Shown piece after piece: positions 1 to 64,000 of a stretch of 64,000 nt of DNA (the stretch's first letter is position 1; each line of letters begins with the position of its first letter). The notes under the pieces are model-generated. The model saw nothing but the letters and a program-made list of their open reading frames with translations, did not search any database and had not been told where the DNA came from. The position numbers were made by a program, and so were the translations under genes. Source of the DNA: Bacillota bacterium (GTDB taxonomy: Bacteria > Bacillota > Clostridia > Christensenellales > CAG-917); assembly GCA_023665365.1 (NCBI GenBank), contig JAMPEA010000004.1:32823-96822 (forward strand), in the 5' to 3' direction.

Positions 1-2
1 GC

Positions 3-215
3 TTTATCGAACTCGAAGACAGTATCACCCTGCAAATATCCGACAAGCTCGCCACCCTCGGCGTAGACGTGCCCAACCTCTCTGAGCGCATACACTTTGC
101 AATGGACATCGTGCAATCCTTTTCGCACGAATATATCTTCGACAACCATTCGTATATTGATTACGACGCTATGCGCACGATAGTCGAAAATACTCTCGTC
201 GCGCTATTTATTTGA
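3..215 (+). CDS. 3' end of an unidentified gene (last ~70 codons; 5' part lies outside the window)
   Basis: Frame is open from the window edge (FIELEDSITLQISDKLATLGVDVPNLSERIHFAMDIVQSF...ENTLVALFI*) and ends at TGA 213-215. It is absent from the ORF track because it has no start. No family recognised. Confidence 0.3.
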   Translation, partial: FIELEDSITLQISDKLATLGVDVPNLSERIHFAMDIVQSFSHEYIFDNHSYIDYDAMRTIVENTLVALFI

Positions 216-886
216 CTATGTTTACGCAACGCACCCTCGATTTTTTATATTTCAATCACAAATACAACTCGAAGAAGTGGTATCAGGAGCACAAAGAGGA
301 CTATCACCGCTATATCGTCGAGCCGTTTGCCGAGCTCGTCTTAGACCTCACGCCGACCATGCTGTCCATCGACCCTAAATTTATCGTCGAGCCTAAAATC
401 GACAGGACAATATCGCGCATATACAGGGATATGCGCTACGCCTCGGACGGATATTTGTACAGAGATAAAACGTGGTGCGTATTCATGCGCGACAAAAAAC
501 TTTATAACGGCTTGCCGGGCTTCTTTTTCGAGCTGTCGCCCTACGGCTTCCGTTATGGATGCGGATACTATCAAGCGGACGGTCAGTCTGTAAAAAATTT
601 CAGACAGCTTATCATTGACAACAGCAAAGAGTATCGCGCGGCGCTTAAATGCTATAAAAATCAGGACGTATTCCATCTCTATGGCGAGAAGCTCAAAACC
701 TCGCGCTATCCCGATTTGCCCGAGGACGCGCAGGAGTGGCTTATGCTCAAAAACGCGGGTTTAATTGCCGAAAGTCAAGATATAAACCTGCTTTTCAGCG
801 AAAACTTGTCAAAAATACTCGCCGAACAATTTTTGTCGATAAAGCCCTTTTACGATATGCTAAACGCCGCGGAAGAGATGAAATAA
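212..886 (+). CDS. DUF2461 (TIGR02453-like) family protein
   Basis: 224 aa. The N-terminal 'TLDFLYFNHKYNSKKWYQEHKEDY...VEPF' and central 'ISRIYRDMRY' match the DUF2461 pattern as I recall it. The start may be ATG at 218 rather than TTG at 212. Confidence 0.75.
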   Translation: MTMFTQRTLDFLYFNHKYNSKKWYQEHKEDYHRYIVEPFAELVLDLTPTMLSIDPKFIVEPKIDRTISRIYRDMRYASDGYLYRDKTWCVFMRDKKLYNGLPGFFFELSPYGFRYGCGYYQADGQSVKNFRQLIIDNSKEYRAALKCYKNQDVFHLYGEKLKTSRYPDLPEDAQEWLMLKNAGLIAESQDINLLFSENLSKILAEQFLSIKPFYDMLNAAEEMK

Positions 887-900
887 CCGCCCTGAAATCA

Positions 901-928
901 CCCCGTCAAACGCGGAGGTCTGATTGGG
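901..928. repeat. Single copy of the CCCC...GGGG hairpin family (ccccgtcaaacgcggaggtctgattggg)
   Basis: Near-identical to the first unit of the 47622 array (ccccatcaaacgcggaggtttgacgggg). Lies in a convergent intergenic gap. Confidence 0.5.
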
Positions 929-952
929 ATAAACACAAAAAACTTTAAACTT

Positions 953-978
953 AAAGCAAGCCGAGGCTTGCTTTTTTA
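953..978. terminator. Bidirectional intrinsic terminator between convergent genes
   Basis: AAGCAAGCC-ga-GGCTTGCTT hairpin flanked by A-run and T-run. It overlaps the stop codon of the minus-strand gene at 976. Confidence 0.6.
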
Positions 979-1911
979 TCCGACCAAGATATGCATATTT
1001 CTAAGCTCCGCGCTTTTGATTTTTTTGACGAGCGCAAAGCCGTAGGGTTCTAAGTATCCGTCCTTGCAGTCCACGCCGTACTGCCTTTTTATCTCGTTTG
1101 CGACTGCAAGCGATATGTCCTCTACTATCTCGCGCTTGACGTTTTGCCCCGCCCCGTCGTTGTCGGCGGTGAGTAAAAATTCAAGCGGAGCAACCATATC
1201 CGACAGCACTTCGAGCGGGCGCATTGCCCTAAACGTCCACTTGAAATACGGGCAGTGCTTTTTGTTTAGCAAAAAGATTATCTCGCAAGCGTTTTTCACA
1301 AACTCCGAAAGCGCGAGCATCGCCGCGCCCTCCTCGCCGTGCATAATACAGCGCGAATAGTTGTACTGTCCCGCCTTTGCCATACGCACAGCGCAAGCCG
1401 CTATCTTTTTTATGCGCACGTCGTCGGGCATTCCGTTTGCGATTTGCTCTCTGATTTTCGTAAACTCGCCGAGGTCGTCACGAAAGACCTCGCCGTTCGC
1501 AGCCTCCGCAAAGTATTCGCTATCTGTAAAAAGCCAATCGCGCAAAGTGGCGGGAGCGCCCTCGCACCCCGTGTATCTTCTATAAAAATCGCCGATAATC
1601 GACACCCCTTGCGAGTTTGCCCCGATGACGCTCGTATGCTCCAACTTGACGGGCGAGTATTCCGCTTTCAACGCGTCGTATGCGCGGGTGAGCTTAAAGC
1701 CTATCTTTGCCTCGTCCTCGCGGGTGAGCCACATGCAAAAGCCCGTCTCGAAATCGTGGTCGCGCGAAATATCGTCGTCGAAACCAAAGCACTCCGAGCC
1801 GTGACCCGCAAGCCCGACTGCAATGCGTCCCTCATATTCGGGGAACTTTTCGGCAATCATTCGCGCCCCGTGTTCGAGATAAAACTTTTTTGCTTCCTCT
1901 AATCCTTTCAT
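976..1911 (-). CDS. DUF4037 domain protein (nucleotidyltransferase-like)
   Basis: 311 aa. 'GLAGHGSECFGFDDDISRDHDFETGFCMWL' is the characteristic DUF4037 N-terminal block as I recall it. Confidence 0.7.
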   Translation of the reverse strand: MKGLEEAKKFYLEHGARMIAEKFPEYEGRIAVGLAGHGSECFGFDDDISRDHDFETGFCMWLTREDEAKIGFKLTRAYDALKAEYSPVKLEHTSVIGANSQGVSIIGDFYRRYTGCEGAPATLRDWLFTDSEYFAEAANGEVFRDDLGEFTKIREQIANGMPDDVRIKKIAACAVRMAKAGQYNYSRCIMHGEEGAAMLALSEFVKNACEIIFLLNKKHCPYFKWTFRAMRPLEVLSDMVAPLEFLLTADNDGAGQNVKREIVEDISLAVANEIKRQYGVDCKDGYLEPYGFALVKKIKSAELRNMHILVG

Positions 1912-1977
1912 ATCCGTTTTCGACTATCTAACGCAGTTTTTTTGTTCAATTTTACAAGTTTCACCCAAATGCCGCGC

Positions 1978-2772
1978 TCAATTTACGTTGCTTTTATAAA
2001 TCTCCTGCGCACGCGCTTCGAGCTCCTGCTTTTGCATAAAGTATCCGAAAAACTCAAAAGCCGTCGCGCACTTGCGGCAGGTGTTGGCATAGCTCCCGTT
2101 TCGTTCTATGCCCTCGTCGTCAAGGCACTTGTAGGCAAGGTCGAGCAGACTTTCCGCCTCGTCATCGTACTCCGTCCCTCTCTCCTGCGCCTCGTCGTAT
2201 GCAAGCTGTGCAAGATTGACGTAGGAAATTGCAAGCTCGCAAAATCCGCCCTTTTTCTTCAAAATTTCGATTGCCTTTCGATAGTTTTCGCGCGCCTCGT
2301 CAAAGCGTTTGAGCTCGCCCATAGCGGTGGCGTAGTTGTTATAAAATCCCGCAAGGCGGAAGTCGTCGCTCGGCAAAAGCCGCTCGTAGGTCTCCCTCGC
2401 CCTTTCGTAGTAAGGCAAAGCCTCGCTCACTTTGCCGAACGCTTTCATCGTGGTGGCGCAGTTGAGATATATAGTAGCGTTTGCGACGCTGTCCCCGACG
2501 TCGATACAGTTAAGCAGATTAAGCGCGTCGTCCACCGCGCGAAGCCCCTTTTGACTATTCCCCGTCGAGCGATAATAGCCGATTTCTTCGCTTAAAATTT
2601 CGCATAGACCTCGCCTGTCGTTTAAAGCGCGAGCTTCGCCCTCCCAGTATTCGAGCAGACGACCCGCCTCCTCAACGTCGTTTTTGGCAAGCAACGAATC
2701 GAGTTTGTCGATGATTCGCATAATCGGGATAGTCCCCGTAGCTTCCTTCGAGCAACAGCACCTTTCCTGCAT
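1978..2772 (-). CDS. Tetratricopeptide-repeat protein
   Basis: 264 aa of repeated A/Y/L-rich helical pairs (e.g. 'ALPYYERARETYERL', 'ARENYRKAIEILKK'). AAGAGGA sits 9 nt upstream of the first ATG. Confidence 0.65.
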   Translation of the reverse strand: MQERCCCSKEATGTIPIMRIIDKLDSLLAKNDVEEAGRLLEYWEGEARALNDRRGLCEILSEEIGYYRSTGNSQKGLRAVDDALNLLNCIDVGDSVANATIYLNCATTMKAFGKVSEALPYYERARETYERLLPSDDFRLAGFYNNYATAMGELKRFDEARENYRKAIEILKKKGGFCELAISYVNLAQLAYDEAQERGTEYDDEAESLLDLAYKCLDDEGIERNGSYANTCRKCATAFEFFGYFMQKQELEARAQEIYKSNVN

Positions 2773-2822
2773 ATGGCAATTCCTCTTGTAAAATTCTTAT
2801 ATTTTTTTAATATTTGATATAG

Positions 2823-3386
2823 TCAACGCCCGCGCGTCAGCTCGCAAAAAAGTTCTCGGACGTTTTTTCGCAGTTCGTCAAGCCCGTTCGAGTTGTCTAA
2901 AACTCTCGTAGCGACGGCTTTCAAACTGTCCTCGTCCGCCTGCGCGCATATCCTGCGCATAGCTTCTTCCGACGAAAACCCACGTCTATTCAGTCTTTCT
3001 ATGCGGGCTTTTAGCGGCGCGTAGACCAGCACGATTTCGTCGAACAGCTCCTCCGCCCCTATCTCGACGAGCAGCGGCATTTCCACGACAAGCGGGTCGC
3101 GCATATCTTCTTTTATGCGCTTTAAAATGCGCGGATGCGCAAGCGCGTTGATACGGGCGCGCGCGTCATCGTTTGAAAACACGATTTCGGCAAGTTTTTT
3201 TCTGTCCGCCGCTCCGTCTTGCACAGCGCTCGGGAAAGCCTCTGCTATCTGCGAGACGTACTCGGGATTTTCAAGCAGTTCGTCATTTATTCCGTCCGCG
3301 CTAAGCGTAGGCAAGCCAAGCTCCTTTGCGGCTTTTAACGCCTCGCTCTTGCCCGAGCCTATTCCGCCTATGATTGCGATTTTCAT
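2823..3386 (-). CDS. coaE: Dephospho-CoA kinase
   Basis: P-loop 'IIGGIGSGKS' at the N-terminus, and the length fits. AGAGG precedes the internal ATG (M10 of the track ORF), which avoids overlap with polA. Confidence 0.9.
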   Translation of the reverse strand: MKIAIIGGIGSGKSEALKAAKELGLPTLSADGINDELLENPEYVSQIAEAFPSAVQDGAADRKKLAEIVFSNDDARARINALAHPRILKRIKEDMRDPLVVEMPLLVEIGAEELFDEIVLVYAPLKARIERLNRRGFSSEEAMRRICAQADEDSLKAVATRVLDNSNGLDELRKNVRELFCELTRGR

Positions 3387-3394
3387 ATCAGCCT

Positions 3395-5908
3395 CTATTT
3401 GAGCGCGCCCCAATCGTCGGCGTAACCCGCCTTTGCGATGAGCGGCACTTTGAGCTCGATAGCGTTCTGCATCTCCTCGGCGAGCAGGGTCATAACCTCG
3501 TCAAGCTCGTCGCGGGCGGTATCTATGATGAGTTCGTCGTGGATTTGTAAAATCATCTTGGATTTTTTGTCTTTTAAGCGTTTTTCGACCCCGAGCATAG
3601 CGAGCTTGATAATATCCGCCGCCGAGCCTTGAAGCGGAGTGTTCATCGCCATACGCTCGGCAGATGAGCGCACGAGATAATTGGACGCATTGAGGTCGGA
3701 GAGATTGCGCCGTCTGCCGAGCAACGTAACCGCATAACCCTTTTCTCTTGCCTCGGCGACGCAACCGTCCATATACGCGCGCACGCGCGGGTGCGTGGAA
3801 AAGTAGTTTGCAATAAACTCCTTTGCCTTATACTGCGGGATAGACAGGTTTTCGGCGAGTCCGAAGCCGCTTATGCCGTAGATGATGCCGAAGTTGACGG
3901 CTTTTGCGTCGCGGCGCTGGTCGGGAGTGACCTCGCTAAGCGGAACGCCCAAAATCTGCGACGCGGTGATAGCGTGTATGTCGTCGTCCTTGTTGAATGC
4001 CTCGATAAGCTGTTCGTCGCCGCTCATATGCGCAAGCAAGCGAAGCTCGATCTGCGAGTAGTCTGCTGACACGAGCACGTTGCCCTCGCTCGGCAGAAAC
4101 GCGCTTTTAATATCCTTGGCTTCCTCGCTTCTTGTGGGAATGTTTTGGAGATTGGGATTTGTCGAGGACAGCCTGCCCGTCATAGTGATACACTGGTTGA
4201 ACTCCGTGTGGATACGCCCCCTGTTGATAAGCGGTTGAAGCCCCACGACGTAGGTTGACTGCAATTTTGTATAGTGGCGATATTCGAGTATATCCTTGAC
4301 GATGGGATTTGCCCAAGCGAGATTTGCAAGCACGTCCTCGCCGACGGAGTAGCCTGTCTTTGTCTTTTTGCCGTGCGGCAAGCCGAGCTTTTCAAACAGA
4401 ACCTCGCCGAGCTGTTTAGGAGACGCTATGTTGAAAGTACAGCCCGCCTTTTCGTAAATGCGGCGCGAAAGCTCCTCTATGATGCCGCCGTACTTGGCTT
4501 CGAGCTGTTTGAGCTTGTCGATAGACACGCGCACGCCGCGAAGCTCCATATCTCGCAAAACTACGCAAAGCGGCAGTTCAACGTCGTAAAACAGACGATT
4601 AAGTCCTTTTTCGGTCAGTTGCTCGGCAATTTTCACGCTTGCGAGATAAATTTCGCAAGCCCCGTTTTCCATTCCCTCTGCGCCGAGCACTTGCGCAAGG
4701 CTTTTTATCGACATACTCTCGCGCGCGAGGTGCGCGCCTATCATAATATCGAAAAACTCGCGGTTGTCAAACCCGTATTTTTTTGAAAGAGTTTTAAAGT
4801 CGTAGCAAATTAGGCGCATATCTTTTGCGCACTCGCGCACGCAGTCGAGCGCGTCGTCAAAGTAAGGTCCTTCGCTGAATAAATCCTCCGCGCAGTCAAT
4901 GACGTACTCCGTCTTGCCGTCAAGCGAAAAGCTGATTTCCCTATCAACGTAAACTGCGACGCTGTCGCCTTTGAGCGCGGCTTTTATTGCGTCAAGGCTG
5001 TTTAACTTGACGATATTTTTTTCTATCTTCGAGACTGTCGGCGCAGGGTCGGACTCGTCGAAAGTCATTCTGTTTATGAGGGAGGAGATTTCGAGTTCCA
5101 TAAGTTTTGCCTTGACCTCGGCGGAATATATCGGCGTAAACTTTATGTCGTCGAGCGTGCATTCGACGGGAACGTCCGTTTTGATGACGGCGAGTTTTCT
5201 GCTCAATATAGCCATATCCTTGCCGTTTACGACGTTCTGCCCCACCTTGCCGCTTATCTCCTCTGCGTGCGCGAGCACGCTGTCAAGCGAACCGTAGCTT
5301 GCAAGCAACGCCTTTGCGGTCTTTTCGCCGACCCCCGCGATGCCGGGGATATTGTCGGACGCGTCGCCCATAAGCGCCTTATAGTCGATAAACTGCGAGG
5401 GCGTAAAGCCGTCCTGCAAAAGCCGCGCCTCGTCGTAGACTTCTATATCGGTCACGCCGCGCTTTGTCCAAAATACGCGAGTGGTAGGACTGACAAGCTG
5501 AAAGCTGTCGCGGTCGCCCGTGACGATAATGCACTCGTCGCCGAACCTGTTTGCGAGCGTGCCGAGAATGTCGTCGCCCTCGTAGCCCTGCATGCTTACG
5601 ATTTTTATGCCCATAGCGGCGATAAGCTCTTTGAGAGGCTCGACCTGCTGGCGGAGTTCCTCGTCCATGGGCTTGCGCGTAGCCTTGTAGCCGTCGTACA
5701 TTTCGTGGCGGAAGGTAGGTCCTTTAAGGTCGAAAGCGGCGGCGATATGCGTGGGGTTTTGCTCCTTAATGAGGCGCAAAAGTATACTGACAAAGCCGAA
5801 CACCGCTCCCGTATACTGCCCCTTCGAGGATTTGAGATTGGGGAGCGCGTGATACGCTCTGTGCATAAGGCTGTTTGAGTCGAGCAATAGAATTTTGTTT
5901 TTCGCCAT
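3395..5908 (-). CDS. polA: DNA polymerase I
   Basis: 837 aa. Has an N-terminal 5' nuclease domain and the Pol A motifs 'DYSQIELRLLAH', 'RRDAKAVNFGIIYG' and 'LQIHDELI'. Confidence 0.95.
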   Translation of the reverse strand: MAKNKILLLDSNSLMHRAYHALPNLKSSKGQYTGAVFGFVSILLRLIKEQNPTHIAAAFDLKGPTFRHEMYDGYKATRKPMDEELRQQVEPLKELIAAMGIKIVSMQGYEGDDILGTLANRFGDECIIVTGDRDSFQLVSPTTRVFWTKRGVTDIEVYDEARLLQDGFTPSQFIDYKALMGDASDNIPGIAGVGEKTAKALLASYGSLDSVLAHAEEISGKVGQNVVNGKDMAILSRKLAVIKTDVPVECTLDDIKFTPIYSAEVKAKLMELEISSLINRMTFDESDPAPTVSKIEKNIVKLNSLDAIKAALKGDSVAVYVDREISFSLDGKTEYVIDCAEDLFSEGPYFDDALDCVRECAKDMRLICYDFKTLSKKYGFDNREFFDIMIGAHLARESMSIKSLAQVLGAEGMENGACEIYLASVKIAEQLTEKGLNRLFYDVELPLCVVLRDMELRGVRVSIDKLKQLEAKYGGIIEELSRRIYEKAGCTFNIASPKQLGEVLFEKLGLPHGKKTKTGYSVGEDVLANLAWANPIVKDILEYRHYTKLQSTYVVGLQPLINRGRIHTEFNQCITMTGRLSSTNPNLQNIPTRSEEAKDIKSAFLPSEGNVLVSADYSQIELRLLAHMSGDEQLIEAFNKDDDIHAITASQILGVPLSEVTPDQRRDAKAVNFGIIYGISGFGLAENLSIPQYKAKEFIANYFSTHPRVRAYMDGCVAEAREKGYAVTLLGRRRNLSDLNASNYLVRSSAERMAMNTPLQGSAADIIKLAMLGVEKRLKDKKSKMILQIHDELIIDTARDELDEVMTLLAEEMQNAIELKVPLIAKAGYADDWGALK

Positions 5909-5952
5909 AAAGACCTGCCGATATAATATTGTTTATATAATAGATATATATA

Positions 5953-5981
5953 ATTATAACATTAAACGGCGGTATTTACAA
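5953..5981 (-). promoter_or_regulatory. Putative sigma-A promoter of polA
   Basis: The minus strand reads TTGTAA-17 nt-TATAAT, with TGt just before the -10. It lies about 45 nt upstream of the polA ATG. Confidence 0.5.
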
Positions 5982-6010
5982 GTATAATCCGCAACGGGTG
6001 TGCGTCGAGT

Positions 6011-6279
6011 ACTCTAAATAAAATAGCCCCCTCTTTCCCTGCGGGCTTTTCTCCCACCACTCAAACTTAGACGGGTGCAGTAGCTCCCTCTTTGTCTTTT
6101 TAAGTTTTCGTCGTTCGCGGGGGGCGACAATCGGCACTCGTGAACTGATTGCCGTCGCCTATTTATTCCACTCGTTCGCAAGCGTAAAAACTACACTCGC
6201 TTGCTCTCTTGTACTTTTCGTCGCACTTCGGCACTCACTTTCTCCGCGCCCTGCGCGTCGTGTTCTAAACTTCGTAACA
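6011..6279 (-). ncRNA. Candidate structured non-coding RNA, copy 1 (unassigned family)
   Basis: Shares conserved blocks with 22606-22937. The hairpin GCAAGCG...CGCTTGC here is GCGGGCA...TGCCCGC in copy 2, so three pairs are compensated. The CGCGC-AGG-GCGCG hairpin is invariant. The minus-sense 3' end is AGCCC...GGGCT followed by ATTTTATTT. Confidence 0.45.
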
Positions 6280-6541
6280 GCCGTTCGTCGTGTAACACCC
6301 TATCAAGCAGACGTTAAAAACACCCCCTTAAAGATTAAGGGGGGGGGGTTGGGGGGATATGAGGAGTTTTCAGGTAAGGGGGTTCATAAGGGGGTATAGG
6401 GCGGACTCGGAAAACAGCCCTTACCCCCTTAGTAACGTGGTTACACCACACCCGACACTGTGTGTCACCCTCTATCGATGGGAGGGCTGACGTTCTGGAT
6501 TGCTTCGCCAATAAATTGGCTCGCAATGACGACTGTAAGAT

Positions 6542-6567
6542 AAAAGCGCTCCCGAGGGAGCGCTTTT
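6542..6567 (-). terminator. Intrinsic terminator after the 1090-aa gene
   Basis: AAAAGCGCTCCC-ga-GGGAGCGCTTTT is a perfect GC-rich hairpin with flanking A/T runs, 18 nt downstream of the stop. Confidence 0.7.
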
Positions 6568-6584
6568 ATGATTACGTAAAATCA

Positions 6585-9500
6585 TCAGTTCTCGCCGTGC
6601 AGACGTTTTAGGAAGTTGGAGTCGAACTCGAACGTCGAGTGCGGGAGAATATCCAAGCTGCTCGACCTTGCGTCGTATGCGTAAAACACCAGTTCCATAG
6701 ATCTGAGAATGGGCAACGCCGTTGACGCAATAGCTCCGACGTTTGACATTGACGACGGCAGTTCCCTTGTGCGAATCGGGTCGCTCGCTATACGTTTATC
6801 CTCGATTTCAATGTCAAGATAAACGGGTTCGTCCATAATACCCTCGCTGAAAGTTATGCCCGTCGTGACAAAGCCCATATGGATATAGCACTCTTTGTCG
6901 GAGTCGATATAGCGGCAACTCTTGAAAGCGTCCGCATATCTGAAAATATCCGATGCAAAGCCGACTATCAAACTATTGGTCTTTGCGTCGCCCGTATCTA
7001 CGAAGTTTGCGATTTTCACGTTCTGCCAGTTGTAAATGTCGAGGAAGCCCGTCTGTCTCACCTGCGTATTTATGCCCTCGTCGTAGAAATATTTTTTAAA
7101 GTACGCGGCATTTGCGGCGAGGTCGTCGCGGATAAATCTGCCGTCGCCCGAGTCGCAATCGCCAAACGGGTCGTCCTCGGACGTGACGGAAAATCTCTCG
7201 TAGCTGAACGACGCGATAGTATTTAAGCAGTTTGCAAAGACGCAGTTATTCAAGGTCATATGCGAGTACACGGGATATGTGACGTACTTCCCATCCTCTT
7301 CTATTGGGTACATGCGCGCGGGAATGTAGAACGCACACGAAGCCATATTTCTCACGACGATGCCGTCTAAAACGTAGTCCGCGTTGTAGGATTGACCTGC
7401 CCTGCGCCCATTTTCGAGTATGCAGTATTCCACGCGAACGTTGCTTATGCGGTTTGTTTTATAGTCGTCGCAGGAATAAATTTGGATGCTCTGTCCTTTG
7501 AGTCCGTCCGTCTCGTCGGCGCTGAGCGTGCCGTCCTTATCCATCTTGTTTGCGCGCAGATTGAGGTTGCTGACGGTGACGTTGCTCCAAACAATCCACA
7601 GCATAGCGTCCACGTTGTGAATCTGATTGCGCTCGGCAGTGAGCCAGTTGTTGTTGCCGTACACGTCGCCGTATGCCTTGACGTCGTTTTCGTCGCGGAT
7701 TTCGAGGGGATTTCCCTTATCATCCAGCTTATCCTCGTATCTGAGGGTGTTCATGACGGAAATTCCGTACGTCCTTAGGCTGTGCTCCGAATTGTAAAGC
7801 CTATATAAATCGTTTCTGCCGCGCTCGGTGTTGGTATGCTCGAAAGCGATCGTCCTCTCTTGCAGATTGCCTTCCGCATAGGCGTAAGCCTTTTGGTCAT
7901 CGCTCGCCTTATAGAATTCCGCGATATTGTTGACCTCCACGCCGTAGATGACCTTGATTGCGACCTCTTCCGAGGTGAACCTGTCGTTGCCTGCGTACTT
8001 GGGATACTTTGCGCTGACCTTGACGTTTATAGTCTGCTTGCCCTTGCCTTCGAGTGCGGAGGGAATGAAGATGAGTCTGTTAGGCTCGCTTTCGTCGGTG
8101 GAGAAGTAGGCGTAGTCGCCGCCCGAAATTATCTCGTACTTATACGCGTTGTAGAACGTGGCGAGTTGCTTTTTAAACTCGCTGTCGCTGTCGAACTGAC
8201 TTCTCTTGGGTGCATCGATAATCTCGATGAGCACGTTGTTGACCGTCTTTTCGTGGCTGTCGGTGTCAAATCTGTATTTCTCTGCGGCAAAGACCGTTTC
8301 GCGCGCAAGACCGACGGCGTAGTAGTCATTGCCCGTGCGCAGGTTCATAGAAGCGAGCTTGATTTGTACGTTGAGCGTGAGGCTTGACGACTTGCCGTTT
8401 CTCGTTGCGGTTATGTCCACAAGTCCGCTCGAAACCGCCGACACCTCGCCGTTTTGGGCGACCGTGACAATCTTAGCGTCGCTCGAAGCCCAAGTTACGC
8501 CGTTCGGCTCGCCCTCTTTCAACACGTCTTTCCAAACGGCGCGGAGTTTGAGCGCAAGCGCGCTGACCTCGAATACGTAGCCGTCGGTCGCTTCATAAAC
8601 GCTTGCGTTTTCGATTTCTATATCGTCATCGCCGCACCTGTTGACTGTAACCGTCCCGTTTTGCGTGACGATATGCGCTACGTCGCTCGTGAAAGCTACT
8701 TTGCTTTCGTTTTCTTCCGTGCCTATCTCGCAACCTTCATACGAAATCACATCATCGGGATTTATGCCGACTGCATTTAGTGAAAACGGTTTAGACGTGC
8801 TGAATTCGCTTCCGAACTTGCTTGCGCCCGCGCTCACGGTGACGACGTGCGCTACCGTGCTTGTGACAAGTTCGCCCGTGTCGTGGCGGTCGGCTTTGAC
8901 GGTTATATTCGCCGTGCCCGCGCTATGCGCAGTCACTACGCCGTTTTGGTCAACGCTTGCGACGCTCGGGTCGGAGCTTTCCCATTCGGTTGTGCTTACG
9001 ATACTGCTGACGGGGATATAGTTTGCGTTGAGGCGCAACTTGTCGCCGACGCTAATTGCGCTTTCAGTCTCGCCGTTTACGTCCACGACGGAAATATCCT
9101 CGACGTTATAACCCTTGACGTTTACGCGCAGGGTCTTGCTGACGTTGGCGGTTGCGGATATGTTGAGTTTGAAACTGCAATACGAGTTGACCAAAAACTT
9201 GCTCGACGTATTTCCGTCCACCTCTTTGCCATTATCGTCCACGAGCATCGCGGCATCGGCAACGTAGTTGACATCCGTATCGACGAGCGCGCTTTGTTTG
9301 GATTTGTAATCGGCGATTTTAGCCTCGTTTTCGGCTTTCAACGCGGCGAAATCCTCTTCGAGCGCTTCTATCCTCTCGGTTTTCAAATTTTGGGTAAGCG
9401 AGCTTGCGCGTATTGCGGCGATGTCCTCTGCGAGCTTTTTCTCTGCGTTTTCGATTATTGTTTCGCAATTCTTAATTTGATTGTTATAGCTATTATAATC

Positions 9501-9857
9501 CGCAACGTACTTATTGTGCGCGTCACGATCCGCCTCGTACTTTTTGCGCTCGTTTTGGGAACGCTCGTCGGTAAACTGAACGTCCGAGATTTTCCAAGTA
9601 ATCGTATAGTGGTTTGCGTAGTCGGGCGTAATCTTGATTGCAAGCAGCTCGTCGAACCTGCCGCTTAGCAACTCGCCCGAAAATTCGAGGTCTAAACTTT
9701 CCGCCTCTTGCGACGCTTTATCTCCGACCTTATGCACGACCGACATACTGTCAACCGCGATGACGGCGTTGATTTTCAAGAAATTGGACACTGCCGCAAC
9801 GATAAGCAGTATCAGTACCGGTATCAAAATGAGGATACCTATCATAACTTTTTTCAT
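6585..9857 (-). CDS. Large membrane-anchored surface protein with coiled coil, Big_2-like Ig domains and a beta-helix-like C-terminal region
   Basis: 1090 aa. Has an N-terminal TM helix and a K/E/A-rich coiled coil. Two Big_2-like segments are present ('ESSDPSVASVDQNGVVTAHSAGTANITVKA' and 'WASSDAKIVTVAQNGEVSAVSSGLVDITA'). The C-terminal repetitive N/V/I pattern suggests a parallel beta-helix. Confidence 0.8.
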   Translation of the reverse strand: MKKVMIGILILIPVLILLIVAAVSNFLKINAVIAVDSMSVVHKVGDKASQEAESLDLEFSGELLSGRFDELLAIKITPDYANHYTITWKISDVQFTDERSQNERKKYEADRDAHNKYVADYNSYNNQIKNCETIIENAEKKLAEDIAAIRASSLTQNLKTERIEALEEDFAALKAENEAKIADYKSKQSALVDTDVNYVADAAMLVDDNGKEVDGNTSSKFLVNSYCSFKLNISATANVSKTLRVNVKGYNVEDISVVDVNGETESAISVGDKLRLNANYIPVSSIVSTTEWESSDPSVASVDQNGVVTAHSAGTANITVKADRHDTGELVTSTVAHVVTVSAGASKFGSEFSTSKPFSLNAVGINPDDVISYEGCEIGTEENESKVAFTSDVAHIVTQNGTVTVNRCGDDDIEIENASVYEATDGYVFEVSALALKLRAVWKDVLKEGEPNGVTWASSDAKIVTVAQNGEVSAVSSGLVDITATRNGKSSSLTLNVQIKLASMNLRTGNDYYAVGLARETVFAAEKYRFDTDSHEKTVNNVLIEIIDAPKRSQFDSDSEFKKQLATFYNAYKYEIISGGDYAYFSTDESEPNRLIFIPSALEGKGKQTINVKVSAKYPKYAGNDRFTSEEVAIKVIYGVEVNNIAEFYKASDDQKAYAYAEGNLQERTIAFEHTNTERGRNDLYRLYNSEHSLRTYGISVMNTLRYEDKLDDKGNPLEIRDENDVKAYGDVYGNNNWLTAERNQIHNVDAMLWIVWSNVTVSNLNLRANKMDKDGTLSADETDGLKGQSIQIYSCDDYKTNRISNVRVEYCILENGRRAGQSYNADYVLDGIVVRNMASCAFYIPARMYPIEEDGKYVTYPVYSHMTLNNCVFANCLNTIASFSYERFSVTSEDDPFGDCDSGDGRFIRDDLAANAAYFKKYFYDEGINTQVRQTGFLDIYNWQNVKIANFVDTGDAKTNSLIVGFASDIFRYADAFKSCRYIDSDKECYIHMGFVTTGITFSEGIMDEPVYLDIEIEDKRIASDPIRTRELPSSMSNVGAIASTALPILRSMELVFYAYDARSSSLDILPHSTFEFDSNFLKRLHGEN

Positions 9858-9871
9858 AAACTATCCTCCTT

Positions 9872-11584
9872 TTACGGTATAATCCTGTGGTATTTTCTGT
9901 TGAGGTTGACAAACAGAGCCGAAAGGCTCGCCCCCAACAGCACGAGGGAGATAAGCAGGAGTATAACGTACACGCCCCCTATATCTCCGTCAAGCGCCGA
10001 GATTTGCCAGCTCCCTATTTTTATAGGAATAAAGCTGAAAATCATTGCGAATACGCCGTAAAGGATTGCCACCGCAAAGCCGACGACCATTGCGAGCGCG
10101 ACATTTTTGTTTGCGCTGACAAGCTCGCCGTCGCCCGCGACGTTGAAAGTCGGCGACTTTATATCTATGAGCATAAACAGGCTTGTGAGGCTTACGACGA
10201 TGATTTCGCTTATCGCAAATATCGCAAGCACATCGGTGGCTTTAAGCATGTGGTCGCCCGCGTCCGTCGTGTAGTAGATGCCCGACACCATACAGCATAG
10301 CGCGACCGATAACGTGGCTACGCTCGCGTAAAGCGCAAACTTGACGAGCGTCTGGGTCGTATAAGTCACGGGGATTATCTTTGTATGATAAAAACAGTTG
10401 CCCTCTCGTGAAATGCTCGTAGACGCAAATGATACGACTATGGTGACGAATATGATTATGACCATAAGCGTAAGCCCCGGCATTATGTTTGAGCCGAGAC
10501 TCTCTGCGCCCATACTCGCGGCGAGACGGTTGCAGAAAAACACCATCACGGGAGCGGCGCATGCCATAGCGAAGTATTGGAATGAATAGTTGAAACTGCG
10601 CAGTATCAGATAAAACTCGCGTCTAAACAAAGCCCACGGCGCGGAGCGTTGCTTGTCCTTGACATTCTTTTTGAAGGAAGCCTTTTCCGTCTCGATGCCG
10701 TAAAGTATCGTCTTATAATACTCCCTCGTAGTGATGAAGTAGGCTATTACGCCGAGCGCCGCGTTGATGAGGAATATATAAAGGTATCTCAACGCCAACT
10801 GCCCCGACGACAACCCGCTGAACATCTGTCCGCCCGCAACGTCCGCGTATAATCTGAAAGGATACGCCGCGTTTGCAAATCGGCGGAAATATTCGAGAGT
10901 GCCGCTCGAAGTAAGCGTCTCGCCCTCTCTCCTAAGATAGTTGAGGAAGGTGCTAAGCGAGGTAAGATAGAAGATGAAAACGCCGCAAATCAGCAAAATC
11001 GTGATAATAAGCACGATGATAAACCTGTTTTTGACCTTGTTCATCAACTTCATCACGGGCACTGCGATGATATTCGCAATGAAAAACGGCAGGAACGACG
11101 AGAGTATCGTAAGCCCGAAGTATCCGAAAAAGTGACCCGTGTGCGCGTGCGAAACGGCGCCGTAAGAAATCAAAAACGGGAGCATAAGCAACGCGCATAC
11201 GATGAGGTTGTGCAAAAAGCAGTAAATCGTCTTTGCCACGAGGATTTCTTTGCCGCTCACGGGGAAGCGCAAGAGCATTTCGTTATCGCCGTTTTGATAT
11301 AGGTTTTTGATGACTGCGCCGGTGCTGATTGCGGTTGCTATGACCATGGTAATCGTGTTTGCAACCGTCAAAAACTCAATCCTGAGACCGCCGTCGCCGG
11401 CGAACATCTTTGTGAGATAGTATATGCCGTATATAAGCAGAGCGTATATCGCGGCAAAAAACAGATAGTTGGAAACTTGCAATATTCTGTTTTTGACTCC
11501 GACCTTGTGCGTAGAGCCGAAACGGGAAAGCAAATCCAACTTGAAAAGCGTTTTCACGCTTTGAATTGAAAATTCGCCTTTCAT
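9872..11584 (-). CDS. Polytopic membrane protein, putative ABC-exporter permease
   Basis: 570 aa with about 10-12 hydrophobic helices. Its start overlaps the stop of the upstream ABC ATPase at 11584. Confidence 0.65.
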   Translation of the reverse strand: MKGEFSIQSVKTLFKLDLLSRFGSTHKVGVKNRILQVSNYLFFAAIYALLIYGIYYLTKMFAGDGGLRIEFLTVANTITMVIATAISTGAVIKNLYQNGDNEMLLRFPVSGKEILVAKTIYCFLHNLIVCALLMLPFLISYGAVSHAHTGHFFGYFGLTILSSFLPFFIANIIAVPVMKLMNKVKNRFIIVLIITILLICGVFIFYLTSLSTFLNYLRREGETLTSSGTLEYFRRFANAAYPFRLYADVAGGQMFSGLSSGQLALRYLYIFLINAALGVIAYFITTREYYKTILYGIETEKASFKKNVKDKQRSAPWALFRREFYLILRSFNYSFQYFAMACAAPVMVFFCNRLAASMGAESLGSNIMPGLTLMVIIIFVTIVVSFASTSISREGNCFYHTKIIPVTYTTQTLVKFALYASVATLSVALCCMVSGIYYTTDAGDHMLKATDVLAIFAISEIIVVSLTSLFMLIDIKSPTFNVAGDGELVSANKNVALAMVVGFAVAILYGVFAMIFSFIPIKIGSWQISALDGDIGGVYVILLLISLVLLGASLSALFVNLNRKYHRIIP

Positions 11585-12516
11585 TACAGAATATCCTCCT
11601 CGACCGCCGCCGCGTCGTCGTTTGCAACCCCGTCGGGTTGTTCGGCTTCGTCCGTCGCACTATCGACAGCATTTTCGGCGACCTCGTCGCTGTTATCGGC
11701 TTCGACGGGTTTTTCCGCCTCGTTCGCCTTTACAATCGGCATATCGGGACGCATATCCGAGCTTTCCTGCGCGATATAATCCTCAAACAGCCTCTCCTCA
11801 TAAGTGCCCGTAATGCGGAAGAACCTCTCTTCGAGGTTGGCTTTATTCTCTTCGTTGCCCGCGAGGTCGAATAGGTCGATGAGCTTGCCCTCGTTGACGA
11901 TTGCGACTCTGTGGCACAGCTTTTTGACTAAATCGAGGTTGTGACTTGAAAAGAAAACCGTATTGCCTTTTGCGCAGTGCTCGCGCATATGGGCTATAAT
12001 CTCCGCGGTGGACTGCGGGTCGAGACCCATCATAGGCTCGTCGAGCACCCAGAGTTTAGGCTCGTGTATCAGCGCGGCTATGATGCAAATCTTCTGCTTC
12101 ATTCCGTGCGAGTATGATTTTATTTGCTTGTCGATTGCATATTCCAAGCGGAACAGTTTTGCAAATCTTTCGAGGCGTTCGGCGCGCAGGTCGGTCGGCA
12201 CTTTGTAGAGGTCGGCGACGTAATTGACGTACTCCCTGCCCGTCAGCTTTTCGTAGACGGAATGGTTGTCGGGGACGTAGCCCATCTGCATTTTTGCCTT
12301 GATAGGTTCTTTTTGTATGTCGTAGCCGCAGATTTCGATTGTGCCGCCGTCAAACGGCAGTATGCCCGTAAGGCACTTTATCGTGGTGGATTTTCCCGCG
12401 CCGTTCTGTCCGAGAAATCCGAAGATTTCGCCGGGACGCAATTCAAAAGATATATCGTCAACGGCAACTCTGTCGCTTTTTGGATAGGTTTTTACAAGAT
12501 GACTTATAGTTAGCAT
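11584..12516 (-). CDS. ABC transporter ATP-binding protein with acidic C-terminal tail
   Basis: Walker A 'GQNGAGKST', signature 'YSHGMKQK' and Walker B 'LWVLDEP'. AAGGAGA sits 5 nt before the second ATG. The C-terminal ~80 aa are D/E/A-rich. Confidence 0.9.
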   Translation of the reverse strand: MLTISHLVKTYPKSDRVAVDDISFELRPGEIFGFLGQNGAGKSTTIKCLTGILPFDGGTIEICGYDIQKEPIKAKMQMGYVPDNHSVYEKLTGREYVNYVADLYKVPTDLRAERLERFAKLFRLEYAIDKQIKSYSHGMKQKICIIAALIHEPKLWVLDEPMMGLDPQSTAEIIAHMREHCAKGNTVFFSSHNLDLVKKLCHRVAIVNEGKLIDLFDLAGNEENKANLEERFFRITGTYEERLFEDYIAQESSDMRPDMPIVKANEAEKPVEADNSDEVAENAVDSATDEAEQPDGVANDDAAAVEEDIL

Positions 12517-12659
12517 ATTATTCTCCTTTGTCATATCCGCAAGGTTGCGGATTTTCTTAACCGCAAGGGCGCAAACGTCCCTCGGCTTTGAAAGTATTTA
12601 AAATAGAAATACGCACGCGAAAACCGCGTATGTAAAAAAACGTAATGACAAAGGGATTT

Positions 12660-13100
12660 TCAAGATAAAAGAACAGGCGTTATCGCCAAATAGGAGTTTG
12701 ATAAATTACACGCCGCCGTACTCAATTTTTTGGTATCGGGGTTGCATTTGAAAAGTTCTATCGACCCGCGCTTGTATAAATCGAGACGCATCGCAATTTC
12801 GTAGCATAGCACGATTGCAAACAGCACGAATAATAACGTAACTCCGCCCGAAAAGGACGAAAAAACCGTTATAAAGCGCAACCATAAAAACGCGCAGAAA
12901 CTCATTGCCGCGGCAACGTTTGCGCTGACCACCGACAAGACGAACGCCGTGGCTTTTACGCTCGGCAAAAGCACGCTGCCCCTAAGCGAAAGATACTTCA
13001 AAAAAGCAACGCCGAACAGTATCGCAACTATAATCGCCACGACCTTTGCGCATTCGACAATCACTTCGAGTATCTGCGTAAGTAAGGACAACGTATCCAT
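12660..13100 (-). CDS. Small hypothetical membrane protein
   Basis: 146 aa with 3-4 hydrophobic helices. No family recognised. Confidence 0.45.
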   Translation of the reverse strand: MDTLSLLTQILEVIVECAKVVAIIVAILFGVAFLKYLSLRGSVLLPSVKATAFVLSVVSANVAAAMSFCAFLWLRFITVFSSFSGGVTLLFVLFAIVLCYEIAMRLDLYKRGSIELFKCNPDTKKLSTAACNLSNSYLAITPVLLS

Positions 13101-13256
13101 TTAGCCTCGCACACGCACGCGTGTTGCGCGCGTATTTATAGATAATAGCTTATAGTATTTTATCAATATATAACATTATTGTCAACAAAATTAAGCGTAT
13201 ACGATACAATGATAGGTCGCAACGCGGCGTTTAACCCGCAATTTTCGCCAAATTGC

Positions 13257-13285
13257 TTGACTTGTCAACTGCAAAAGAGTATAAC
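13257..13285 (+). promoter_or_regulatory. Putative sigma-A promoter of the antiporter gene
   Basis: TTGACT-17 nt-TATAAC, about 25 nt upstream of the ATG at 13311. GAGGTG RBS follows. Confidence 0.45.
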
Positions 13286-13310
13286 ATAACAATCAACGAG
13301 GTGATACGAT

Positions 13311-14642
13311 ATGTTTTCAAACGATTTGTTATCGGCAGGCAGTTCGGAAGCGTTCGAACTCCTCCTCCCTCTGGCGCTGATTTTGCTTCTGTCTAAGTTT
13401 TTCTCTCTCGTGGGGAAAAAGCTGGGACTGCCGCAAGTTGTCGGAATGTTGGTCGCGGGCATTTTGCTCGGGCTTATTAAGCTCATTCCAAATCAGAACG
13501 TACTCACCGACGACACCCTGCAAGGGCTGTCTTTTCTCGCTAAAATCGGCGTGATTTTGATAATGTTCTCAGCCGGCATAGAGACGGATTTCAAGCAGTT
13601 TAAATCCTGCGGAGTTCCGTCGGTGTTGATTACAATCCTCGGCGTCGCGGTGCCGATGGTGTTCGGCTTTTTGGTTGCGACCGCGTTCAACGGCGGCTTC
13701 GCGCACGTGAGCGAAAACGCTTTTCACAACCTGTTTTACGGCGCGATACTCTCGGCAACTTCGGTGAGCGTCACAGTCGCCACTCTTAAAGAACTCGGCA
13801 AACTCAACTCGAAAGTAGGCACGTCGATTATCACCGCCGCAATCTTAGACGACATCATCGGCGTGATTTTACTGTCGCTCTTTATCAGCCTCGACCACGG
13901 CACGGGCGCAAAAGAGGTCGGCATTGTCATCGGCAAGATGATAGGCTTTTTCGCCGCCGCGGGCGCAATCGGGGTCGCCCTGCACTTTGCAATCAACTAT
14001 ATTCAAAAGAAAAGACCGCACACGCGCAGAATTCCCATTTTGGGCTTTGCGGTCTGCTTCTTTTTCGCCTACGCCGCAGAGGAATGGTTTGGCATTGCCG
14101 ACATAACGGGCGCGTACGTCGCGGGGCTTATTTTCGCCACCGTGCACGACCGCGAGTATATCAATCGCAAAATCGAAATCAGCAACTATATGATTTTCGC
14201 GCCGGTATTCTTTGCAAATATCGGCATCACCGCAGACTTTTCGGGCATCACCGCGACTATGGCGGGCTTCGGTGTTTGCTTTATCCTCGCGGGACTGTTG
14301 GGCAAAGTGATAGGTTGCGGCGCGGGTTCGCTTATTTGCAAATACTCCGTCAAGGACAGCCTGCGCGTGGGCATAGGTATGATGGTGCGCGCCGAGGTCG
14401 TCATAGTCTGTACGCAAAAAGGCATTGACAACGGCATGATAAATCCTGCGATAATGCCGTTTGTGATACTGCTTGTAGTCATTTCCGCCCTGCTTGCGCC
14501 GCTGTTTTTGAAACTGTTATACAAAAACGACAAAACTCCGCTTATGCCTCCGCCATCCGACTCGAACATCCTCCCCGAAGCAACTGCGCAATCCTCCCTT
14601 GAAAACGATATGTCAACGGCAGAGTACAGCCGCGAAGCCTAA
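13311..14642 (+). CDS. Cation:proton antiporter (CPA2 / Na+/H+ exchanger family)
   Basis: 443 aa and polytopic. The N-terminal 'LLLPLALILLLSKFFSLVGKKLGLPQVVGMLVAGILLG' is typical of Kef/NapA-type exchangers. Confidence 0.8.
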   Translation: MFSNDLLSAGSSEAFELLLPLALILLLSKFFSLVGKKLGLPQVVGMLVAGILLGLIKLIPNQNVLTDDTLQGLSFLAKIGVILIMFSAGIETDFKQFKSCGVPSVLITILGVAVPMVFGFLVATAFNGGFAHVSENAFHNLFYGAILSATSVSVTVATLKELGKLNSKVGTSIITAAILDDIIGVILLSLFISLDHGTGAKEVGIVIGKMIGFFAAAGAIGVALHFAINYIQKKRPHTRRIPILGFAVCFFFAYAAEEWFGIADITGAYVAGLIFATVHDREYINRKIEISNYMIFAPVFFANIGITADFSGITATMAGFGVCFILAGLLGKVIGCGAGSLICKYSVKDSLRVGIGMMVRAEVVIVCTQKGIDNGMINPAIMPFVILLVVISALLAPLFLKLLYKNDKTPLMPPPSDSNILPEATAQSSLENDMSTAEYSREA

Positions 14643-14741
14643 ATTCAAGCAATCTAACCGATTGAAATAACGAAAACGCCGTTTGCACGTCAAGCAAATT
14701 GCAGTCATCACCCGCTATGGTCATATTAGGAGTATGGTGTT

Positions 14742-14975
14742 GTGTATACGTTGGAACAGATAAGAAAAAACTTAATCGAGGCTATCACGAGCAGTGGACT
14801 GACTCAATCCGAGATTGCAAAGAAATTGAATTTGTCTCATCAGACTGTCAATCAATATGTAAAAGGAAAGTCAATGCCTGCACTTGATACGTTTGCTAAT
14901 TTGTGCTCCTTACTCGACGTTGAAGCCGATTATATACTCGGGCTTATTGATATTGAGGGAAAAAAGACATATTAA
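14742..14975 (+). CDS. XRE-family helix-turn-helix transcriptional regulator
   Basis: 77 aa. 'LTQSEIAKKLNLSHQTVNQYVKGKSMPALDTFANLCSLLDVEADYILG' is a classic HTH_3 pattern. Confidence 0.8.
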   Translation: MYTLEQIRKNLIEAITSSGLTQSEIAKKLNLSHQTVNQYVKGKSMPALDTFANLCSLLDVEADYILGLIDIEGKKTY

Positions 14976-14995
14976 AAAATGTAAATATTTATATG

Positions 14996-15025
14996 AAAAG
15001 CGCCCTCTTTACGAGAGCGCTTTTT
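14996..15025. terminator. Bidirectional terminator between the XRE gene and gpmI
   Basis: AAAAGCGCCCTC-tttac-GAGAGCGCTTTTT hairpin with flanking A/T runs in a convergent gap. Confidence 0.6.
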
Positions 15026-15046
15026 AATTGCGTTTAAATATCATCG

Positions 15047-16612
15047 CTAAATTATAATGCTTTTGTCCCAGTGTGAGTCAACAGGCAACCCCATAAGCGT
15101 CATAGCAGTCGCCGCAACGTTGGACAATCCGAACTCGCCCTCGGCAATCTCGCAATCCGCATTGTATACAATAAACGGAACTACGTTTAAGCTGTGCGCC
15201 GTGCGGACGGCAATCTGACCTTTCTTGTTTTTTTCGAGCATTTCGTCCGCGTTGCCGTGGTCCGCCGTGACTATAAGCGTATAGCCGTTGCGTTTCACAA
15301 CCGGCAACAGCCTTGCAAGTGCGAGGTCCACTGCCTCAACGCCGATTATTGTCGCGTCAAGACTGCCTGTATGTCCAACCATATCGCCGTTAGGATAGTT
15401 GCAACGGATAAAGCCGTACTCCCCGCTTTCGATAGCCGCAATGACCTTATCGGTCACTTCTGCGGATTTCATCCAAGGACGCTCGTCGAACGACACCTTG
15501 TCGCTCGGCACTTCCTCCCAAACTTCCAGCTTATCGCTGAACTTTTCCGAACGGTTGCCGTTCCAAAAATACGTCACGTGACCGTACTTTTGCGTTTCAG
15601 AGACCGCATAGGACTTCACGCCGAGCTCGACGAGCTTTTCGCTTAGAGTATACTTGATTTGCGGCGGCTCGACGAGGAACCTCTTCGGCAAATGCAAGTC
15701 GCCGTCGTATTGCAACATGCCCGCATACAGCACCTTGGGCATATTGCCTCTGTCAAAGGCGCTGAACGCCTCGTTGTCGAACGCCATAGAAAGCTCGATT
15801 GCGCGGTCGCCGCGGAAGTTAAAGAGTATCACGCTGTCGCCGTCCGCCATAGCTCCGACGGGCTTTCCGTCCTCTTTGATGACGAATGCGGGCAGGTCTT
15901 GGTCGATGATGCCCTCGTTTTCGGCGCGATAAGTTTCAATCGCCTCCGTCGCGCTTGCAAAACCTCTGCCCTCGCCGTAAACGTGCGTATAGAAGCCCGC
16001 TTTGACCATATCCCAGTTGGCGAAGTATCTGTCCATCGTGATTTTCATACGACCGCCGCCCGAGGCGATTTTTGCGTCGAACGAGCTGTCGTTGAGGCTT
16101 TCGAGGGTGTTTTCAAGCGCTTCTACGTAGGTGAGCGCCGACGTCGCGGGAACGTCTCTGCCGTCAAGCAGAATATGTACGCGCACCTTTCTTACGCCGT
16201 CCTTTTTCGCGTGCAGGACGAGCGCGAGCAAATGCCCGATATTGCTGTGTACGTTTCCGTCGCTGAGCAAGCCGATAAAGTGCATAGTGCTTACGTTTTT
16301 CACACAGTTGTTTTTAAGCTCCTGCCAAGCGGCGGAATCGTATATATTGCCGCTTTCAATAGCCTCCTCGACGAGCTTCGCGCCCTGCGAGTACACCTGT
16401 CCGCACCCGAGCGCATTGTGTCCGACCTCGCTGTTGCCCATATCCTCGTCGGAGGGCAAGCCGACAGCCGTGCCGTGCGCCTTGATATACGTATGCGGAC
16501 ACTCCGCAAGCAACTTATCGAGCGTCGGCGTATTTGCCATTGTCACAGCGTCGCCAAGCCCCGTTTTCGACTTGCCTACGCCGTCCATAACTACAAGAAC
16601 AAGTTTATTCAT
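15047..16612 (-). CDS. gpmI: 2,3-bisphosphoglycerate-independent phosphoglycerate mutase
   Basis: 521 aa. 'VVMDGVG', 'GNSEVGHNALG' and the C-terminal 'TADHGNA' motifs are present. Confidence 0.95.
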   Translation of the reverse strand: MNKLVLVVMDGVGKSKTGLGDAVTMANTPTLDKLLAECPHTYIKAHGTAVGLPSDEDMGNSEVGHNALGCGQVYSQGAKLVEEAIESGNIYDSAAWQELKNNCVKNVSTMHFIGLLSDGNVHSNIGHLLALVLHAKKDGVRKVRVHILLDGRDVPATSALTYVEALENTLESLNDSSFDAKIASGGGRMKITMDRYFANWDMVKAGFYTHVYGEGRGFASATEAIETYRAENEGIIDQDLPAFVIKEDGKPVGAMADGDSVILFNFRGDRAIELSMAFDNEAFSAFDRGNMPKVLYAGMLQYDGDLHLPKRFLVEPPQIKYTLSEKLVELGVKSYAVSETQKYGHVTYFWNGNRSEKFSDKLEVWEEVPSDKVSFDERPWMKSAEVTDKVIAAIESGEYGFIRCNYPNGDMVGHTGSLDATIIGVEAVDLALARLLPVVKRNGYTLIVTADHGNADEMLEKNKKGQIAVRTAHSLNVVPFIVYNADCEIAEGEFGLSNVAATAMTLMGLPVDSHWDKSIII

Positions 16613-16713
16613 AGCAATCCCTATAAAGTTAGAGTTAAGTTAACGCTTAACGTTATTATTTGGATGATATTTGTTTTCCTTAAAATAAGTTAGTTGTTTT
16701 AAAACAGCATTCT

Positions 16714-16838
16714 AAAACTTGATTATTTGCGATGATTTTGCGTTTTCTCGCAAGGTTTTGGTCGCACCCAGTGTACAATCCGTACACGGTGCGCCAAGTT
16801 CTTGCGAAAAACACAAAAGGGCGCAAATAGCAAGTTTT
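16714..16838 (-). repeat. ~125-nt extended imperfect hairpin element, copy 1 (immediately after the tpiA stop)
   Basis: About 94% identical to 17752-17876. The whole unit folds back on itself (AAAACTTG.TTATTTGCG... pairs with ...GCGCAAATAGCAAGTTTT). The tpiA stop codon overlaps its end. Confidence 0.7.
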
Positions 16839-17589
16839 AATAGTTTATTACGTTAGAGAAATCAACAGCTTTTAAAGAAGCTCCGCCAATAAGTCCGCCG
16901 TCAATCTCGGGCATAGCCATAAGCTCTTTGACGTTCTTCGGGTTCATGCTTCCGCCGTATTGGATACGCACTCTGTTTTCGGCGCACTTGGGGCAATAAA
17001 GCTCCGCCATGGTGTTTCTGATGATTGCGATGGTCTCGTTTGCGACCTCCGCCGTAGCGGTCTTGCCTGTGCCGATAGCCCAAACGGGTTCGTATGCGAT
17101 GACGATATTTTCAAGCTCTTCTTTTTCGATACCCTCGAACGCGCCTTTTGTTTGACGCACGAGCACTTCCTCGACCTTGCCGCTTTCGCGCTCTTCGAGA
17201 GTTTCGCCTACGCAGACGATGGGTTTAAGCCCTGCCGCCAAAGCGGCTCTTGTCCTCGCGTTGACGGTCGCGTCCGTCTCGCCGAAATACTGACGGCGTT
17301 CGCTGTGTCCGATGATGACGTACTCTACGCCGAGCTCGGCGAGCATCTTTGCGGAAATCTCGCCCGTGAACGCGCCTTTTTCCGCCCAGTGCACGTTTTC
17401 TGCGCCGACTTTGATGTTAGTGCCCTTCGTCATCTCGACAGCCGTAGCGAGGTCGGTGTAAGGCGTGCAGATAACCACGTCGCACTCCGCGTCCTTGACG
17501 AGAGGGATAAGCTCCGAAATCAAGTTTTTGGTTTCTGCGATGGTGTTATTCATCTTCCAGTTTCCTGCGATAATTGCTTTTCTTGACAT
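16837..17589 (-). CDS. tpiA: Triosephosphate isomerase
   Basis: 250 aa. 'AGNWKMN', 'IGHSERR' and '[14 protein letters not shown]' motifs are present. Confidence 0.95.
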
Positions 17590-17751
17590 AATTTTTACCT
17601 CTAAAATATTTTATTGTTGTCTTGAAACTAATTCAAGAATGGTTTTAAGTTTGAGTTTTAACTCGGTTTGTAAGTTTATGGTGTAAATAAGGTTATTCTT
17701 GAAAGAATAAGGTTGTTTGCACAGGAGCATAAACTTATATTCACGACAAGA

Positions 17752-17876
17752 AAAACTTGATTATTTGCGATGATTTTGCGTTTTCTCGCAAGGTTTTGGT
17801 CACACCCAACGTACAAAACGTACGTGGTGTGCCAAGTTCTTGCGAAAAACACAAAAGGGCGCAAATAGCAAGTTTT
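17752..17876 (-). repeat. ~125-nt extended imperfect hairpin element, copy 2 (immediately after the pgk stop)
   Basis: Same element as 16714-16838. It differs at 8 positions: 6 form three fully compensated base pairs and 2 are in the apical loop. Confidence 0.7.
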
Positions 17877-17878
17877 AT

Positions 17879-26687: not shown

Positions 26688-27236
26688 TTATTGCAGAGCG
26701 GAAGCTATCAGTTCGACGCAGAAATTCATATATGCGCGCGCAGTGTCGCTCGGCGCCGTATCCGTCAAAAGAAGCGCCGCGCCCATGAGGTCGCCGCCGA
26801 CTATGACGGGTTCGAGCACAAGATATTTGCAATCCGCGTCGCGGTCGAAAAATACGTCTTTGAGCGCCGCACCCTCGATAATCTCCGAGCGTCTTAAACG
26901 CACCGTGTTTGAAAATCCGTCGCTAAGCTCCGCCGATTGATACGCCCTTTTGTTTTTGCCCTCCGCGACCGTCACGGACGACGTGTCCACAAAAAGCACC
27001 GTAGCGTCCGTAGCCTTTGCGAGCAACTTCGCCGTCGATTTGATGATGGGCAGTACGCTCTCGAAACTGCTGTACTTGCGTAGCGTAAGCGCGTCGCCGT
27101 TCGAGAGAATTTCCATCTCGTCGCCCTCTTTGAGGTGCATAGTTCTTCTCATCTCTTTTGGTATCACTATACGCCCAAGCTCGTCTATTCTTCTGACGAT
27201 GCCGGCGGTAGTCATTGTTGATCCGATTGTAGCCAT
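26688..27236 (-). CDS. spoVT: Stage V sporulation protein T (AbrB-type regulator with GAF-like C-domain)
   Basis: 'GIVRRIDELGRIVIPKEMRRTMHLKEGDEMEI' is the SpoVT/AbrB swapped-hairpin N-domain. 182 aa. GGAGGA lies upstream. Confidence 0.85.
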   Translation of the reverse strand: MATIGSTMTTAGIVRRIDELGRIVIPKEMRRTMHLKEGDEMEILSNGDALTLRKYSSFESVLPIIKSTAKLLAKATDATVLFVDTSSVTVAEGKNKRAYQSAELSDGFSNTVRLRRSEIIEGAALKDVFFDRDADCKYLVLEPVIVGGDLMGAALLLTDTAPSDTARAYMNFCVELIASALQ

Positions 27237-27318
27237 AATTCCTCCGATTTGAGTTTAGTATTTTTCAAACGAGTAGGAATATTCAAGATTTTACAAAATT
27301 TACCCGCATATAAAAAAG

Positions 27319-27347
27319 CCCCGCAAAACCGTGGCGTTCTGCGGGAC
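27319..27347 (-). terminator. Terminator hairpin of the CCCCGCAAAAC family after the PI-PLC-like gene
   Basis: The minus strand reads CCCGCAGAAC-gccac-GGTTTTGCGGGG followed by CTTTTTTAT. The sequence is related to the hairpin units at 47.6 kb and 51.6 kb. Confidence 0.55.
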
Positions 27348-27368
27348 ATATATAGATAAATCCGCCGT

Positions 27369-28406
27369 TTAAGCGTAGCCGTTTACCACGTCCGCTATCA
27401 TGCGCGCGTAGTCGTCTGAGCATTCGTCCTTAACTACGCCCTTTGCGACGTTGAGCGTAAGCGTATAGCAATTCTTTATAGGGCTGATATAATCGCGCAT
27501 CACGATATTGATATATTGAAGATTTTCGTCGTCGGCGAGCGACACAACGCAGTCGTTCATATTTTTCTCGTGACAGCCCTCGCGGTATCGCGGTCCTATA
27601 ATCAACGCTCCGTCCGTAAGCTGACCCTGCAACACAAAGAGTCCGCCGCGGCTGTTTTTGTACATTTCGATATATGCGGGGATTGCCTTTTCGATATATT
27701 TTTCAGAGGAATAGTACCAATTCCAATTCTTAGTATAAAAGGACTGCAAACAACCGACGTTCACGTCGCCGTGGTCGTCGTTGCGCACGAAGTAGCGGTT
27801 GTCGCTTGCGTACTCGTCCTCCTCTCCCCAGACGAGCATGCACTTGCCTCTGACCTCGCCGAGCGTAAGGTTTTCGACAAACTCCAAGTCGCTTTGCCCG
27901 TCCGCCTTTTCGACAAACATATCCAAGAGGTATTCGTCGAGCAATTCGGCGGTTTTCGCCTTAGCCTCTCCGTTGCCGAACTTATGCACGTCGAGTATCA
28001 CCGTTTCGGAGGGATTTGCAATCAAAAAGTCGCGCACGTCGCGCAGAACGTCTTTGAGATATAGCCCGTACGCGGGACCGTGATAAATGCGACACTCCCC
28101 TTTTTTCATCTTTACGCGCACGTCGAAGTAGCGCGTGCCGCAGGCGAGCTGGTCGGCGATGTCTCGGCTTTGGGTTTTGCTGAACCAAATCATATTTTCC
28201 GAGCCGGAGTCGTGCGACCCGGGGATTGCTATGCTTTTGAGCGGGGTTTCGTCCTCGATATAGGAAAGCCACTCGGACAGCGCGTCTATCGGCTTGGTTT
28301 TGTCGTTGATACGCCCCGCTATGCCGGCGCAAACGCTTATCGCTATGATAACGGCAAGCAAAAACACGGCTACGACGATTAGCGTTATCTTAACCCCTAA
28401 TTTCAT
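27369..28406 (-). CDS. Membrane-anchored PI-PLC X-domain (PLC-like phosphodiesterase) protein
   Basis: N-terminal TM helix, then 'IAIPGSHDSGS...GTRYFDVRV...RIYHG', consistent with the PI-PLC X-box catalytic pattern. Confidence 0.65.
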   Translation of the reverse strand: MKLGVKITLIVVAVFLLAVIIAISVCAGIAGRINDKTKPIDALSEWLSYIEDETPLKSIAIPGSHDSGSENMIWFSKTQSRDIADQLACGTRYFDVRVKMKKGECRIYHGPAYGLYLKDVLRDVRDFLIANPSETVILDVHKFGNGEAKAKTAELLDEYLLDMFVEKADGQSDLEFVENLTLGEVRGKCMLVWGEEDEYASDNRYFVRNDDHGDVNVGCLQSFYTKNWNWYYSSEKYIEKAIPAYIEMYKNSRGGLFVLQGQLTDGALIIGPRYREGCHEKNMNDCVVSLADDENLQYINIVMRDYISPIKNCYTLTLNVAKGVVKDECSDDYARMIADVVNGYA

Positions 28407-28430
28407 AATTTCTCCCCTACGGTTAAGCCG

Positions 28431-28718
28431 TCAATAATTGAGATACAGTTTCGGCTTTTTGTCGTCGAGCACGCGCTCGACAATTAGCACGTCGAAATCC
28501 ACGTCCTCGATAAAGTCGCGGGCAAGGAACTTCACTCTGTTGAACCTTTCAAGATGCTTTAAGTGCGTTGCGAGTATCACAGGCGTTGCTACGTCGAGCT
28601 TATAAGCAACCTCTTGCATAAGCGTTTGAAATCCCGATTGATTGAGCGGCAAATTTTCCTCGTATATCACGTCATTGAGGATTTTATCGCCTTTCATCAC
28701 TTTTGCCCAAACTTTCAT
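28431..28718 (-). CDS. Small hypothetical protein
   Basis: 95 aa from 'MKVWAKVMKGDKILND', with AAGAGGT 5 nt upstream. No family recognised. The upstream part of the track ORF lacks an RBS. Confidence 0.4.
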   Translation of the reverse strand: MKVWAKVMKGDKILNDVIYEENLPLNQSGFQTLMQEVAYKLDVATPVILATHLKHLERFNRVKFLARDFIEDVDFDVLIVERVLDDKKPKLYLNY

Positions 28719-28940
28719 TGTGACCTCTTTGTATTTGCTATCAATATAATAGCATATCGCAAAATCCTCGGCAATAGCGAGCGCAAAAAAAATCTCGCGC
28801 GCCGACCGCGACTTTTGAAATGTGTGTCCAATCCGCGTCAAGGCACTAAATATAGTATATTTTATAATCAGATGATTTAGAGATTGCTTCCCGCGGCAAA
28901 GTGTGCTAATCTAAATCAGCATTTCACGGGAGGAGTTGAG

Positions 28941-30380
28941 ATGAGCTTTGCAAAATTTTCAAGCGATTATCTGATGGAAACGTTTACGCTTGTAGACAAT
29001 CTGTTTATCAACGAATATCTGCCCTCCTGCGACGAGAAGCAGATAAAGGTGTATCTCTACGGGCTTTATCTGTGCGCCAATCCCGCAAAGGACAACTCTA
29101 TCGACGCGCTCTGCGCCCGTCTCGATATGACCGAAAACGAGATTATAAAAGTCTACGAGGAATTCGAGAACGGCGGTCTTTTGCAGATAGTGTCGCGCGA
29201 GCCGCTTGAAATAAAGTATCTGAGCCTCAAAAAATCCATGCAGCCGCCCAAGAAGTATAAGGGCGAAAAGTGGAACGATTTCAATACGCACCTGCAAAGG
29301 CTTTTCCCCGAGCGCATGCTCACCCCCAACGAATATAACGAATACTATACGTTCCTCGACGACACTAAGATGGAGCAGGACGCAATGCTTATGATAGTGC
29401 AGTATTGCATCGACCTCAAAGGCATGAACGTGCGCTACCCCTACATTTTGACAGTTGCGCGAAATTGGGCGCGAGACGGAGTGCGCACCGCCTCCGACGT
29501 AGAGGAAAAGCTAAAAGAATACGACACGCTTAGCGAGCAAATGCGCGCGGTGCTTGCCGCCCTCGGGAGAAAGGGCAACGCCGAGCTTGAAGAAAAGCAG
29601 ATGCTTTTAAAATGGTCGCGCAGTTGGGGCTACGAGCAGGACGCAATCCTCGCCGCGATAAAGACGCTGAAAGGTTCTAAGAGTTTTCAAAAGCTCGACG
29701 CAAAGCTCGACGAGTTTTATCGCACGTCGATTTTCACCGCCGAGCAAATCAAGGATTATCAAGCGCATATCGAGCATTTGCGAAGCGTCGCGCTTGCGGT
29801 CAACAAGACGCTCGGAGTTTTCTATGAATCCCTCGACCACGAAATCGAGGTATACATAGTGCCTTGGACGGTCAAGGGCTTCGAGGACGACGCCCTCACC
29901 AAAATTGCGCACCACTGCTTTATCACCAACGTGCGCACGCTCGACGGAATGAACAACGTAGTCAACAAATTCTATGCGCAGGGCTTGCTAACCTCTTTGA
30001 GCATAGACGAATATCTCGCCATTCAAATCGAGCAGGACGCGAAAATCAAAAAAATCATCGAAAAAAGCGGACGCGCCCGCGCCGTCACGCAAGCGGATAG
30101 AGATTACTATCGCACGTGGTCGGTCGTATGGGGCTTCGACGACGAGCTTATTTCCTACGCCGCCGAGCAAGCCGCGGGCAAAACCTACCCCACTCCCTAC
30201 ATAAATCAACTGCTTTCTGCGTACAAAGCAAAGGGAGTCACCACCGTGGAGCAGGCAAAGCGCACTCCCCTAACCCCGTCGAGCACGCGCGTATCCGACC
30301 ACAAAGAGAGAGTCTACACCCCCGAGGAACTGCACTCCATAGTGAGGAGCATAGGCACTTTCAGCGACGCGGACTTATGA
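28941..30380 (+). CDS. DnaD-domain replication initiation / membrane attachment protein (B. subtilis DnaB-like)
   Basis: GGGAGGAG RBS before 'MSFAKFSSDYL'. It has repeated DnaD-like modules ('YLYGLYLCANP...', 'MIVQYCIDLKGMNVRYPYILTVARNWARDGVRT') and is followed by a DnaI-type loader gene. Confidence 0.7.
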   Translation: MSFAKFSSDYLMETFTLVDNLFINEYLPSCDEKQIKVYLYGLYLCANPAKDNSIDALCARLDMTENEIIKVYEEFENGGLLQIVSREPLEIKYLSLKKSMQPPKKYKGEKWNDFNTHLQRLFPERMLTPNEYNEYYTFLDDTKMEQDAMLMIVQYCIDLKGMNVRYPYILTVARNWARDGVRTASDVEEKLKEYDTLSEQMRAVLAALGRKGNAELEEKQMLLKWSRSWGYEQDAILAAIKTLKGSKSFQKLDAKLDEFYRTSIFTAEQIKDYQAHIEHLRSVALAVNKTLGVFYESLDHEIEVYIVPWTVKGFEDDALTKIAHHCFITNVRTLDGMNNVVNKFYAQGLLTSLSIDEYLAIQIEQDAKIKKIIEKSGRARAVTQADRDYYRTWSVVWGFDDELISYAAEQAAGKTYPTPYINQLLSAYKAKGVTTVEQAKRTPLTPSSTRVSDHKERVYTPEELHSIVRSIGTFSDADL

Positions 30381-30387
30381 GGTTGAT

Positions 30388-31308
30388 ATGAAACAACGAG
30401 CGATAAAATCCGTCACGGTATTGCGTGAATATAAAATCGGACAGGCGAAAGCGGCAGCCGAAAGAAGGCTTGCCGAGGCTCTTTCCATTCCCGAAATCGC
30501 AAAGGCGCACGCCGACTACGTGAACCTCCGCTTCAAAGCGGCTCTGAAAAAATCCGAAAACGAGGCGGAAGCGGACAACGCGTTAAACGCGTATAAATCC
30601 GCCCTAAAAGCGCACGGCTTCGACGAGCGCGAGTTCGAGTACGCTCCCCTCTGTCCGATTTGCGGCGACGCGGGCGTAAAAGACGGCAAGGTCTGTCAGT
30701 GCGTTTGGAGCGACTATATCGCCGCATTAAAAAAGGTTTGCGAGATTGAAAAAAAGGCGACTTTCACATTCGCCGATTGCAATTTCGACGGCTTAGACGA
30801 CGAAAAACAAAAAGACACGCTTAAATCTTTTTACGCGTTTATGGAGCAGTATTCTCAAAAACTGCCCGCCGTCAAACTGAAAAATATCGTATTCACGGGC
30901 GGCACGGGCACGGGCAAAACCTGTCTTGCGAGCGCGGTTGCGAGGAACGCCGTCGAACACGGCAAAAGCTGTAAATTTTTATCCGCATTCGAATTTAATA
31001 ACGAAATGCTGTCCGCGCACACCTCGCCCATTGCCGAGCGAGCGCACAAGATGCGCGATATTCTGACTGCGGATTTGCTTGTCATCGACGACCTCGGCGT
31101 TGAGCCTATTTACAAAAATGTCACCGTCGAATATCTTTTGCTCGTGCTTGAAGAACGCACCCGCGCGGGGCTTTGCACGCTTATCACCACAAATCTCGAC
31201 GACGGCGATTTGCAGACTAAGTACGGCGACAGAATATGCTCCCGTCTGCTCGACAAAAAGCACTCGCGCATAGCGGCTTTTGTCGGCAAGGATTTGAGGC
31301 TTTTATAA
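30388..31308 (+). CDS. dnaI: DnaI/DnaC-type helicase loader ATPase
   Basis: Zinc-binding 'CPICGDAGVKDGKVCQC', Walker A 'GGTGTGKT' and Walker B 'LLVIDDLG'. The IstB/DnaC AAA+ pattern fits. Confidence 0.8.
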   Translation: MKQRAIKSVTVLREYKIGQAKAAAERRLAEALSIPEIAKAHADYVNLRFKAALKKSENEAEADNALNAYKSALKAHGFDEREFEYAPLCPICGDAGVKDGKVCQCVWSDYIAALKKVCEIEKKATFTFADCNFDGLDDEKQKDTLKSFYAFMEQYSQKLPAVKLKNIVFTGGTGTGKTCLASAVARNAVEHGKSCKFLSAFEFNNEMLSAHTSPIAERAHKMRDILTADLLVIDDLGVEPIYKNVTVEYLLLVLEERTRAGLCTLITTNLDDGDLQTKYGDRICSRLLDKKHSRIAAFVGKDLRLL

Positions 31309-31327
31309 TCGCTTGACTAAAAGATAA

Positions 31328-31353
31328 ATCCCCGCAATCTCGCGGGGATTTTT
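31328..31353. terminator. Bidirectional terminator between dnaI and the aldolase-like gene
   Basis: ATCCCCGC-aatctc-GCGGGGAT followed by TTTTAAATTT. Confidence 0.6.
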
Positions 31354-31378
31354 AAATTTGCGATTTTAAGTTTTTATT

Positions 31379-32611
31379 TTAATTTTCTTCGAGGTGCGCC
31401 TTGCAAGCGTTTTCTGCAAGCTCGACAAGCGCATAAAGTTCCTGCTCGCTATCCGCTTTGACAATCGCGCCGTGTTGCGCCATAAGACAGACCTTGCAAT
31501 CGCCCGCAAGTTCGGCGGCTTTTTCGTAGCCCTTTTTTGAAAGTATCATCTTCGACGGCAGGCACTTGATTTCATCGCCTAACTTTTCCTTGTATTCGTC
31601 GCCGACGACCGTCATAGGTTTGCCTATCGCGCAAACCGCGGTTATATATCGCGGGCACGCAAATCCTACGACTTTGCCATTCAACGTAATCTTTTTCGCA
31701 ACAGCTTCGCTGTTTTGACTCTGCTGTGCGTCGCTTTCTATATTTTCGTTGGTGACTTCGTCACTTTGACTCTGCTGTCCATCACTATCATTCTTTTCGG
31801 TGACTTCGGCAACTTCGTTGCTTTGACTTTGCTGTTCGTCTCTGTCTTGCTTTTCAGCGACTTCGGCAACTTCGTTGCTTTGGTTCTGTTTTTCGTCGCT
31901 TTCTATATTTTCGGCAACCTCATTGCTTTGGCTTTGATTTGCGTTGCCATCGTTATTTTTGTCGGCTTCTGCGGGTTGAGTGTTTTTGTCGACCTCGACT
32001 TTTTCCTTTGAGGTGAGCTTGTACACGACCTGCTCGATAAACGCGTTTATCGGGTTTATATGCGCTGTGCCGCCCTTGTTTTCGGCAAGGATTTCCGCCG
32101 AGCAAGCCTTATCCAAAACGTCCGTCGCTTTGAGGAGCTCCTTCAAACTGCGCGCCTTGACGACCGCGCCCGCATCGGGCATAAAACAGGCGTTGCGATA
32201 GCCCGCAAGCGACGTAACGATTTCCGCCGCCACGTTTTTGGACGAGCACTTGACCGTCACGCCGAGCAGTTTTGCCACGTTATCCATGACCGCTTGCAGA
32301 GGCTTGCGCTTGCTCGAATATTCGAGAATAGCGTCGCTGTCCACGATAGCCGCGACCTCGGACATTTTGTCCTGACGGATAGCGCAAAAAAGTATAACCG
32401 CCGCCGCGCGGAAGTTGCCCTCGAACGACTCGATATTCTTGTCGTTGACAAATACCACGTCCTTTTCGCCGATATTGTTCAAGTCGGCTTTTTGGGCGGT
32501 GATTGCAATGCCGTCGCCGTCGCGCACCGCGATATATCCGCTTTCGATGAATTTTTTTTCTGAAAAGAGTTTTGCGCACTCGCTGATACTGCCTATGAGT
32601 TTGCTGTCCAT
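31379..32611 (-). CDS. Class II aldolase/adducin-like domain protein interrupted by an acidic Q/S/E-rich repeat linker
   Basis: 410 aa. The N-terminal ~200 aa and C-terminal ~100 aa resemble aldolase-II halves ('MAQHGAIVKADSEQELYALVELAENACKA'). The middle ~90 aa is repetitive ('QSNEVAEVAEKQD...'). Confidence 0.55.
   Translation of the reverse strand: MDSKLIGSISECAKLFSEKKFIESGYIAVRDGDGIAITAQKADLNNIGEKDVVFVNDKNIESFEGNFRAAAVILFCAIRQDKMSEVAAIVDSDAILEYSSKRKPLQAVMDNVAKLLGVTVKCSSKNVAAEIVTSLAGYRNACFMPDAGAVVKARSLKELLKATDVLDKACSAEILAENKGGTAHINPINAFIEQVVYKLTSKEKVEVDKNTQPAEADKNNDGNANQSQSNEVAENIESDEKQNQSNEVAEVAEKQDRDEQQSQSNEVAEVTEKNDSDGQQSQSDEVTNENIESDAQQSQNSEAVAKKITLNGKVVGFACPRYITAVCAIGKPMTVVGDEYKEKLGDEIKCLPSKMILSKKGYEKAAELAGDCKVCLMAQHGAIVKADSEQELYALVELAENACKAHLEEN
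31700..31975 (-). repeat. In-frame imperfect tandem repeat (~50-60 nt units, 4-5 copies)
   Basis: Reiterated gacttcggcaacttcgttgctttg... blocks encode (Q/N)QSNEVAEV(A/T)EK-like units. Confidence 0.7.
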
Positions 32612-32710
32612 ACTGTCTCCTAATAAGTATAAAAGATTATTGACCGATTATTATAATATCAAACTATCGGCGTAATTAAAAGCGAAATATACTATTTTGC
32701 GGTCGAAATT

Positions 32711-34039
32711 TTATTTTTTAAGGATAACATCGTCCGCGATAAAAGCGCGATAGATGGCGTTTATCGCTTTTTCGTAGTCGGAAGTATCCACGGCTACGAT
32801 GATATTGAGCTCCGACGAGCCTTGGTCGATCATTCTTACGTTTACGCCGCATTTTGCGAGCGCGTTGAAAAGCGTAGCGGCAGTGCCCTTGCGCGAAGCC
32901 ATTGCGTGTCCGACGGTGGCGATGAGCGCAAGCCCCTTGTGTATATCTATGCTGTCGCCGTTGACAGCGTCCTGCAACCTTGCGAGCACCCTCTGCATTT
33001 TGCTATTCAGATACTCGTCGCGTATCACGACCGACAGCGTATCTATACCCGACGGCAGATGCTCAAAGGAAATCCCCTCCTCCTCCAACACGCCGAGCAC
33101 CTTTCTCCCGAAGCCGATTTCGCTGTTCATCATATCCTTTTCGATATTGATAATCGTAAAGTTTTTCTTGCCTGCTATGCCCGTGATTGCCTTGTCGTCT
33201 TTCTTTTTGAGCTTGCCGTTTGCGACTATCATCGTGCCCTTGTACGACGGATTAAAGGTGTTTCTGATATTTATAGGAATTCCCGCGCTCCTCACGGGAA
33301 AGATTGACTCGGGATGCAACACCTCCGCGCCCATATACGCGAGCTCTCTAAGCTCACGATAGCTGAGGCAGTCTATTATTTTGGGATTATCCACAATGCG
33401 CGGGTCGGCGCTCAAAAAGCCGTCCACGTCCGTCCAGTTTTCATAAACGTCGGCGTTGACGGCGCGCGCGACGATTGCGCCCGTTATGTCCGAGCCGCCC
33501 CTTGAAAACGTCCTTATCTCGCTCTCCGCGTCCGAGCCGTAAAAGCCGGGGATTACAGCCCTTTTTACGCCCGTCAGCCTGTCTTTAAGATTTTCTATGG
33601 ACTTTTCGAGAAGCAAATTCCCTTCCCCGTCAAATAAAATAAGCCCCGCCGCGTCGATAAACTCCGCGCCGAGACGGGACGATAAAACGATTGCGCTCAA
33701 ATACTCTCCGCGAGAGGCGCAAAACTCGCGCGAACGGCGGGTTTCCATATCCCGCTTGACGCAAGAAAGTATGCCTTTTATGTCGAGCTTCGGCGATATT
33801 TCGCTTGCCATATCGCAAAAGCGTTCGCTTATGATTTCAAAACTCTTATCGCAACTGCCCGAAGCGGCGATTTCATCGTAGCAGTTATACAGCGCGTCGG
33901 TTATTTTAATATCCGACTTATCCCTTTTGCCGGGCGCGGATACGACGATAAATCTGCGCGTCCTGTCGCCGTTTATGATTTCGACAACCCGCGCCCTGCC
34001 GTTTGCCATCGAGGTTCCGCCGAATTTGCATACTTTCAT
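32711..34039 (-). CDS. Aspartate kinase
   Basis: 'MKVCKFGGTSMA' N-terminus, the kinase core 'GGSDITGA' and C-terminal ACT-like repeats. 442 aa. Confidence 0.9.
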   Translation of the reverse strand: MKVCKFGGTSMANGRARVVEIINGDRTRRFIVVSAPGKRDKSDIKITDALYNCYDEIAASGSCDKSFEIISERFCDMASEISPKLDIKGILSCVKRDMETRRSREFCASRGEYLSAIVLSSRLGAEFIDAAGLILFDGEGNLLLEKSIENLKDRLTGVKRAVIPGFYGSDAESEIRTFSRGGSDITGAIVARAVNADVYENWTDVDGFLSADPRIVDNPKIIDCLSYRELRELAYMGAEVLHPESIFPVRSAGIPINIRNTFNPSYKGTMIVANGKLKKKDDKAITGIAGKKNFTIINIEKDMMNSEIGFGRKVLGVLEEEGISFEHLPSGIDTLSVVIRDEYLNSKMQRVLARLQDAVNGDSIDIHKGLALIATVGHAMASRKGTAATLFNALAKCGVNVRMIDQGSSELNIIVAVDTSDYEKAINAIYRAFIADDVILKK

Positions 34040-34121
34040 ATATCAGTTCTCCGTAAGCTATCACTTTCATTGTATTTAGCTTGGCGGATTTGCGACACTA
34101 AAACGAGCGTCGCCGATATAT

Positions 34122-35321
34122 CTATATTCTCTTAGCCTCTACGTAATATCTTTTTTCCTGCGCCTCGCCCATAGAGAACGTCTTTTTGCAAAGCGCGCCG
34201 TGCGCCGACACGTATGAAAACAGTTCGTCCTTTTTAAGACGCGGCATAATCACGGCAACGCCCGCGTTGTCCTTTGCGATAGCCGCGAGGTTGTCCTCGC
34301 CGTGAATATAGTCGATTTTGCAAGCGGGATTGGATTTCGCAAATTTTTCAAGCGCTTTTTGCACCGCGCTTATAGCCTCGGCGCAGTTTGAGGGCGCGTC
34401 AAACGCGACTTCCTTGCCGTTTACGACGGCTTTTATCTTGCCGCCGCCGCAAAGCGAATGTTTAAGCTCGTCTATAAGCTCCTCGCCCGCGCCGAACACG
34501 AAACGGTGTATAGGCTCGAACGCAATGCCGTCGTCATAGAGATTTTCCATTTCGCAAAGCGCAAATCTTGCGGGATGCGTCTTGCGCTCCTCCTCGCTCA
34601 AAGTCGGCTTTATCTCATTCCAGTACGCCTGCGCGGTCGCAAGCGAATGGTTGCCGTCGCCGACCGCAAACAGAAAGTCGTCCCCCGCGGCGAGCTTGTC
34701 GCTCGCGTATTTTTCAAACAGCTCGATAGCCTCGTTTGCGTCCACTTTGTAGCCTGCGATATGTCCTCCGCGCATATTGAGGTCGAAATCGTAAAGCGCT
34801 TCGCGCTCAGTCTTTGCAAGCTCCTCTATGACGCTCCTTTTCGCGTCGTCGAGCAAAAGGATTATGTGCGGCAGTTCGAGGGGCGCGCCCTCTCTTATTT
34901 TGAGCCTCGGCGGAATTCTGTCGGCAACGACGTCCTCCGTCGAGCGGATTTGCGCGTGCGACGGGTGCGTAAAGCAGTAGTCTTCAAGGTCGATGCCTAC
35001 AACAAGCCCATATCTGACGCTATCGAATTCGGTCGTTCTCTTGACGAGCACAAAGGTATTTTTATACTCCTTAAATACGCCGTCAGCGAGATATTGCGCC
35101 ATAGTTTTATGTATCTCAGCGATGCGCCTGTCGCCCTCCTTTTCGCCGAGATAGACCTCGGGATAGATGAGCCTAAGCGTACTCTTTTTCTCGCCCACGA
35201 GGGCGTCAAGCTCCCGCCAATAGTCGGGTTGTGAGGTGAACTGGTCGCACGCCACGACCGACCATATCGTATAGTCGGCGGCTTTTGGCAACAGAATATC
35301 TACGGGTTTTATCGCTGTCAT
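34122..35321 (-). CDS. DUF1015 family protein
   Basis: 399 aa. 'IKPVDILLPKAADYTIWSVVACDQFTSQPDYW' and 'FAVGDGNHSLATAQAYW' match the DUF1015 pattern as I recall it. Its ATG overlaps the cdaA stop (TAATG). Confidence 0.75.
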   Translation of the reverse strand: MTAIKPVDILLPKAADYTIWSVVACDQFTSQPDYWRELDALVGEKKSTLRLIYPEVYLGEKEGDRRIAEIHKTMAQYLADGVFKEYKNTFVLVKRTTEFDSVRYGLVVGIDLEDYCFTHPSHAQIRSTEDVVADRIPPRLKIREGAPLELPHIILLLDDAKRSVIEELAKTEREALYDFDLNMRGGHIAGYKVDANEAIELFEKYASDKLAAGDDFLFAVGDGNHSLATAQAYWNEIKPTLSEEERKTHPARFALCEMENLYDDGIAFEPIHRFVFGAGEELIDELKHSLCGGGKIKAVVNGKEVAFDAPSNCAEAISAVQKALEKFAKSNPACKIDYIHGEDNLAAIAKDNAGVAVIMPRLKKDELFSYVSAHGALCKKTFSMGEAQEKRYYVEAKRI

Positions 35322-36175
35322 TATTGAAACCTGTTATTTTTATGTTTTTTCTTGATTTCTCTGCGGACGGCGGAGGTCACGCTGGGCGCGATGCCATAGG
35401 CTGTCTCGATCGCGTCGTTGAGCTTATCCATAGTCATATAGCGGCTGATTTCGCCGTGCTTGACGACGGATATAATGCCCGTCTCCTCGCTGTTGACGAT
35501 TGAAAGCACGTCCGTATCCTCCGTTACGCCGATTGCGGCGCGGTGACGGGTGCCCATCTCCTTATTGACGTTGCGCTGGGTGAGCGTGAGGAAGCACCCC
35601 GCCGCGATGATGCGGTTGCCTCGCACGATGACTGCGCCGTCGTGCAAAGGACCTTTTGTGATAAATATACTTTCAAGCAAAGGCGCGGTCAAAAGCGCGT
35701 CGAGGCGCGTGCCCGTATCGAGGATATTGTCCTTTATTTCGCCCGCGGAGTCGATGATGATAATCGCGCCAACGTCCTGCTTTGCCATATCTTGGCAGGC
35801 GGTGAGGATTTCAAGCGTAGCGGCGCGAAGCTCGTCGTTGCTGTTGTGAAGCTCGATATTACGCGGAGTGGAAACCTTTTGGAAAATGTTTTTGAGGTCG
35901 TTTTGATACACGACGCACGCCGCGACTATATCGAAAACAACGACGAAGTGCGTTATGTATCGCGCAACTTCGAGCGCGCTGTGTCCCACGTATCCCGCGA
36001 CGACGTTGACCGCAATGTCCAAAATCACGCCCGCAAGCAACAACAACAAAACCTTGACATTGCGCTTGTATACAAAAAAGCAGATGATTGCTACAAGCAC
36101 GGCAACCAAAAGCACCGCGTCAATCAAGGCGTACAGGTCGATGTTTTTAAAAAATTCAAAAAAATCGTACTTCAT
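35321..36175 (-). CDS. cdaA: Diadenylate cyclase CdaA
   Basis: Three N-terminal TM helices plus a DisA_N domain ('GPLHDGAVIVRGNRIIAAGCFL', 'GTRHRAAIGVTE'). Confidence 0.9.
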   Translation of the reverse strand: MKYDFFEFFKNIDLYALIDAVLLVAVLVAIICFFVYKRNVKVLLLLLAGVILDIAVNVVAGYVGHSALEVARYITHFVVVFDIVAACVVYQNDLKNIFQKVSTPRNIELHNSNDELRAATLEILTACQDMAKQDVGAIIIIDSAGEIKDNILDTGTRLDALLTAPLLESIFITKGPLHDGAVIVRGNRIIAAGCFLTLTQRNVNKEMGTRHRAAIGVTEDTDVLSIVNSEETGIISVVKHGEISRYMTMDKLNDAIETAYGIAPSVTSAVRREIKKKHKNNRFQ

Positions 36176-36231
36176 TTTTTCTCCGTCCCACTATATTGAT
36201 AATTATATTTTCTGTTTGCAGTTTAGGCTTT

Positions 36232-37101
36232 TCAGATGTCGAACTCGTCGAACACGTTATCGTCGGATTTTTTCTTGTCCGACTGCGGGTCCGTGCCGTC
36301 GAATACGCTGTCGGCGTCGCCTCGCAGTTTGTAGCCTCTGTTGTCGAAGTTCTCGTAAAACTCCCCTCGCGTTTCGGGATTGCGGAATCTGTCGGATTTT
36401 TTCCTAAGCAACTCGCCGAGGACGATAACCGCAATCAGATACGCAAAGTATATGCAGATGACCGCTACGCTCGCGCCGAGTTGCAACTCGGTGATTTCAA
36501 GCGTCTGCCCTATGTCGTAGAGGATTTCCCATATTTCAATCCCGTACGCGCCGCCGTCGAGTATGGAAAGATACACGGAGTTTGAAAATATCACGGATAC
36601 GCCCGCAACAATCATATACACCATAAACCACACTTTAAACACGTTGTACTTTTCAACGGGATTGAGGTTGTACCACTTTGCAATCAAGAAGTACAGCCCT
36701 ATCAGCACGCCCGTAAGCAGAGTGAAGTCGAGCACCGTCGTCGTTATCGTGGCAACGTTCGGGTTGAGTATGGAAAATATCTCGATTATTCCCACGAAAA
36801 ATTTTACGACTGCAACCGCCGCCATCACAAGGTAGCAGAAGTCCGCGCGGGGAACGGCGCGCACGTATCTCATCGAGCTTATATGCCACACTACGAACGC
36901 GCACAAAAACACGACCGCCATCGGCACTATCCCATAGCTCAACGCGTAGCGGATAATCAGCCAAAACACGCTTAGCGCAGAGGTCGGCTCGGCGACGGAC
37001 ACTGCGAGATAAATCTCGTAGGCGTTGCGCACGAGACACGCGATAAGAAGCCCAATCCATATAATCGGAGCATATTTTTTGATAACCTTTCCGTTTGCCA
37101 T
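36232..37101 (-). CDS. Hypothetical polytopic membrane protein with acidic C-terminal tail
   Basis: 289 aa with about 7 hydrophobic helices. No family recognised. Confidence 0.5.
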   Translation of the reverse strand: MANGKVIKKYAPIIWIGLLIACLVRNAYEIYLAVSVAEPTSALSVFWLIIRYALSYGIVPMAVVFLCAFVVWHISSMRYVRAVPRADFCYLVMAAVAVVKFFVGIIEIFSILNPNVATITTTVLDFTLLTGVLIGLYFLIAKWYNLNPVEKYNVFKVWFMVYMIVAGVSVIFSNSVYLSILDGGAYGIEIWEILYDIGQTLEITELQLGASVAVICIYFAYLIAVIVLGELLRKKSDRFRNPETRGEFYENFDNRGYKLRGDADSVFDGTDPQSDKKKSDDNVFDEFDI

Positions 37102-37127
37102 ATTCTACTCCAAAAAATTATATTTCG

Positions 37128-38108
37128 TCATATCAAAAGCAACTCGAACATTGCCTGTTGAAGCGCGCCGTTTTCGCTGCGCTTGCCGCTTAGCACGTCG
37201 CATTGCATAGAGTGCAGACAGTCCACGCTCTTTTTCAGCCTCACCTGCGAGTAGGTCGAGGACACCTTTTTGAGATGATACACCGCCCCGCCGCTCATAG
37301 CGAGCAATCCGCCGAGTTCGTCGTTGCTAAGCCCTTTGCCGAGTTCGGCGTGAAGCATCTTGCGATACCTGTCGTAAAGCTGGTTGAGTATGCGCATCGA
37401 GCGCACGCCGTTTTTGTAGAACGTATCGAGCACTCTAAACGCCTTGTCGCCGTCCTTTTTGCTAACCGCGTCGGTGAGTTCGTATATCTGGAAGTCGAAA
37501 TCTTCCGTGACCATAGCGCACACGTCCTCGCGGGTTATAGTCCCGTCCGCGTAGGATTTGAGCTTGACAAGCTCGCTCGCCACGCGCGACATTGCGCCCT
37601 GCGTGCGCCTTGCAAGCTCCGCGATTGCGCCGTCCTCTATGCTCCGCTCGGGCGGGATTTTGCAAATCTTGCGTATCTCGACGGCAAGCTCCCCCTCGCT
37701 AAGCAAGGAGCAATCCACGCTCGCAACGTTTTTGCCCTTCAACGACTTTGCCGCGTCCGCGTCGCACTCCGCAACCAAGACGGACGTTTCGTCGGGAGCG
37801 TCGATATAGGCTTTGAGCGCCTTTTTATCCTCGTCGGACAGCTTTTGAAAAATCGACAGCGCCACAACTCTATATTGCCCGAAAACGGGATATGTATGCA
37901 ACGTCTCGATTGCGTCGGCAACGCCGCCGTCCGCCGAAAAGCGGGAAAAATTGAAATCGGCAAAATCCTCTTCGACAAGGCTAGACAGCGTCTTTATCGC
38001 GTGCTCGCGCAGATAGTCGTCCTCGCCGACCACGACGTAAACGGGAGCAAGTTTTTCAACCCCCGCAATCACGCCGTTCAGATGCTGTGCAAGTTCGCCG
38101 TATTTCAA
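37128..38108 (-). CDS. holA: DNA polymerase III subunit delta
   Basis: 326 aa. 'LAPVYVVVGEDDYLREHAIKTL' is a delta N-terminal pattern, and the length and overall profile fit HolA. Confidence 0.8.
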   Translation of the reverse strand: MKYGELAQHLNGVIAGVEKLAPVYVVVGEDDYLREHAIKTLSSLVEEDFADFNFSRFSADGGVADAIETLHTYPVFGQYRVVALSIFQKLSDEDKKALKAYIDAPDETSVLVAECDADAAKSLKGKNVASVDCSLLSEGELAVEIRKICKIPPERSIEDGAIAELARRTQGAMSRVASELVKLKSYADGTITREDVCAMVTEDFDFQIYELTDAVSKKDGDKAFRVLDTFYKNGVRSMRILNQLYDRYRKMLHAELGKGLSNDELGGLLAMSGGAVYHLKKVSSTYSQVRLKKSVDCLHSMQCDVLSGKRSENGALQQAMFELLLI

Positions 38109-38236
38109 AACGCACCACTCTAATATTTAAGTATATTATATATTAACATTAAAAACGCGGCGTGTAAAGATTATGAGATGATTTTATGAGGCGATTATAC
38201 AAAGTTATTCGCTCAATGTCGAATTGAATTAGAGAT

Positions 38237-38962
38237 TTAGCAAAGGAACGATATTTGCGTTTTAATCAAGTCTTTGACGACTTCGCCCGCAATAATCAGC
38301 CCCGCAACGGACGGCACAAACGCATTGCTTGCGGGAGTATCGCGTCTATTCGGATTTTCGGAATTCAGGTCAATCGCAGGCGTTATGGGCGTTTCTTTTG
38401 AATAGACTACTTTCAGGCTGTCTATGCCCCTTTTTTTCAGTTCTCTGCGCATGACCTTCGCAAGCGGACAGACGGAGGTTTTATATATGTCCGTCACCTC
38501 GAATAAAGTGGGGTCGAGTTTATTGCCCGCACCCATCGCGCTTATGATTGGAATATCGAGCTTCTTTGCGTTTTCGATGAGCGCGAGCTTGCTCGTAACG
38601 GTGTCGATTGCGTCCACGATATAGTCGTACTCGGAAAAATCGAATTCGGTATCCGCCGTATAAAACGTCTTAAACGCAGTGACTTTGCAATCGGGATTTA
38701 TATCGACAACGCGCTTTGCGGCAACGTCAACTTTAAACTCGCCTATCGTATTGTGCGTAGCGATAATTTGACGGTTTAAATTGGTCAAGCAGACTTTATC
38801 GCCGTCTACGAGGTCGATTGCGCCGACGCCCGAACGCGCGAGCGCTTCCACAGTATATCCGCCCACGCCGCCTATGCCGAATACGACTACGCGCGACGAT
38901 TTAAGTCGCTCCATAGCCTCCGAGCCGAACATCGCTTGCGTCCTTGCAAATTGATTTAGCAT
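38237..38962 (-). CDS. tcdA: tRNA threonylcarbamoyladenosine dehydratase (ThiF/E1-like)
   Basis: 'VVVFGIGGVGGYTVEALARSGVG...DLVDGDKVCLTNLNRQ' E1-like fold. 241 aa. Confidence 0.85.
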   Translation of the reverse strand: MLNQFARTQAMFGSEAMERLKSSRVVVFGIGGVGGYTVEALARSGVGAIDLVDGDKVCLTNLNRQIIATHNTIGEFKVDVAAKRVVDINPDCKVTAFKTFYTADTEFDFSEYDYIVDAIDTVTSKLALIENAKKLDIPIISAMGAGNKLDPTLFEVTDIYKTSVCPLAKVMRRELKKRGIDSLKVVYSKETPITPAIDLNSENPNRRDTPASNAFVPSVAGLIIAGEVVKDLIKTQISFLC

Positions 38963-38987
38963 ACGTTTTGACCTCTAAAATAAAATA

Positions 38988-40412
38988 TTATCCTACTCGG
39001 ACGTATTCCAAACTGCGCGAGTCGTCTCTCATCGTCTTGCTAACGCGAATGACCTTGTTGTAGGCGTAGGCAAACAGCCCCGCGTCCAAAACCAAATTTA
39101 TGATCCAGCTTATCGGATACGATAGGTAGAGGATAAGCGTCGTGCGCGACTTTCTGAACGCCGTGTAAACCCAGATTATTCGATATGCGCACACCGACAG
39201 GAAAGACGGTATCATCGGGATAATCGCGTAGTTCATTCCCCTAAGACAGCCCACCACGTTTTCAACTATTCCGCAGATAAAGTAGATGGGCAGTATCACG
39301 CTCATTCTGTCGATGGCTAAATCGACGACGGTAGGGTCTTGCGTGTACAGCCCCGCAAGAGGCTTGCCGAGGAAGTATATAAACGCTCCGAGTACGACGC
39401 TTATCAAAATTGTGACGACGCTGCTGTCAAGCAAAATCGACTTCATTCGGTCGTAGCGTTTCGCGCCGGCGTTCTGTCCGGCAAAAGTCGTTGCCGCGCT
39501 CGATACGGCGTTCATAGAGGTGTAGACGAACGCCTCCAAGCTCGCGCCCACGCCGTTGCCCGCCATAACCGCCGCGCCGAAGCCGTTTATGCTCGATTGA
39601 ATTATGACGTTCGCAACCGAGAAAAACGAACTAAGTATGCCCGATGGCAATCCTACGCGCAAAATATCCAAAAGTTCCCGCTTTTTTATGCGGAGCTTTT
39701 TGAAATTGAGTTTGCAGTATTCCTTTTCGCGCGCAAGCGTGATTATGACAAGCGCCACCGATATATACTGCGATACGATTGTCGCTATCGCAACTCCCGC
39801 TACGTCCATATGCGCGCATTTGACCAAAATCAAATTCAAACACGCGTTTATCACACCCGAAAGCGCGAGGAACATAAGCGGTCGCTTCGTATCTCCCTTT
39901 GCTCGCAGTATCGCCGCGCCGAAGTTGTATACGATATTGGCGGGCGCGCCTATAAAATAGATGCTGAGATAAGTAGTGGCTTTGTCTATCACGTTTGCGT
40001 CTGTTTTCATCCAGACGAGGAAATATCTCGCGCACAGCGCGCCGATAAGCCCCACAGCCACGCCGCAGATGACGGACATAAGTATGGCGGTATGCACCGC
40101 GTTTTGCGCCCTCTCCTTATTGCGCGAGCCTATCGCGTGCGCGACGACAACGTTTGCGCCCACGGATAAGCCGAGCGATACGTTGATGATAAGGCTGATA
40201 AGCGCGTTATTGGAGCTGATTGCCGCAACCGACTCCTTGCTCGTCTGAGAAAACTGCCCGATGACAATGAGGTCTACGGCATTGAAAAGCAGTTGCAAAA
40301 TACCCGAAAGCGCAAGCGGAAGAGAAAAGGCAATCAACTTGCCCATAATTCCGCCGCTTGTCATATCCATATTTTTTGCGCGTCCGAATAGCGTTTTGCC
40401 GTACTTAACCAT
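38988..40412 (-). CDS. MATE-family efflux transporter
   Basis: 474 aa with 12 TM helices. 'DMTSGGIMGKLIAFSLPLALSGILQLLFNAVD' is the typical MATE N-terminus. Confidence 0.9.
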   Translation of the reverse strand: MVKYGKTLFGRAKNMDMTSGGIMGKLIAFSLPLALSGILQLLFNAVDLIVIGQFSQTSKESVAAISSNNALISLIINVSLGLSVGANVVVAHAIGSRNKERAQNAVHTAILMSVICGVAVGLIGALCARYFLVWMKTDANVIDKATTYLSIYFIGAPANIVYNFGAAILRAKGDTKRPLMFLALSGVINACLNLILVKCAHMDVAGVAIATIVSQYISVALVIITLAREKEYCKLNFKKLRIKKRELLDILRVGLPSGILSSFFSVANVIIQSSINGFGAAVMAGNGVGASLEAFVYTSMNAVSSAATTFAGQNAGAKRYDRMKSILLDSSVVTILISVVLGAFIYFLGKPLAGLYTQDPTVVDLAIDRMSVILPIYFICGIVENVVGCLRGMNYAIIPMIPSFLSVCAYRIIWVYTAFRKSRTTLILYLSYPISWIINLVLDAGLFAYAYNKVIRVSKTMRDDSRSLEYVRVG

Positions 40413-40572
40413 AACAGAGTGCTCGAAAATTTATTGCGATAATATTTTTGTACTTATTTTAAAAAAAAGCAACTAAATACGCGCAACATATTTAAAATGT
40501 TATTTTAAAACAAAGTCGATTTTAATCTCGCCGCCAAAACTTTCCGATATTCAAATTAAATTGCAAGGTCTT

Positions 40573-41760
40573 TTACAAAACTTTTTTGAGGAACTCCTGC
40601 AACCTTGGGTGTTTGGGGCAGTTAAAAAACTCATCGGGCGCGCCCTGCTCCAAAATCTTGCCTTGCGACATAAACAGAATACGCGTGCCGACCTCCCTTG
40701 CAAACGCCATTTCGTGCGTGACGACAACCATAGTCATGCCCTCGTCGGCGACCTGCTTGATGAGTTCGAGCACCTCGCCGACCATCTCGGGGTCGAGCGC
40801 GGAAGTAGGCTCGTCGAAAAGCATAACCTTGGGGCTCATAGCAAGCGCACGCGCAATAGCGACGCGCTGTTTTTGCCCGCCGCTCAAAGTGGAAGGATAC
40901 ACGTCCGCCTTTTCGCTAAGCCCTATCCTTTTAAGCAGTCTGTCGGCGGTGTCGGACGCCTGCGTCTTTATCTGCTTTGCCGAGGTATGTTTAAGCGGTT
41001 GTTTTTCAAGCAAAGCCGCGGGCTTGGTATGCGCGATTTTCCTCTCGGTCTTTTCGATTTTATCCGTGAGTTTCAGCTTTTGCGCCGTCAACTTTTTATC
41101 GTAATCGACAAAGGATTTCCCCGCGATTTCCTTATATCCTTTTGTGGCTTCCCACTCCGAAACGATAGGTTCAAGCTCCGTTTTTAACGTATTAACCCTT
41201 GATTTGAGCTTAACTATGCGCTTTTGGATTTTTTCGTTATGCCACTTTCCGAACGCGTTATACCAAGCGTTGTATATCGGCACGAGCGCGTTTTTCGTCT
41301 GCTCCTTGCGCATATTTTTTATGCCTATTCTGATTGGCGCGAGCATTATATTTTTCTTGACGGTCATATTGTTAAACAGATTGAATTGCTGAAACACCAT
41401 GCCCATCTTTTGGCGGTGCGTGTTGATATTGACCTTTATATCGGCGATGTCAACCCCGTCGAAAAATATCTTGCCCGTAGTTGGGTCTTCAAGGCAGTTA
41501 AGACACCTCAAAAACGTGGACTTCCCGCCGCCAGACGGACCGATGACGACGATTTTTTCGCCCTCGTAAATCTCGCAGGAAATATCGTCGAGCACAAGTA
41601 AATCTCCGAATTTTTTCGTAAGATTTTTTATCGAGATTAGGGGTTCTTTTCCGTTTGCGAAATCCGACGCTTGCAAGTCCGTCTGCCCGTTTATTTGCTC
41701 GTCCGTCGTTTGCTCGATTGCCGCCTGTCCCTCAATTAAAGTTAGTTCGTACTGCGTCAT
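40573..41760 (-). CDS. Amino-acid ABC transporter ATP-binding protein with ~110-aa insertion
   Basis: Walker A 'GPSGGGKST', Q-loop 'MVFQQFNLF', signature 'LSGGQKQR' and Walker B '[13 protein letters not shown]'. About 147 aa separate 'LAP' from 'VYP', against the ~35 aa I recall in GlnQ-type proteins. Confidence 0.85.
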
Positions 41761-42515
41761 TTAACGTCTCTCCTTTTTGCAAACAATTTCTTTCGTGACG
41801 AGACTTTATTGCCGTTGTCGTGCGCCCTCAACTTCTTTTCGATGAGCTTCAAAATAACGGTGACGATAAGCACGATGATGAGATATATCACCGCCAAAAT
41901 CATATAATCGACAAGCGCTTTATAGTTTGTTGCAACTATACTCTGCACCGCAAAGGTTACGTCGATGACCGTTATGTAACCCGCGACCGAAGTGTCCTTC
42001 AAAAGTGTAATCAACTCGTTGCCCATAGTGGGAACGACGTTCTTCGTAGCTTGCGGAATGACTACGCGTAGCATCGTTGACGAATAGGACATTCCAAGCG
42101 CGCGACCCGCTTCCATTTGCCCCTTATCGATGGACATAATCGCGGCGCGGATATACTCCGACTGATACGCCGCGCTGTTAAGCCCGAATACGAGTATCGC
42201 TATAAACAGCGTTCCGCCCTGCGAATGAGTGAGCGCCGACTGCGCAAGAAGCCCGAAGTACATAAGCAGCAGCTGTACGACCACGGGAGTGCCTCTTATA
42301 ATCATCACGTACACGTCGCAGATTTTGTCAAGGATTTTCAAAAACCAGTTGTTGTACTTTGGCGTCACTTTGACGATTGCGATAAGAGTGCCGAGCAGTA
42401 CGCCGATTAAAAACGCCACTAACGCAATTATCAGGGTGTTTTTCAACCCTGATAATAATTGTACGTGATATTTGGTCAGAACCGCCCAAAAGTTTTCAAA
42501 GAAGTTGTCCCACAT
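41757..42515 (-). CDS. Amino-acid ABC transporter permease (HisM/GlnP family)
   Basis: 252 aa. '[22 protein letters not shown]' EAA-loop motif is present. Confidence 0.9.
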
Positions 42516-42517
42516 AC

Positions 42518-43360
42518 TTACGCTTCGTTATTCGCGCCGAGACCGCTTGTCTCTCCGTATTTTTGGAATATTTCCTCAATCTTGCCGTTTTGAATGAGCT
42601 TGGTAAGCGCGGCATCGACCTTTTCAAGGAGCTCCTTATTGCCCTTCTTCACTGCGAAAGCATAGTCTTCGCCTGTCAAAACGACGCTTGAAACAGCAGT
42701 GCCCGACTTTGCGGCTACGAGTTTCTTCGCGGGAACTGCGTCGATGATTACGTAATCGACCTGTCCGTTAAGCAAAGCGTCAACCGCCGCCGCGCCGCTG
42801 TCGTAGGGCTTGACCTTGGAGGCATCCGTGACTCCGTCGTAGTCGTCGGAAGCTCCCGACGCATAGAAGTAGCCCGTCGTGCCCGCTTGAACGCCGATAT
42901 TCTTGCCTGCAAGCGCCGCCTCTACGTCATCAGCCTCTGTCAAAGCAAGGATTGGATCGCCCGTTTTTGCGATTACGACTTGGCTTGAACTGAAATAGGT
43001 CTGAGTAAAATCGACGGTTTCCTTACGGGTTTCCGTTATCGTGAGCCCTGCCGCCGCAATATCGTGCGTACCCGCGCCCACTGCCGCAACGACAGAACTA
43101 AACGTCATGTGATTGTATTCAACCTCTACGCCGAGCTCCTCGGCGATAGCCGCCATAATATCTATATCGATACCCACAAACACATCGTTATCGGGATCCA
43201 AATATTCAAACGGTTCAAAGAAGCAGTTTGTAGCCACGTTTAGCTTTCCGTCCTCCAAGCCCGTCTTATTGTCGTTGTTGCAAGCCGCAAGGGCGAAGCA
43301 TGCGACGCCGATAACCGCGACGCACATAATAACCGATAATACTTTGATTGATTTTTTCAT
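42518..43360 (-). CDS. Amino-acid ABC transporter substrate-binding lipoprotein
   Basis: Lipobox 'FALAAC', followed by the type-3 SBP pattern ('GIDIDIMAAIAEELG', 'DIAAAGLTITETRKE'). Confidence 0.9.
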   Translation of the reverse strand: MKKSIKVLSVIMCVAVIGVACFALAACNNDNKTGLEDGKLNVATNCFFEPFEYLDPDNDVFVGIDIDIMAAIAEELGVEVEYNHMTFSSVVAAVGAGTHDIAAAGLTITETRKETVDFTQTYFSSSQVVIAKTGDPILALTEADDVEAALAGKNIGVQAGTTGYFYASGASDDYDGVTDASKVKPYDSGAAAVDALLNGQVDYVIIDAVPAKKLVAAKSGTAVSSVVLTGEDYAFAVKKGNKELLEKVDAALTKLIQNGKIEEIFQKYGETSGLGANNEA

Positions 43361-43592
43361 TGCATACTCCTTTTCGAGTCAAATTTATTTTGCGTTGAAA
43401 TACTAACACTTTGACGATAATAACGCAACTGATTTTGCATATTTTTTCAAAATTTTTTTAATTTTATGCAGATTATCATAAATTTGTTTAGATTTTATGC
43501 AATTATGCAATATTTTATGCATAAAATCCGCCTCATTCGTTCGATTTGACGGCAAATTGGATTTGTTATATCATTTATAAAACGGTGGAAAT

Positions 43593-44420
43593 ATGACTTA
43601 TAACGTATTGATAATAAAAGATAACGGCGCGAAATGCGAAAGCGCAATGCGAATACTTAAAGACGTAGGGCAAAAATTTTCGAGGGATTTTGCGTTTGAA
43701 ATTTGCGACGTATCCGCAAGCTCCGACGAGATAATAGGCAAAGCGAAATCCGCGCATGCCGTTCTGCTTGAAAAAAGCCCCTCCGCCCTGCGCAAAATCT
43801 GCAAGGGACTCGGGCTGTATGCAAGCGTAAGAAAAGTCGGCGAACGCCTTGTGGTAAACGACGCGTTCGGCGGAATTTACGACGGCGATAAGGGTTTCAG
43901 AAATAACCCGACGTTCGGGCGCGAGGCTTACGACCGCGAGTGTTACAGCGAGCTCGAAATAGAGCGCGTTGCGCGTATCGCCTACGAACTTACTCCCACC
44001 CGTCATATCACACTGATAGACAAAGCTGACGAGCTTGCAACCTCAAAGCTGTGGCGCAAAATCGTGACGGACATAAACGAGGATTATCCCTTTGTGGGCG
44101 TGGATATGCTTTCAATCGAAAACGCAATGAGCTTGCTTTTAAAAGAGGAGGCGGATACTCTGCTTGCGCCGCACCTATTCGCAGATATAATCGTCGGCGC
44201 GCTGTCAACGAAAGCGGACGTAAAATATTCCGCCCTGCTCGGCGACACCGCACTCGGAATGTACGTCTTAGGAGACGACAGCACAAACGTAAATAATTTC
44301 AGAGCCGCTCAACAAAGCAAACGCAACGAAGTTGCCGAAGTTGCCGAAGCGGCGGCGTTTATGTTGCGCCACTCGTTCGATATGCAAAAAGAAGCCGACT
44401 ACGTTGAAAGCCTAAAATAA
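43593..44420 (+). CDS. Shortened, degenerate isocitrate/isopropylmalate dehydrogenase-family protein
   Basis: 275 aa. The family blocks are recognisable ('FGGIYDG', 'YSELEIERVARIAYELT', 'IDKADELATSKLWRK', 'AAFMLRHSF'). However, 'NLFGDILSD' is 'HLFADIIVG' here and the 'HGSAPDIAG' block is absent. Confidence 0.6.
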   Translation: MTYNVLIIKDNGAKCESAMRILKDVGQKFSRDFAFEICDVSASSDEIIGKAKSAHAVLLEKSPSALRKICKGLGLYASVRKVGERLVVNDAFGGIYDGDKGFRNNPTFGREAYDRECYSELEIERVARIAYELTPTRHITLIDKADELATSKLWRKIVTDINEDYPFVGVDMLSIENAMSLLLKEEADTLLAPHLFADIIVGALSTKADVKYSALLGDTALGMYVLGDDSTNVNNFRAAQQSKRNEVAEVAEAAAFMLRHSFDMQKEADYVESLK

Positions 44421-44651
44421 TTATTTGGTTTTTTTCTCTATGTAATCGGCGACGCTTTGCACGGTTGAAAATCCGCGCGTATCGTCGTCGTCCACGATAA
44501 TGCCCCACTCCTTTTCGACGAGCATAAGCATTTCCACAACGTCGAGGCTGTCCGCGCCGATGTCTTTAAGGATATTGCTGTCGGGCTTAACCTCTGCGAC
44601 GTCTATGCACATTTGGTCGGCTATAATCTGTCTGACTTTTTCTAAAATCAT
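44421..44651 (-). CDS. acpP: Acyl carrier protein
   Basis: 76 aa with the 'GADSLDVVEMLM' phosphopantetheine attachment motif. Its stop codon abuts the stop of the convergent gene (TAATTA). Confidence 0.85.
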   Translation of the reverse strand: MILEKVRQIIADQMCIDVAEVKPDSNILKDIGADSLDVVEMLMLVEKEWGIIVDDDDTRGFSTVQSVADYIEKKTK

Positions 44652-44813
44652 GTTTCACCTCAAAATCGAGCGTTAGGTTCGTATTTTATATTGTATATAA
44701 TTCCTCAATACAGTTTATATATATTTAATATAATTATATATATCTTATATTTATATATCATTAAGTATTTATTAACATTCGGTTATATATATTTGCTTTT
44801 TATGTCCTGCGTC

Positions 44814-45299
44814 TCAGTCTATGGCTGATGGGTCTATGTCGTAGGCGCGGATATTCTGCTCCTCCGCGCAGACGCAGGCGTGATAGCCGTCGTATATCGG
44901 AAAGTGCTCGAAGTGCACGTCTGCGGGGATTTCGCACCTAAACGCGCCGAGCCCCTCGCCTGTGAATTTCAAGTAACTTTCGCGCTCCGTCCACTTTTCA
45001 AAGAATTCCTCCTCGCTGTCGGCGGCGATGAAGTCGAACTTTTTAAAGTCTATCGGGCGGATTTTTTCTATATCCACCCCGATTGGCGCGTGCGAGACGC
45101 CGAGCATAGTCACGCCGTGCGAGTGGGACAGATTGAAATATACGTCATCGCAGTCGAAACGAGGTTTTTTCCCCTGCTCCCTTATGATTTGGACGCTACG
45201 CGGCAAATCCTCGTCGCCTATAAGGTCTCGATAATTGGAATATCCGAACTTTATAAACGCGTCGCTGTCCACCTCTCCGCGGGTGAAAAAAAGTATCAT
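44814..45299 (-). CDS. 4'-phosphopantetheinyl transferase (short Sfp-like)
   Basis: 161 aa. 'FNLSHSHG', 'GVDIEKI' and 'WTERESYLKFTG' (W/KEA-type) motifs are present. Confidence 0.7.
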   Translation of the reverse strand: MILFFTRGEVDSDAFIKFGYSNYRDLIGDEDLPRSVQIIREQGKKPRFDCDDVYFNLSHSHGVTMLGVSHAPIGVDIEKIRPIDFKKFDFIAADSEEEFFEKWTERESYLKFTGEGLGAFRCEIPADVHFEHFPIYDGYHACVCAEEQNIRAYDIDPSAID

Positions 45300-45310
45300 C
45301 TCACACCTCT

Positions 45311-46831
45311 TTACATTCTGCCGTAGGTGCTGTTGAGGTCGAGGAAATAATCCCTGTCAACAGTGGTCATCAGATGATAAGGCAGACGGTACGTCCAGTT
45401 GCCCTCGGCAGTGCCGGGGACGTTCATGCGCGTATCGCCGCCGTAGCCGAGCATATCCTGATAGGGCAAAATCATAAGCGTTGACGACGACATCGTAAGC
45501 GTCTTTATTATCGCCTTTGTCGAGCCGCAATTAGGACCGCCCGCGCCCCAGCCCGCGCCGCTGAATCCGCAGTATTTTAGCACGTAATTCCTCGCGCCCT
45601 CGTTTAGCTCGTAAAGCCAGCCGAGCGTAGTATTGTTGTCGTGAGTGCCCGTGTACGCCACGGTGTCAACGTCGTATCTGTAAGGCAGGTGCACGCTCGG
45701 AGTGCCGTCGAAGCCGAATTGGAATATCCGCATTGTGGTTATGCCGAGCCCGTCGATATACTCTCTGCAATCCGCGTCGATAAGCCCCAAGTCCTCGGCG
45801 ATAAACAAAGCGTCCTTGTTGTCCTCATAAACAAGGTCGAGAAGCGCGTCCGCGGGACCGAGCTCCCAGTGCCCGTTCGCGGCGGTGTCGTAGTCCTTTG
45901 CGGGTATCGAAAAGTAGTTGTAAAACGCGCGGAAGTGGTCGAGCCTAAGCGCGTCGTACAGTTTGAGGCAGTGCGATATGCGATTGCGCCACCAGCGATA
46001 GCCGTCCTTCTTCATATTTTTGAAGTTATAAAGGCAGTTGCCCCACACCTGTCCCGTCTTTGAAAACGCGTCGGGCGGCACGCCCGCTATGGCGTTGGGC
46101 AACAGATTTTCGTCGAGGTCGAAATCCTCGGGATGCGCCCAAACGTCAACGCTGTCGGTGGCGACGTAAAAGGGCAAATCGCCGATTATGCGCACGCCCC
46201 TTGCGTTTATGCGAGCTTTAAGCGCGTTCCACTGTCTGAAAAATTCGTACTGCTCGAAGATATAAAAGTCAATATCGAGCTTATGATCTTCCCTCGCCTT
46301 GGCGATTGCCTTTTTGTCGCGGAATTTGAGCCCGTCCTCCCACTTCCACCAAGCGGTCGAGTGCTCGTCGGCAAGCGCCATAAAGAGGGCGTAATCCTCC
46401 ACCCAATGCGCCTGCTCGCGCCTGAAAGTGTCTATTTTTGCCTGTATATCCGCGTTTATGCGAGAAAAGGCGAGGCGCAAAAACCTCTCGGTGTTCAGCC
46501 TCGCAAAGTCGTAATCCGTGCGATAAGGCTCTCCGTGATACTTGCACGCGTTCACCTCGTCCGCGCTAAGCAAGCCCTCTTTTTCAAGCTCCTGCGGGCA
46601 GATATAAAGGCGGTTGCCCGCGTAGGTGGAAAGCCCCGAATAGGGCGAATTTCCGCACCCTATCGTAGTTATCGGCAGGATTTGCCACCAACTGAACCCC
46701 ATATCCGCCGCAATATCGGCAAACGCGTCCGCGTCGCGCGAGAAGCACCCTATGCCGAACTCGCTCGGAAGCGAAGATACGTTGAGCAGTATGCCCGAAG
46801 CTCTCTTGAATTTTTTGAATCTTTTCTGCAT
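45311..46831 (-). CDS. malQ: 4-alpha-glucanotransferase (amylomaltase)
   Basis: 506 aa. 'SGILLNVSSLPSEFGIG', 'LRLDHFRAF' and 'GTHDNNT' GH77 motifs are present. Confidence 0.9.
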   Translation of the reverse strand: MQKRFKKFKRASGILLNVSSLPSEFGIGCFSRDADAFADIAADMGFSWWQILPITTIGCGNSPYSGLSTYAGNRLYICPQELEKEGLLSADEVNACKYHGEPYRTDYDFARLNTERFLRLAFSRINADIQAKIDTFRREQAHWVEDYALFMALADEHSTAWWKWEDGLKFRDKKAIAKAREDHKLDIDFYIFEQYEFFRQWNALKARINARGVRIIGDLPFYVATDSVDVWAHPEDFDLDENLLPNAIAGVPPDAFSKTGQVWGNCLYNFKNMKKDGYRWWRNRISHCLKLYDALRLDHFRAFYNYFSIPAKDYDTAANGHWELGPADALLDLVYEDNKDALFIAEDLGLIDADCREYIDGLGITTMRIFQFGFDGTPSVHLPYRYDVDTVAYTGTHDNNTTLGWLYELNEGARNYVLKYCGFSGAGWGAGGPNCGSTKAIIKTLTMSSSTLMILPYQDMLGYGGDTRMNVPGTAEGNWTYRLPYHLMTTVDRDYFLDLNSTYGRM

Positions 46832-46838
46832 ATAACCT

Positions 46839-47612
46839 CTAAGCTCTGTTTCTGTCGTAGACGTATTTCAGTCCTTTCAGCGCGAGCGCCCTGTCCACAA
46901 CGTCGAACAGCGCAGGCTCGGTCGATGTTACGATTTCGCTTAGACCGCCCGTTGCGACCGCCTTTGCGTTTTTCATCTCGGGAAGCGCCCTGTACTTTTC
47001 AAGCATGTACTTTACGAGCCCCGTGTATCCGAAGATGATGCCGCTTTGCATACAGGCGCGCGTATTTTTGCCCACGACGTTATCGGGCGTGTCGAGCTCT
47101 ATCCTCGGCAGTTTCGCCGTCGAAGTCGCAAGCGATTCGGCGGAAGTCATAATTCCGGGCGCGATTGCTCCGCCGAGAAACTTCCCGCTTTCGTCCACGA
47201 GATTGAACGTCGTTGCCGAGCCGAAATCCACCTCTATGACAGGACCGCCGTAAAAGCGATACGCCGCCGCCGCGCCTACTATTCTGTCCGCGCCGAGCTC
47301 GGAGGGGTGGTCGTATTCGATTGCAATCCCCGTATCAAGCAAATGCGAAACGCAAAGCGGCTTTGCGCCTATGTAGTCGTGACACATATGTTCTATCGTA
47401 TAGTTGAGCGCGGGCGCGACAGATGACAAGACGACGCCCTCTATATCCGCAAATTTTACGCCCTGTTGTTTGAGCAGGTCGTACAGCACCATTCCGTACT
47501 CGTCGGCGGTGCGGTTGGCTTTTGTGGACATTCGCCAAGAAGCGACGATATTATCCCCGTCGAACACGCCGATTTTTACGTTTGTATTTCCTATATCCAT
47601 TGCGAGTAGCAT
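46839..47612 (-). CDS. coaX: Type III pantothenate kinase
   Basis: 'LLAMDIGNTNVKIGVF' and the 'DFGSATTF' ASKHA pattern. 257 aa. Confidence 0.9.
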   Translation of the reverse strand: MLLAMDIGNTNVKIGVFDGDNIVASWRMSTKANRTADEYGMVLYDLLKQQGVKFADIEGVVLSSVAPALNYTIEHMCHDYIGAKPLCVSHLLDTGIAIEYDHPSELGADRIVGAAAAYRFYGGPVIEVDFGSATTFNLVDESGKFLGGAIAPGIMTSAESLATSTAKLPRIELDTPDNVVGKNTRACMQSGIIFGYTGLVKYMLEKYRALPEMKNAKAVATGGLSEIVTSTEPALFDVVDRALALKGLKYVYDRNRA

Positions 47613-47621
47613 ATTTTTTCA

Positions 47622-47815
47622 CCCCATCAAACGCGGAGGTTTGACGGGGACCCCGATTTATTCACCCCACAAAACAGGGACGTTTTGCGGGGACCCCGAT
47701 ATTATACCCCATAAAATAGGGACATTTTATGGGGACCCCGATTTATACCCCATAAATTGGCAATTTATGGGGACCCCGATTTTTCCCTACAATCGCGGAG
47801 GTTTACCCCTCCGTA
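47622..47815 (-). repeat. Tandem array of 4-5 CCCC...GGGG hairpin units, each followed by ACCCCGAT
   Basis: Units start at about 47622, 47664, 47707 and 47748, with a degenerate one at about 47785. The stems covary (CCCCACAAAAC/GTTTTGCGGGG versus CCCCATAAAAT/ATTTTATGGGG). The A.C mismatches on the plus strand become G.U in minus-sense RNA. Confidence 0.75.
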
Positions 47816-47853
47816 TGTAATTATAAATAGTATATCAAATAATAAAGATAATA

Positions 47854-48264
47854 TCAACTTATATGGGAGTATTGATATTTCAATATCTTGTACGCTTCGT
47901 CGGCGTTATCGCAGTTTAGGACGGCTTTTTCCATAGGACAAATATCCGTCCCCGCGCGGTTTATGATTTTATCCGCGAGAATTTCGTATTCGTACTCAAT
48001 GCCGTATTCCTCCAAAATCCTCTTGCCGCTCTTTGAAAGCGTCTTTGCAAAGACGCTCTTTATGCCGCATTTGACAAAAAGAAAAGCCGCCGCCTTGCCT
48101 ACGACGATATCCGCAACGGAGTAGCCCGCAAGGTCTACTCCGTCCGAGATGAAGTCCATCATAGGTGCAATGCCGCGCTTACTGCTGAAAAGACAGCTTC
48201 CGTCCTTGCAAAGACAGATAGTATGTCCCGCAAGATTATTCTTTGCCGTTGTCAGATCCGTCAT
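47854..48264 (-). CDS. DUF1893 domain protein
   Basis: 136 aa. 'GHTICLCKDGSCLFSSKRGIAPMMDF...VVGKAAAFLFV' matches the DUF1893 (TM1506-like) pattern as I recall it. Overlaps the upstream gene by 29 nt. Confidence 0.7.
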   Translation of the reverse strand: MTDLTTAKNNLAGHTICLCKDGSCLFSSKRGIAPMMDFISDGVDLAGYSVADIVVGKAAAFLFVKCGIKSVFAKTLSKSGKRILEEYGIEYEYEILADKIINRAGTDICPMEKAVLNCDNADEAYKILKYQYSHIS

Positions 48265-48841
48265 TTTTGTCCCTGTTTAAAAGCAACCTAAGTCCCATAA
48301 CGATAAAGGGAACGAGGACGGCTTGCAACACCATTCCCAAAAGTCCCGTTTCGATTTGTGACCAGATGAGCGCGGGCGTGAACGGAGTCACGCTTTGGAA
48401 AATAAGCACGAGCAAGATAAATACGCTTCTGCCCGCGACCTGCGCGAGTAGCACTGCGGGGAAAGCCATCCAGCCGTTTGCGGATATTTTTTTGGAGAAC
48501 AAGCCCGATATCGCGGCAAATACGGCAAGCTCGACAATCATAAACGGAAGTCTTGCCGCCGTCGGCATCGGATTTCCCGCCGCAAGCGTAATCAAAAAGC
48601 TGACGATAGGCGAGGCGACTCCTATGCCGAGTCCCCATGCCCAGCCCAATAGACAGCCGCCCAAAAGCACGGGCAGATACATAGGCAACCACTGTACGCC
48701 GCCCGCTTGACCGAGCGCTACGTGGATGATCTGCGGCAGTCCCACCGCAAGCGCCACAAGCAAAACCGAGATAACGCTTTTCACCGTTATTTTCACTTTG
48801 AAAGACTTCTTCGCCAAAACGTTTTCTAACATAATAATCAC
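48236..48841 (-). CDS. Putative ECF-transporter S component
   Basis: 201 aa with about 6 TM helices and small-residue-rich helices typical of ECF S units. Substrate unknown. Confidence 0.5.
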   Translation of the reverse strand: MIIMLENVLAKKSFKVKITVKSVISVLLVALAVGLPQIIHVALGQAGGVQWLPMYLPVLLGGCLLGWAWGLGIGVASPIVSFLITLAAGNPMPTAARLPFMIVELAVFAAISGLFSKKISANGWMAFPAVLLAQVAGRSVFILLVLIFQSVTPFTPALIWSQIETGLLGMVLQAVLVPFIVMGLRLLLNRDKNDGSDNGKE

Positions 48842-48870
48842 CTCATCGTATACTCGTTTAATTGCGAAAG

Positions 48871-49998
48871 TTATTGATTTTCAAACTTTTGCGCCATATC
48901 TTTTAAAAGGTCGCGGATGGACAGGTGTTGAGGACAAGCGTTTTCGCACTGCCCGCACTCGACGCAATCCGAAGCCTGGCCCTTTCCTGTGGTAGCGATT
49001 GTGTACTCTCTCACCCCGCGGAATTCCGCATTGCCCTTTTGGTGATTAGCCACGTGGAAGATTTCGGGAATGGGGATATTCATCGGACACTCGGGCGTGC
49101 AGTAATGACACGCGGTGCAAGGGATAGACCTATCTCCGTTGAGCGCCGCTTGCGCTTTTGCGATAACTTCCTTTTCGGCGTCGTCGAGGGGCTTAAAATT
49201 TTTCATATAAGAGAGGTTGTCCCTCATCTGTTCGAGGTTGGACATCCCCGAAAGCACCGTGATGATGCCGTCAAGCGAGGCGACGAAACGGATTGCCCAA
49301 GACGCGTACGACGCGTCGGGGTTTGACCCTTTCAAAATGTCGCACACCTCGGGTATGGGGTTTGCAAGTACGCCGCCCTTGACAGGCTCCATAACGGTGA
49401 TCGAAACGCCGTGCCTGCGAGCGATTTCATAGCACTCTTTCGACGCGACGCCGGGGTTTTCCCAGTCGGCGTAGTTTATCTGCAACTGTACGAAATCTAT
49501 ATCGGGGTGCGCGTCAAGCAGCTCCTCCAAAAGCGCAGGGTCGGCGTGGAATGAAAATCCGTAGTGCTTTATAAGTCCCTTTGCCTTTTGCTCCTTGGCG
49601 AAGTCCCAAATGCCGTACTTGTCGTACAGCGTATAGTTGCCGCGTTGCAAAGCGTGCAAAAGATAATAATCGATATAGCCCGCGCCCGTGCGCTCCAAGC
49701 TCGTATAGAATTGCTGTTTTGCGCTTTTTTCGTCGTGCGCGCCCATCCAAGCGCACAGTTTGGTTGCAAGCGTAAAGCTCTCGCGCGGGTATCTGTCAAC
49801 AAGCGCCGCTTTTGCCGCCTTTTCGGATTCGCCGCCGTCGTAGACGTATGCCGTATCGAAATATGTAAAGCCCGCGTCCATAAACATATCGACCATCTGC
49901 TTTGACTGCTCTATGTCGATTTTGCCGCTTTCGAGCTTTGGCAAACGCATAAGCCCGAAGCCGAGCTTGGGTGTGCTTTCTCTGAAATATCTTTCCAT
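48871..49998 (-). CDS. Aldo/keto reductase fused to a 2x[4Fe-4S] ferredoxin-like C-terminus
   Basis: 'LGFGLMRLP...FDTAYVYDGGESE' AKR core plus 'CTACHYCTPECP' and 'CVECGQCENACP' cluster motifs. GGAGGA lies before the second ATG. Confidence 0.85.
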   Translation of the reverse strand: MERYFRESTPKLGFGLMRLPKLESGKIDIEQSKQMVDMFMDAGFTYFDTAYVYDGGESEKAAKAALVDRYPRESFTLATKLCAWMGAHDEKSAKQQFYTSLERTGAGYIDYYLLHALQRGNYTLYDKYGIWDFAKEQKAKGLIKHYGFSFHADPALLEELLDAHPDIDFVQLQINYADWENPGVASKECYEIARRHGVSITVMEPVKGGVLANPIPEVCDILKGSNPDASYASWAIRFVASLDGIITVLSGMSNLEQMRDNLSYMKNFKPLDDAEKEVIAKAQAALNGDRSIPCTACHYCTPECPMNIPIPEIFHVANHQKGNAEFRGVREYTIATTGKGQASDCVECGQCENACPQHLSIRDLLKDMAQKFENQ

Positions 49999-50065
49999 AA
50001 AATCCTCCATAGGGATACTTTGTTCCGCTGTATTTTATTTTATAATCAGCACAAATTATTTGAAA

Positions 50066-50578
50066 TCAAACGTTGCTTTTTGCCCAATCTGCGACCTGTT
50101 TTTCAGACTGCGCGACTTCCGAGCCGTGTATCGCAAGCCCCTTAACGACCTCCGCGCCTACGCAAAGTTTTTTTAGGTCGCGCTCGCTCACGCCCATTCC
50201 GCTGCCCTCGTTTGTGCAAAAAGGAATTATCCTCTTGCCCTTTAAATCATACTTTTCAAGCAGAGTAAACATCGCCATAGGCATAGTCCCCCACCAGTTG
50301 GGATAGCCCACGAAAATATTATCGTAGCTGTCAAAATCTTTCGGATACGCCTTGATTTCGGGGCGTGCGTTTGCGCGCAGTTCATTCTTAGCCTCGTCGG
50401 TGCACTCGTAATAGTCCTCGGAGTACGGTTTGACCGTATCCACCTCAAACAAATCCCCTCCGACGGCTTTTTGAATGAACTCGGCGACGATTTCGGTGTT
50501 TCCTTTTTTCAGGTTTTTGATACTGCCGTTGCAATAGTTCTCGCCTTTTCTCGAATAATAAACGATTAAGTTGGACAT
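50066..50578 (-). CDS. Flavodoxin-family protein
   Basis: 170 aa. 'LIVYYSRKGENY' and 'GYPNWWGTMP' match the flavodoxin_4-type pattern. Confidence 0.8.
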   Translation of the reverse strand: MSNLIVYYSRKGENYCNGSIKNLKKGNTEIVAEFIQKAVGGDLFEVDTVKPYSEDYYECTDEAKNELRANARPEIKAYPKDFDSYDNIFVGYPNWWGTMPMAMFTLLEKYDLKGKRIIPFCTNEGSGMGVSERDLKKLCVGAEVVKGLAIHGSEVAQSEKQVADWAKSNV

Positions 50579-50744
50579 TTAAAAGCCTCCTTCCGACCTG
50601 TTTTAAATTTTATTTTGGATTAAAATTTTAAGTCTGCTTTTTAATTTAAAATACTATAACACGCGCAATGACATAAATCAATATCTGTTTTTAAAATTTT
50701 ACGCGGACGTCTTTGAAAACATTATGGCGGCATAAAAAGACTTG

Positions 50745-51209
50745 TTAATTTTGTAAGGCGATACACATTACGCACACAAACGCATATACATCAAACAGAA
50801 ACGCCGGCAGAAACTCCAACGCCATTTTGTAATCCTTGATGAGAAAGCGCACGAAAAGCACGTACGCCATAGCAAGCACAAGCGAGATAAATATAAGCGA
50901 AGCGATAAGGTTTTTGAAAGTAAAAAAGCACAGCACAAAGAGGATACACCCTATGCCCATAACTCCGAAAAATATCATCGACGGGAAGATATGCTTATAC
51001 TCCACAAGCCGCCCCACCGCCAAAATTGACGAGATATACGACGCGCATACGAAAAACGTAAACCATCCGTTAGATACCAAAAACGAGGGTTTATTGAGCG
51101 AAATATACCACTTTAAGTCTATGTTGAAGCAATACGAGCATAAGCCCGCCACTACGAGGGTGCAAAGCAGACCTACGACTATTCCGAGCATACGCTTCAA
51201 ATACTTCAC
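50745..51209 (-). CDS. TspO/MBR-like five-helix membrane protein (weak call)
   Basis: 154 aa. 'WYISLNKPSF' resembles the TspO N-terminal motif and there are 5 hydrophobic helices. The family's usual Trp-rich signature is poor here. Confidence 0.4.
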   Translation of the reverse strand: MKYLKRMLGIVVGLLCTLVVAGLCSYCFNIDLKWYISLNKPSFLVSNGWFTFFVCASYISSILAVGRLVEYKHIFPSMIFFGVMGIGCILFVLCFFTFKNLIASLIFISLVLAMAYVLFVRFLIKDYKMALEFLPAFLFDVYAFVCVMCIALQN

Positions 51210-51314
51210 ACAAAAATATATTTGCGCAAATCGTTTTCAATACCTGTAACACATTTTTTTAAAAACGCGTAAGGTAATGTAGGAGAAATCCTAAAATAAT
51301 CGGAGGTACATACT

Positions 51315-51503
51315 ATGAACTTTTTTGCAAACGGTGGCTCAAACGGTTGTGGCTGTAACAGTTGCGACATTATCCTTCTTTTGTTGCTCTTAAACGGCTG
51401 CGGCAACAACGGATGCGGCGGATTCGGCTTGACGAACAGCTGTGATCTCGTATGGCTCATTCTCATCTTGTCCTGCCTTTGCGGCGGGAACTGCTGCAAA
51501 TAA
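51315..51503 (+). CDS. Cys/Gly-rich 62-aa peptide with two hydrophobic helices
   Basis: GGAGG 8 nt before the ATG and a 12-bp-stem terminator 20 nt after the stop. Sequence: MNFFANGGSNGCGCNSCDIILLLLLLNGCGNNGCGGFGLTNSCDLVWLILILSCLCGGNCCK (10 Cys). Confidence 0.6.
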   Translation: MNFFANGGSNGCGCNSCDIILLLLLLNGCGNNGCGGFGLTNSCDLVWLILILSCLCGGNCCK

Positions 51504-51522
51504 AAAATTTGCACTGTATTGA

Positions 51523-51556
51523 AAGCAATCCCACAGTCGTGGGATTGCTTTTTTTC
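51523..51556 (+). terminator. Strong intrinsic terminator of the small peptide gene
   Basis: AAGCAATCCCAC-agtc-GTGGGATTGCTT followed by T7. Confidence 0.75.
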
Positions 51557-51557
51557 A

Positions 51558-51648
51558 CCCCGCAAAACAGGGACGTTTTGCGGGGACCCCGTATTTACCC
51601 CACAAAACAGGGACGTTTTGCGGGGACCCCGTAGGGGAGGGGTTTTTG
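51558..51648. repeat. Two tandem CCCCRCAAAACAGGGACGTTTTGCGGGG-ACCCCGTA hairpin units plus a G-rich tail
   Basis: Units at 51558-51593 and 51598-51633, same family as 47622-47815. Lies in a convergent gap. Confidence 0.7.
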
Positions 51649-51707
51649 GATTGTCGTGTCACTTCTATCCTTTGGGGTGACGATTTTAAAAAAGTTTTTG
51701 AACAGCT

Positions 51708-54035
51708 CTATTGCGGGGTGCGCGAGAGGCGGATTATTTCTTTATATTTCGACCAAACAATGTCCATAACCTCGTCCCAGCTTTGAACGTTTTTTGAACA
51801 GCGTTCGCTGACCCTCAAATAAATTTCGCGGTTGTTTTCAATAAATTCTATTTTATCCGCCCAAGCGTCGGGCGAATTTTCGGCGGTGAAACCGTTTTCG
51901 CAATCGACGATGCCTTCGCTCGACGAGGAATTTTCGACGACTACGCAGGGCGTTCCCATAGCTTCGGCTTCCCTGACAGTCAAGGACGCATTGTCGAAGG
52001 TCGAGGGAAAGAGAAAGTAATCGGCAGCCTTATAATAAGCCGCAAGCTCGGCGCGATCGGTGACTCTGCCTACGAATTCGCAGTAATCGGATATGCCGAG
52101 TTCATCGGCTTCCTTTATAAGTCGTTCTTTGTAATCGCCGTCGCCTACCAAGACAAGACGGGCTTGTATTCCTTTTTCGCGGAGACAGGCGAAGGTTTTA
52201 AGAATCAAAGAAATATTTTTCACGACGACCAAACGACCTACAAAGAGAAAGAGCCTTTCGTCGTCCGTGCGTTTTATAGCGGCAGCTATCTCGGCGGCGC
52301 GCTCGTTAATCCGTTCGGAATCCGCGTTAAACAAGTCGGTACCGTTCGGAACGACGTCGCAAGGACGGTCGATTTTGTAAACGTCCTTCAAAACCTCTTT
52401 GCAGTGCTCCGAACAAGCCCATATATAATCCATTTTCCTTATGGAAGACAGCAAAAAACCTAAGGCGAATTTCTGCAAGGGTTTGAGCTTTACACTTCGG
52501 TTGATTTCTTCGTGATATTTGGTATGCACAGTGAATACTATCGGAATGCCGTTGCGCTTGCAGTATTTGAGCGCTGTTTTCGAGAGAGTCACCGGCGAGT
52601 GGCAATGCACCAAATCGTAGCGGTTTTCTCTGAGGTATTTTTTGAGTTTAAGGTCAAGCTGCGGAAGCGGAAGTCTTACGCCGTATTTCCCTCCCGACAT
52701 TGACAGTGTCCGAATGACCTTATAACCTACGTCATTTTTGTACGGAGGCGGATAGCGAGGTACAAGCGCGTCGCAACTAAGCTCGTCGCCGAACCTTTCG
52801 TTGAGAATACGTGCGTAATTGTCGACAACGTTGACGACGCCGTCAATAATCGGAAAATAGTTGTCGAGCACTTGAAGCACGCGGATTTTGCGTGCGCCGT
52901 CTAACTCACTCTCGGATTCGAGAACCTTTTGGCGGCGTTTCTTTACGCGGCTTGAAAGAAATTTGTATAGAGTTCCGAAAAGCCCCAAAATTATATAGAT
53001 ATAATAGGTGCAGAATCTCCAAATAAAGACCAGCCAGAAAAGCGCGCCCGAAGCCATTGGTATAGGCGCAAACGCCATAGACGCTACGCCTTCTATCGCG
53101 CCGCTGTTTCCGGGGGTCGGAACGAGTGACGCGGCGAAAAGCGAATAGGCGTTGAGGGTTATCACGTCGAAAAAGAGTTTGGGCGTAGGCGTCGAGTTGC
53201 CAAGAGCCAGAACCACAAAAAACGGCACCGACATAACGAGCAAAAAGTCTGCGCAACAGATGAGGAAAAGAGATAAAATGCCGACAAAATTTTTTGCGAG
53301 ATGCTTGAACGCCTGTTTGTATCCGTCGAGAAAGGCGGATGCCTTTCCGTATGCTTTGTCGTATTCCTTGACGATTTTGAGCTTCACTCCGATTTTAAGA
53401 AAGAACCCGATGACCTTTTCCACGGGTTTAGGAAAGAGAGAGAAGAGAATAACCAAGGTAGGCGCCGCCGCAGCGATTGCGATACCTACGTAAGTGAGAG
53501 TTCCGACGGCGGTTGCCTGCGCGTCGGGCAGATAATCGAGCGCCGCGTGATTTACGATATAGAGGATAACGGAGACAACAATCCAGGCAATCAGCTGAAA
53601 AATATATTTGATTATCGGAATTGCCGCCGCAACCGTCGACGGATACTCCGCTTTGCAATACTGATATATCTGATACGCCTGTCCGCCTGTGTTGAACGGA
53701 GTGATATTATCGTAAAATCTCCCCATAATCCCGACCCGCAGGGAGAGCGCGAAGTCAAACCGACCGGAGGTAATTTTGGAAAGAACGGAGTATTTTAAAG
53801 CATCCGAAAGAACGAGCCCTACTACGACGAGAACGAGAGCTACGGCAAAAACGGGATTGATTGACGAAATAACGTCGTAAAACGACGCGATGCTTCCGCC
53901 GGAAAGCGTCTTGCTCACAGCATAAACGGTATAGAAAGTAGCTCCGAAAAACAGCAATAGAAGAAGCGTTTTGAAAATCCTCTTGGTTTTAGAGGATTTT
54001 GCGGAAGCCTTCGGATCGTTCGTCAAAATTTCCAT
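51708..54035 (-). CDS. Fusion of a UPF0104/LPG-synthase-type TM (flippase-like) domain and a GT4 glycosyltransferase
   Basis: 775 aa. The N-terminal ~370 aa are polytopic ('NITPFNTGGQAYQIYQ' motif). The C-terminal domain carries GT4-type 'FLFPSTFDNASLTVREAEAMGTPCVV'. Confidence 0.8.
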   Translation of the reverse strand: MEILTNDPKASAKSSKTKRIFKTLLLLLFFGATFYTVYAVSKTLSGGSIASFYDVISSINPVFAVALVLVVVGLVLSDALKYSVLSKITSGRFDFALSLRVGIMGRFYDNITPFNTGGQAYQIYQYCKAEYPSTVAAAIPIIKYIFQLIAWIVVSVILYIVNHAALDYLPDAQATAVGTLTYVGIAIAAAAPTLVILFSLFPKPVEKVIGFFLKIGVKLKIVKEYDKAYGKASAFLDGYKQAFKHLAKNFVGILSLFLICCADFLLVMSVPFFVVLALGNSTPTPKLFFDVITLNAYSLFAASLVPTPGNSGAIEGVASMAFAPIPMASGALFWLVFIWRFCTYYIYIILGLFGTLYKFLSSRVKKRRQKVLESESELDGARKIRVLQVLDNYFPIIDGVVNVVDNYARILNERFGDELSCDALVPRYPPPYKNDVGYKVIRTLSMSGGKYGVRLPLPQLDLKLKKYLRENRYDLVHCHSPVTLSKTALKYCKRNGIPIVFTVHTKYHEEINRSVKLKPLQKFALGFLLSSIRKMDYIWACSEHCKEVLKDVYKIDRPCDVVPNGTDLFNADSERINERAAEIAAAIKRTDDERLFLFVGRLVVVKNISLILKTFACLREKGIQARLVLVGDGDYKERLIKEADELGISDYCEFVGRVTDRAELAAYYKAADYFLFPSTFDNASLTVREAEAMGTPCVVVENSSSSEGIVDCENGFTAENSPDAWADKIEFIENNREIYLRVSERCSKNVQSWDEVMDIVWSKYKEIIRLSRTPQ

Positions 54036-54264
54036 AAGGACATTATAGAAACAAATCGCTTAAATTGCAAGCGCTTTGAAAAAACGCGTCGCTCGTATGA
54101 ATTTGCGGATTTTTTTTGCAACTTTGTAATGATAATTTGACTTTGCGCGCGATTTTATTTATCATTTTATATACCTTATATAATACAGTGCAAAATAATC
54201 ATCGCATATGCGTTGCAAATAAAACGCAAATGCGTTATACAAACACGCGCAGTAGGAGGCTTAT

Positions 54265-55650
54265 ATGGCAAAACTTACAATGGATAAAATCGTTGCGCTC
54301 GCAAAAAACCGCGGCTTCGTATACCCCGGCAGCGAAATCTACGGCGGACTGTCCAACTCGTGGGATTACGGTCCTTTGGGCGTTGCGCTCAAAAACAACG
54401 TCAAGCAGGCTTGGTGGAAAAAGTTCGTCGTCGAAAACCCCTACAACGTGGGCATCGACAGTGCAATACTTATGAATCCCACAACCTGGCAAGCGTCGGG
54501 TCATATCGGCGGATTTTCCGACCCGCTTATGGACTGCAAAAGCTGTAAATCCCGCCACCGCGCAGATAACCTCGTAGAGGACTACATGGCAAAGCACGGC
54601 ATCGAGGAAAATATCGCAGGTTGGAGCAACGAACAGCTCGAAGCATATATCGCCGAGCACAATATCCCCTGTCCCAACTGCGGCAACTCCGATTTCACGG
54701 GAGTGAGAAAATTCAACCTGATGTTCAAGACGTTTATCGGCGTCACGGAGGACAGCTCCTCGACAGTCTACCTCCGCCCCGAAACCGCGCAAGGCATATT
54801 CGTCAACTTCAAAAACGTACAGCGCACCACACGTAAAAAACTGCCATTCGGCATAGGGCAAATCGGCAAGAGCTTCCGCAACGAAATCACGCCCGGCAAC
54901 TTCATCTTCCGCATCCGCGAGTTCGAGCAGATGGAGCTTGAATTTTTCTGCAAGCCCGGCACCGACCTCGAATGGTTCGTTTATTGGAAAAACTTCTGCC
55001 GTCAGTGGTTGCTCGACCTCGGCATAAAGGAAGAAAATCTGCGTCTGCGCGACCACGACCCAGAGGAGCTTTGCTTCTACTCAAAAGCCACGACGGATTT
55101 CGAGTTTAAATTTCCGTTCGGCTGGGGCGAGCTTTGGGGCGTCGCCGACCGCACGGATTACGACCTCAATCAGCATATCAAGACGAGCGGAAAGGATTTG
55201 AGCTACGTTGACCCCGTGACCAATGAAAAGTACGTGCCCTACGTTGTCGAGCCGTCCCTCGGCGCGGACCGCGCGTTCCTCGCGTTCCTCTGCAACGCCT
55301 ACGACGAGGAGGTCGTCGGCGAAAACGATACGCGCGTCGTGCTCCACTTCCACCCCGCGCTTGCGCCCGTCAAGGTCGCCGTTTTGCCCCTGCAAAAGCA
55401 ACTCAACGCCAAGGCGGAAGAGATATACGCGGAGCTTTCAAAACACTTCGCATGCGATTTCGACAGTTCCGCCTCAATCGGCAAACGCTATCGCCGTCAA
55501 GACGAGATAGGCACGCCCTATTGCGTCACCGTCGATTTCGACTCCCTCGACGACGAGTGCGTGACCGTGCGCGAGCGCGATACTATGGCGCAAGTCCGCA
55601 TTCCGATTGAAAACCTCGTAAACTACTTCGAGGACAAACTGAAATACTAA
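54265..55650 (+). CDS. glyQS: Glycine--tRNA ligase (alpha2 type)
   Basis: 461 aa. '[24 protein letters not shown]', '[13 protein letters not shown]' and 'EPSLGADR' class-II motifs are present. AGGAGG RBS. Confidence 0.95.
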
Positions 55651-55774
55651 TATCTTTTACGCCAAACCCTCGTACAAAAAACTCGGGACGCGCATTCGTG
55701 TAAATATTCAGCCTTATAATAACCGTTAAAATTAGGCAATATGCGCTTTGAGCGCAACCTCATAAGGACAAAAA

Positions 55775-55798
55775 GCGGGAAGTCACTGCCCGCTTTTT
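55775..55798. terminator. Bidirectional terminator after glyQS
   Basis: AAAAGCGGG-aagtcactg-CCCGCTTTTT. Confidence 0.6.
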
Positions 55799-55822
55799 GA
55801 TTGTCAAAATTTTTTGGAAAAA

Positions 55823-56098
55823 TCATTGTAAAATAATTATATCATTGTTTTCAAACTTGACGTGAACTTCTTGGGGCGCATCCTCTTTCAGTCCGCAAGA
55901 CCTTCTATAACTGACGGTCAATCCTTGATTACGATAAAAAACAATCGTAAACGTCAAAATCGCTATTTGAGAAAAAGTCAGCAAAGCACTGCTATGCGGC
56001 TCAATCGAACTGCCTTTAAGATAATGCAAATCATAAAATAACGTTTCATTTGAATCGTTAAATATTTTTATACTCCTTGCGCCGAATGTTAATTTCAT
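55823..56098 (-). CDS. Small hypothetical protein in an AT-rich islet
   Basis: 91 aa from the ATG ('MKLTFGARSIKIFNDSNETLFYDLHYLKG...'). The longer track ORF starts at a TTG without an RBS. No family recognised. Weak coding call. Confidence 0.35.
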   Translation of the reverse strand: MKLTFGARSIKIFNDSNETLFYDLHYLKGSSIEPHSSALLTFSQIAILTFTIVFYRNQGLTVSYRRSCGLKEDAPQEVHVKFENNDIIILQ

Positions 56099-56215
56099 AC
56101 ACCGCCAAAAAAATCTGATAATTAAATCATTCAGTTTACAATAGAACAATTTTTTTGGATTGTCAATAATAATTTATCAATACATATTATATTTCTTAAT
56201 AATTTGAGGTAAATT

Positions 56216-56536
56216 ATGATTAAGTTATTTGAATTAAGGACAGAGAAAGGCTTATCCCAACGTGAAATTGCAAAATTATTTTCTGTCAGTCAATCAACGT
56301 ATAATAATTGGGAAAATTCTAACACTCAACCCTCTATCGAACAGCTTATAGAAATTGCAAGATTTTTCGGAGTATCGGTGGATTATCTAATCGGAAACAG
56401 TGATGATTTGGGCGAAATCAAATATAACGAAAGATTTTTAAGCTCAAACGAACTCAAACTTTTGCAATTATATAACAGCTTATCCTCCGTCGCACAAAAG
56501 AATATTTTGGACTTTATGAAAAATATCAATCTTTAA
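56216..56536 (+). CDS. XRE-family HTH regulator
   Basis: 106 aa. 'LSQREIAKLFSVSQSTYNNWENSNTQPSIEQLIEIARFFGVSVDYLIG'. TGAGGT RBS. Confidence 0.75.
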   Translation: MIKLFELRTEKGLSQREIAKLFSVSQSTYNNWENSNTQPSIEQLIEIARFFGVSVDYLIGNSDDLGEIKYNERFLSSNELKLLQLYNSLSSVAQKNILDFMKNINL

Positions 56537-56539
56537 TCA

Positions 56540-56776
56540 ATGAAAGCAAGAAAGATATTAGGCACAGCTAATCTTGTCGGCGCAAATATCGAGAAACTGC
56601 GCAAAGCACGCAAAATTTCTCAAAAGGACTTTATCGCAAAGATACAGGTTGAAGGCGTTGATATAAACCCTACAAGTTATTCCAAACTTGAAGGTCAAAC
56701 TCGCATTGCAACAGACAAAGAGATTTTTGCCATCGCTAAAATTTTAAACATCAGCATTGACAATTTATTTGAATAA
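56540..56776 (+). CDS. Second, divergent XRE-like HTH protein
   Basis: 78 aa. 'ISQKDFIAKIQVEGVDINPTSYSKLEGQTRIATDKEIFAIAKILNISIDNLF'. Starts 3 nt after the preceding stop. Confidence 0.65.
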   Translation: MKARKILGTANLVGANIEKLRKARKISQKDFIAKIQVEGVDINPTSYSKLEGQTRIATDKEIFAIAKILNISIDNLFE

Positions 56777-56786
56777 TAAATCACGC

Positions 56787-57467
56787 TTATTGATTTTTGA
56801 GTTGCATGCTTAGCAGGGCGAGAGAGGCGGCTAAATCCTCGCCTTTCACTGCGATTTCGGGCGGCAGATTGAGGTGTACGGGGGCGAAGCACCATATCGC
56901 CTTTATGCCCGCTTCAACCATGCCGTCGGCGACTTTTTGCGCGGACAGCGACGGAACGCAGATTATCCCAAGGCGAATTTTGAACCTTTCGACCACGTTT
57001 TTGAGATTGTCTATATGGTAGACGGGTTTGCCGTTGACCTCGGTGTTGATAACGCCGTCGTTCACGTCGAAAGCCGCGACTATATTCAGCCCATAGTTGC
57101 GGAAGCCGTCGTAACCGAGTATTGCGCGCCCGAGCCCGCCCACGCCTACGAGCACCGCATCGCGGCTGTTTTTGTATCCGAGATAGCTTTCGAGGTCGGC
57201 AATCAGCTCTTTTGTGACGAAGCCCGTTTTGGGCTTGCCCGCGACGGACGATACGAGCGCGATGTCCTTGCGCACCTGCACGGGATTGAGCCCGAGCCCG
57301 TTTGCAATCGTAGTGCTCGAAACGGTCGGAACTTCGCTTTTGTCGAGCTTATATAAATATCTTAGATAGGACGGCAAGCGTCTTAACGTAGCTTTTGACA
57401 TTTCAGAAATTTGTTGTTCCTGCATAAATCCCTCGATATTTTTCATGCGGTAGAGGTTGAAAATCAA
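56787..57467 (-). CDS. rex: Redox-sensing transcriptional repressor Rex
   Basis: 'ATLRRLPSYLRYL' winged helix plus the Rossmann 'VLVGVGGLGRAILGY'. The start is uncertain: TTG at 57467, with ATG alternatives at about 57425 and 57401. Confidence 0.85.
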   Translation of the reverse strand: MIFNLYRMKNIEGFMQEQQISEMSKATLRRLPSYLRYLYKLDKSEVPTVSSTTIANGLGLNPVQVRKDIALVSSVAGKPKTGFVTKELIADLESYLGYKNSRDAVLVGVGGLGRAILGYDGFRNYGLNIVAAFDVNDGVINTEVNGKPVYHIDNLKNVVERFKIRLGIICVPSLSAQKVADGMVEAGIKAIWCFAPVHLNLPPEIAVKGEDLAASLALLSMQLKNQ

Positions 57468-57481
57468 GCAAAAGCAACGAC

Positions 57482-58861
57482 TTACTTGCTTTGCAAGTCA
57501 GTTGTACAAAGCGCGCTGATTTTCAACATAATGGCACATTCTATGCGTTTTTTAAATAGGTCGCAGCCGTAGGTGTAAACTCCGTTGACGTCGCCCGTGG
57601 CGTTAAACGCATTCGCGGCGCATCCGCCCGAGCAATACAACCTCGCCCAGCACCCGTCGCACTCCTTGCGCGAGTAGGCGTTGCAACGCTTAAACTTGTC
57701 GCGTATGTCCGTGCGCGTAACGCCCTGCCATATATCGCCCATAAGATAGTCCTTATTGCCGACGAACTGATGGCACGGATAAAGCTCGCCCGCGGGCGTG
57801 ACCGCAAGATATTCCGTCCCGCTTCCGCACCCCGATATGCGCTTGTATATGCAAGGACCGCTTTCGAGGTCGAGCATATAGTGATAAAACGTAAACGGCT
57901 TGCCTGCCTTTTCGCGCGAAATCATCATATCCGCGAGCTTTTCGTACTCCTTTAAGACGACAGCCTTATCCTCCTCGGTGAGCGCGTAGCTGTCTGTTGG
58001 CGGACACACGACCGGTTCCATACTCAGCTCGTCAAAGCCGAGGTCGAGCATAGCCTGTAAGTCGTTAGTAAAATCGGGATTGAGATGCGTAAACGTCCCG
58101 CGCATATAGTAGCTTTTATCGCCGCGCGCCTTTACGAACTTTTGAAATTTTGGCACGATTATATCGTAACTGCCCTGACCGCCCGCGGTCTTGCGGAAAC
58201 GGTCGTGCACTTCGCGCCTGCCGTCGAGGCTTAAAACTACGTTGTCCATCTCGCGGTTGGCAAAGTCGATTACGTCGTCGTCGAGGTTCATTCCGTTGGT
58301 TGTCAAAGTAAAACGGAAATGCTTGCCCGCCTTTTCCTCTGCCGAGCGCGCATACTCGACGAGCTTCTTCACCACCTCGAAATTCAAAAGCGGTTCGCCG
58401 CCGAAAAAGTCCACTTCGAGGTTGCGGCGCGTGCCGCTGTTTTCGATGAGAAAATCGAGCGCGCGCTTGCCCACCTCGTAGGACATAAGCGCCCTTTCGC
58501 CGTGATACTTGCCCTGCGACGCAAAGCAGTATTCGCAGTTGAGATTGCAGGTGTGCGCGACGTGCAGACAAAGCGCTTTCACAACCGTGTCGCGCTTGGC
58601 AAGCGCGTCCACGTTCGGCTTAAACGTATCCTCTGAAAAGAGAGTGCCCTCCGCCTTTAACTCGTCCACGTCGCTAAGGCAATCGCGCACGTCGTCCGCG
58701 CTTATGCCATACTTGGCGCTTACCTCGCGCACAATGGCTTCTCTATCGGTGTTTTCATAGGCGTTTATCACGTCGTAAGCAACGTCGTCAACGCAATGTA
58801 CGCTTCCGCTTGCCACGTCGAGCACGATATTATAGCCGTTCAGTTTGTACGTATGTATCAT
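57482..58861 (-). CDS. scfB: SCIFF radical-SAM thioether-forming peptide maturase
   Basis: 'CNLNCEYCF' radical-SAM cluster and C-terminal SPASM Cys motifs ('CGSGTEYLAV...CHQF', 'CDGCWARLYCSGGCAAN'). Lies directly downstream of a SCIFF precursor. Confidence 0.9.
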   Translation of the reverse strand: MIHTYKLNGYNIVLDVASGSVHCVDDVAYDVINAYENTDREAIVREVSAKYGISADDVRDCLSDVDELKAEGTLFSEDTFKPNVDALAKRDTVVKALCLHVAHTCNLNCEYCFASQGKYHGERALMSYEVGKRALDFLIENSGTRRNLEVDFFGGEPLLNFEVVKKLVEYARSAEEKAGKHFRFTLTTNGMNLDDDVIDFANREMDNVVLSLDGRREVHDRFRKTAGGQGSYDIIVPKFQKFVKARGDKSYYMRGTFTHLNPDFTNDLQAMLDLGFDELSMEPVVCPPTDSYALTEEDKAVVLKEYEKLADMMISREKAGKPFTFYHYMLDLESGPCIYKRISGCGSGTEYLAVTPAGELYPCHQFVGNKDYLMGDIWQGVTRTDIRDKFKRCNAYSRKECDGCWARLYCSGGCAANAFNATGDVNGVYTYGCDLFKKRIECAIMLKISALCTTDLQSK

Positions 58862-58930
58862 ATTACTCCGCAAAATGACATTCCGCAGGGACTTCGATAT
58901 TCTCCCGCAAAATGGCGTTTACACTTTAAA

Positions 58931-58955
58931 ATCGCCTATCTGTGCGATAGGCGAT
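58931..58955 (-). terminator. Hairpin between SCIFF precursor and maturase (probable partial terminator/attenuator)
   Basis: ATCGCCTATC-gcaca-GATAGGCGAT (10-bp stem) followed by TTTTAAAG in minus sense. Confidence 0.5.
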
Positions 58956-58979
58956 TTTTCATTCTCGATATTTGCAAAC

Positions 58980-59126
58980 TTATTTTGCTGCTTTCTCGCA
59001 CTTTTGATTTGCGACTCCGCAAGAGGTCTTGCAAGCGGATTGGCAGGACGTTTGGCACTCGCCGCAGCCGCCGTTTTTCTTGCTCTCGTTGAGATTGCGA
59101 GTTTTCAAAGTGACAATTCTTTTCAT
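58980..59126 (-). CDS. scfA: SCIFF (six-cysteines-in-forty-five) ribosomal peptide precursor
   Basis: Hand translation gives MKRIVTLKTRNLNESKKNGGCGECQTSCQSACKTSCGVANQKCEKAAK* (48 aa, 6 Cys). AAGGAG lies 8 nt upstream. It is below the 60-aa cutoff of the ORF track. Confidence 0.85.
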   Translation of the reverse strand: MKRIVTLKTRNLNESKKNGGCGECQTSCQSACKTSCGVANQKCEKAAK

Positions 59127-59162
59127 AAACGTGACTCCTTAGATGTTGTTTTAATTATATAT

Positions 59163-59191
59163 ATTATAGTTATCCGCGGCGGCGTTGTCAA
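59163..59191 (-). promoter_or_regulatory. Consensus sigma-A promoter driving the SCIFF precursor
   Basis: The minus strand reads TTGACA-17 nt-TATAAT, exact consensus in both hexamers, about 36 nt upstream of the ATG. Confidence 0.6.
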
Positions 59192-59221
59192 GCGGCAATC
59201 GCTATACGCGCAAACTGCGGA

Positions 59222-60730
59222 TTATTCTTCTGTTTTTTCCGCGTCGTCCGATGCGACCGCGACCGTGAGAACGTTGTCGGGGAAAGCCTTATATTCGCTT
59301 ACTACGTTCATGCCGCACTCGTAGAGGAAAAGCGCGTGGCGCAAAAAGTCCTGCTCGATGATTTCGCCCTTGCAGATAATCGGAATGCCCGGAGGATACG
59401 CCCAGATGCTCTCTGCGCAGACGCGACCGACGGCGTTTTCCGTCCTTACGAATTCCACGTCAACGCAGTCGATTTCATATGGCTCGTAAACTTTTTTAGG
59501 CACTTTTACGCCCTGTACGTTGACAAGCCCATATCTGTCCTTAGCCTTGTTTTCCATATCGAAAACAGCCTCCGACAAAGCAAGATACGCAGGCAGTTCG
59601 TCGCCCGCGCCCGTGAGCGCAAGCGCGTAGTTTGACCCCGCAAATTCAAGCTCTATCTTGTAGTCCTTGCGGAGTTTGCGCTGAAACTCTATGCCGCTTA
59701 ATGAGCTTTCGACGGTGAGGAAAATGATTTTCGTATCGTCGTAAGCAAATATGCGCCCTTCTTTTGCGCCGTTGAAAATTTTGTAGTGCTTGTTGCGCTC
59801 GAAACTCTTGCGGAATTTTTCCACTCTGTCCGCCCAGTTTTCGAGGTCGATTGCGCCCTTGCCCGAAAGATAATGTATGCACTCGTCAATAGACGCCATA
59901 AGCACGTATGAGGGCGAACTGCTTTCAAACACGGCGAGATTTCTGTCTATGCTCTCAACGTCAACTCTGTCGGAGCAAACGTGCAGAACCGCAGTTTGAG
60001 TGAGGCTCGGCAGAGTTTTGTGCATACTGTTGACAACTATGTCCGCCCCGAGATTGCGCGCGCTCTGCTCGAAGCGTTTGCTAAGCCCCAAGTGTGCGCC
60101 GTGCGCCTCGTCCACAAACAGCAAGGCATCGTGCGCGTGACAAATATCCGCAATGGATTTTATATCCGACAAAACGCCCTCGTAAGTGGGACTTGTTATC
60201 ACGACGAGTTTGATATTTTTATGTTCGTCAAGCACCTTTTCAATGTCCGCGGGCACGACCGAGCCGTTAAACCCGTACTCCTCGAAATAGGCGGGAGTGA
60301 CGTAATAAGGACGCAACGCGCAAAGTTCCACGGCGTTATAAACGCTCCTATGGCAGTTGCGCGCGATGAGAATCCCGTCGCCGCCGTGCGTAGTCGCGCG
60401 GATAGCCGAAAGCACTCCCGCAGTAGCGCCTCCCACGAGATACCTGCACGCCTTTACGCCGAAGAAATCCGCCGCGCGTTGCTGAGCGTCCTTCAAGGTG
60501 TTTTTCGCGTCGTGCAGATTGTCGAACTCGTTTGTCTCGGTGACGTCGATAAACTGCGCGCCTCCGAGATAGTCCAGCTTCTTCGAGCGCTTATGCCCGG
60601 GCATATGAAAGGGCACTACGCCCTCCTCGTTGTAGTCGCGCAAAAGCATTACAAGGGTCTTTTCGTCCTGTATTTTGAAGCTCTTGGCTATTTTGCCTTC
60701 AAACTTAGATTTACTTCCAAACTTTTTCAT
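59222..60730 (-). CDS. Orn/Lys/Arg decarboxylase-family PLP enzyme
   Basis: 502 aa. 'VPFHMPGHK' and 'NSMHKTLPSLTQ' (PLP lysine) motifs of the SpeA/YaaO type are present. Confidence 0.8.
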   Translation of the reverse strand: MKKFGSKSKFEGKIAKSFKIQDEKTLVMLLRDYNEEGVVPFHMPGHKRSKKLDYLGGAQFIDVTETNEFDNLHDAKNTLKDAQQRAADFFGVKACRYLVGGATAGVLSAIRATTHGGDGILIARNCHRSVYNAVELCALRPYYVTPAYFEEYGFNGSVVPADIEKVLDEHKNIKLVVITSPTYEGVLSDIKSIADICHAHDALLFVDEAHGAHLGLSKRFEQSARNLGADIVVNSMHKTLPSLTQTAVLHVCSDRVDVESIDRNLAVFESSSPSYVLMASIDECIHYLSGKGAIDLENWADRVEKFRKSFERNKHYKIFNGAKEGRIFAYDDTKIIFLTVESSLSGIEFQRKLRKDYKIELEFAGSNYALALTGAGDELPAYLALSEAVFDMENKAKDRYGLVNVQGVKVPKKVYEPYEIDCVDVEFVRTENAVGRVCAESIWAYPPGIPIICKGEIIEQDFLRHALFLYECGMNVVSEYKAFPDNVLTVAVASDDAEKTEE

Positions 60731-60831
60731 GTATTCAGTATAACATATATTTTTAAAAAAGCTATGGAAATATTTACAAAATTATAGTATAATCTTATTA
60801 AAATAAAGATATAAACCTCGGGTTCGGCAAA

Positions 60832-61632
60832 TTGAAAGCGAAAATTCGTTTAAAACTCAACTGCATTTTGCTTGTCGCGGCGCTTGTAACGAGCGTCTTT
60901 ACGCTGGTTGCCTGCAACGACGACCCGCCCTACAACCCCTACGCGCACGACAACGACTTTGAGGTTACAACGACCGACTGCGAGGACGCGCTCGAATTTG
61001 CGCCCGAGGGCTTTACGCCCACCTGCGGAGTTGTGCTTTATATCGGCATACTTGAAAATCCCGAGGATTACTCCTATCTCGGCAACGCGCTTGCAAGGCA
61101 GGGCTATTTGGCGGCGATTTCAAAGGTGAAAAATCTAAACCCCGACGGTTATCACGCAAATATCCCGACGTTTTTGAACCATCCCGAGATTAAAAAGTTT
61201 TTCGTCGGCGGTCACGATATAGGCGGAGGCTTGGCTGTGCGCCACGCGATGGACTATGCAAAGAATGGCTATAACGTCGCGGGCGTTATACTCTACGCTC
61301 CCCTGTCGTTTTCAAATCCTAAAAAGGACGAGAACGGTCAACCCGTGCTTGACGGACAAAACAACCCGATTATCGACCATTTCGACATAAGCGATTACGA
61401 TATAGACACCCTGCTTTTGGAGGTTGACGAACCCTTCCGCACCGATGAGATGAAGCAAATCGCAAAGGAGCATATCAACAACTCGATTGCGACTTGCTAC
61501 ACTTTGAGCAACTCGAAATCCACGTATTTCAGCACGATGACGAGCTCGTCCGCCACCGATGAAAACGCGATAGCTCAACGCGAAAAGACAGTGGAATACA
61601 CCTTGGAATTTTTAAAATCATTGTCCAAATAA
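60832..61632 (+). CDS. Lipoprotein with alpha/beta-hydrolase-like fold
   Basis: Lipobox 'FTLVAC'. 'FFVGGHDIGGGLA' sits where a GxSxG nucleophile elbow would be, with Asp in place of Ser. Confidence 0.5.
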   Translation: MKAKIRLKLNCILLVAALVTSVFTLVACNDDPPYNPYAHDNDFEVTTTDCEDALEFAPEGFTPTCGVVLYIGILENPEDYSYLGNALARQGYLAAISKVKNLNPDGYHANIPTFLNHPEIKKFFVGGHDIGGGLAVRHAMDYAKNGYNVAGVILYAPLSFSNPKKDENGQPVLDGQNNPIIDHFDISDYDIDTLLLEVDEPFRTDEMKQIAKEHINNSIATCYTLSNSKSTYFSTMTSSSATDENAIAQREKTVEYTLEFLKSLSK

Positions 61633-61653
61633 TATTTTAACAAAAATGAAAAA

Positions 61654-61678
61654 GGCAGATGAACTCTGCCTTCTTATT
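61654..61678 (+). terminator. Intrinsic terminator after the lipoprotein gene
   Basis: GGCAGA-tgaac-TCTGCC followed by TTCTTATTT. Confidence 0.5.
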
Positions 61679-61767
61679 TGCAATTTCATTGCACAAAAAC
61701 GATAGCTACTTTCTCCAACACAGCTTTATAGAAAAACTCAGCTTTCGTTTCAATCACACGAAGTGTG

Positions 61768-62748
61768 TTAATCGACGGTGAAGAGAACGGCGTTATACTT
61801 ATAGGGATACTGCACGCAGTCCTCGTAAATTTTGCCGACCTCGTCGAAGTAGTGCCTTGCGGTGATGATGCCGTTCATATGTACGACGCTATTTGCGAGC
61901 AGATTGATTGCCGACGGCATCTCGCCGGCGCCGTCGCTGACGCCTTTGAGGCGCAAGCCTTTTCTGAAAACCATCTCGACGTTGACGTTATTTTTGTTGT
62001 AGGTGGGATAGCCCGCGACGATAACGTCGCTTTCGTTTTTGACGAGGCGGAGCGCGGCGCTCAGACCTACGCCCTCGGACGTGAAAATCGCGGAATCGCA
62101 AAGGCGACCGCCGGTGATTTCGATAACTCGTCTGTCGAGGTTGTCATAGGTGGGGTTGAGCGTATAATACACGCCGCGTTTTTTTGCAAGTTCGAGCTTA
62201 TCCTCATCGAGGTCAACGAGGATAGGCACCAGCTGATAGTACATAGCCATTTGGCAAAGCACAAGCCCGAGCGTGCCTGCGCCCACAATCGCAACGTAAT
62301 CGCCGTAGTTGTAGCTTAGCTCGTTGAAAACTTTGTTGCCTATCGCAATATAGTCCGCAAAAACAGCGTCCTCGTCGGGTATTCCGTCGGGAAGCGCGAA
62401 GATATTTTCAATCGGAACGTAGACGAAATCCGTAAGCAAGCCGTTTATATTTACGCCCATAGTCTTTACGGCATTCACGCCGTGCTCGACCGTCTTTATA
62501 AACGGACAGACTGCCACGCGCGAGCCGAGCCTCAAACCGAGTTCCTCGTTGTCGGCGGTCATATAGGCAATCGCAGAGTGCGCGGGGACGGTGACGTTTT
62601 CGTCGTCTCTGCCCTTAAAGCAGTTGATACCCGCCGACGTCATAGCGACCTTGGAAATCTTGACCTGCACTTCGCCCTCTTGCGGATTTAAAGCGCCCTC
62701 TTTAAGGACAAGTTTGTTGTTTGCATCATCAATATGCCATGCTTTCAT
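61768..62748 (-). CDS. Medium-chain dehydrogenase/reductase (zinc-ADH-like) family protein
   Basis: 326 aa. GroES-like N-domain plus the Rossmann 'VAIVGAGTLGLVLCQMA'. The classical catalytic-zinc 'GHE' block reads 'AHS' here. Confidence 0.65.
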   Translation of the reverse strand: MKAWHIDDANNKLVLKEGALNPQEGEVQVKISKVAMTSAGINCFKGRDDENVTVPAHSAIAYMTADNEELGLRLGSRVAVCPFIKTVEHGVNAVKTMGVNINGLLTDFVYVPIENIFALPDGIPDEDAVFADYIAIGNKVFNELSYNYGDYVAIVGAGTLGLVLCQMAMYYQLVPILVDLDEDKLELAKKRGVYYTLNPTYDNLDRRVIEITGGRLCDSAIFTSEGVGLSAALRLVKNESDVIVAGYPTYNKNNVNVEMVFRKGLRLKGVSDGAGEMPSAINLLANSVVHMNGIITARHYFDEVGKIYEDCVQYPYKYNAVLFTVD

Positions 62749-62874
62749 AAACTACCTTTTTATCATTTTACCACATAAGTACGAGTTTTGCAACCGAAAG
62801 CGTTTGCAACCCTATTAAACCGCAAAGCGCGTCCCAAAAACGTCGCATAGCGCGGATTTTTGCCCTAAAAACCG

Positions 62875-64000
62875 CTATTCGCGGGCTTTGGTGATACAGA
62901 CGATGACCTCGGGTCTTTCGAGGGGCGCGGTTTCGTTGATTGCAAATCTGTCTCGGCTTATCTCGTCGTCAACGTACAGATATATCCGTTTATCCGCCCA
63001 AGCGGTTTCGATATGCCTCCCCAAGATGCCGCTTTGCAAAACCATATCGTAAAGCGACCTGCACACCCCGACGTAGGCTGTGTTGCACCTATGCGCAATC
63101 ATGAAGTCCACAAGTTCATTGCGCAACATAAACGCGAGCTGTGCGTCGCTGATGACAAAGCCGCTTCCGCACTCTTTGCAGGGTTGAAGCATAAAGTCGT
63201 CTATGGGAAGCCTCGTCTTTTTGCGGGTAAGCTCCACAAGCCCGAGCGGAGTCATTCCTACGGTGGTGGTTTTGAGCCTGTCGTGTTTGAGCGCGCGTTT
63301 CAGCTCCTCGACGACGGCGTTTCTGTGCGCCTCGCTTGCCATATCTATAAAGTCGATGATGACGATGCCGCTGATATTTCTTAGGCGCAACTGCTTTGCG
63401 ATGCACTCCGCCGCCGCCATATTCGTCTTAAACACGGTGTCTTCGAGGTCGTTCGTGCCCACGAATTTGCCCGTGTTCACGTCGATGACGGTGCAAGCCT
63501 CGGTCTTGTCGATGACGATATATGCGCCGTTTGACATACTCACCTTGCGCTCGCAAAGCTGATTTATCTGCGCGCTTATGCCGTAGTGCGACATTATGTT
63601 TCGCTCGCCGCTATACACCTCGATTTTTGCGCTTTCCGCCATGCCTTTAAGCGCGTCGGCGATAAACGCCTCGTTGACGATGATTTTTTCAACGTCCTCG
63701 TATATGCTGTCCCTAAGCGCGCGCTCGAAAAGCGTTCCCTCCTCGAAAACCACGCTTTTTTCGGGTGCGCGAGCGTAATCGGCAAGCACCTTATCCCAAA
63801 GCGCGACAAGCTGACCCGCGTCCTTTATAATATCCGCGTCGCTCGCGTTCTCCGCCGCCGAGCGGATTATAAAGCCCGACCCTATCGGACACACGGATTT
63901 TACAAGCTGTTCGAGATACTCTCTGCGCTTGTCGTCCTCTATCTTGCGCGAAACCCCTATAAACTCCGACGACGGCAGAAACACGAGGTAGTTGCCCGCA
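62875..64000 (-). CDS. rng: Ribonuclease E/G family protein (5' end outside the window)
   Basis: 'IVIDKTEACTVIDVNTGKF' and 'ISGIVIIDFIDM' catalytic-domain motifs are present. The frame stays open to the window edge upstream of the track's ATG. Confidence 0.85.
   Translation of the reverse strand, partial: AGNYLVFLPSSEFIGVSRKIEDDKRREYLEQLVKSVCPIGSGFIIRSAAENASDADIIKDAGQLVALWDKVLADYARAPEKSVVFEEGTLFERALRDSIYEDVEKIIVNEAFIADALKGMAESAKIEVYSGERNIMSHYGISAQINQLCERKVSMSNGAYIVIDKTEACTVIDVNTGKFVGTNDLEDTVFKTNMAAAECIAKQLRLRNISGIVIIDFIDMASEAHRNAVVEELKRALKHDRLKTTTVGMTPLGLVELTRKKTRLPIDDFMLQPCKECGSGFVISDAQLAFMLRNELVDFMIAHRCNTAYVGVCRSLYDMVLQSGILGRHIETAWADKRIYLYVDDEISRDRFAINETAPLERPEVIVCITKARE

What the first reader, a model, noticed from the sequence alone, without database searches (positions are those of the whole stretch)
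51315..51503. Stand-alone Cys/Gly-rich 62-aa peptide with two leucine-rich helices
The gene has a near-ideal RBS (GGAGG, 8-nt spacing) and its own 12-bp-stem terminator, so it is very likely expressed.

The product is an internal duplication of the pattern [G/N/C-rich segment - NSCD - hydrophobic helix]:
- NGGSNGCGCNSCD-IILLLLLL
- NGCGNNGCGGFGLTNSCD-LVWLILILSCL, ending in CGGNCCK

It has ten cysteines.

It is reminiscent of the tiny Gly/Cys-rich single-helix sporulation proteins of Bacillota (YjcZ / 'tiny TM' type), but it is doubled and far more Cys-rich. Alternative readings are a metal- or redox-active membrane peptide, or a RiPP-like precursor. No dedicated maturase is adjacent; the neighbours are a TspO-like protein and a glycosyltransferase fusion.
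Basis: partly seen in the sequence, partly recalled or inferred. Interest (0 to 1): 0.6.

Follow-up and report, generated by a model that had tools for sequence, protein, structure and literature searches.

The report
Conserved cysteine-rich two-helix peptide gene
This is a real, conserved 62-residue gene from an undescribed family of cysteine/glycine-rich, doubly hydrophobic mini-proteins of gut Clostridia, whose relatives carry late-sporulation (sigma-K-type) promoters, so it is most likely a small spore-envelope or membrane component rather than an antibiotic precursor.

Summary
ORF 51315-51503 (+) encodes the stated 62-aa peptide. It has ten Cys, GGAGG 8 nt upstream, a strong terminator, and two 'NSCD + 8 aliphatic residues' modules (0 of 200,000 shuffles).

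It is a real gene: orthologues occur in more than 40 species-level genomes of uncultured Christensenellales-like gut Clostridia, with median dN/dS 0.18. It is one branch of a wider unmodelled family (at least 298 protein clusters, mainly Lachnospiraceae). That family has no Pfam or NCBIfam model, and NCBI mislabels it 'chorion class high-cysteine HCB protein 13'.

It is not a YjcZ/PF09680 member (hhalign probability below 3%). No maturase is linked to it; the nearby radical-SAM enzyme has its own SCIFF precursor.

Sixteen of 17 out-group loci carry AC-N16/17-CATAnnnT. This is sigma-K geometry, as in mapped C. difficile promoters such as cdeC and cotE. Some also sit beside a Csp-like germination protease and sigma-E-type genes.

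The window's clade keeps GTAAC-N17 but has an invariant CGTAAGGTAATGTAGGAG. That one-base departure also reads as an ECF (sigma-W-like) promoter.

Best reading (about 0.45): a late mother-cell, cysteine-cross-linkable membrane or spore-envelope peptide. Main rival: an ECF-driven vegetative membrane peptide. Function is inferred, not shown.

The parts
51246..51252 (+). -35 element GTAACAC. The 'AC' at 51249-51250 lies 17 nt upstream of the -10 element.
   Evidence: Conserved as G[TG][AC]ACAC or ATCAC in all 40 subfamily loci. It has the same sequence and spacing as mapped C. difficile sigma-K promoters such as cdeC/CD1067, cotE and cotA (PMC3789822 Table S7).
51268..51285 (+). -10-like element CGTAAGGTA plus an invariant downstream block ATGTAGGAG, around the likely transcription start.
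   Evidence: Unique in the window. CGTA[AT]G[GT]T[AG]A is present at this promoter in 40 loci, with only one chance-like match elsewhere in 469 kb. It is invariant even in loci that lack the TspO neighbour. No conserved RNA structure was found and there is no Rfam family above threshold.
51302..51306 (+). Shine-Dalgarno GGAGG, 8 nt before the ATG.
   Evidence: 'GGAGGTACA' is conserved across the subfamily and also in distant relatives.
51315..51503 (+). Coding sequence for the 62-aa Cys/Gly/Asn-rich peptide (stop codon included).
   Evidence: Orthologues occur in more than 40 genomes and median dN/dS is 0.18.
51357..51395 (+). Module 1 (residues 15-27): N-S-C-D, then IILLLLLL, then N.
   Evidence: C17, D18, L21-22, L26 and N27 are conserved in at least 90% of sequences. 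The AF2 helix spans residues 16-30 at low confidence.
51435..51482 (+). Module 2 (residues 41-56): N-S-C-D, then LVWLILIL, then S-C-L-C.
   Evidence: 'CDxxWLILILSC' is conserved in at least 90% of sequences. The AF2 helix spans residues 42-56.
51521..51556 (+). Intrinsic terminator: 14-pair stem, AGUC loop and a U-run.
   Evidence: -26.2 kcal/mol, z = -5.6. A comparable hairpin with a T-rich tail occurs in 23 of 41 distinct orthologous downstream regions.
50745..51209 (-). Divergently transcribed TspO/MBR-family gene (154 aa). It is a conserved neighbour, possibly but not demonstrably a functional partner.
   Evidence: Pfam PF03073 scores 29.7 bits against a cut-off of 24. The gene lies 93-111 nt upstream and divergent in all 44 subfamily loci. 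The pair has been inverted as a unit in 5 loci. It is absent in the L066/L067 lineage and in all out-group loci.

Best explanation
The gene encodes a member of an undescribed, Clostridia-wide family of 60-90-residue proteins.

Each protein is built from two copies of one module: a Gly/Cys/Asn-rich arm, then Cys-Asp/Ser/Asn, then 8-12 aliphatic residues (often containing Trp), then Ser/Asn-Cys.

The most likely mechanism has three steps.
1. The gene is transcribed late in sporulation in the mother cell, from a sigma-K-type promoter (GTAAC-N17-C[A/G]TAnnnTA), as a monocistronic mRNA with a strong SD and its own terminator.
2. The two short hydrophobic helices insert into a membrane as a hairpin. 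This could be the outer forespore membrane or another hydrophobic spore layer.
3. The 9-17 cysteines in the flexible arms act as cross-linking or thiol-ligand sites that tie the peptide into the spore envelope. This would resemble other cysteine-rich coat and exosporium proteins.

What is shown:
- The gene is real and under purifying selection.
- The two-module architecture.
- The family's distribution.
- The promoter motifs and their conservation.
- The absence of homology to known families.

What is inferred:
- Which sigma factor acts here.
- The compartment and timing of expression.
- Membrane insertion.
- The role of the cysteines.
For: **Real, constrained gene**
-.

**Wider family**
- The profile search finds 298 clusters. 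Members have the same two-module design and conserved starts (MSDLAATNCGC... or MNFF...NGCGC...).

**Promoters in relatives**
- 13 of 14 Lachnospiraceae-type loci, plus L063, L064 and L065, carry AC-N16/17-CATAnnnT(A) upstream. The background rate is 0.6% per 110-nt window.
- Saujet et al. 2013 (PMC3789822) report that sigma-E and sigma-K share the CATA-type -10, and that sigma-K has 'AC' at -35.
- Their mapped sigma-K promoters are very often GTAACA-N16/17-[C/A]ATAnnnT. Examples are cdeC/CD1067, cotE and cotA.
- The window's promoter is GTAACAC-N15-CGTAAGGTA, the same geometry with one substitution.
- Its -35 variants across species (GTAAC, GTCAC, ATCAC, GGAAC) match the variation seen in C. 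difficile sigma-K promoters.

**Sporulation neighbourhood in Lachnospiraceae**
- A Csp-like germination protease lies directly upstream (CspBA model 297 bits).
- Two downstream small genes carry GCATATT-N14-CATACACA, a sigma-E-type motif.

**Sporulation-type genes in the window's organism**
- A SpoVT-like gene (Pfam SpoVT_C 37.9 bits, above its cut-off of 27.5) has TGAATA-N17-AATACTA upstream.
- A SpoVB-like gene is present.
- A 289-aa M50 peptidase lies after minD, just beyond the window.

**Hydrophobicity and fold**
- Two segments have Kyte-Doolittle means of 1.85 over a 19-residue window and up to 3.16 over a 9-residue window.
- AF2 places helices at residues 16-30 and 42-56.
- Every orthologue has exactly three charges: D, D and the C-terminal K.
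Against: - In the window's own clade the -10 element is invariably CGTA, not CATA. None of about 30 listed C. difficile sigma-K promoters has G at that position. GTAAC-N17-CGTA is also a perfect ECF (sigma-W-type) promoter.
- No sigK, sigE or coat gene was seen in the sequence available.
- The SpoVT-like and SpoVB-like proteins score below NCBIfam equivalog cut-offs (94 against 236, and 225 against 372).
- Published predictions mostly class Christensenellales MAGs as non-sporulating, with exceptions.
- The AF2 model has low confidence (pLDDT 52).
- The strictly aliphatic runs are only 8 residues long, which is short for a membrane span.
- No expression, localisation or proteomic data exist for any family member. 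A literature search for the PGAP name found only a silkworm paper.
Confidence: 0.45

Rival explanations
1. It is a vegetative membrane peptide of the envelope-stress response. In the window's clade an A-to-G change in the -10 element converted an ancestral sigma-K promoter into an ECF-sigma promoter (GTAAC-N17-CGTA, sigma-W/X-like). The peptide is therefore made in growing cells under cell-envelope stress and acts in the cytoplasmic membrane.
For: - GTAAC-N17-CGTA is present in 28 or more of the subfamily loci.
- In B. subtilis, a CGTA -10 element with a (t)gAAAC -35 element and a nearby T-tract defines sigma-W-type ECF promoters (PMC5758882).
- The CGTA is invariant across more than 40 species, and never CATA, which suggests selection for the G.
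- This clade has small genomes, and many Christensenellales MAGs are predicted to be non-sporulating.
Against: - About 12 species have GTCAC or ATCAC at -35, which breaks the ECF 'AAC' core while keeping the sigma-K 'AC'.
- All out-group relatives have canonical CATA.
- No ECF sigma or anti-sigma gene lies in the window or in the 469 kb of related loci inspected by synteny.
- The motif occurs at no other gene in that 469 kb.
- The organism retains a SpoVT-like gene with a forespore-type promoter.
Confidence: 0.2
2. It is an accessory subunit or client of the neighbouring TspO-like membrane protein, or a membrane-anchored, metallothionein-like thiol or metal buffer. Under this reading the Cys-x-Cys and Cys-x-x-Cys arms bind metal or tetrapyrrole-derived ligands next to TspO.
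For: - The TspO-like gene is divergent at a fixed distance of 93-111 nt in 44 of 44 genome loci.
- The pair has been inverted as one unit between coaX and glyS in five lineages.
- Insertions occur on either side of the pair but never between the two genes.
- CxC, CxxC and CC motifs are abundant.
Against: - The closest lineage outside the main clade keeps the peptide and its invariant promoter but has no TspO neighbour (L066/L067).
- No out-group relative has TspO nearby.
- The individual Cys positions in the arms are poorly conserved. Their number ranges from 9 to 17 and the arms carry many indels. This argues against a defined metal site.
- The two genes have separate, different promoter motifs.
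Confidence: 0.1
3. It is a RiPP or bacteriocin precursor (thiazole/oxazole-modified, sacti-, ranthi- or lanthipeptide) whose Cys-rich core is modified after translation.
For: - Cys/Gly-rich composition and small size.
- A radical-SAM/SPASM maturase lies about 6 kb away.
Against: - That maturase has its own canonical SCIFF precursor directly upstream (58980-59126), and its distance from the peptide varies or it is absent.
- No cyclodehydratase, dehydratase, protease or ABC exporter is linked in more than 60 loci.
- There is no leader/core organisation. The most conserved parts are the hydrophobic segments.
- There is a single copy per genome in the collection scanned.
Confidence: 0.03
4. It is a divergent, tandemly duplicated member of the YjcZ / 'tiny TM' (PF09680, TIGR01732) sporulation protein family.
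For: The architecture is broadly similar: a Gly/Cys-rich arm, then a hydrophobic helix, then Cys (alignment A6).
Against: - No hit to PF09680 or TIGR01732 at E<=10.
- hhalign against 28 genuine YjcZ proteins gives 1.5-2.7% probability.
- The invariant YjcZ core F-x-L-x-VVLFILLII-x-G is absent. The CD...N/SC boundaries and the Trp of this family are absent from YjcZ.
Confidence: 0.02

Closest known systems
YjcZ family sporulation proteins ('tiny TM', Pfam PF09680 / TIGR01732) of Bacillaceae
   Same: Very small. A Gly-rich, Cys-containing arm is followed by a strongly aliphatic helix and a short Cys-containing tail. Annotated as sporulation proteins.
   Different: No detectable homology. YjcZ has one 16-17-residue core (FALIVVLFILLIIVG) and is Tyr-rich. 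This family has two 8-12-residue cores bounded by C-D and S/N-C, is Asn-rich, has no Tyr, carries far more Cys, and is found in Clostridia rather than Bacilli.
Cysteine-rich spore coat and exosporium proteins expressed from sigma-K promoters (C. difficile CdeC/CD1067 and CdeM; B. subtilis CotY/CotZ)
   Same: High Cys content. In the relatives, the promoter has the same geometry as the mapped cdeC promoter, GTAACA-N17-CATAGTAT. The presumed role of the cysteines is cross-linking of the outer spore layers (established knowledge for these proteins, from memory).
   Different: Those proteins are much larger, soluble and not hydrophobic. There is no sequence similarity. A spore location for this peptide is only inferred.
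SpoVM / CmpA-type mother-cell mini-proteins that anchor coat assembly to the forespore membrane
   Same: Mini-proteins made in the mother cell that associate with a membrane through a short hydrophobic or amphipathic helix (from memory).
   Different: SpoVM is a 26-residue amphipathic helix without Cys and is sigma-E dependent. Here there are two fully aliphatic helices with Cys-rich arms. No homology was tested or expected.
Silkmoth chorion class high-cysteine (Hc-B) proteins, the name NCBI's pipeline gives to relatives
   Same: Cys-Gly-rich repetitive arms. This compositional match evidently triggers the automatic name.
   Different: That is an insect eggshell protein. The name is a composition artefact and there is no evolutionary or functional link. 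The only paper in the library that uses the name concerns Bombyx.
SCIFF ranthipeptide precursors (PF13165) with a radical-SAM maturase
   Same: A small Cys-rich peptide in Clostridia. One such system is present in the same window.
   Different: SCIFF is hydrophilic, has a fixed six-Cys pattern and is always adjacent to its maturase. The peptide studied here is hydrophobic, has a variable Cys count and has no maturase.
Eukaryotic CYSTM (cysteine-rich transmembrane module) tail-anchored stress proteins
   Same: A Gly-rich, low-complexity N-terminal part and a Cys-studded hydrophobic segment. A role in thiol or metal stress has been proposed for them (from memory).
   Different: No Pfam hit to any model, CYSTM included. 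CYSTM has one C-terminal module and is eukaryotic.

Membership tests
YjcZ / tiny-TM (PF09680, TIGR01732) | Match to the family HMM. | tested here: not met
   No hit at E<=10 in Pfam or NCBIfam, either for the window peptide or for six relatives.
YjcZ / tiny-TM (PF09680, TIGR01732) | Conserved single core F-x-L-[IV]-VVLFILLII-[IV]-G, as seen in 28 genuine members. | tested here: not met
   Alignment A6 compared with A5 and A4 by hhalign gives probabilities of 2.7% and 1.5%.
Sigma-K (late mother-cell) regulon | -35 'AC' (often GTAACA) placed 16-17 nt upstream of the -10 element. | tested here: met
   GTAACAC at 51246-51252, with the AC 17 nt before the -10 element. Reference promoters are in PMC3789822.
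Sigma-K (late mother-cell) regulon | -10 element CATAnnnT(A), with position 1 C or A and position 2 A. | tested here: inconclusive
   The window clade has CGTAAGGTA, matching 5 of the 6 specified bases, with G at position 2 in all 40 loci. Sixteen of 17 out-group relatives have the canonical CATA.
Sigma-K (late mother-cell) regulon | Expression dependent on sigK during sporulation. | not testable with these tools
   There are no transcriptome or mutant data for any carrier.
ECF-sigma (sigma-W/X-type) regulon | -35 'AAC' core and -10 'CGT(A/C)' with a spacer of 16-17 nt. | tested here: inconclusive
   Met in the window and in most species (GTAAC-N17-CGTA). The AAC core is CAC in about 12 species. 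The reference consensus is in PMC5758882.
ECF-sigma (sigma-W/X-type) regulon | Presence of a cognate ECF sigma/anti-sigma pair in the genome. | not tested
   Only 64 kb plus flanks were available. No such pair was noticed in the neighbourhoods annotated.
RiPP precursor | A co-localised modifying enzyme, protease or exporter that is conserved with the precursor. | tested here: not met
   None is present in more than 60 loci. The only nearby maturase has its own SCIFF precursor.
Unnamed 'two-module Cys/Gly/Asn-rich hydrophobic peptide' family (PGAP label 'chorion class high-cysteine HCB protein 13') | Two modules of [G/C/N-rich arm]-C-[DSN]-[8-12 aliphatic residues, often with W]-[SN]-C. Length 58-91 aa. 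| tested here: met
   Alignments A3, A4 and A5. The profile search gives 298 clusters. The window peptide scores E = 1e-17 against the mixed-family profile.
TspO/MBR (the neighbour gene, not the peptide) | Match to PF03073 above the gathering score. | tested here: met
   29.7 bits against a cut-off of 24. It is far below the NCBIfam alphaproteobacterial TspO equivalog (22 against 180), so it is a divergent family member.

The most novel reading that the evidence does not exclude
The family could be a new class of spore-envelope anchor. In this reading, two half-bilayer-length aliphatic helices (8 residues each, bounded by Asp and Asn/Ser) insert as a monotopic hairpin into the mother-cell-facing leaflet of the outer forespore membrane. 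They would display variable Cys/Gly/Asn arms that become disulfide-linked into the coat.

In the window's reduced-genome clade, a single fixed A-to-G change in the -10 box would have re-wired this ancestral sigma-K gene to an ECF-type sigma. That change would re-purpose a spore protein as a vegetative envelope peptide kept next to TspO.
Probability: 0.12. Interest if true: 0.65.

Novelty: new variant of a known kind. Interest (0 to 1): 0.4.

Why it matters
Small proteins are systematically under-annotated. This family is spread over at least 298 sequence clusters of abundant gut Clostridia, mainly Lachnospiraceae and Christensenellales-like lineages. It has no Pfam or NCBIfam model and carries a misleading insect-eggshell name in GenBank.

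If it is a sigma-K-dependent spore-envelope component, it would have three uses:
- A compact marker of sporulation capacity in uncultured gut Firmicutes, whose spore-forming status is debated.
- A new building block of clostridial spore surfaces, which matter for transmission between hosts.
- A natural example of how one base in a -10 box can move a gene between sigma regulons.

If it is an ordinary membrane peptide instead, the practical gains are corrected annotation and a definable family model.

Tried and rejected
- **Family libraries.** Pfam and NCBIfam scans of the peptide and six relatives at E<=10 found nothing. The only hit was a meaningless 7.8-bit match to CRA.
- **Solved structures.** A profile search of PDB sequences found nothing at E<=1.
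- **First homology searches.** The single-sequence word-indexed search found only 4 clusters. The 4-sequence profile against 1.8 billion representatives found only 4 hits. Both understated the family. A degenerate-pattern scan of genomes and a mixed-subfamily profile were needed.
- **Structure prediction.** AlphaFold2 with 19 sequences gave pLDDT 52, too low for a fold search, so none was run.
- **5' leader as RNA element.** I rejected the leader as a riboswitch or structured RNA. RNAalifold predicts no pairs. The apparent 5-bp GNRA hairpin loses its outer pairs without compensation in many species. Rfam gives only a sub-threshold PsrR1 match on the opposite strand (24.9 bits against 42).
- **Other members of the regulon.** A search for other genes with the CGTAAGGTAATGTAGGAG motif found none in the window. 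In 469 kb of related loci there was one chance-like match to the -10 pattern and none to the leader.
- **Other sigma readings.** By eye against consensus sequences recalled from memory, sigma-F, sigma-G, sigma-E and sigma-A readings of the promoter gave no acceptable -10/-35 pair. The sigma-70 scanner found no plus-strand site upstream of the gene.
- **Antisense ORF.** I rejected ORF 51206-51565 (119 aa) because the codon-position variation fits the plus strand.
- **Literature.** A search for the PGAP name returned only a Bombyx paper. One earlier search was wasted on an over-broad term.
- **Exact-sequence lookup.** The window peptide is not on record in the contig index.
Full report

Yes. The plus-strand ORF 51315-51503 translates to MNFFANGGSNGCGCNSCDIILLLLLLNGCGNNGCGGFGLTNSCDLVWLILILSCLCGGNCCK.

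- It has ten Cys, 12 Gly, 12 Leu and 9 Asn. Only three residues are charged: D18, D44 and the C-terminal K62.
- GGAGG lies at 51302-51306, 8 nt before the ATG.
- A stem-loop at 51521-51552 followed by a U-run folds at -26.2 kcal/mol. Its z-score is -5.6 and none of 200 shuffles folds as well. The simple terminator scanner missed it because part of the T-run is inside the stem.
- 'NSCD' occurs twice, each time followed by exactly eight aliphatic residues. None of 200,000 composition-preserving shuffles reproduces that.
- The window holds no paralogue.

**2. Is it a gene?**

The first searches found few relatives. A word-indexed search returned four clusters. A four-sequence profile against 1.8 billion representatives returned four more.

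A degenerate-pattern scan of one genome per species then found 51 loci. Of these, 38 encode clear orthologues of 59-70 aa. They come from MAGs labelled 'Christensenella sp. UBA...', 'Firmicutes bacterium CAG:475' and 'uncultured Clostridiales UMGS...', recovered from human, mouse, rabbit and ruminant guts.

Across 39 distinct coding sequences:
- The third codon position is the most variable (entropy 1.03, against 0.61 and 0.32).
- Median pairwise dN/dS is 0.18.
- Positions conserved at 90% or more are MN.F...G.N.GCGCN.CD..LL...LN in the first half, CD..WLILILSC.C in the second, and the terminal K.
- The Gly/Cys/Asn arms between these blocks vary in length and in Cys number (9-17).
- Every orthologue has exactly three charged residues.

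This is a protein-coding gene under purifying selection. The antisense 119-aa ORF is not the gene.

**3. A wider family**

The other 13 loci are from Lachnospiraceae. They encode 78-91-aa proteins that start with MSD[LI][AT]A[TS][NG]CG and again contain two modules of the type ...SC[SDN]-[LI]IW[LI]ILLLSC....

A profile of both groups retrieves 298 clusters at E<=0.01. None has a Pfam domain. Where NCBI gives a name, it is 'chorion class high-cysteine HCB protein 13'. That name is a compositional artefact: the only paper in the library that uses it concerns the silkworm.

Neither the window peptide nor six diverse relatives hit any Pfam or NCBIfam model at E<=10. No PDB sequence matches. The family is therefore undescribed in the resources available here.

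**4.

I retrieved genuine YjcZ proteins, all carrying PF09680 and named by NCBI and UniRef. I aligned 28 of them. Their invariant core is F-x-L-x-VVLFILLII-x-G. hhalign against the two alignments of the present family gives probabilities of 2.7% and 1.5%.

The resemblance is one of composition and design, not ancestry. The gene is not a member of that family.

**5. Test of the RiPP idea**

The radical-SAM/SPASM enzyme at 57482-58873 has its own canonical SCIFF precursor at 58980-59126 (Pfam SCIFF). Its distance from the peptide varies, or it is absent, in other genomes.

No cyclodehydratase, protease or exporter accompanies the peptide in more than 60 loci. The most conserved parts are the hydrophobic segments, not a leader. 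I reject this reading.

**6. Neighbourhood**

A TspO/MBR-family gene (50745-51209, minus strand; PF03073 at 29.7 bits against a cut-off of 24) is divergently transcribed. It lies 93-111 nt upstream in all 44 subfamily loci.

- The ancestral order is coaX-tspO<->peptide-glyS.
- Five lineages have the pair inverted as a unit.
- Insertions occur on either side but never between the two genes. The window itself has such insertions.

However, one closely related lineage keeps the peptide and its promoter next to glyS and thrS with no TspO (L066/L067). No out-group relative has TspO nearby. The link is therefore clade-specific. It may be functional or may simply reflect tight synteny.

**7. Promoter: the most informative evidence**

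*The window's clade.* Upstream of the orthologues there is an unusually conserved block, G[TG][AC]ACAC-N15-CGTA[AT]G[GT]T[AG]ATGTAGGAG. It is present in 40 loci. Elsewhere in 469 kb of these loci the -10 pattern has one chance-like match and the leader none, and the block is unique in the window.

*The out-group.* Thirteen of 14 Lachnospiraceae-type loci, plus three other out-group members (L063, L064, L065), carry AC-N16/17-CATAnnnT(A). The background rate is 0.6% per 110-nt window.

*Reference promoters.* Saujet et al. 2013 (PMC3789822) state that C. difficile sigma-E and sigma-K share the CATA-type -10, and that sigma-K has 'AC' at -35 while sigma-E has 'ATA'. Their Table S7 shows that mapped sigma-K promoters are very often GTAACA-N16/17-[C/A]ATAnnnT. 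Examples include cdeC (CD1067), cotE and cotA. The out-group relatives therefore have textbook sigma-K promoters.

*Comparison.* The window's promoter (GTAACAC at 51246-51252, CGTAAGGTA at 51268-51276) has the same -35 and the same spacing. It differs at one -10 base: G instead of A at position 2. None of about 30 C. difficile sigma-K promoters has a G there.

*Two competing readings.* The string GTAAC-N17-CGTA also fits the sigma-W-type ECF consensus (PMC5758882). About 12 species have GTCAC or ATCAC at -35. This keeps the sigma-K 'AC' but breaks the ECF 'AAC' core, and it mirrors the variation seen among C. difficile sigma-K promoters.

I therefore favour a sigma-K-type or sigma-K-derived promoter. 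I cannot exclude that the clade re-wired the gene to an ECF sigma.

*Invariant leader.* The bases downstream of the -10 element (ATGTAGGAG) remain unexplained. They form no conserved RNA structure and match no Rfam family above threshold.

**8. Sporulation context**

*In several Lachnospiraceae:*
- The relative lies directly downstream of an S8 protease whose best matches are the CspBA and CspC germination proteins (297 and 282 bits, below the strict cut-offs).
- It lies upstream of two small conserved unannotated genes. Their upstream regions read GCATATT-N14-CATACACA, which is sigma-E-type.

*In the window's organism:*
- A SpoVT-like gene is present (Pfam SpoVT_C 37.9 bits against 27.5; best NCBIfam model spore_V_T, but at 94 bits against 236).
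- It is preceded by TGAATA-N17-AATACTA. By my recollection of the consensus, this is a forespore sigma-G/F-type promoter.
- A SpoVB-like gene follows it.
- Just beyond the window end, a 289-aa M50 peptidase follows maf-mreB-minD. In B. subtilis that is the position of spoIVFB, again from memory.

These are hints of sporulation capacity, not proof. Published predictions for Christensenellales MAGs are mixed.

**9. What the protein probably does**

- AlphaFold2 gives two helices, at residues 16-30 and 42-56, but with low confidence (pLDDT 52).
- Hydropathy is high. The 19-residue Kyte-Doolittle mean reaches 1.85 and the 9-residue mean reaches 3.16.
- The strictly aliphatic runs are only eight residues long. 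Each is bounded by Asp on the N-terminal side and by Asn or Ser-Cys on the C-terminal side.

The simplest model is a helical hairpin in a membrane, either spanning it or dipping into it, with flexible Cys/Gly/Asn arms on the surface. The number and positions of the arm cysteines vary. This fits cross-linking or bulk thiol chemistry better than a defined metal site.

Combined with the promoter evidence, my best explanation is a late mother-cell, membrane-embedded, cysteine-cross-linkable component of the spore envelope (confidence about 0.45).

| Rival reading | Confidence |
|---|---|
| ECF-driven vegetative envelope peptide | 0.2 |
| TspO partner or thiol/metal buffer | 0.1 |
| RiPP precursor | 0.03 |
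| YjcZ family member | 0.02 |

**10. Novelty and verdict**

The gene is real. It belongs to an unmodelled and mis-named family, and no paper in the library describes that family. By kind it resembles the known tiny hydrophobic, Cys-containing sporulation proteins, but it is unrelated to them in sequence. It also differs in being doubled and in having very short aliphatic cores. I rate it a new variant of a known kind.

The function is inferred from promoter motifs and neighbourhoods only. Interest is moderate (0.4). The gene would be useful for annotation and for spore biology of gut Clostridia. It also offers a testable question: did one -10 base move it between sigma regulons?

Noticed in passing
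window 57482-59126 (-): A complete SCIFF ranthipeptide system. The precursor MKRIVTLKTRNLNESKKNGGCGECQTSCQSACKTSCGVANQKCEKAAK lies at 58980-59126, directly upstream of its radical-SAM/SPASM maturase at 57482-58873. A Rex-like repressor gene follows at 56787-57467.
   Followed up: partly
window 47614-47790 and 51550-51647: Two clusters of palindromic units of about 40 nt (CCCCRCAAAACAGGGACGTTTTGYGGGGACCCCG), with 4-5 copies in the first and 2 in the second. They look REP-like. They sit at the borders of DNA that is inserted here relative to the ancestral coaX-tspO-peptide-glyS order seen in relatives.
   Followed up: partly
window 25082-27300 (-): A SpoVT-like gene (26688-27236) is preceded by TGAATA-N17-AATACTA, a forespore sigma-G/F-type motif. 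A SpoVB/MurJ-like gene (25082-26686) follows it with a small overlap. Both score below the NCBIfam equivalog cut-offs, so they are divergent.
   Followed up: partly
window 51195-51245 (-), start of the TspO-like gene: The GTG start and the next six codons are conserved as coding sequence across species. A TATAYT box lies about 5 nt upstream and there is no Shine-Dalgarno sequence. The TspO-like mRNA may therefore be leaderless. A conserved TTGAAA lies only about 14 nt upstream of that box.
   Followed up: no
window 51708-54035 (-): A 775-aa fusion of a flippase-like LPG_synthase_TM domain with a GT4 glycosyltransferase. Its best NCBIfam similarities are to glycolipid, GlcN-PG and monoglucosyl-DAG synthases. 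It is absent from this position in most related genomes, so it is an insertion here.
   Followed up: no
L045-L059 (Lachnospiraceae loci), e.g. L059 6544-7212 and L047 4174-5892: Relatives of the peptide lie in a small cluster. A Csp-like S8 germination protease is upstream. Two conserved unannotated small genes (about 110-150 aa and 92-104 aa, with no Pfam or NCBIfam hit) are downstream and carry a sigma-E-type promoter motif (GCATATT-N14-CATACACA).
   Followed up: partly
L068 3483-4929 (just beyond the window's high-coordinate end, same species): The gene order is maf-mreB-minD, then an 83-aa ORF (possibly MinE), a 79-aa ORF and a 289-aa M50 peptidase. This position recalls spoIVFA-spoIVFB after minCD in B. 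subtilis. The peptidase has no NCBIfam match.
   Followed up: no
Database records for P0001 and relatives: The NCBI record for the identical protein is attributed to 'Bacteroides sp.', although the contig is clearly from a Clostridia MAG. Relatives carry the automatic name 'chorion class high-cysteine HCB protein 13'. Both look like annotation artefacts.
   Followed up: partly
window 51261-51325 (-): A sub-threshold Rfam match to the cyanobacterial sRNA PsrR1 (24.9 bits against a gathering score of 42, E = 0.05), opposite the peptide's promoter and leader. It is almost certainly a chance match.
   Followed up: no
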